A stretch of 5,422 nt of DNA from the IMG/VR virus record IMGVR_UViG_2681813182_000003, one strand, 5' to 3'. The notes below the pieces were generated by a model. That model was not told the DNA's origin, did no database searches, and saw only the letters and a program-made list of their open reading frames with translations. Below, piece after piece: positions 1 to 5,422 of this stretch. How positions within the stretch are numbered: the first letter of the stretch is position 1; every line of letters starts with the position of its first letter. Made by a program: the position numbers and the translations under genes. This stretch comes from a virus (taxonomy: Duplodnaviria > Heunggongvirae > Uroviricota > Caudoviricetes).

Positions 1-10
1 GGGGCGGGAT

Positions 11-226
11 ATGTATCAGATGGAAAAAATATCAACAGGCATTGCCTACGGCACCTCCGCCGGCAGTGCCGGCTACTGGTTTTTGCAGTGGTTGGATCAG
101 GTCAGTCCATCACAGTGGGCTGCGATTGGTGTGCTGGGAAGTCTGCTTCTGGGGCTTCTGACTTATCTGACAAATCTGTATTTCAAAATAAGAGAAGACA
201 AGCGTAAGGCTGCGAGAGGTGAATAA
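11..226 (+). CDS. S: Class II holin / pinholin, phage 21 S-like, with dual-start motif (Met1 and Met4)
   Basis: 71 aa. The N-terminus MYQMEK has two in-frame Met codons (11 and 20), like the S21 antiholin/holin pair. Two hydrophobic segments: a Gly/Ala/Ser-rich SAR-like TMD1 ([22 protein letters not shown]) and TMD2 ([23 protein letters not shown]), then a charged C-terminal tail ([13 protein letters not shown]). The stop overlaps the endolysin start (TAATG). Near-identical to my recollection of phage 21 S / E. coli essD. Confidence 0.9.
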
Positions 227-723
227 TGTCGCCATCATTACGCAAGGCTGTTGCAGCTGCTATTGGTGGTGGGGCTGTTGCTATAGCATCTGTGTTAATC
301 ACTGGCCCAGGTGGTAACGATGGTCTGGAAGGTGTCAGCTACATACCATACAAAGATATCATTGGTGTATGGACTGTATGTCACGGACACACCGGAAAAG
401 ACATCATGCTCGGTAAAACGTATACCGAAGCAGAATGCAAAGCCCTCCTGAATAAAGACCTTGCCACTGTCGCCAGACAAATTAACCCGTACATCAAAGT
501 CGATATACCGGAAACAACGCGCGGCGCTCTTTACTCGTTCGTTTACAACGTGGGCGCTGGCAATTTCAGAACATCGACGCTTCTTCGCAAAATAAACCAG
601 GGCGATATCAAAGGCGCATGTGACCAGCTACGTCGCTGGACATATGCTGGCGGTAAGCAATGGAAAGGGCTGATGACCCGTCGTGAGATTGAGCGTGAAG
701 TCTGTTTGTGGGGGCAGCAATGA
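226..723 (+). CDS. R: SAR endolysin (phage 21 R-like lysozyme, T4-lysozyme fold, GH24)
   Basis: 165 aa. N-terminal signal-arrest-release segment rich in Gly/Ala ([20 protein letters not shown]). Catalytic triad at the expected positions E35, D44, T50 ([17 protein letters not shown]). GAGG lies 6 nt upstream of the ATG. Start overlaps the holin stop; stop overlaps the Rz start (ATGA). Confidence 0.95.
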
Positions 724-1184
724 GCAGAGTCACCGCGATTATCTCCGCTCTGGTTATCTGCATCATCGTCTGCCTGTCATGGGCTGTTAATCATTACCGT
801 GATAACGCCATTACCTACAAAGAGCAGCGCGACAAAAACGCAAGAGAACTGAAGCTGGCGAACGCAACCATTACTGACATGCAGCAGAGACAGCGTGATG
901 TTAATGCACTCGATGCTAAATACACGAAGGAGTTAGCTGATGCGAAAGCTGAAAATGAAACTCTGCGCGCTGATGTTGCCGCTGGTCGTCGTCGGTTGCA
1001 CATCAAAGCAGTCTGTCAGTCAGTGCGTGAAGCCACCACCGCCTCCGGCGTGGATAATGCAACCAGCCCCCGACTGGCAGACACCGCTGAACGGGATTAT
1101 TTCACCCTCAGAGAGCGGCTGATGACGATGCAGATGCAACTGGAAGGGGCACAGGAGTATATCCGCACTCAGTGCATTAAGTAG
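720..1184 (+). CDS. Rz: Rz i-spanin (inner-membrane spanin subunit)
   Basis: The track ORF begins at GTG 708, but the ATG at 720 gives [21 protein letters not shown]..., matching the lambda Rz N-terminus as I recall it. N-terminal TM helix followed by a coiled-coil-like periplasmic domain. ATGA overlap with the endolysin stop. Confidence 0.93.
940..1122 (+). CDS. Rz1: Rz1 o-spanin (outer-membrane lipoprotein), embedded in the +1 frame of Rz
   Basis: 60 aa. Signal peptide with lipobox LVVVGC, proline-rich stretch PPPPP, and a lambda Rz1-like sequence. AAGGAG lies 8 nt upstream of ATG 940. Lies entirely inside Rz in another frame. Confidence 0.88.
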
Positions 1185-1226
1185 CCTTTTTATCGTGGTA
1201 AACATTTCGCAGGGTATGAGGTATTT

Positions 1227-1577
1227 ATGCCATCACTAATCCCACGTGCCTGCCGTAAGCGTGGATGTGCAGGTACAACCACAGACAGTTCGGGTTACTG
1301 CGATAAACATCGCGGTGAAGGCTGGGTGCAGCACCAGCGCGGACTGAGCCGCCACCAGCGTGGCTATGGCTCAAAATGGACGGTGATTCGTGCCCGTATT
1401 CTGAAGCGCGATAAAGGTCTGTGTCAGTTGTGTCTGCGTGTCGGTGTGGTGAGCGAGGCGAAAACCGTCGACCACATCATCCCGAAAGCGCATGGCGGAA
1501 CAGACGCAGACAGCAACCTGCAGAGTCTGTGCTGGCCCTGCCATAAAGCGAAAACAGCGCGCGAACGAATCCGGTGA
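1227..1577 (+). CDS. HNH endonuclease, phage packaging-associated
   Basis: 116 aa. HNH core DHIIPKAHGGTDADSNLQSLCWPCHKAKT with flanking Cys pairs (CQLC ... CWPC) and an N-terminal Cys/His cluster. GAGG lies 5 nt upstream of the ATG. Position immediately upstream of terS is typical of HK97-like packaging modules. Confidence 0.9.
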   Translation: MPSLIPRACRKRGCAGTTTDSSGYCDKHRGEGWVQHQRGLSRHQRGYGSKWTVIRARILKRDKGLCQLCLRVGVVSEAKTVDHIIPKAHGGTDADSNLQSLCWPCHKAKTARERIR

Positions 1578-1599
1578 TAATTATTCTCACTTGTAGGGA

Positions 1600-1659
1600 G
1601 GGGCGGGGCAAATCCCTGTGACCTGACGTCTTCCGGACTGCCCGCCCCATCGTTTTTTT
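1600..1659 (+). terminator. GC-rich inverted repeat plus T7 tract between the HNH gene and terS; candidate intrinsic terminator and/or cos/packaging site
   Basis: GGGGCGGG (1600-1607) is the perfect reverse complement of CCCGCCCC (1641-1648), extendable to 10 bp with one bulge. The loop is about 28-33 nt, followed by TTTTTTT (1653-1659). The loop is unusually large for a canonical terminator. Confidence 0.35.
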
Positions 1660-1698
1660 ATACCCGCGAAAAATGAAATTTAACCAGGAGTGCCGCAT

Positions 1699-2193
1699 AT
1701 GGCTGGAACGGCGGGGCGTTCCGGGCGTCGCCCCAAGCCAACGGCGCGCAAGGCGCTGGCCGGAAACCCCGGCAAGCGAGCCCTGAACAAAGATGAACCT
1801 GTTTTTACGCCCATCAAAGGTGTTGAGCCACCAGAGTGGTTCGCTGAAGAAGATCTCCCTCTCGCCACGATCATGTGGCAACTGACAACCAAAGAACTCT
1901 GCGGTCAGGGCCTGCTGTGCGTGACTGACCTGGCGGTACTTGAGCGGTGGTGCGTGGCCTATGAGTTCTGGCGACGTGCCGTGAAAAATATTGCCATACA
2001 GGGCAACACCATCACCGGTGCAATGGGCGGCAGGGTCAAAAATCCGGAGCTGACCGCCAAAAAAGAACAGGAGTCCGAGATGAGCAGCACGGGGGCAATG
2101 CTCGGACTCGACCCCAGCAGCCGCCAGCGTCTGATTGGCCTGGCGGGGCAGAAGAAAGCCACTAACCCGTTTCTGAAAATTATCGAATCATGA
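1699..2193 (+). CDS. Terminase small subunit, P27 family
   Basis: The track ORF begins at GTG 1690, but AGGAG (1686-1690) overlaps that codon and is correctly spaced for ATG 1699. N-terminus [31 protein letters not shown] is typical of P27-family terS. Stop overlaps the terL start (ATGA). Confidence 0.85.
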
Positions 2194-3923
2194 GCCGGAA
2201 ATCTTACCCCAACGTAAATGCTGCAAATCAGTATGCCCGGGATGTCGTGCGCGGAAAGATTGTTGCCTGCCAGTTTGTGATTCAGGCCTGCCAGCGCCAT
2301 CTTGATGACCTGATGGCGGAAAAAAGTAAGTCGTTTCGTTACCGCTTCGACAAGGACCTGGCTGAACGGGCCGCGAAATTTATTCAGCTGTTGCCGCACA
2401 CCAAGGGGGAGTGGGCATTCAAACGGATGCCCATCACGCTGGAGCCGTGGCAGCTATTTGTGATCTGCTGTGCGTTTGGCTGGGTCAATAAAGGCACCCG
2501 GTTGCGCCGCTTCCGGGAGGTGTACACCGAAATCCCCCGTAAGAACGGCAAATCAGCAATCTCTGCCGGTGTTGCCCTGTATTGTTTTGCCTGTGATAAC
2601 GAGTTTGGCGCGGAAGTGTATTCCGGTGCCACGACAGAGAAACAGGCGTGGGAAGTCTTTCGCCCGGCGCGACTGATGTGTAAACGCACACCCATGCTGA
2701 CGGAAGCGTTCGGGATTGAGGTTAACGCCTCAAACATGAACCGTCCGGAGGATGGCGCGCGGTTTGAACCGCTGATCGGCAACCCAGGTGATGGTTCATC
2801 ACCCCACTGTGCCGTGGTTGATGAATATCACGAGCATGCCACCGATGCGCTTTATACCACAATGCTTACCGGGATGGGGGCGCGACGTCAGCCACTGATG
2901 TGGGCCATCACCACCGCCGGGTACAACATTGAGGGGCCGTGCTACGACAAGCGGCGGGAAGTCATCGAGATGCTCAACGGCTCGGTGCCTAACGATGAAC
3001 TGTTCGGGATCATCTATACCGTTGATGAAGGTGACGACTGGACCGGCCCGCAGGTGCTGGAAAAAGCCAATCCAAATATTGGCGTGTCGGTTTATCGCGA
3101 ATTTTTGTTAAGTCAGCAGCAGCGTGCGAAAAATAACGCCCGTCTGGCAAACGTCTTTAAAACAAAACACCTCAATATCTGGGTGTCGGCGCGTTCGGCG
3201 TATTTCAACTTGGTGAGCTGGCAGAGCTGCGAGGATAAATCACTGACCCTTGAGCAGTTCGAGGGGCAGCCGTGCATTCTGGCCTTTGACCTGGCGCGTA
3301 AGCTGGATATGAACAGCATGGCGCGACTTTATACCCGCGAGATTGACGGTAAAACGCATTACTACAGTGTGGCCCCGCGTTTCTGGGTACCGTATGACAC
3401 GGTGTACAGCGTCGAGAAAAATGAAGATCGACGGACAGCCGAACGCTTTCAGAAATGGGTGGAAATGGGCGTTCTGACCGTTACCGATGGTGCGGAGGTG
3501 GATTATCGCTACATCCTCGAGGAGGCCAAAGCGGCGAACAAAATCAGCCCGGTCAGTGAGTCACCCATCGACCCCTTCGGGGCGACCGGGTTGTCACATG
3601 ACCTTGCTGATGAAGACCTGAATCCCGTCACTATCGTCCAGAACTTCACCAATATGTCCGATCCGATGAAAGAGCTGGAAGCAGCGATTGAATCGGGACG
3701 TTTTCATCATGACGGCAATCCCATCATGACCTGGTGTATCGGCAACGTGGTCGGCAAAAACATGCCGGGTAACGATGATGTGGTGAAACCCGTCAAAGAG
3801 CAGGCGGAAAACAAAATCGATGGTGCAGTTGCGCTGATTATGGCGGTTGGCAGAGCCATGCTGTACGAGAAAGAAGACACGCTGTCTGACCACATTGAGT
3901 CCTACGGGATCCGCTCGCTTTAA
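2190..3923 (+). CDS. Terminase large subunit (ATPase/nuclease)
   Basis: 577 aa. Deviant Walker A-like P-loop ([12 protein letters not shown]), Walker B-like hydrophobic run ending in acidic residues (CAVVDEYHE), C-terminal nuclease-like region ([15 protein letters not shown]). Translationally coupled to terS. Confidence 0.93.
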
Positions 3924-3934
3924 CTGAGGTAATT

Positions 3935-4117
3935 ATGATCATGCTGATTCTCGCGCCTCTGGTGGGCGTGCTGGGTGCGCTTTTGCTGGCGTATGGTGCC
4001 TGGCTGATTTATCCCCCGGCGGGTTTTGTTGTTGCCGGGGCGCTGTGCCTGTTCTGGTCGTGGCTGGTGGCGCGATATCTCGACCGTACACGGCAGTCTG
4101 TCGGCGGAGGTAAATAG
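3935..4117 (+). CDS. Hypothetical small membrane protein (60 aa, two predicted TM helices)
   Basis: GAGG (3926-3929) lies 5 nt upstream of ATG 3935. Codon usage looks enteric (CTG, GCG, GTG rich). Two hydrophobic helices ([22 protein letters not shown] and [19 protein letters not shown]) and a basic C-terminus. The stop TAG overlaps the portal GTG (TAGTG), and the portal SD GGAGGT sits in its last codons. Confidence 0.55.
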
Positions 4118-5273
4118 TGTTCTTTTCGGGATTATTTCAACGAAAAAGCGATGTGCCGGTGACCACGCCAGCAGAACTGCTGATGCTATCGGGCTGTCAT
4201 ACGACACCTATACCGGAAAGCGGATCAGTAGCCAGCGGGCCATGCGCCTGACGGCGGTCTATTCTTGCGTCAGGGTGCTGGCAGAGTCTGTTGGTATGCT
4301 GCCCTGCAGTCTCTACAAAATCAGCGGTACCCTGAAAACACGGGCGGTGGATGAACGACTGCATAAGTTGGTTTCGGCAAAACCTAATGGCTACATGACA
4401 CCGCAGGAATTCTGGGAGCTGGTTATTGTCTGCCTGTGTCTACGGGGGAATTTTTACGCCTACAAGGTAAAGGCACTGGGAGAAGTGGTGGAGCTTCTTC
4501 CGATAGATCCGGGCTGTGTGGAACCGAAGCTGAACAGCCAGTGGCAGCCGGTTTATCAGGTGACGTTTCCGGATGGTTCCGTGGATGTGTTGACCCAGAA
4601 TGAAATCTGGCATGTGCGCACCCTGACGCTGGATGGACTTGTCGGGCTGAATCCCATTGCGTATGCGCGTGAGGCCATTTCACTGGCAGCGGCAACCGAG
4701 GAGCACGGTGCCAGGTTGTTTAGTAATGGTGCGGTGACATCCGGTGTGTTGCGTACGGAACAAAAGCTCACGCCGGATGCTTACGAGCGTCTGAAGAAAG
4801 ATTTTGAGGAGTGTCACACGGGGCTTGGCAATGCTCACCGCCCGATGATTCTGGAAATGGGGCTGGACTGGAAGTCGATGGCGCTGAACGCCGAGGACAG
4901 TCAGTTCCTGGAAACCCGCAAGTTTCAGCTGGAAGAAATCTGTCGTCTGTTCCGGGTGCCGTTGCACATGGTGCAGAACACCGATCGCGCCACCTTCAAC
5001 AATATCGAAGAGCTGGGGCTGGGATTTATCAACTATTCACTGGTGCCGTATCTGACCCGCATCGAACAGCGGATCAACACCGGACTGGTACGAAAAAGTA
5101 AGCAGGGCGTTTATTACGCCAAATTTAACGCCGGGGCGTTACTGCGCGGGGATATGAAGTCCCGTTTTGAAGCCTACGCCACCGGGATCAACTGGGGAAT
5201 TTACTCTTCCAATGACTGCCGCGACCTGGAAGATATGAATCCGCGTCCCGGTGGTGTAATGCCGATCAGTTAA
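4117..5273 (+). CDS. Phage portal protein, HK97 family, with a frame change near 4190-4212 (possible pseudogene or sequencing error)
   Basis: GGAGGT (4106-4111) lies 5 nt upstream of GTG 4117. That frame encodes MFFSGLFQRKSDVPVTTPAELLMLSGCHTTP and stops at 4249-4251. The long ORF ending at 5273 is in the -1 frame relative to it and has no ATG/GTG/TTG start downstream of the small ORF before 4242. Its body carries the conserved portal N-terminal motif (AMRLTAVYSCVRVLAESVGMLPCSLY). The track start at TTG 4026 would give an implausible Cys/Trp/Arg-rich N-terminus. Confidence 0.8.
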
Positions 5274-5305
5274 GGATCAGTTGACCGATCCAGTGGCTGT
5301 GTAAG

Positions 5306-5340
5306 AATCCGGAAACGCTCACTTGTTTCCGGATTTTTTT
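5306..5340 (+). terminator. Perfect 11-bp hairpin plus T7 tract (intrinsic-terminator-like) immediately upstream of the transposase ATG
   Basis: AATCCGGAAAC (5306-5316) pairs perfectly with GTTTCCGGATT (5325-5335), with an 8-nt loop. The T-run 5334-5340 abuts ATG 5341. Confidence 0.6.
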
Positions 5341-5422
5341 ATGCACATTGGACAGGCTCTTGATCTGGTATCCCGTTACGATTCTCTGCGTAACCCACTG
5401 ACTTCTCTGGGGGATTACCTCG
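5341..5422 (+). CDS. insG: IS4-family (DDE) transposase, N-terminal fragment (truncated by window end)
   Basis: ATG 5341 opens a reading frame that runs to the window end. The first 27 residues match my memory of IS4 InsG. There is no phage-module context and no conventional SD; the start is buried next to the hairpin. Confidence 0.55.
   Translation, partial: MHIGQALDLVSRYDSLRNPLTSLGDYL

Follow-up and report, generated by a model that had tools for sequence, protein, structure and literature searches.

A cos site of the HK97/SfV/phiP27 packaging type very probably lies between the HNH and terS genes of a defective lambdoid prophage

The window, by which we mean the whole stretch of 5,422 nucleotides analyzed here, is the late region of a lambdoid prophage, as judged from its open reading frames, its Pfam matches, and the annotation of its relatives. 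The genes and the intergenic gap that is the subject of this work are arranged as follows.

11-226: holin gene
226-723: lysozyme gene
720-1184: Rz gene, with an embedded Rz1-like open reading frame at 940-1122
1227-1577, plus strand: HNH endonuclease gene (Pfam HNH, E 1.6e-16), with an N-terminal zinc ribbon and a stop codon at 1575-1577
1578-1698: intergenic gap of 121 bp, from the HNH stop codon at 1575-1577 to the terS ATG at 1699
1686-1690, plus strand: Shine-Dalgarno sequence AGGAG for terS, 8 nt ahead of the ATG at 1699, by direct reading of the sequence
1699-2193, plus strand: gene for TerS, the small terminase subunit, of the P27 family (Pfam Terminase_4)
2190-3923, plus strand: gene for TerL, the large terminase subunit, of the HK97 type (Pfam TerL_ATPase and TerL_nuclease)
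3935-4117: open reading frame of 60 amino acids
from GTG 4117: HK97-family portal gene, frameshifted and truncated by IS4

The genes on either side of the gap belong to a packaging module. The window TerL found a single sequence match in the PDB, the HK97 TerL 6z6d (E 5e-26, residues 80-556). The window HNH protein matched the HNH endonuclease of phage GVE2, 5h0m, over its full length (E 1e-12), and this enzyme is its closest solved homologue; it also matched HK97 gp74, with 34% identity over 70 amino acids (E 2e-10). The HNH protein is, by homology, the predicted accessory nuclease of the packaging module. The terS start at 1699 is the same start that is annotated in SfV. The short open reading frame at 3935-4117, between terL and the portal gene, encodes a hydrophobic, YmfR-like membrane protein for which no Pfam match was found, and it is YmfR in the E. 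coli relatives. The closest E. coli relatives (L116 1494-2020, E. coli VG888-46E9) have an extra insert of ~800 bp between Rz and HNH, which the window does not have; this insert carries the iss (increased serum survival) gene and an Rz1 remnant.

A preliminary description of this DNA had noted a G/C-rich inverted repeat in the gap, a GACGTC palindrome in its loop, a T7 tract, and an A/T-rich stretch, and had read the whole as a candidate cos site. All four sequence features were confirmed exactly where they had been placed. Together with the elements defined by our comparisons, they occupy the gap as follows.

1596-1617: G-box, GGGAGGGGCGGGGCAAATCCCT, a conserved upstream element of the probable cos site, containing the left arm of the inverted repeat
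1600-1607: left arm of the inverted repeat, GGGGCGGG
1618-1634: variable spacer, which includes the palindrome
1625-1630: GACGTC palindrome
1635-1638: GGAC, flanking the cut on the left; at the predicted nick 1638/1639 the bottom strand is 5'-GGCA^GTCC
1639-1648, plus strand: predicted 10-nt cohesive end, TGCCCGCCCC, the cosN equivalent, identical to the SfI end and including the right arm of the inverted repeat
1641-1648: right arm of the inverted repeat, CCCGCCCC
1653-1659: T7 run, from which an A/T-rich stretch continues to 1682
1654-1682: block TTTTTTATACCCGCGAAAAATGAAATTTA, made up of the T-run, ATACCCGCG, an A-tract, and GAAATTTA; a cosB-like, probable TerS recognition site

The arms of the inverted repeat are complementary at 8/8 positions and are separated by 33 nt. 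Pairing of 1609-1610 with 1639-1640 extends the stem to 10 bp, with a one-G bulge and a loop of 28 nt. A perfect 8-bp inverted repeat with a spacer of 3 to 40 nt arose in 4.9% of 5,000 dinucleotide shuffles of the gap, and the repeat is thus mildly unusual. Folding as RNA gave z-scores of -1.2 (gap) and -1.6 (1594-1662), and folding as DNA gave -0.7. We found no Rfam match within 1578-1698 at E <= 1, and a promoter and terminator scan made no call in the gap. The reality of the feature rests on comparative conservation and on experimental mapping in relatives, not on thermodynamics. Outside the gap, the sole Rfam match in the window, mir-200 at 3714-3788 inside terL, is spurious (25 bits versus a gathering score of 86, E 0.05). 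A perfect 9-bp inverted repeat is found within terS (2071-2079/2101-2109, GAGTCCGAG / CTCGGACTC), and a hairpin at 5306-5316/5325-5335 followed by a T-run lies within the IS4 element.

The genome ends of related phages place a cut within the right arm. The ends of SfI virion DNA were determined by run-off sequencing, which revealed a 10-nt gap, 5'-TGCCCGCCCC-3', relative to the prophage (PMC3636060). This sequence is exactly window 1639-1648, and when the end of the SfI record is joined to its start, the junction matches the window from the G-box to terS with 3 mismatches. The 'cos-site' feature annotated in phiP27 (AJ298298, 21806-21815), CGCCCGCCCC, aligns to the same positions. The Edwardsiella phage EPP-1, whose assembly was corrected with PhageTerm (PMC11043334), has a record that ends with TGCCCGCCTC, and the HK97 record ends with CGCCGCCAAA; both align to 1639-1648 without gaps. 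The gap-free fit to the HK97 end is the outcome of an alignment to HK97-like cos regions that had been proposed as a check of the candidate site. Direct end mapping comes from SfI, while the ends of HK97, SfV, and phiP27 are taken from record annotation and later papers. A megablast search against phage records returned several records that begin or end inside the gap, as well as the phiP27 cos-site under the match. We considered the record starts of SfV (1632), SfII (~1574), and ST64B (1684) as termini and rejected them; they lie off the mapped end and look like arbitrary linearization points. The EPP-1 TerS (L088 48-650) reaches 201 amino acids through a tandem duplication of ~37 N-terminal residues, visible in a TerS alignment.

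The window thus has the site between the HNH gene and terS with terL next, a TerL of the HK97 type, and homology to a mapped 10-nt end, as is expected of an HK97-type cos. It also has the marks of the SfV/SfI/phiP27 subgroup: a P27-family TerS (Terminase_4), a (T/C)GCCCGCCCC end, and the ACCCGCGAAA block. The SfI mapped end, the phiP27 annotation, the HK97 and EPP-1 record ends, and the flanking genes all support the cos reading, and we are highly confident that the gap at 1578-1698 is the cos site of a packaging module of the HK97/SfV/phiP27 type. The HK97 ends are 10-nt 3' overhangs (PMC9410871). The two run-off reads of SfI left a gap instead of overlapping, as 3' overhangs would produce, and from this and the analogy with HK97 we infer the 3' polarity of the ends in the SfI and window subgroup. 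The mapped 10-nt end of SfI and the 3' overhang of HK97 also give the position of the bottom-strand nick, which we infer to be at 1638/1639, with the top-strand nick at 1648/1649.

In the mechanism that we propose, the terminase (TerS and TerL) and the HNH protein encoded upstream would make two staggered nicks on concatemeric phage DNA, and the nicks on the bottom and top strands would release the sequence TGCCCGCCCC as a 10-nt 3' single-stranded end. Specificity most likely comes from the binding of TerS to the block at 1654-1682 just downstream of the cut, as in HK97. TerS bound to this block would place TerL and the HNH protein over the nick core.

We compared the site across three sets of relatives: viral contigs sharing at least 99% TerS identity (80), genome loci from across Enterobacterales sharing 74-99% (19), and annotated phages. 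From the G-box to the terS-proximal block, 24 diverse sequences aligned without gaps, which shows a fixed architecture (alignment column n is window position 1588+n). By this comparison, the site appears to be built of three sequence modules at fixed spacing: the G-box, the nick core, and the block at 1654-1682. A pattern scan of viral contigs found at least 120 loci; the scan required the G-box and nick core together and so shows breadth, not independent co-occurrence. Among the scan loci listed, 102 had an open reading frame of at least 120 amino acids starting within 300 nt, and these frames fell into 11 clusters at 60% identity. The HNH gene ended 65-85 nt before +1 in 107/112 of the scan loci listed, and a TerL homologue (20-98% identity) lay downstream in 75/84 of those listed. 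Here +1 is the first base of the record, a numbering that reproduces T16 and C:G 21 of HK97.

The block at 1654-1682 is the most constrained noncoding DNA in the region. Its identity is 86-100% even in relatives that match the window at only 35-59% of terS third codon positions, among them loci from Morganella, Providencia, Serratia, and Acerihabitans. Each of the 11 TerS clusters has its own block from +1 to +36. Among the scan loci listed, the window-type block (TTTTTATACCCGCGAAAAAT) was present at 53 loci, the phi467-type block (CATCGCCGCAGGTTCGAAAACTTTTT) at 28, and the F1055-type block (TTTTTACGCGCCCAAAATAAG) at 6. The block lies within 50 nt of terS, so that physical linkage is a confounder of its association with TerS type. 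The minimal TerS site of HK97 is +15 to +29, in which an arginine reads the C:G pair at +21 and an adjacent A-tract is required for deformability, not for orientation (PMC11331095). The window block spans +6 to +34, and it covers both the position of the HK97 TerS site and its motif type, a CCCG with an A/T tract: in the window, CCCG at 1663-1666 corresponds to +15 to +18 and is followed by CG and an A5 tract (1669-1673), all inside the constrained block. No sequence similarity was detected between the window TerS and HK97 gp1, and the Foldseek comparison was not significant. On the basis of constraint and position, we think it somewhat probable that TerS binds 1654-1682.

At the nick core, G1635 is present in 23/24 sequences, AC at 1637-1638 (columns 49-50) and GCC at 1640-1642 are invariant, and position 1639 is T or C. 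The sequence that follows the top-strand nick is xTC (T in 20/24, C in 21/24) and that following the bottom-strand nick is GT(C/A); the two form a partial dyad around the 10-nt end. Positions +1 to +5 are variable. On the bottom strand the nick falls within 5'-GGCR^GT; the window and SfI have CA^GT here, and HK97, phiP27, and the Klebsiella phage have CG^GT. In the work of Xu and Gupta, CG^GT was the sequence nicked by the HNH enzymes of phage gamma and GVE2, with BG^GT or CSG^GT nicked by related enzymes; HK97 gp74 was reported to be nonspecific in vitro (PMC3592412). The invariant AC/YG resembles this HNH nickase motif and is therefore a lead for the HNH protein as the bottom-strand nickase. 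We regard a bottom-strand nick by the HNH protein, as suggested by this motif, as a tentative possibility. The core ACYGCC-N7-TC occurs 4 times in the window versus 0.42 expected, and 0/200 shuffles reached 4. The three further matches, at 1923-1937 (minus strand), 4334-4348 (minus strand), and 4837-4851 (plus strand), all lie in coding sequence and have neither a G-box nor a TerS block; the excess may be an effect of codon composition. The core alone cannot confer specificity.

The G-box is 73-95% identical in relatives, compared with 29-71% for the adjacent spacer at 1618-1634. G1601, G1602, G1606, and AATC at 1611-1614 are invariant in 24/24 sequences, HK97 included. The consensus, GGGGAGGGGSRGGTCAAATCYCT, ends 20 bp before the predicted bottom-strand nick, and this distance is constant in all aligned sequences, with no indels. 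The GACGTC palindrome of the spacer is absent from phiP27, HK97, the Klebsiella phage, EPP-1, and others and is confined to the SfV subgroup; we assign it no function, as it is not conserved outside that subgroup. In HK97 the G-box adjoins cos even though the HNH gene ends ~320 nt away, and we conclude from this that the G-box belongs to cos and not to the HNH gene. The viral-contig scan found the G-box in common among at least 11 TerS types, and its reader would therefore be a component other than TerS. By analogy, a possible role is that of a termination signal like lambda cosQ. In the termination complex of HK97, the TerL lumen is filled by ~25 bp of DNA, the end of which is at the portal entrance (PMC10359639); by this measure, the G-box would sit inside the portal channel at cleavage. 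A fuller proposal is that the G-box is a third, cosQ-like cos subsite of HK97-type packaging, which we did not find described in the literature searched, that it is read by TerL, the HNH protein, or the portal, and that the HNH protein is the bottom-strand and TerL the top-strand nickase. We give this combination a low probability. If it were true that HNH nicks the bottom strand and TerL the top strand, this would settle a division of labor that the HK97 literature leaves open, namely, whether gp74 cuts one strand (PMC11331095).

Two mosaic breakpoints were seen at the site. Phages of the phi467 type share the HNH gene and G-box with the window up to ~1618 and then have another nick, block, and TerS type. 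The second breakpoint is at ~1671, where phiP27, having shared the HNH gene through cos, diverges. In these alignments, cos marks the border at which recombination joins the lysis/HNH module to the terminase module.

We considered whether the site is still in use. The SfV portal gene is not homologous to that of the window, and we dropped SfV as the portal reference and used an E. coli prophage. Relative to the intact homologue in that prophage, the window's portal gene lacks 1 nt at 4178/4179, and its first ~21 codons (GTG 4117, MFFSGLFQRKSD...) are off-frame from the remainder (the frame of 4026-5273). The end of an IS4-family element at ~5257-5422, which is 97-98% identical to IS4 copies in many E. 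coli genomes, then interrupts the gene. Because the portal gene is both frameshifted and cut by IS4, this prophage copy is defective in two ways. These two lesions favor the view that the site is a relic, a cos by descent that is no longer used in a prophage unable to make heads. However, cos and the reading frames of HNH, terS, and terL are undamaged and almost identical to their counterparts in functional phages, so a co-resident or superinfecting phage of the SfI/SfII/SfV type could still recognize the site. We give the relic view about an even chance. It bears on the activity of the present copy, not on the identity of the element: the cos site in the present genome probably goes unused unless the machinery comes from a related helper phage. 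In Shigella and E. coli, defective prophages retain intact cos sites, which could serve related helper phages. Shigella flexneri SFBU0723 (CP182557.1; L093, L094) has two copies of terS and cos in the same orientation, ~49 kb apart across the record origin, which could be tandem or duplicated prophages. This pair bears on whether chromosomal DNA between two cos sites could be packaged.

The inverted repeat raises a different question, which is whether it is recognized as a structure (a cruciform, a hairpin, or a symmetric site for a dimeric protein) and so defines cos. The arms are perfectly complementary in the window, in SfV/SfI, and in phiP27, and pairing in register (77.5%) exceeds that in slid registers (49-58%). 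However, the structure was itself drawn from the window sequence, which makes an in-register excess expected. When partners were shuffled among the 24 sequences, the ten stem pairs formed in 78.5 +/- 1.2% of cells, compared with 77.5% observed, and 423/500 shuffles reached or exceeded the observed pairing. A double change was seen at only one pair, and the consensus fold (-3.9 kcal/mol) contained no compensatory pair. Where one arm has changed, the other has not followed: the left arm is altered in L021 and L069 (GGGGGAGG) and the right arm in L061 (CCCGCCTC), each opposite an unadjusted partner, and the CGCCGCC-type ends of HK97 and the Klebsiella phage oppose unchanged G-runs. The loop is the least conserved part, and the DNA fold z-score given above is similarly unfavorable. 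The complementarity of the arms follows from their composition, a conserved G-run in one and a conserved C-run in the other. The preliminary description was right that an inverted repeat is present, but its stem-loop is not conserved as a structure in the 24 relatives, and the cut corresponds to the right arm, not the loop. We therefore consider recognition of a structure very unlikely: the comparison does not support the hairpin as a functional unit, and no hairpin or cruciform would be needed.

Least credible of all is a Rho-independent terminator that ends the lysis/HNH transcript (stem 1600-1648 plus T7), with the resemblance to cos incidental or the terminator function additional. In its favor, 1594-1662 can form a stable RNA hairpin (-27 kcal/mol), and the T7 run follows 4 nt after the stem. 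Against it, the terminator scan made no call, the loop has 28-33 nt, the T-run is 4 nt past the stem in the window and 6-7 nt past it in phiP27, F1055, and EPP-1, the RNA z-scores reach only -1.2 to -1.6, and no compensatory change occurs in 24 relatives. HK97, the Klebsiella phage, and EPP-1 have a degraded stem but retain the invariant, unpaired AAATC and AC, and the head genes lie downstream in the same late operon. The site thus has none of the loop of ~3-8 nt, the immediate U-run, and the compensated stem of such terminators, and the doubt that the large loop had raised in the preliminary description was borne out by the missing scan call and the absence of covariation. Membership of the constrained TerS block accounts better for the T-run than a terminator does.

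With the cos reading, the genome ends of this prophage family can be annotated to the base, at the predicted nicks 1638/1639 and 1648/1649, and the eye-catching hairpin becomes a by-product rather than a signal. What the comparison brings out are three modules: a G-box shared across TerS types, an invariant AC/YGCC nick core, and a block that is specific to TerS type and lies at the position of the HK97 TerS site. The modular anatomy, the block particular to each TerS type, and the resemblance of the nick motif to HNH targets add modestly to what was known and give testable hypotheses. Two points of HK97-type packaging become testable with simple mutants: which nuclease acts on each strand and whether an upstream termination element exists.

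Finally, we compared the site with known systems, starting with the most distant. The cos of lambda (cosQ-cosN-cosB) follows the same logic, with a nick site flanked by partial dyad elements, a site specific to TerS on the side of terS, and possibly an upstream termination element. However, lambda has no HNH partner and its TerS is of a different family. The lambda ends are 12-nt 5' overhangs. A lambda-type cos would have such an overhang, an IHF site in cosB, and a Nu1-type TerS, whereas the window has a 10-nt end with a probable 3' overhang and a Terminase_4 TerS, and we found no IHF consensus in the gap with one mismatch allowed.

The HK97 system is closer, with its 10-nt 3' overhang, its TerS site at +15 to +29, and cleavage assisted by the HNH protein gp74. 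It differs from the window in the sequence of the end (CGCCGCCAAA versus TGCCCGCCCC) and in the position of CCCG (+19 to +22 versus +15 to +18). In addition, gp74 does not have the N-terminal zinc ribbon, and its gene ends ~320 nt before cos, compared with 71 nt in the window. In the Stx2e phage phiP27, the HNH and cos region is homologous through window 1671 (93.7%), and phiP27 shares the G-box, the ACCCGCGAAA motif, and the TerS Pfam family with the window. The first base of its end is C, where the window has T, and its spacer differs and does not contain GACGTC. Its TerS is 49% identical to that of the window, and its block is partly different (ACACCCGCGAAATTAAAAATTT).

The closest systems are those of SfI, SfII, SfIV, and SfV, the serotype-converting phages of Shigella flexneri, which have the same 10-nt end, TGCCCGCCCC, and the same order of HNH, cos, and terS. 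Their terS/terL DNA is 97.5-98.4% identical to that of the window (SfI/SfV group). The window differs from this group in its HNH allele, with the G-box GGGGCGGGGCAAATCC rather than GGGGCGGGTCAAATCT, and, unlike the group, its prophage is defective, with the portal frameshift and IS4. The element is therefore one already known, the cos of the SfI/SfV/phiP27 subgroup of HK97-type packaging.

Follow-up and report, generated by a model that had tools for sequence, protein, structure and literature searches.

Two lesions in a putative portal pseudogene of a phiP27/ST64B/e14-related prophage remnant in Shigella sonnei

INTRODUCTION

The HK97-type portal proteins (Pfam PF04860) of phiP27 (NP_543090.1), ST64B (Sb4, NP_700377.1), SfII, SfIV, SfI, and matching Escherichia coli prophages are encoded by continuous genes of 413 to 414 codons, followed by genes for a prohead protease and capsid. 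Upstream, the phiP27/ST64B group has the order HNH endonuclease, small terminase, large terminase, ymfR, and portal, with a conserved Shine-Dalgarno (SD) sequence and a GTG start codon lying over the ymfR stop. The same phage group includes beeE, a shortened portal gene beside ymfR in the defective prophage e14 of E. coli K-12. This gene keeps one frame through the site discussed below and breaks off after some 135 portal-like residues, beside the jayE pseudogene. In Shigella, numerous insertion sequences (ISs) cause pseudogenization and rearrangement (PMC8072062).

Here, we describe a portal locus in a 5,422-nucleotide stretch of DNA (the window) that shares the gene order, the SD sequence, and the GTG over the ymfR stop with the phiP27/ST64B group. 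Compared with that group, the window copy is without one G at 4178|4179 and without everything after codon 380. Among described genes, beeE of e14 comes closest: it likewise lies beside ymfR and shares the GTG/TAG overlap and the N terminus with the window copy; unlike beeE, the S. sonnei copy has a frameshift at codon 21/22 and is cut by IS4 at codon 380. By descent, it is an HK97-type portal gene (PF04860) of the phiP27/ST64B/SfII/e14 group, and we file it as a putative portal pseudogene.

RESULTS

The origin of the window came from an exact look-up of its 577-aa large terminase, which occurs in 4305 index blocks. Ten loci were fetched, and seven of them contain the whole window without a mismatch; one of the seven, CP000038.1, is Shigella sonnei Ss046 (PMC5447701, citing Yang et al. 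2005). The remnant runs in the order RusA, antiterminator Q, ORF6N protein, holin, lysozyme, Rz/Rz1, HNH endonuclease, terminases, ymfR, portal, and IS4. On the left side, an IS3-family element cuts a DnaB-like replication gene (L011, 1-2596, CP000038.1), and no integrase, repressor, or excision genes were seen within 8 kb upstream in CP000038.1. The right-hand context is bamE-recN-nadK-grpE in most strains and raiA-pheL-pheA-tyrA-aroF in others, and in most strains, IS4 is itself interrupted at about position 1120 by an IS3-family element of about 1.33 kb (loci L004-L012 and L015-L020, at about 11068-13832 of the 17.7-kb loci). The two contexts and the interrupted IS4 point to IS-mediated rearrangement between strains. 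The remnant measures about 10 kb, with IS elements on both sides.

Two of the fetched loci have private differences. L010 (CP021144.1) has a 1-base length difference in the region of window positions 4001-4200 and ymfR is not called there, and the small and large terminase genes are split in L018. These are either assembly indel errors or more strain-specific decay.

The features of the window, all on the plus strand, are as follows.

11..1184, +, lysis cassette: holin (11-226), lysozyme (226-723), Rz (708/720-1184), and Rz1 (940-1122); Pfam Phage_holin_2_1, Phage_lysozyme, Phage_lysis, and Rz1
1227..1577, +, HNH endonuclease of the packaging module; Pfam HNH
1690..2193, +, small terminase; Pfam Terminase_4
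2190..3923, +, large terminase, an intact 577-aa open reading frame (ORF); Pfam TerL_ATPase and TerL_nuclease
3935..4117, +, gene for a ymfR-like 60-aa membrane protein between the large terminase and portal genes; ORF and annotation in relatives
4106..4111, +, SD sequence GGAGGT of the portal gene; read directly
4117..4178, +, 5' piece of the putative portal pseudogene, GTG plus codons 1-21, MFFSGLFQRKSDVPVTTPAEL; tblastn high-scoring segment pair (HSP)
4178..4179, +, site of the 1-bp deletion and change to the -1 frame; DNA alignments
4179..4251, +, out-of-frame tail of the GTG-4117 ORF, LMLSGCHTTPIPESGSVASGPCA and then TGA at 4249-4251; ORF 4117..4251
4179..5256, +, body of the putative portal pseudogene, codons 22-380, with the full Phage_portal domain and no stops; tblastn and Pfam
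5257..5422, +, left end of IS4, with a terminal repeat starting TAATGCCGATCAG and the transposase ATG at 5341; identity to an E. coli IS4 copy

The portal gene is divided between two reading frames. The ribosome-binding site GGAGGT at 4106-4111 is the same in phiP27, E. coli A36, and ST64B, and GTG 4117 overlaps the TAG stop (4115-4117) of the 60-aa ymfR-like ORF. The same GTG is annotated as the start in phiP27, E. coli A36, and K-12 e14 beeE, and homologues of 3935..4117 are annotated as YmfR or as a membrane protein in relatives. From GTG 4117, the frame reads MFFSGLFQRKSDVPVTTPAELLMLSG..., in full MFFSGLFQRKSDVPVTTPAELLMLSGCHTTPIPESGSVASGPCA, and stops at TGA 4249-4251, whereas the -1 frame (ORF 4026..5273) carries the portal body, TGKRISSQRAMRLTAVYSCVRV, in which the T codon lies at 4212. 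No ATG, GTG, or TTG occurs in the -1 frame from 4118 to ATG 4242. The SD sequence, the GTG, the stop, the displaced body, and the lack of a canonical start for this body after the upstream ORF are all as a preliminary description of this DNA had reported them.

In tblastn searches of the window with three intact portal proteins, those of phiP27, the E. coli A36 prophage, and ST64B, each protein gave two HSPs. The first covers residues 1-21 in frame +1 (4117-4179; E value, 2e-8), with 20 of the 21 residues identical to phiP27 and A36. The second covers residues ~22-380 in frame +3, ends at 5255, and scores 711 bits; its identity to phiP27 is 94%, counting an overlap before the junction in which the residues do not match. 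By these matches, the two-frame split is genuine and far beyond chance. Two-frame HSPs had been anticipated in the preliminary description, although with a junction near 4190-4212 rather than at residue 21/22, where it falls.

In DNA alignments with phiP27, E. coli A36, and ST64B, the single gap in the window lies between 4178 and 4179. One G is lost, changing CTGGC to CTGC (ancestral CTG GCT); relatives read GAG CTG GCG GAT/GAG GCT, compared with GAA CTG CTG ATG CT in the window. An IMG/VR contig (L021) and a metagenome contig (L022) read GAA CTG GCT GAT GCT, which is the local sequence of the window plus the G, and the two adjoining substitutions are therefore ordinary synonymous polymorphisms. 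The sole lesion at the 5' site is thus a GG pair reduced to a single G. A repaired 23-mer across the site gave one match among viral contigs and one among metagenome contigs, with overall identities of 94.8% and 81.8%; at these identities, we rejected the two contigs as the parent phage, while they confirm the ancestral local sequence. Neither the 35-mer across the deletion nor the repaired 36-mer matched genome contigs, a set that perhaps comprises one genome per GTDB species and would then have no S. sonnei record. The claim that one missing base would restore a continuous protein is borne out by the alignments, but its proposed placement in 4185-4212 is not: the true site is upstream, about 7 to 30 nt from the guessed position, and the example offered (CCTTAT to CCTAT) lies within 4200-4225, which is invariant and gap free in all relatives.

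From 4179 onward, the conserved ADAIGLSYDTY is read in frame +3. Putting the G back gives an open frame of 380 codons with no internal stops, with PAELADAIGLSY as the sequence spanning the junction in a repaired or trans-frame product. The repaired 380-aa translation matches Phage_portal (PF04860) with 359.2 bits over profile positions 2-321 of 321 (score cutoff, 39.1 bits), and the domain occupies residues 47-373 of the repaired protein. The out-of-frame product is PAELLMLSGCHTTPIPESG, and its tail (4179..4251) has no Pfam match. Without the repair, the conserved GTG does not open one unbroken ORF of about 413 codons in the window copy.

Matches to most of the gene occur in more than 1,000 E. 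coli records; those listed are annotated as phage portal protein, and all of them are 1 base longer than the query. In every relative inspected, the extra base is present and the gene runs unbroken for about 413 codons. The repaired window copy of the gene is 92.6 to 92.8% identical to phiP27 and E. coli A36 in nucleotides and 97.4 to 97.6% identical in amino acids, and the repaired ORF compared with both gives a dS of ~0.32, a dN of ~0.013, and a dN/dS ratio of ~0.04. Because the ratio is this low and the ORF is otherwise clean, the divergence probably accumulated while the phage gene still worked. Deletion and inactivation would then be comparatively recent relative to the divergence from other phages.

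The 35-mer across the deletion was found in all 16 S. sonnei loci fetched, which were independently deposited and include Ss046. The 50-mer across the portal|IS4 junction described below was found in 15 of the 16, the sixteenth being a short-read contig that does not extend to this junction. The exact 343-aa product (from ATG 4242 to the IS4-encoded stop) occurs in 1695 index blocks, and it marks both lesions because it is called only with the deletion and the IS4 junction. The locus shows both marks of a genuine, nonartifactual pseudogene: repetition of the lesion in independent assemblies and the presence of more than one disabling lesion.

This recurrence bears directly on whether the frameshift is real. 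Single-base indels are a common assembly artifact, and private indel-like differences occur nearby in two fetched assemblies (4001-4200 in L010 and the terminase genes in L018). Nevertheless, it is very unlikely that the split is a sequencing or assembly error hiding a true extra G and an unbroken 5' portal region: the same allele is present in every one of the independently deposited assemblies, the deletion-dependent 343-aa product recurs across the index, the change is from GG to G with no long homopolymer at the site, and the repaired gene would still be cut by IS4.

Programmed -1 frameshifting occurs in phage structural genes, for example, in the tail assembly chaperone G/GT. The window resembles the G/GT type in having two overlapping frames in a phage morphogenesis gene, and recoding could draw on a 135-nt frame overlap behind a strong SD sequence and a short A AAA A run at 4143-4147. 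Unlike the G/GT type, however, the window is without a slippery site, a stimulatory structure, or a conserved split. A strict X XXY YYZ heptamer is absent from 4117-4251. The longest homopolymer, A5 at 4143-4147, is also found in the intact single-frame relatives. The RNA fold of 4150-4270 has a minimum free energy of -38.1 kcal/mol, compared with a shuffle mean of -40.3 (z, +0.59), and the two-frame layout is seen in no inspected relative. Even a recoded product would lack its C terminus and partner proteins. We consider it vanishingly unlikely that ribosomal frameshifting or transcriptional slippage joins the frames to give a full portal N terminus. With a loose filter, G GGA TTA at 4128 was picked up as a candidate slippery site and was rejected, as it is not X XXY YYZ.

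Of the readings offered in the preliminary description, these results support the first, that a frameshift has made the portal gene a pseudogene in a decaying prophage, with a lineage-specific 1-bp deletion in 16 of 16 assemblies and a lesion at IS4. Its sequencing-error option fades in light of the same assemblies and the second lesion. Its judgment that recoding is much less likely agrees with the absence of a heptamer, structure, and conservation, and it had correctly seen no slippery heptamer. The IS4 cut at 5256/5257 was absent from it.

In the 3' alignment, portal homology ends abruptly at 5256, after ...CCCGGTGGTG. From 5257 (TAATGCCGATCAGTTAAGG...), the sequence matches IS4 in thousands of E. 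coli records, and from there to the end of the window, it is base for base the same as a K-12-type IS4 copy. The cut follows codon 380, so that portal residues 381-413 (33 codons) are missing, and the ORF runs on into IS4 for five codons (VMPIS) before TAA at 5271-5273. The element is IS4 by its terminal sequence, its length of 1426 bp, and a transposase with Nterm_IS4 and DDE_Tnp_1 domains in the S. sonnei loci; L008 and L009 have a full 1426-bp IS4 match at 99.6%. The left end of IS4 has a GC-rich hairpin and then a T-run at ~5306-5340.

The top BLAST matches would place the start of IS4 15 to 19 nt before 5257. We rejected this placement, as an ungapped comparison reduced the extra matches to scattered similarity in the flank. 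The 30 bases before two unrelated IS4 copies (window 5226-5256 and L014 1590-1620) have scattered identity (GCG..GGT..), which may be an IS4 target-site preference or chance.

Beyond the right end of IS4, no repeat of ...CCCGGTGGTG was found as a target-site duplication, and the DNA there is unrelated chromosomal sequence; the control IS4 copy L014 has the direct repeat GCCCGCGTTGGTC. Because the target duplication is missing, a later deletion or rearrangement at this IS4 copy is indicated. In three S. sonnei loci that cover both right-hand contexts, no homology to the 3' remainder of the portal gene, the protease, or the capsid was found after IS4. The head module is therefore kept only in its upstream terminase half, with the prohead protease and major capsid absent. 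The downstream head and tail genes were probably lost through IS4-associated deletion or recombination after insertion.

The gene calls in public records raise a further possibility. In the Ss046 record, the called portal product has 414 aa, begins at TTG 4029, and overlaps ymfR, which is in a different frame; most other assemblies have a 343-aa ORF called from ATG 4242. The 343-aa version retains the entire Phage_portal domain, and a protein starting at ATG 4242 could in principle be made. It might thus be proposed that the -1 frame ORF is expressed alone, from TTG 4026/4029 or ATG 4242, as a shortened portal-domain protein with a retained or new role. We give this proposal a very small chance of being correct. 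The stretch 4026-4117 overlaps ymfR in the other frame, and the translation of 4119-4178 is unlike any portal N terminus, whereas the GTG-4117 frame matches at 20 of 21 residues. Directly upstream of ATG 4242, no SD-like motif was seen in the sequence read by eye. The C-terminal 33 residues are swapped for five IS4-encoded residues, and the protease, capsid, and tail genes are absent nearby. Neither the 414-aa nor the 343-aa gene call reflects the true structure of the locus.

DISCUSSION

We conclude that the locus is almost certainly a portal pseudogene with two independent lesions in a decayed S. sonnei prophage related to phiP27, ST64B, and e14. No result of the analysis speaks against this. 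Ribosomes starting from the SD sequence and GTG 4117 would translate 21 correct codons and then 23 wrong ones (44 in total) before the stop at 4249-4251. The body lies in the -1 frame, where ATG 4242 is the first canonical start. At 5256/5257, the left end of IS4 takes away the last 33 codons, and the other morphogenesis genes are gone as well. We infer that no functional portal is produced from this locus. Every S. sonnei copy has both lesions, so that either may have come first.

It is also conceivable that the 343-aa ORF, the lysis cassette, the HNH endonuclease, and the terminases are expressed and have been kept for host benefit or for interference with phages. If so, portal rings or packaging of superinfecting phiP27/ST64B-like phages could, for example, be poisoned. 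Nothing in this analysis supports such a host-useful set of remnant genes, and we regard it as very improbable.

For the preferred reading, a portal pseudogene in a decayed prophage, the main value is in annotation: the locus should be recorded as one pseudogene with a start at GTG 4117, a frameshift at 4178|4179, and an IS4 cut at 5256. The two lesions could also be used as stable markers of the S. sonnei lineage. As a finding it is ordinary, and public genomes already contain it. It carries little biological weight, being a further case of the well-documented prophage decay and IS-driven gene loss in S. sonnei; compared with the IS-driven gene decay described for Shigella (PMC8072062), it is one more instance and nothing different in kind.

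In this dead prophage, the ORFs for the holin, lysozyme, Rz, Rz1, the HNH endonuclease, and the small and large terminases remain intact. The 60-aa Rz1 lipoprotein gene lies wholly inside Rz in the +1 frame, in the classical layout of embedded spanin genes.

Follow-up and report, generated by a model that had tools for sequence, protein, structure and literature searches.

The window, the whole stretch of 5,422 nucleotides that was analysed, comes from the late region of an enterobacterial HK97-like prophage, as judged from the list of open reading frames (ORFs) and from matches to Pfam and PHROG. Its lysis cassette consists of an S21-type holin (11–226), a lysozyme (226–723) and an Rz gene (708–1184) with an embedded Rz1 (940–1122), and is followed by an HNH endonuclease (1227–1577) and terS (1690–2193). 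The large terminase gene, terL (2190–3923), which matches the Pfam models TerL_ATPase and TerL_nuclease as well as PHROG 9, terminates with TAA at 3921–3923. It lies on the + strand, as do the elements of the small gene, the portal gene and the insertion sequence described below. Eleven nucleotides beyond the terL stop an ORF of 60 codons begins with ATG and ends with TAG (3935–4117), preceded at a distance of 5 nt by the Shine–Dalgarno sequence GAGG (3926–3929), which was read from the sequence and is conserved in diverged enterobacterial loci. These coordinates agree exactly with those given in the preliminary description, which had noted a 60-residue ORF with a good ribosome-binding site at this position. 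The description also had the ORF carrying the Shine–Dalgarno sequence of the portal gene in its last codons and overlapping the portal start with its stop, and both features are present. GGAGG (4106–4110) falls on codons 58–59, the first G being the last base of codon 57, and in the junction TAGTG (4115–4119) the stop TAG (4115–4117) and the portal start GTG (4117–4119) have the single base G4117 in common. Annotations of phiP27 and E. coli UTI89 likewise begin the portal gene at this GTG. The codon usage, which had been called host-like, fits as far as GC3, the sole measure checked, can tell, with a value of 0.672 for the small ORF compared with 0.647 for terL and 0.644 for the portal gene.

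The portal gene of the window is no longer intact. Alignment with ST64B and phiP27 shows a 5′ fragment (4117–4251) in which 21 native codons are followed by a 1-bp deletion between 4178 and 4179 and a premature stop at 4249–4251. The remaining body of the pseudogene (4179–5256), which contains the Phage_portal domain (PF04860, E = 3e-107), continues in the frame of the ORF at 4026–5273. Homology to other portals ends at 5254–5256, and from 5257 to 5422 the gene is interrupted by an IS4 end that runs off the window and shares 97–98% identity with IS4 ends found at unrelated places in E. coli. The 1-bp deletion is common to five IMG/VR contigs, all of which end in IS4, and as two of these differ from the window at 14–20 other positions the deletion is inherited rather than a read error. 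With its partner portal inactivated, the 60-residue ORF of the window survives as a relic of a defective prophage, as does ymfR in e14.

Comparison of the protein with known families makes it almost certain that the ORF belongs to the YmfR / PHROG 502 family. It matches phrog_502, labelled 'membrane protein', over residues 1–55 with E = 2.8e-28, and the ORF goes by the names Sb3 in ST64B and L37 in phiP27, is entered as a putative integral membrane protein for SfI and SfII, and is called YmfR in RefSeq E. coli entries, where a locus that is 92% identical bears the name ymfR. Over the shared 60 residues the identity of these proteins to the window ORF is 88–100%, and their genes likewise occupy the slot between terL and the portal gene with a stop/start overlap of 1 nt. 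The window ORF itself does not differ from them; only its downstream portal, a pseudogene, sets the window apart. In the e14 prophage of K-12, ymfR lies between terminase and portal pseudogenes in the order aaaE-ymfR-beeE. The ORF is therefore not the unusual insertion that it had been taken for, but a gene already known and named (ymfR / Sb3 / L37 / PHROG 502), and the stretch from the end of terL through ymfR to the start of the portal gene (window 3700–4400) matches 1,604 of 5,426 complete E. coli genomes. Full-text searches of the literature found neither a functional study of YmfR/PHROG 502 nor virion or interaction data on YmfR. Pfam and NCBIfam have no model for it, and the window ORF and 40 distant members gave only sub-threshold matches to membrane families without relation to it, TctB, DUF2244 and DUF1206 among them.

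With 64 ORFs of 30 residues or more in the window, an ORF of 60 codons is in itself no evidence for a gene and a comparative test was needed. Close relatives are nearly identical in nucleotide sequence, which would also be expected of a chance ORF or of a conserved nucleotide element, and diverged copies were therefore used to examine selection. Across 79 pairs with dS > 0.3 the median dN/dS (Nei–Gojobori, NG86) was 0.27, with dS near saturation. In 16 of 16 diverged copies the annotated frame was free of stops, which was true of none of the five other frames. Selection is uneven along the protein, the core of two helices and turn having a pN/pS of 0.31 against 0.70 for the tail. Folding of the RNA of the region showed no excess stability relative to shuffled sequences (z-scores of −0.37 and +1.0). 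Taken with the conserved ribosome-binding site and a large family of constant length, these data refute the reading of the ORF as a chance frame or nucleotide element, to which we attach only a vanishing probability, and they mark ymfR as a genuine protein-coding gene. Conservation across related prophages is thus at the level of the protein and not of the nucleotides alone, which the preliminary description had named as one outcome that would refute its reading. Frameshifted copies of ymfR do exist (P0030, P0089 and others; L013). Two further candidates at the locus were rejected. An antisense ORF of 95 codons (3920–4207) is broken by stops in diverged loci, and an RNA element or terminator inside the ORF, such as the one annotated in SfII, folds no better than shuffles, a consensus scan being empty within and flanking the ORF.

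The family extends well beyond the enteric bacteria. In the Enterobacterales there are 166 close clusters with identities down to about 58%, and diverged copies were examined at 18 genome loci from Mangrovibacter, Klebsiella, Scandinavium, Citrobacter, Serratia and others. When 1.84 billion representatives were searched with a profile, 399 clusters, defined at 50% identity, matched with E ≤ 1e-3, nearly all of 45–90 residues. Their common motif, [SA]YGAW[LM][IV]Y.PAG[FY]I[VA]GG, covers the end of the first transmembrane (TM) helix, the turn and the start of the second. Searching again with a profile built on the distant members gave at least 1,428 clusters at 90% identity, with Marinobacter, Sphingomonadales, Nitrobacter, Aliamphritea, Marinobacter phage AS1 and uncultured Caudovirales among the named sources. 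The profiles of the close and distant groups match each other with a probability of 99.7% in profile–profile comparison. All of the named hosts are Proteobacteria. Length is well conserved, with exactly 60 residues in 80 of 120 relatives among the matches listed, although tandem-duplicated versions with four TM helices also occur in the family.

The two hydrophobic helices that had been proposed are seen both in the Kyte–Doolittle profile, which has segments at residues 1–26 and 30–47 around a YPPAG turn with a basic tail after them, and in an AlphaFold2 model built from a 21-sequence alignment, which has helices at residues 2–25 and 27–57 with a mean pLDDT of 73.5. Within the gene, the first TM helix (residues 2–25, 3938–4009) contains the invariant Gly11, Gly14 and Gly21. 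It leads into the turn Tyr26-Pro-Pro-Ala-Gly30 (4010–4024), which is predicted to be periplasmic and lies at the centre of the family motif [SA]YGAW[LM][IV]Y.PAG[FY]I. The second TM helix, placed at residues 31–47 (4025–4075) by hydropathy, alignment and the model, includes the conserved stretch LCL.WSWLV, and the basic tail (residues 48–60, 4076–4114), predicted to be cytoplasmic, ends in GGK and is poorly conserved. Across the family the turn reads YPPA in 170 of 333 members and is nearly free of lysine and arginine. The mean number of these residues per protein is 0.98 at the N-terminus, 0.08 in the turn and 1.63 in the C-terminal tail, consistent with a topology in which both termini are inside and the turn is periplasmic. 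On these predictions it is nearly certain that the product of ymfR is an inner-membrane helical hairpin of about 60 residues that keeps its two termini in the cytoplasm and makes a tight periplasmic turn of aromatic residues and proline. A Foldseek search of the PDB and BFVD with the AlphaFold2 model returned generic helical hairpins only, all with E > 1, and sequence profiles of the PDB gave no match at E ≤ 1.

The preliminary description started from the view that in HK97-like packaging modules the portal gene normally follows terL directly. That arrangement does occur, in HK97, PhiBP82.1, BiPBO1 and BUCT603B1, and no hairpin ORF was found in the gap between terL and the portal gene in these or in Moraxella phage Mcat20 and two Firmicutes phages. 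A large set of proteobacterial HK97-type phages departs from it, with an ORF for a protein with two TM helices directly 5′ of the portal gene. Examples are Vibrio phages K233 and PhiPS02, Burkholderia phage phiE125 (gp3) and SfV, together with Pseudomonas phage SC_9_H1H8_2017 and Ralstonia phage YO194_1, where the ORF is unannotated. A profile made from distant members only scored the positive ORFs at 14–24 bits, compared with at most 10 bits for shuffled controls and at most 0.4 bits for holins. Relatives without the hairpin couple the portal gene to terL, and absence of the hairpin tracks different portal lineages such as that of HK97. On the evidence of these genomes the hairpin is frequent, but not universal, in the head modules of proteobacterial HK97-type phages.

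Where it is present, the association with the portal gene is close. The gene lies between terL and the portal gene in 18 of 18 genome loci. The distant profile found 80 loci in IMG/VR, 73 of which had a recognisable small ORF, and in 71 of these 73 an ORF for an HK97-family portal follows directly, the remaining two being contig ends. The junctions of the 71 distant loci are mostly overlaps of 1 nt (TGATG or TAATG, 56 loci), while 7 loci have ATGA and the other 8 have 0 to 13 nt between stop and start; the TAGTG of the window is of the same design with a GTG start. The conserved codons for GG(E/D/K) at the C-terminus carry the Shine–Dalgarno sequence of the portal gene, and GGAGG or GGGGG is kept in diverged loci. 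Given the overlap of a single base and the position of this sequence in the last glycine codons, ribosomes that finish the hairpin would be expected to re-initiate on the portal gene.

Linkage to the portal gene can be separated from linkage to terL in mosaic phages. In phi467 and in the loci L009, L014, L017 and L019, terL is only about 36% identical to that of the window, whereas the portal is 76–88% and the hairpin 52–88% identical. The hairpin gene thus stays with the portal gene and not with terL, the module boundary lies upstream of it, and it belongs to the portal module. SfV shows the converse, with a terL that is 98% identical to that of the window and a portal that is only 28% identical. 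It at first looked like a phage with the same terL, a different portal and no hairpin, but this was wrong, as a divergent hairpin ORF of 53 residues that BLAST cannot align to YmfR is present, unannotated, at 2289–2450 of the SfV locus L194. Among 29 deep IMG/VR loci, where saturation of most pairs leaves a rank correlation uninformative, the identity of the hairpin gave Spearman coefficients of 0.05 with that of the portal and 0.12 with that of terL.

So tight a junction raises the question of whether the peptide matters at all. The ORF might serve mainly as a leader for translational coupling, directing ribosomes to the start codon of the portal gene (here GTG) and setting a low dosage of portal, with the peptide as a tolerated by-product. 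The stop/start overlap and the Shine–Dalgarno sequence in the last codons are indeed the most universal features of the locus, the C-terminal pair of glycines is explained by that sequence and the tail, with a pN/pS of 0.70, is near neutral. The TM core, on the other hand, is under purifying selection (pN/pS 0.31), its specific motif is kept across at least 1,400 clusters and a range of GC contents, and both length and two-helix topology are maintained. Moreover, relatives that lack the hairpin achieve coupling of the portal gene through terL, and a leader ORF is thus not needed for it. We consider it improbable, at roughly the level of an outside chance, that the ORF is mainly a leader.

The preliminary description had named among its candidates a moron-type membrane peptide, such as a small toxin or a superinfection-exclusion factor. 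A classical moron would be an independently acquired membrane peptide, expressed from the prophage to the benefit of the lysogen, whether as a toxin or in superinfection exclusion like HK97 gp15. In PHROG the family is placed in the category 'moron, auxiliary metabolic gene and host takeover', and the ORF is intact in two degraded prophages, e14 and the window, although an ORF of 183 nt is a small mutational target and frameshifted copies are found elsewhere. The anatomy of the gene speaks largely against this reading. No promoter-like sites were detected on the + strand in 3500–4500, and the only terminator-like site there (4433–4446) is a chance-level stem-loop inside the portal gene about 315 nt downstream of the ORF; the 'terminator' of SfII is no better than shuffles. 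GC3 shows no compositional shift relative to the late neighbours. In place of the sporadic presence expected of a moron, the gene accompanies its type of portal in 18/18 and 71/73 loci, with position and coupling fixed over deep divergence. Among the defence-system models of PADLOC, none matched the window ORF, the hairpin of SfV or gp3 of phiE125 at E ≤ 1. Translation as part of the late operon, as the preliminary description had it, is by the same token supported, since position, coupling and the lack of a promoter or terminator of its own all fit membership of that operon.

Published data on K-12 point the same way. Replacement of ymfR in MG1655 was reported to be without phenotype (PMC9145139), and the ymfR mRNA of e14 rises by about 4.5 log2 with other e14 genes, the lytic genes among them, under SOS-inducing treatment (PMC10012262). 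The comparison with gp15 is also instructive, as both are small inner-membrane proteins encoded among the late genes of HK97-like phages, but YmfR has neither promoter and terminator nor a shift in composition and is fixed in its coupling to the portal gene. The gene for gp15, an inner-membrane superinfection-exclusion protein, lies in the tail region, has the anatomy of a moron and is expressed from the prophage. All three candidates, moron, toxin and superinfection exclusion, are accordingly disfavoured, and we regard the moron reading as very unlikely.

A more serious competitor is that YmfR is a late membrane effector acting outside head assembly, an oligomeric hairpin that tunes the timing of lysis in the manner of a holin or antiholin, blocks entry of DNA or perturbs the membrane, with the slot before the portal gene a convenient site of expression. 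In size and in its N-in/C-in topology with two TM helices YmfR resembles the S21 pinholin and other class II holins, its glycine-rich helices suggest helix packing, and one distant member weakly matches the holin family phrog_1299 (E = 0.0023). The conserved part of the protein is intramembrane and periplasmic, as might be expected of an effector of this kind, and the restriction of the named hosts to Proteobacteria would also fit. In addition, the ASKA clone of ymfR gave a halo of D-alanine leakage, although only in the first round of the screen, and the authors partly blame overexpression of membrane proteins or lysis (PMC10299036). Against this, the window already has a complete lysis cassette (11–1184) with S21-type holin, lysozyme and Rz/Rz1, from which ymfR lies about 2.7 kb downstream. 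Scored with the family profile, the S21 holin of the window reaches −2.3 bits and lambda S 0.4 bits, and the window ORF has no match to a holin family of Pfam or PHROG. No conserved dual-start motif is apparent in the alignment of family relatives, and the turn-centred motif YGAW..Y.PAG is unlike those of holin families. A convenient slot for expression, furthermore, predicts neither co-segregation with the portal gene across exchanges of terL nor the near-universal coupling by 1 nt. A role of this sort nevertheless retains perhaps one chance in a handful, and is the strongest of the alternatives.

The hairpin might instead be a component of the virion or of the ejection apparatus. About 12 copies would be synthesised in a 1:1 ratio with the portal and packaged, to enter the inner membrane of the next host as part of a conduit for DNA. 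Coupling to the portal gene would favour synthesis in that ratio, and the tandem-duplicated versions with four TM helices suggest an oligomeric unit. It would however be hard to carry a fully hydrophobic hairpin in a capsid, no structural or proteomic report of it was found in the literature, and the family occurs in phages that otherwise differ as widely as phiE125, SfV and Vibrio phage K233. The tail of phiE125 is non-contractile and that of SfV contractile, and ejection machinery usually follows the tail module. This possibility appears slighter still than that of a moron. One study of virion proteomics, on Serratia phage BZS1, concerns a module of the lambda W type and was set aside as not relevant.

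The name of W is also attached to the family directly, as several YmfR homologues in GenBank are labelled 'head-tail joining protein W'. This is a mis-annotation by position. Lambda gpW, which is encoded between A (terL) and B (portal), shares the genomic slot and a similar size with YmfR, but YmfR is almost entirely hydrophobic, from residue 1 to 47, with two TM helices, and has no match to the gpW model of Pfam at E ≤ 1. gpW, a head-completion protein, is soluble and acts after packaging.

What lies at this locus, then, is a membrane-hairpin-like protein that is maintained by selection, made from the late operon, coupled in translation to the portal gene and inherited with it. We infer that it acts at the inner membrane in a step of portal or head assembly. 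Our best guess, which we hold tentatively and at about one chance in three, is that YmfR serves the portal and head module as a late factor in the inner membrane and is not an independently expressed moron. The hairpin would be made late from the packaging and head operon, would insert co-translationally into the inner membrane and would take part there in building the head, with recruitment of newly made portal subunits or of the portal ring to the membrane as its most plausible action. Such a role would resemble that of the T4 protein gp40, which with the host protein YidC assists assembly of the gp20 portal at the inner membrane, the single documented case of a step of this kind (PMC4493910). 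The analogy is functional only, between phage-coded, membrane-associated factors tied to a portal step, and it is by prediction that YmfR counts as a phage-coded membrane protein. Gene 40 of T4 is not adjacent to gene 20, and the portal and head of T4 are of a different lineage.

Some features of the family sit less comfortably with action on the portal. The best-conserved part of YmfR is the membrane-embedded half that is proximal to the periplasm, and the cytoplasmic tail is the least conserved, which counts against a portal role because the tail is the part able to touch a portal in the cytoplasm. HK97 and several relatives manage without the gene, and we know of no membrane requirement for HK97-type procapsids or heads. 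The distribution of the family, with named hosts that are all Proteobacteria and two Firmicutes phages that lack the gene, could point to a role specific to the envelope.

The interest of these results lies with the family and not with the window ORF, an ordinary named gene in a decayed prophage. A tiny membrane protein for which Pfam has no model is fixed directly upstream of the portal gene, and coupled to it, in well over a thousand clusters, from phages whose hosts span enteric bacteria, Vibrio, Pseudomonas, Burkholderia, Ralstonia and the alphaproteobacteria. It is often left unannotated or mislabelled, whether as 'gpW' or, in SfV, through a wrong portal start. It is conceivable, if still doubtful, that in many proteobacterial HK97-type phages a hairpin with two TM helices, co-translated with the portal, ties the synthesis or assembly of the portal to the inner membrane and is a previously unrecognised, widely conserved factor in head morphogenesis. 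If YmfR does not act on the portal, it is still a very common late membrane protein. If it does, membrane-nucleated initiation of the prohead would not be a peculiarity of T4, and a membrane step would be added to the best-studied paradigm of capsid assembly.

Hairpin ORFs that have escaped annotation are found in other phages. In SfV (NC_003444, L194) a two-TM ORF of 53 residues, MKSLIADVIGLAGFGLLTCGVYLQFGMAPALILSGALLLVGALAMARRGTRAA, lies at 2289–2450, overlaps the terL stop in an ATGA and is absent from the annotation. The annotated start of the SfV portal, at 2392, runs across this ORF in another frame and probably lies upstream of the true one. Starting instead from a GTG at about 2440 would give MLLDALFRSK, similar to the MFFSGLFQRK of the window portal. 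Unannotated two-TM ORFs of 59 residues in Pseudomonas phage SC_9_H1H8_2017 (L191, 623–802) and of 54 residues in Ralstonia phage YO194_1 (L192, 632–796) score 23.5 and 19.4 bits respectively against the profile of distant family members, and in both phages the portal gene is immediately 3′ of the hairpin ORF. Where the portal follows a hairpin gene (loci L107–L186) it carries a short hydrophobic motif right at its N-terminus, of the form MFFxGLF, MxGLFG or MGFLS. Among five hairpin-less portals examined, four (those of HK97, PhiBP82.1, Mcat20 and BUCT603B1) reach a similar amphipathic stretch only after a longer, hydrophilic extension at the N-terminus, the exception being BiPBO1, which begins MDILNIF... 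without such an extension.

In GenBank ON470584, ON470603, ON470580 and PQ793804 the YmfR homolog is named ‘head-tail joining protein W’, apparently owing to its lambda-like place between ‘A’ and ‘B’; the name has no backing from sequence. The record of SfII (NC_021857, L197) lists a ‘putative rho-independent terminator’ at 542–591, within the hairpin ORF towards its 5′ end and corresponding to about 3943–3992 of the window, where the equivalent RNA folds no better than its shuffles (z = −0.37). Enterobacterial-type terL-ymfR-portal modules are also present on a contig from a metagenome-assembled genome assigned to ‘Bacillota bacterium’ (L004), at 93% nucleotide identity to the window, and on a ‘Martelella alba’ contig (L018), both of which are likely to reflect contamination or mis-binning.

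In the window itself, a complete lysis cassette at 11–1184, with an S21-type holin, a lysozyme and Rz with embedded Rz1 (940–1122), is followed by an HNH endonuclease gene (1227–1577) beside terS, giving the same HNH-terS-terL-portal order that is typical of cos HK97-like phages. An antisense ORF of 95 residues (3920–4207, − strand) spans the entire hairpin gene; it was rejected as a gene because it is open in close relatives only, with two to four stops in diverged loci. The portal gene has suffered a 1-bp deletion at 4178/4179, GAACT-GCTGAT as against GAGCTGGCGGAT in ST64B and phiP27, so that the frame from GTG-4117 ends at the stop at 4249–4251, leaving a 5′ fragment (4117–4251, + strand) with the rest of the portal body in a different frame. 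Five IMG/VR contigs (L021–L025) carry the identical deletion, which is therefore inherited. Further on, the portal gene is broken at 5256/5257 by an IS4 end (5257–5422, TAATGCCGATCAG...) with 97–98% identity to IS4 ends at unrelated E. coli loci, and every matching viral contig stops there.

The hairpin gene is itself frameshifted in Shigella flexneri CP182557 (L013), where residues 1–35 and 27–60 lie in two frames, and the protein database likewise contains several frameshifted variants, P0030, P0089 and P0095 among them; the small ymfR gene therefore decays in some prophages. Four family members of 102–122 residues (P0154, P0170, P0182 and P0209) are tandem duplications, each with two hairpin motifs and hence four TM helices, a hint that the working unit of the family may be at least a dimer of hairpins.

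Follow-up and report, generated by a model that had tools for sequence, protein, structure and literature searches.

IS4 truncates the portal gene of a prophage remnant in Shigella sonnei

Gene content and the truncated portal gene

The stretch of DNA analysed here, called the window at its full length of 5,422 nucleotides, covers part of a prophage that runs into the insertion sequence IS4 close to its end. The features around this junction are summarized in Table 1. Further upstream an Rz-like gene (Pfam Phage_lysis, 708-1184) encloses a 60-aa ORF in another frame (940-1122) that shows a lipoprotein-like signal; a nested Rz/Rz1 arrangement is usual in lambdoid lysis cassettes. An HNH endonuclease gene (1227-1577) directly precedes the genes for the small and large terminase subunits, a position typical of HK97-like cos-packaging phages. 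The large terminase gene (2190-3923) is present in thousands of assemblies. It is followed by a ymfR-like gene and the portal gene, which corresponds to the order expected for the HK97 family.

Table 1. Features around the junction of portal gene and IS4 (window coordinates).
Feature	Position	Strand	Basis or remark
HK97-type portal gene, native part (codons 1-380 + 1 nt), pseudogene	4117-5256	+	Pfam Phage_portal, E 1.7e-107
1-nt deletion relative to intact portal genes, frameshift after ~codon 21	4178-4179	+	Single gap against two intact portal genes
Portal bases expected to be duplicated by IS4 insertion, CGTCCCGGTGGTG (11-13 bp)	5244-5256	+	Second copy missing in the source genomes
Junction codons GTA ATG CCG ATC AGT TAA (V M P I S stop)	5256-5273	+	Translation; inside the IS4 inverted repeat
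IS4 left end, nt 1-166 of the 1426-bp element	5257-5422	+	166/166 against K-12 IS4; remainder past the window end
IS4 left terminal inverted repeat TAATGCCGATCAGTTAAG	5257-5274	+	Complementary to the right end at 16/18 positions
Promoter-like site TTGACC, 16 nt, AAGAAT preceded by TG	5281-5308	+	Consensus scan, 9/12 positions
Strong hairpin (arms 5303-5317 and 5324-5338) overlapping a seven-T run (5334-5340)	5303-5340	+	Directly before the transposase ATG
First 27 IS4 transposase codons	5341-5422	+	Same as the N-terminus of the 442-aa protein of locus L007

The closest phages are the Shigella phages SfII, SfIV and SfI, which share 93-95% nucleotide identity with the window up to 5254-5256. In these phages as well as in E. 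coli prophages the genes for both terminase subunits, the ymfR-like protein and the portal protein are collinear with those in the window. Intact E. coli relatives exhibit the order TerL, YmfR, portal, HK97 prohead protease and major capsid protein, whereby the protease gene overlaps the portal gene by 23 nt. In contrast to SfII, SfIV and SfI, the S. sonnei remnant carries a frameshifted portal gene and lacks its last 33 codons together with the protease, capsid and further downstream genes.

The portal gene starts with a GTG codon. Its product covers positions 2-321 of the 321 positions of the Pfam profile PF04860 (Phage_portal), i.e. the portal domain is still complete. Intact portal genes of E. 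coli MSI001 and SC516 comprise 1242 nt and encode 413 aa. An alignment with these intact genes places the entry of IS4 after nt 1141, in codon 381, and the start of the protease gene in the intact relatives lies 78 nt past this point. A right flank of IS4 derived from the portal gene would begin with (C)GTCCCGGTGGTG, followed by ATGTCTATCTC... (portal tail and protease). Matches of the portal gene to phages and E. coli end at window positions 5254-5256; a few E. coli matches reach 5267 solely by a 2-nt gapped chance extension.

Restoring one base at the site of the deletion leads to a single continuous frame of 385 codons, with 348 of 380 residues identical to the 413-aa protein of SC516. The translation ends with ...NPRPGGVMPIS* as given in a preliminary description of the window, which had also located the last portal codons and the stop in the terminus of the insertion sequence. 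Both points hold, the TAA stop (5271-5273) being part of the IS4 repeat. The same description assumed that the element had removed the native C-terminus. Indeed, alignment with intact homologues indicates that 33 of 413 residues are gone, the native tail DVYLTPMNMTTKPSDGSKAGKQKDNANADETTS (taken from SC516) being replaced by VMPIS and a stop. IS4 thus truncates the portal gene and the prophage is defective, as had been suspected: the portal gene is frameshifted and truncated, and no head genes follow IS4. Judged from the reading frames, the portal gene was inactivated twice, the frameshift being independent of IS4.

Identity and boundaries of the IS4 left end

The terminal part of the window is identical to nt 1-166 of E. 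coli K-12 IS4 (E 9e-81). Of 5426 complete E. coli genomes, 2591 contain these 166 nt, which carry the annotation ‘IS4-like element IS4 family transposase’. In K-12 the element (locus L001, 1801-3226) has a length of 1426 bp and is flanked on both sides by the 12-bp duplication CAGAACCAAGAT. As the limits of the K-12 element are set by its target duplication, window position 5257 corresponds to nucleotide 1 of IS4, and the boundary that had been placed there from the letters alone is exact. The right-end repeat, read from K-12 as well as from the source genomes, matches the left one at 16 of 18 positions; the 18-bp inverted repeats are thus imperfect. Moreover, the outermost bases TAATGCCGATCAGTTAAGGA (5257-5276) agree with the end consensus of the IS4 subgroup, -AATR--------WTW---- (PMC2266710, Table 1).

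The sequence past 5422 continues as IS4. Full-length copies in the source loci (L004-L012) are 99.6% identical to K-12 IS4 over 1426 nt, and the size of 1426 bp in L007 and L008 lies inside the range of 1400-1650 bp for the IS4 subgroup. IS4 is the founding member and type of the IS4 family, which comprises insertion sequences with a DDE transposase. The K-12 element (insG) shares with the present copy the 166 nt at 100%, the 99.6% identity over 1426 bp, the 18-bp repeats and a 442-aa DDE transposase. It differs in having the duplication CAGAACCAAGAT, whereas the S. sonnei portal copy has no target duplication.

The ORF starting at 5341 reads MHIGQALDLVSRYDSLRNPLTSLGDYL and represents the exact start of the 442-aa IS4 transposase, in line with the N-terminus that the preliminary description had assigned to it. 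As the window holds 27 codons only, domain searches were performed with the full-length protein of L007. It is encoded by a single ORF and shows the Pfam domains Nterm_IS4 (3.1e-33) and DDE_Tnp_1 (7.8e-32), both above the cut-offs, the NCBIfam model transpos_IS4_1 (303.8 bits, cut-off 115) and the Y(2)R(3)E(6)K motif YSHRWEIELGYREIK at residue 307. A Pfam search with the 27-aa N-terminal fragment alone gave no match.

Taken together, the element at the window end is IS4 itself. All of its defining features that could be tested are present except the flanking target duplication. The preliminary description, which had proposed an IS4-like element next to the portal gene, named two outcomes that would argue against it, the lack of an IS4 match and a downstream phage head gene lacking terminal repeat and duplication; neither was found.

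Two further elements precede the transposase gene. A consensus scan returned one promoter-like site where 0.5 would be expected. The region 5295-5345 folds with -22 kcal/mol (z = -5.25), and none of 200 shuffled sequences folded equally well. A terminator scan of 5000-5422 called no site, owing to the fact that the T run is partly taken into the stem. The feature is hence best described as a hairpin with a T run and a candidate terminator at most. An Rfam scan over the whole window gave no match. The 5’ arm of the hairpin would be missing in a transcript initiated at the promoter-like site, while both arms would be present in RNA reading through from the portal gene. The hairpin and T run would thus probably prevent portal read-through from entering the transposase gene. 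Hairpins shielding the transposase gene from outside transcription have been described for other IS elements. Start codon assignments differ in this region: RefSeq places the start of K-12 insG at a TTG (window 5323, 448 aa) inside the hairpin, 18 nt before the ATG at 5341 (442 aa) that is used by other gene calls and in the preliminary description.

Target site and DNA beyond the right end

The target preference of IS4 was evaluated with a matrix built from 39 independent left flanks, which were collected by a scan of species-representative genomes. The flanks derive from S. flexneri, E. coli, Kosakonia, Scandinavium, Photorhabdus and Buttiauxella. They are A-rich from -23 to -16, C-rich from -14 to -9 and show G at -4, -3 and -1. 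The portal left flank scores 7.4 bits, compared to a leave-one-out median of 7.0 for the known sites, and lies within the top 0.16% of 60,422 background positions. Based on this score, the left junction looks like a normal strand transfer of IS4 at a typical target. The K-12 site and both right-flank sites agree with the target rule AAA-N20-TTT for IS4. The portal site does not literally fit this rule and was considered as a non-canonical target; this was rejected on the basis of the matrix, as the score exceeds the median.

The presence of IS4 left ends was not restricted to Escherichia and Shigella. Kosakonia oryziphila REICA_142 and a Scandinavium MAG contain many contigs with the exact 35-nt left end (L015-L058), which indicates an expansion of IS4 outside these two genera. 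The exact left flank of K-12 was also found next to an IS4 left end in a 265-bp contig of Methylobacterium mesophilicum NBRC 15688 (NZ_BPQU01000128.1, L046). Judged from this identity, the contig looks like a K-12 contamination of the assembly.

Six complete chromosomes contain the whole window with 100% identity, among them that of Shigella sonnei Ss046 (CP000038.1). At least nine complete chromosomes from independent assemblies have the identical junction of portal gene and IS4, which is absent from the complete E. coli genomes (n = 5426). Beyond the right end of IS4 two configurations were observed. In L004-L006 and L010-L012 the right end adjoins GCTCATTGAGCA..., followed by bamE, recN, nadK and grpE (junction at 15829/15830 in L011). 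In L007-L009 it adjoins CAGCCCTTGAGC..., followed by raiA, pheL, pheA, tyrA and aroF (junction at 14493/14494 in L007). The GCTCATTGAGCA flank corresponds to K-12 position 2753991 in the bamE-yfjF terminator and the CAGCCCTTGAGC flank to position 2736907 in the bamD-raiA terminator. The two sites are 17.1 kb apart in K-12 and represent core DNA in all 5426 E. coli genomes. Their opposite sides end with ...AAAGGTGCTCATTGAGCA (yfjF side of bamE-yfjF) and ...AAACGGCAGCCCTTGAGC (bamD side of bamD-raiA). The K-12 insertion site and the two right-flank sites have a common register: AAA and 3 nt precede the 12-nt core that is duplicated, and 5 nt and TTT follow it. The bamD-raiA terminator also holds an IS4 copy in S. 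flexneri SFBU1023 (L029) and E. coli ECMA0423 (L050), acquired independently, in the 12-bp CAGCCCTTGAGC register and in an orientation opposite to that of the S. sonnei copy. The bamD-raiA terminator hairpin is hence a recurrent target of IS4.

IS4 copies that were read through both ends and are not rearranged exhibit duplications of 11-13 bp. At the portal copy the left flank ...CGTCCCGGTGGTG faces GCTCATTGAGCA... or CAGCCCTTGAGC... on the right, and no target-site duplication (10-13 bp expected) was found. The missing duplication reflects a later rearrangement of this copy and not the kind of element. Likewise, none of the 58 loci examined gave a BLAST match to the portal tail, protease or capsid genes. 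The suggestion that the insertion had split the head module therefore holds in one respect only: IS4 interrupts the module at the portal gene, but the protease and capsid genes are absent past the right end, where core chromosome follows instead. Similarly, an inverted right end together with an 11-13 bp duplication had been predicted about 1.4 kb downstream; the right end is present, the duplication is not.

The predicted distance does not apply to Ss046-type genomes, in which the right end is found 2762 bp downstream because of an IS2 element nested in IS4. In contrast to the K-12 element, the IS4 copy in these loci is interrupted at nt 1118-1122; the inserted IS2 (14190-15520 in L011) has a length of 1331 bp and a 5-bp duplication, GTGTC. 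As a consequence, the Ss046-type copy is no longer able to make its own transposase. The IS4::IS2 junction was also found as one continuous match in E. coli CFS3313 and Ec1115. At its opposite end the remnant is bounded by an IS2, which lies upstream of the DnaB-like helicase gene. The surviving prophage thus extends over ~10 kb, from the dnaB-like helicase gene to the truncated portal gene, between two IS elements.

Origin of the locus and its meaning

Loci L009 and L011 are identical over the window but have different right flanks. Since two right flanks occur beside an identical 5.4-kb window, recombination must have taken place at this IS4 copy at least once. The IS4 SNPs are identical in both configurations and hence reveal no sign of a crossover. 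We are rather confident that the locus arose by a normal insertion of IS4 into codon 381 of the portal gene and subsequent IS4-IS4 recombination, leaving a prophage remnant in S. sonnei. An ordinary IS4 insertion would first have hit the portal gene of an SfII/SfIV-like prophage with an HK97-type head. Homologous recombination with IS4 copies at the bamE-yfjF and bamD-raiA terminators would then have swapped the right flank, and by this exchange the protease, capsid and tail genes would have been removed or relocated. The outcome would be the ~10-kb fragment with IS2 on one side and a frameshifted portal gene, which should be unable to form particles. IS4 hence marks the breakpoint at which the remaining prophage was lost or moved, whereby IS4-IS4 recombination is the most likely route. 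An ancestral portal::IS4 copy with an 11-13 bp duplication and downstream head genes was not found, and no near-identical intact prophage was recovered.

Alternatively, the transposase itself could have generated the junction. An IS4 copy residing at the bamE-yfjF or bamD-raiA terminator would keep its right flank while its left end attacks the portal gene. An intramolecular or sister-chromatid transposition of this kind would delete or invert the intervening DNA in one step, and no duplication would be expected. The absence of a target duplication agrees with such an event, as do the right flanks, which are canonical IS4 sites in the correct register, and the left flank, which is a good target. 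Moreover, IS10 is a relative within the IS4 family and gives rise, at low frequency, to adjacent deletions. On the other hand, IS10 and IS50 are excised at both ends, so that a single element rarely keeps one flank. In addition, the two right flanks require IS4-IS4 recombination in any case, and recombination alone explains everything. We therefore regard this route as unlikely. By this comparison, a one-step transposase deletion from a terminator-resident IS4 appears less likely than recombination.

A simple insertion of IS4 with nothing further is highly improbable; it would have left a target duplication, and beyond the element the portal tail would continue into intact prohead protease and capsid genes. 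Such an insertion would agree with the base-precise left junction at a typical IS4 target and with the protease gene starting just 78 nt past the insertion point in intact relatives. In all 10 of 10 source contexts, however, the right end adjoins GCTCATTGAGCA... or CAGCCCTTGAGC... and never (C)GTCCCGGTGGTG, and sequence of the portal tail, protease or capsid was present in none of the loci examined. For the genomes read a simple insertion was ruled out, as core chromosome follows the right end and a duplication is missing. Finally, a chimeric join of portal gene and IS4 at the repeat can practically be dismissed: IS elements are classic sites of misassembly and short-read contigs such as L013 do end at the junction, but the same junction occurs, base-precise at IS4 nucleotide 1, in at least nine independent complete chromosomes.

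The two right flanks suggest, as far as can be judged from the flanking bases, an IS4-bounded inversion or another rearrangement that is polymorphic among strains. Tentatively, and with considerable doubt on our side, a recurrent inversion switch between the bamE side and the raiA side may exist in S. sonnei, with the IS4 copy as one of its arms. Both sites are terminator hairpins and repeated targets of IS4. The 17.1-kb segment between the two terminators would then flip via inverted IS4 copies in circulating lineages. In K-12 the segment from bamE-yfjF to bamD-raiA brackets ffh, rpsP-rplS, grpE, nadK and recN.

The IS4 junction as such is ordinary and already known, being present and annotated in public S. 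sonnei genomes, and the species is known for IS expansion. IS1, IS3, IS4 and IS91 are enriched in Shigella, where IS-driven inversions and deletions are frequent (PMC2266710, PMC8072062). Compared to other IS-disrupted cryptic prophages of Shigella, the remnant likewise lies between IS elements, with IS2 to its left and IS4 to its right; its structural genes have become pseudogenes, and closely related strains show alternative flanks. It does not differ in substance from known IS-mediated rearrangements in Shigella and represents one more instance of them. Its significance lies mainly in annotation: the locus is a dead prophage remnant and not an inducible phage, and the IS4 end explains the early stop of the portal ORF as well as assembly breaks in short-read genomes of S. 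sonnei. It also documents one more case in which a Shigella rearrangement has its breakpoint at an IS copy that lacks a target duplication; such events are well described.

Follow-up and report, generated by a model that had tools for sequence, protein, structure and literature searches.

The hairpin and T tract that precede the transposase start codon in this stretch of viral DNA (hereafter the window, 5422 nucleotides in all) most likely serve to terminate or silence transcripts that enter an insertion sequence from outside, while the shorter transcript of the element itself escapes. The element is IS4, and the hairpin is an integral and conserved part of it, not a feature of the phage. We read the hairpin and its U-run as a built-in insulator by which IS4 would tell foreign transcripts from its own, and give this reading a probability of about 0.6. 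A first-pass annotation, made from the letters alone, had seen here a likely intrinsic terminator that insulates the transposase from the phage late operon and also limits translation initiation. That view is partly supported: it appears to have been right in essence, and it missed both the promoter-like site embedded in the hairpin and the IS4 origin of the DNA.

The hairpin and its place in IS4

Since the window is 100% identical to the IS4 of Escherichia coli K-12 from position 5257 onwards, the hairpin is internal to this element (Table 1). Of 5426 E. coli genomes, 2591 have matches to the sequence that bear the annotation "IS4-like element IS4 family transposase", and thousands of E. coli copies of IS4, in unrelated contexts, share the identical hairpin. 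Shigella flexneri, too, has the element in many copies. In the annotation of MG1655 the mobile element IS4 is 1426 bp long, and the ATG of the transposase gene, insG, lies 84 nt inside it. The left terminal inverted repeat agrees at 16 of 18 positions with the reverse complement of the right end, TAATGCCAGTCAGTTAAG, and the K-12 mlc::IS4 copy has the matching right inverted repeat together with a 13-bp target duplication. The full K-12 InsG is a DDE transposase of 442 amino acids with the Pfam domains Nterm_IS4 and DDE_Tnp_1; the transposases of the relatives described below are also 442 amino acids long and begin at the same methionine. The start codon given by RefSeq/PGAP, TTG 5323, was rejected because it is not conserved, lies out of frame in one relative (L025) and does not fit the 442 residues of the relatives. 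Annotation pipelines place the start of the IS4 transposase six codons too early, within the hairpin.

The preceding part of the window (1-5256) is the late region of a lambdoid, HK97-like prophage, with all genes on the plus strand: holin, lysozyme, Rz, an HNH endonuclease, the small and large terminase subunits and the portal protein. The portal gene has 413 codons; IS4 follows about codon 380 and is oriented with late transcription. The truncated portal reading frame (ORF 4026..5273) ends at a TAA (5271-5273) that lies within IS4. The portal gene is also frameshifted by a 1-nt deletion near 4178, so the prophage was already defective, and its untranslated portal RNA would meet Rho before reaching IS4.

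The hairpin stands just past the stop codon of this truncated frame, as a phage terminator following the portal gene would. We give practically no credence to this explanation, since the stop codon and the hairpin both lie within IS4, and since in intact homologous prophages the portal gene runs on into the prohead protease gene with no such sequence between them. A hairpin arisen by chance is just as improbable. The region 5296-5360, folded as RNA, reaches -23.5 kcal/mol against -12.2 +/- 2.7 in dinucleotide shuffles (z = -4.26; none of 200 shuffles was as stable), no other inverted repeat of at least 10 nt with arms at most 20 nt apart exists in the whole window, and the structure is conserved with covariation (see below). 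The identity of IS4, the covariation and the comparison with intact prophages together refute both explanations.

The geometry described in the first-pass annotation was borne out. An 11-bp perfect Watson-Crick stem (5306-5316 pairing with 5325-5335) encloses an 8-nt loop, and seven T residues run straight into the ATG at 5341-5343. Read in order, 5303-5343 is AAGAATCCGGAAAC-GCTCACTT-GTTTCCGGATTTTT-TT-ATG. An inverted-repeat search stretches the arms to 14 nt (5303-5316/5325-5338) with one G.T pair, and ViennaRNA pairs 15 positions (5303-5317/5324-5338) around a loop of 6 nt, in a stem that stops 2 nt short of the AUG. Depending on the version of the stem, the first two to five T of the run are paired; the minimal stem leaves five of them free. 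The hairpin alone has a free energy of -18.3 kcal/mol and its G+C core (5308-5333) of -13.5 kcal/mol (ViennaRNA). RNA folding of the region had been suggested as a check, and the result, given above, speaks for the structure. The remark that there is no free Shine-Dalgarno (SD) sequence holds for the folded form, where the sole match to the anti-SD, GGA (5331-5333), is inside the 3' arm.

Table 1. Positions of the features discussed, in window coordinates
Feature	Positions	Strand	Basis
Prophage portal gene, interrupted by IS4 near its 3' end	4117-5256	+	comparison with homologues
IS4 left end, 166 of its 1426 bp, truncated where the window ends	5257-5422	+	100% identity to K-12 IS4
Left terminal inverted repeat TAATGCCGATCAGTTAAG, 18 bp	5257-5274	+	kept in relatives
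Stops in each of the three frames, before the hairpin	TAA 5257, TAA 5271, TGA 5282, TAA 5302	+	frame scan
Promoter-like site: -35 TTGACC 5281-5286, 16-nt spacer, TG 5300-5301, -10 AAGAAT 5303-5308	5281-5308	+	consensus scan
Full 5' arm (core 5306-5316)	5303-5317	+	folding, repeat search, relatives
5' arm of the perfect core, AATCCGGAAAC	5306-5316	+	sequence
Predicted start of the transposase transcript, where the 5' arm has its inner end, some 26 nt upstream of the ATG	5313-5317	+	inferred, 7 +/- 2 nt after the -10
Loop of the perfect stem, GCTCACTT, 8 nt	5317-5324	+	sequence
Loop in the minimum-energy fold, 6 nt	5318-5323	+	folding
Full 3' arm (core 5325-5335), carrying GGA 5331-5333	5324-5338	+	folding
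3' arm of the perfect core, GTTTCCGGATT	5325-5335	+	sequence
T7 tract, abutting the start codon	5334-5340	+	sequence
Start of the IS4 transposase gene (insG), first 27 codons, MHIGQALDLVSRYDSLRNPLTSLGDYL	5341-5422	+	identical to K-12 insG

The minimum-energy fold also contains a second helix, UGUGUA (5298-5303) with UGCACA (5342-5347), which would bury the AUG too. We set it aside, as its support consists of one-sided changes among enterobacterial relatives only. A known RNA family was dropped as a candidate, since 5257-5422 matches no curated covariance model of Rfam 15. The sole Rfam 15 match in the window is a chance one, to mir-200 at 3714-3788, well under the threshold of that model.

Conservation and covariation among IS4-group relatives

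IS4-group elements were gathered from one genome per species, with transposases 55-100% identical. They come from Enterobacterales, Halomonas, Legionellaceae, Ferrimonas, Pseudaeromonas, Corallincola and others. A hairpin of 10-17 bp is found in each of the 25 distinct left ends, with 0-7 nt between its end and the ATG. At its base the stem hardly varies (TCCGGA...TCCGGA), and the upper stem is exchanged on both sides between lineages (GAAAC/GTTTC, CCAG/CTGG, GTGATC/GATCAC, GTATCAG/CTGATAC and GAGTTC/GAACTC). In the MAFFT alignment (A3), 94.4% of the cells of the helix hold standard pairs, against 35-62% when the partners are slid by one to three columns. Compensatory double changes occur at 12 of the 15 pairs, while column shuffles give 6.8 +/- 1.2 such pairs and none of 500 reaches 12. 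The covariation score is 0.555, compared with 0.206 in the column shuffles, where again none of 500 equals the observed value. RNAalifold returns the identical helix when it is not supplied with it.

The wobble pairs are strongly asymmetric: 33 cells are G.U and 4 are A.C, spread over at least 10 combinations of column and type. This points to selection on a structure formed by the RNA of the transposase sense strand, and not by duplex DNA or by an antisense RNA. The loop varies from 3 to 13 nt among the relatives, by steps that are not multiples of three, and its sequence is free to change; a coding role or a protein site of fixed geometry is therefore excluded. The distance from the inverted repeat to the ATG ranges from 81 to 91 nt, and that from the hairpin to the ATG from 0 to 7 nt.

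These observations bear on the possibility that the palindrome acts as DNA, either as an operator over the promoter for a dimeric protein (the transposase or a host factor) or as a cruciform in transposition. The palindrome does overlap the -10 of a promoter-like site (see below), its half-sites TCCGGA are nearly invariant, and co-evolving half-sites can mimic covariation. An excess of G.T over A.C would be meaningless for duplex DNA, however, and such a site would have to tolerate arms spaced by 3-13 nt, stems of 10-17 bp and a position fixed to the ATG while the distance from the inverted repeat changes. We regard a DNA-level role as very improbable, the asymmetry of the wobble pairs and the variable spacing of the arms having ruled out a protein-binding palindrome or cruciform as a candidate.

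The U-run is conserved along with the stem. A run of five to eight T together with GGA is kept in 22 of the 25 relatives, and in two of them (L061 and L063) the run persists although none of its residues pairs with the 5' arm. The other three, of Halomonas type (L062, L066 and L071), keep the hairpin and have neither the U-run nor a -10 within the arm. Because the elements that lack the one also lack the other, U-run and A-rich -10 appear to be coupled in evolution. Part of the conservation of the U-run could be a by-product of the promoter, since part of the run pairs with the A-rich -10. Furthermore, because the Halomonas-type trio keeps the hairpin without a U-run, its ancestral or minimal role may be the occlusion of the SD and not termination.

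Promoter-like, ribosome-binding and terminator-like signals

The -10 of the promoter-like site, AAGAAT, forms the outer part of the 5' arm of the hairpin. By consensus match alone, the site (TTGACC/TGtAAGAAT) agrees at 9 of 12 positions and has the TG, and its -10 is weak. In the relatives, the corresponding class of site has a -35 of TTGAnn or similar, usually a 16-nt spacer, and a -10 of the form nAnAAT in the outer arm. A site of this kind, overlapping the arm, ranks first in 22 of the 25 elements under a simple weighted scoring. In the window it scores 13.6, and the runner-up (9.8) is a shifted version of the same site. The transcript predicted from it would start near 5315 (in MG1655, at 4503455-4503459 on the minus strand); in the 22 relatives that have the site, the predicted start falls 7-14 nt into the 5' arm, and in 20 of these 11-14 nt into it. 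RNA beginning at 5315 is devoid of the 5' arm, folds at a computed -3.3 kcal/mol and leaves GGA-U7-AUG open. We found no start-site data for insG in the published sources searched, including Cappable-seq supplements.

If transcription started upstream of 5303, all transposase mRNA would carry the hairpin, which would then serve as an attenuator or SD occluder holding expression permanently low. IS200 offers a precedent in its constitutive SD-occluding stem-loop (PMC4513863), the best promoter-like matches of the Halomonas trio lie upstream of the arm or away from it, and the start at about 5315 is itself a prediction. We think such a leader unlikely. In the window no other promoter-like site comes close in score to the one in the arm, the placement of the -10 within the arm recurs in 22 of the 25 elements, and a U7 terminator in its own leader would nearly abolish the transposase mRNA.

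The GGA at 5331-5333 is the sole match to the anti-SD sequence upstream of the ATG (-3.3 kcal/mol, with a spacing of 7 nt). It lies inside the 3' arm, and in all the relatives the SD-like triplet is likewise found there, as in fold-back inhibition, where the 3' arm covers the SD and start region. The SD is predicted to be intrinsically weak, and hidden whenever the hairpin forms.

The hairpin also has the anatomy of an intrinsic terminator: a core of -13.5 kcal/mol, a loop of 6-8 nt and U7 directly after the stem. Like canonical terminators, it combines a G+C-containing stem of 9-15 bp with an uninterrupted run of seven U and an upstream A-tract able to pair with this run. It differs from them in standing before a start codon and not after a stop codon, and in overlapping a -10 and an SD. 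A discriminant of the d'Aubenton-Carafa type comes to about +23 for the sense strand, against -21 for the other. The minus strand also has a poor T tail (TTCTTAC), and a bidirectional terminator was rejected on these grounds. The score is positive in 22 of the 25 relatives, where it ranges from 9.7 to 47.6. A consensus terminator scan of the window did not list the hairpin site; presumably its rule carries the stem on into the T run by way of G.T and A.T pairs, and too few T are then left for the tail.

A comparison is provided by the other end of the element. There, the right inverted repeat forms an inward-facing hairpin, GCCAGTCAGTT / AACTGACTGGC, followed by TCTTTTT and antisense to insG, which is kept in 18 of the 18 relatives examined. 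Term-seq mapped a 3' end at MG1655 4502127(+), the base directly after this T run, in two growth conditions (PMC7815308). With the same formula, the right-end hairpin scores d = 0.9, less than any of the positive scores at the left end. The two structures share the inward orientation and the hairpin with its T-run. The one at the right end, which is outside the window, is built from the terminal inverted repeat, blocks antisense read-in and is connected with neither a promoter nor a ribosome-binding site. For the IS4 left end, the Term-seq tables of MG1655 (Adams et al. 2021) list no 3' end; this says nothing either way, as the neighbouring nanX is divergently oriented and no transcript enters from that side.

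The left-end hairpin might act by translational fold-back inhibition only, hiding the GGA/AUG region in read-in RNA without useful termination. In that case the U-run would be the partner of the A-rich -10, an A/U-rich leader for ribosome loading, or both. The Halomonas-type elements favour this, as their stem-loops score -21 to -26 kcal/mol without a U-run and have GGGAAG, GGGACG or GGGAAAGG in the 3' arm; so do the near invariance of the SD-like GGA and the pairing of two to five T of the run with A's of the -10. It is harder to reconcile with the retention of five to eight T in 22 of the 25 elements, among them L061 and L063 with a wholly unpaired run, or with the 0-7 unpaired T that are always found beside the ATG. 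The terminator score is, moreover, positive and higher than that of the right-end hairpin, which has a mapped 3' end. We see fold-back alone as the foremost of the alternatives, at roughly one chance in five.

A proposed sorting of foreign and own transcripts

Our preferred reading, the insulator, combines termination and SD masking and makes both depend on where the transcript starts, because the 5' arm contains the conserved promoter-like -10. RNA entering over the left flank, here from the portal and late region of the prophage, would carry both arms. Ribosomes on this RNA would be released by the stops that IS4 carries in three frames within its first 48 nt, and would come off at least 30 nt before the 5' arm. 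Since stops in all three frames precede the hairpin, it would not be melted by translation. The RNA would fold (from -13.5 kcal/mol for the core to -18 kcal/mol, with 15 pairs) and expose U7 directly afterwards, and we infer that RNA polymerase would be released on reaching the AUG or just short of it, at about 5338-5343. In transcripts that escape termination, the weak GGA and most of the U-run would be locked in the stem and translation would initiate poorly. The element's own transcript, starting at about 5315, would lack the 5' arm and form no hairpin; it would be neither terminated nor occluded, because the -10 of its promoter is inside that arm. Together with the right-end terminator, the module would seal IS4 against outside transcription from both sides.

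The two functional proposals of the first-pass annotation can be recast in these terms. A terminator that insulates the transposase is predicted from the terminator-like anatomy, the covariation, the strand asymmetry and the conserved U-run, but the tie to the phage late operon falls, as the hairpin belongs to IS4. The limit on translation initiation would apply to read-in RNA, whose GGA is in the 3' arm, and not to the own transcript, whose predicted start at about 5315 leaves the 5' arm behind. Precedents among other IS elements are IS200 (PMC4513863; PMC3196728), IS10 and IS50.

Lambdoid late operons are transcribed by a Q-modified polymerase that resists terminators, and the hairpin would for this reason be least effective as a terminator against phage late read-through. 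When the prophage is induced, polymerase would probably pass the terminator, and SD masking alone would act.

In IS10 and IS50, transposase transcripts that are initiated outside the element are subject to fold-back inhibition. Reportedly, this was described by Davis, Simons and Kleckner in 1985, by Krebs and Reznikoff in 1986 and by Schulz and Reznikoff in 1991. IS10 also uses an antisense RNA, RNA-OUT. We saw no RNA-OUT-like antisense at the IS4 site, and no Rfam match there. IS10 (Tn10) and IS50 (Tn5) belong to the same IS4 family (DDE_Tnp_1) and resemble IS4 in having an inverted repeat near the left end whose distal arm covers the ribosome-binding region. Their own promoter fires between the arms, as is predicted for IS4, so that only read-in RNA folds. 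Their promoters are weak and Dam-sensitive, with Dam sites in the promoter region, and their ribosome-binding sites are weak too (PMC4265352). The predicted promoter and SD of IS4 resemble theirs in these respects. Their block is translational, with no U-run terminator in the structure, whereas IS4 has a short-range hairpin (loop of 6-8 nt) with U7 after it and the -10 inside the 5' arm.

The terminator side has its closest counterpart in IS200. The left end of that element carries a Rho-independent terminator (nt 12-34) against impinging transcription, and the 5'UTR of its tnpA gene a stem-loop that occludes the SD (PMC4513863; PMC3196728). As is proposed for IS4, an inward-facing hairpin of terminator type stands between the tip of the element and the transposase start, the native transcript starts after the terminator hairpin, initiation signals are hidden in a stem, and the arrangement serves low transposase output and shielding from outside transcription. 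IS200 uses two separate hairpins for this, the SD-occluding one being part of the native mRNA, whereas the single hairpin of IS4 would do both and in foreign RNA only. The IS200 terminator has been described as bidirectional, while the left-end motif of IS4 scores on the sense strand only. The transposases are unrelated, an HUH enzyme in IS200 and a DDE enzyme in IS4.

By these analogies, the class of mechanism is already known from IS10, IS50 and IS200, and the IS4 hairpin would be a computationally well-supported addition to it. The fuller picture is more tentative, and we hold it at somewhat less than even odds: a compact module of about 60 nt in which a -10, a Rho-independent terminator and a ribosome-binding site are superimposed, which sorts self from foreign RNA by both termination and translation, takes part in sealing the element from both sides, and covaries across gammaproteobacterial relatives down to 55% identity. 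In the literature that we searched, on hairpins and terminators, fold-back inhibition, impinging transcription and the IS231 stem-loop, no account concerned IS4 specifically; an earlier mention elsewhere is possible.

IS4 was among the first insertion sequences described and is present in about half of the complete E. coli genomes searched; to our knowledge, there has been little work on its regulation. The finding opens no new field. Self-control by transposons of this kind is well known. If our reading is true, IS4 joins IS10, IS50 and IS200 among the elements that shield their transposase from host read-through, and does so by an economical design in which one hairpin is both terminator and SD mask, with the element's own promoter embedded in it. 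The module would then be a testable example of a terminator that depends on the start site. Insertions of IS4 would also be strongly polar in the orientation of the transposase, through an intrinsic terminator situated some 80 nt in from the left end, and polar in the opposite orientation through the terminator of the right end.

The interrupted portal gene and the IS4 copy within it

Comparison of window positions 4117-4260 with a homologous Escherichia coli prophage revealed a 1-nt deletion near position 4178 of the portal gene, where the window reads GAACT-GCTG and the other prophage GAGCTGGCAG. From its true start, the GTG at 4117, the portal frame reaches a stop at 4251, and the remainder of the protein is encoded in a different frame. 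The open reading frame 4026..5273 is therefore an artefact of the rule used to call such frames. Unless the deletion stems from a sequencing error, the portal gene carries two disruptions, the frameshift and the IS4 insertion.

The last 27 nt of the portal sequence before the element (5230-5256) are similar at many positions to the flank of K-12 mlc::IS4, an unrelated insertion (L001, 1793-1820), and the two flanks have the pattern …GAT.AA.C…C.CG.TGGT.|TAATGCC in common. In most other IS4 copies, the final few bases of the flank are G-rich. The resemblance of the flanks is in keeping with the target-site preference reported for IS4.

Among 5426 complete E. coli genomes, the best match to the prophage part of the window (1-5256) shows only about 92% identity, whereas the IS4 part and the K-12 element are 100% identical. 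The host may belong to a species of Escherichia other than E. coli or to a near relative; alternatively, it may carry a lambdoid prophage that is itself divergent. This IS4 copy looks like a recent arrival.

Start codon, stop codons and hairpins of IS4

The RefSeq/PGAP annotation starts the IS4 transposase (WP_000483767.1, 448 aa) at a TTG lying 18 nt upstream of the ATG. Since this triplet is not conserved among relatives, being replaced by CCG, TCG, and others, and being out of frame in one of them (L025), and since homologues of the protein have 442 aa, the TTG start and the resulting extension look like an annotation error.

The first 48 nt of IS4 (5257-5304) contain stop codons in all three forward frames, contributed by bases 1-3 of the inverted repeat, by the interior of this repeat, and by the -35 hexamer, where TTGACC includes a TGA. 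The minimum-energy fold includes a second helix of 6 bp (UGUGUA at 5298-5303 with UGCACA at 5342-5347), stacked beneath the main hairpin that precedes the ATG. In transcripts entering the element from the left flank, this helix would hide codon 2 and the last two bases (UG) of the start codon. Its changes among enterobacterial relatives are only one-sided and wobble-compatible.

At the opposite end of the element, the right inverted repeat pairs with its internal complement in a hairpin of 11 bp, after which comes TCTTTTT. Hairpin and T run were found in all 18 IS4 relatives checked, and a 3' end has been mapped by Term-seq precisely after the T run (Adams et al. 2021; PMC7815308).

Coordinates of features at the start and the two ends of IS4
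Feature	Window	Other coordinates	Remark
Right-end hairpin and T run		L082 (MG1655 IS4 right end) 595-628 = MG1655 4502094-4502127	Outside the window; inward-facing, antisense to insG
Annotated N-terminal extension	5323-5340	L001 1887-1904	Places the start in hairpin loop and 3' arm
GATC (Dam) sites (n=3)	5264-5267, 5275-5278, 5287-5290		IS4 left end

Dam sites at the left end

One of the GATC sites lies within the inverted repeat, one just past it, and one adjoins the -35 hexamer (TTGACCGATC). All three are retained in distant relatives (L059, L079, and L080) with transposase identities of 55-58%, and this conservation suggests Dam control of the IS4 promoter, of the activity of its ends, or of both, in likeness to the Dam control of IS10 and IS50.
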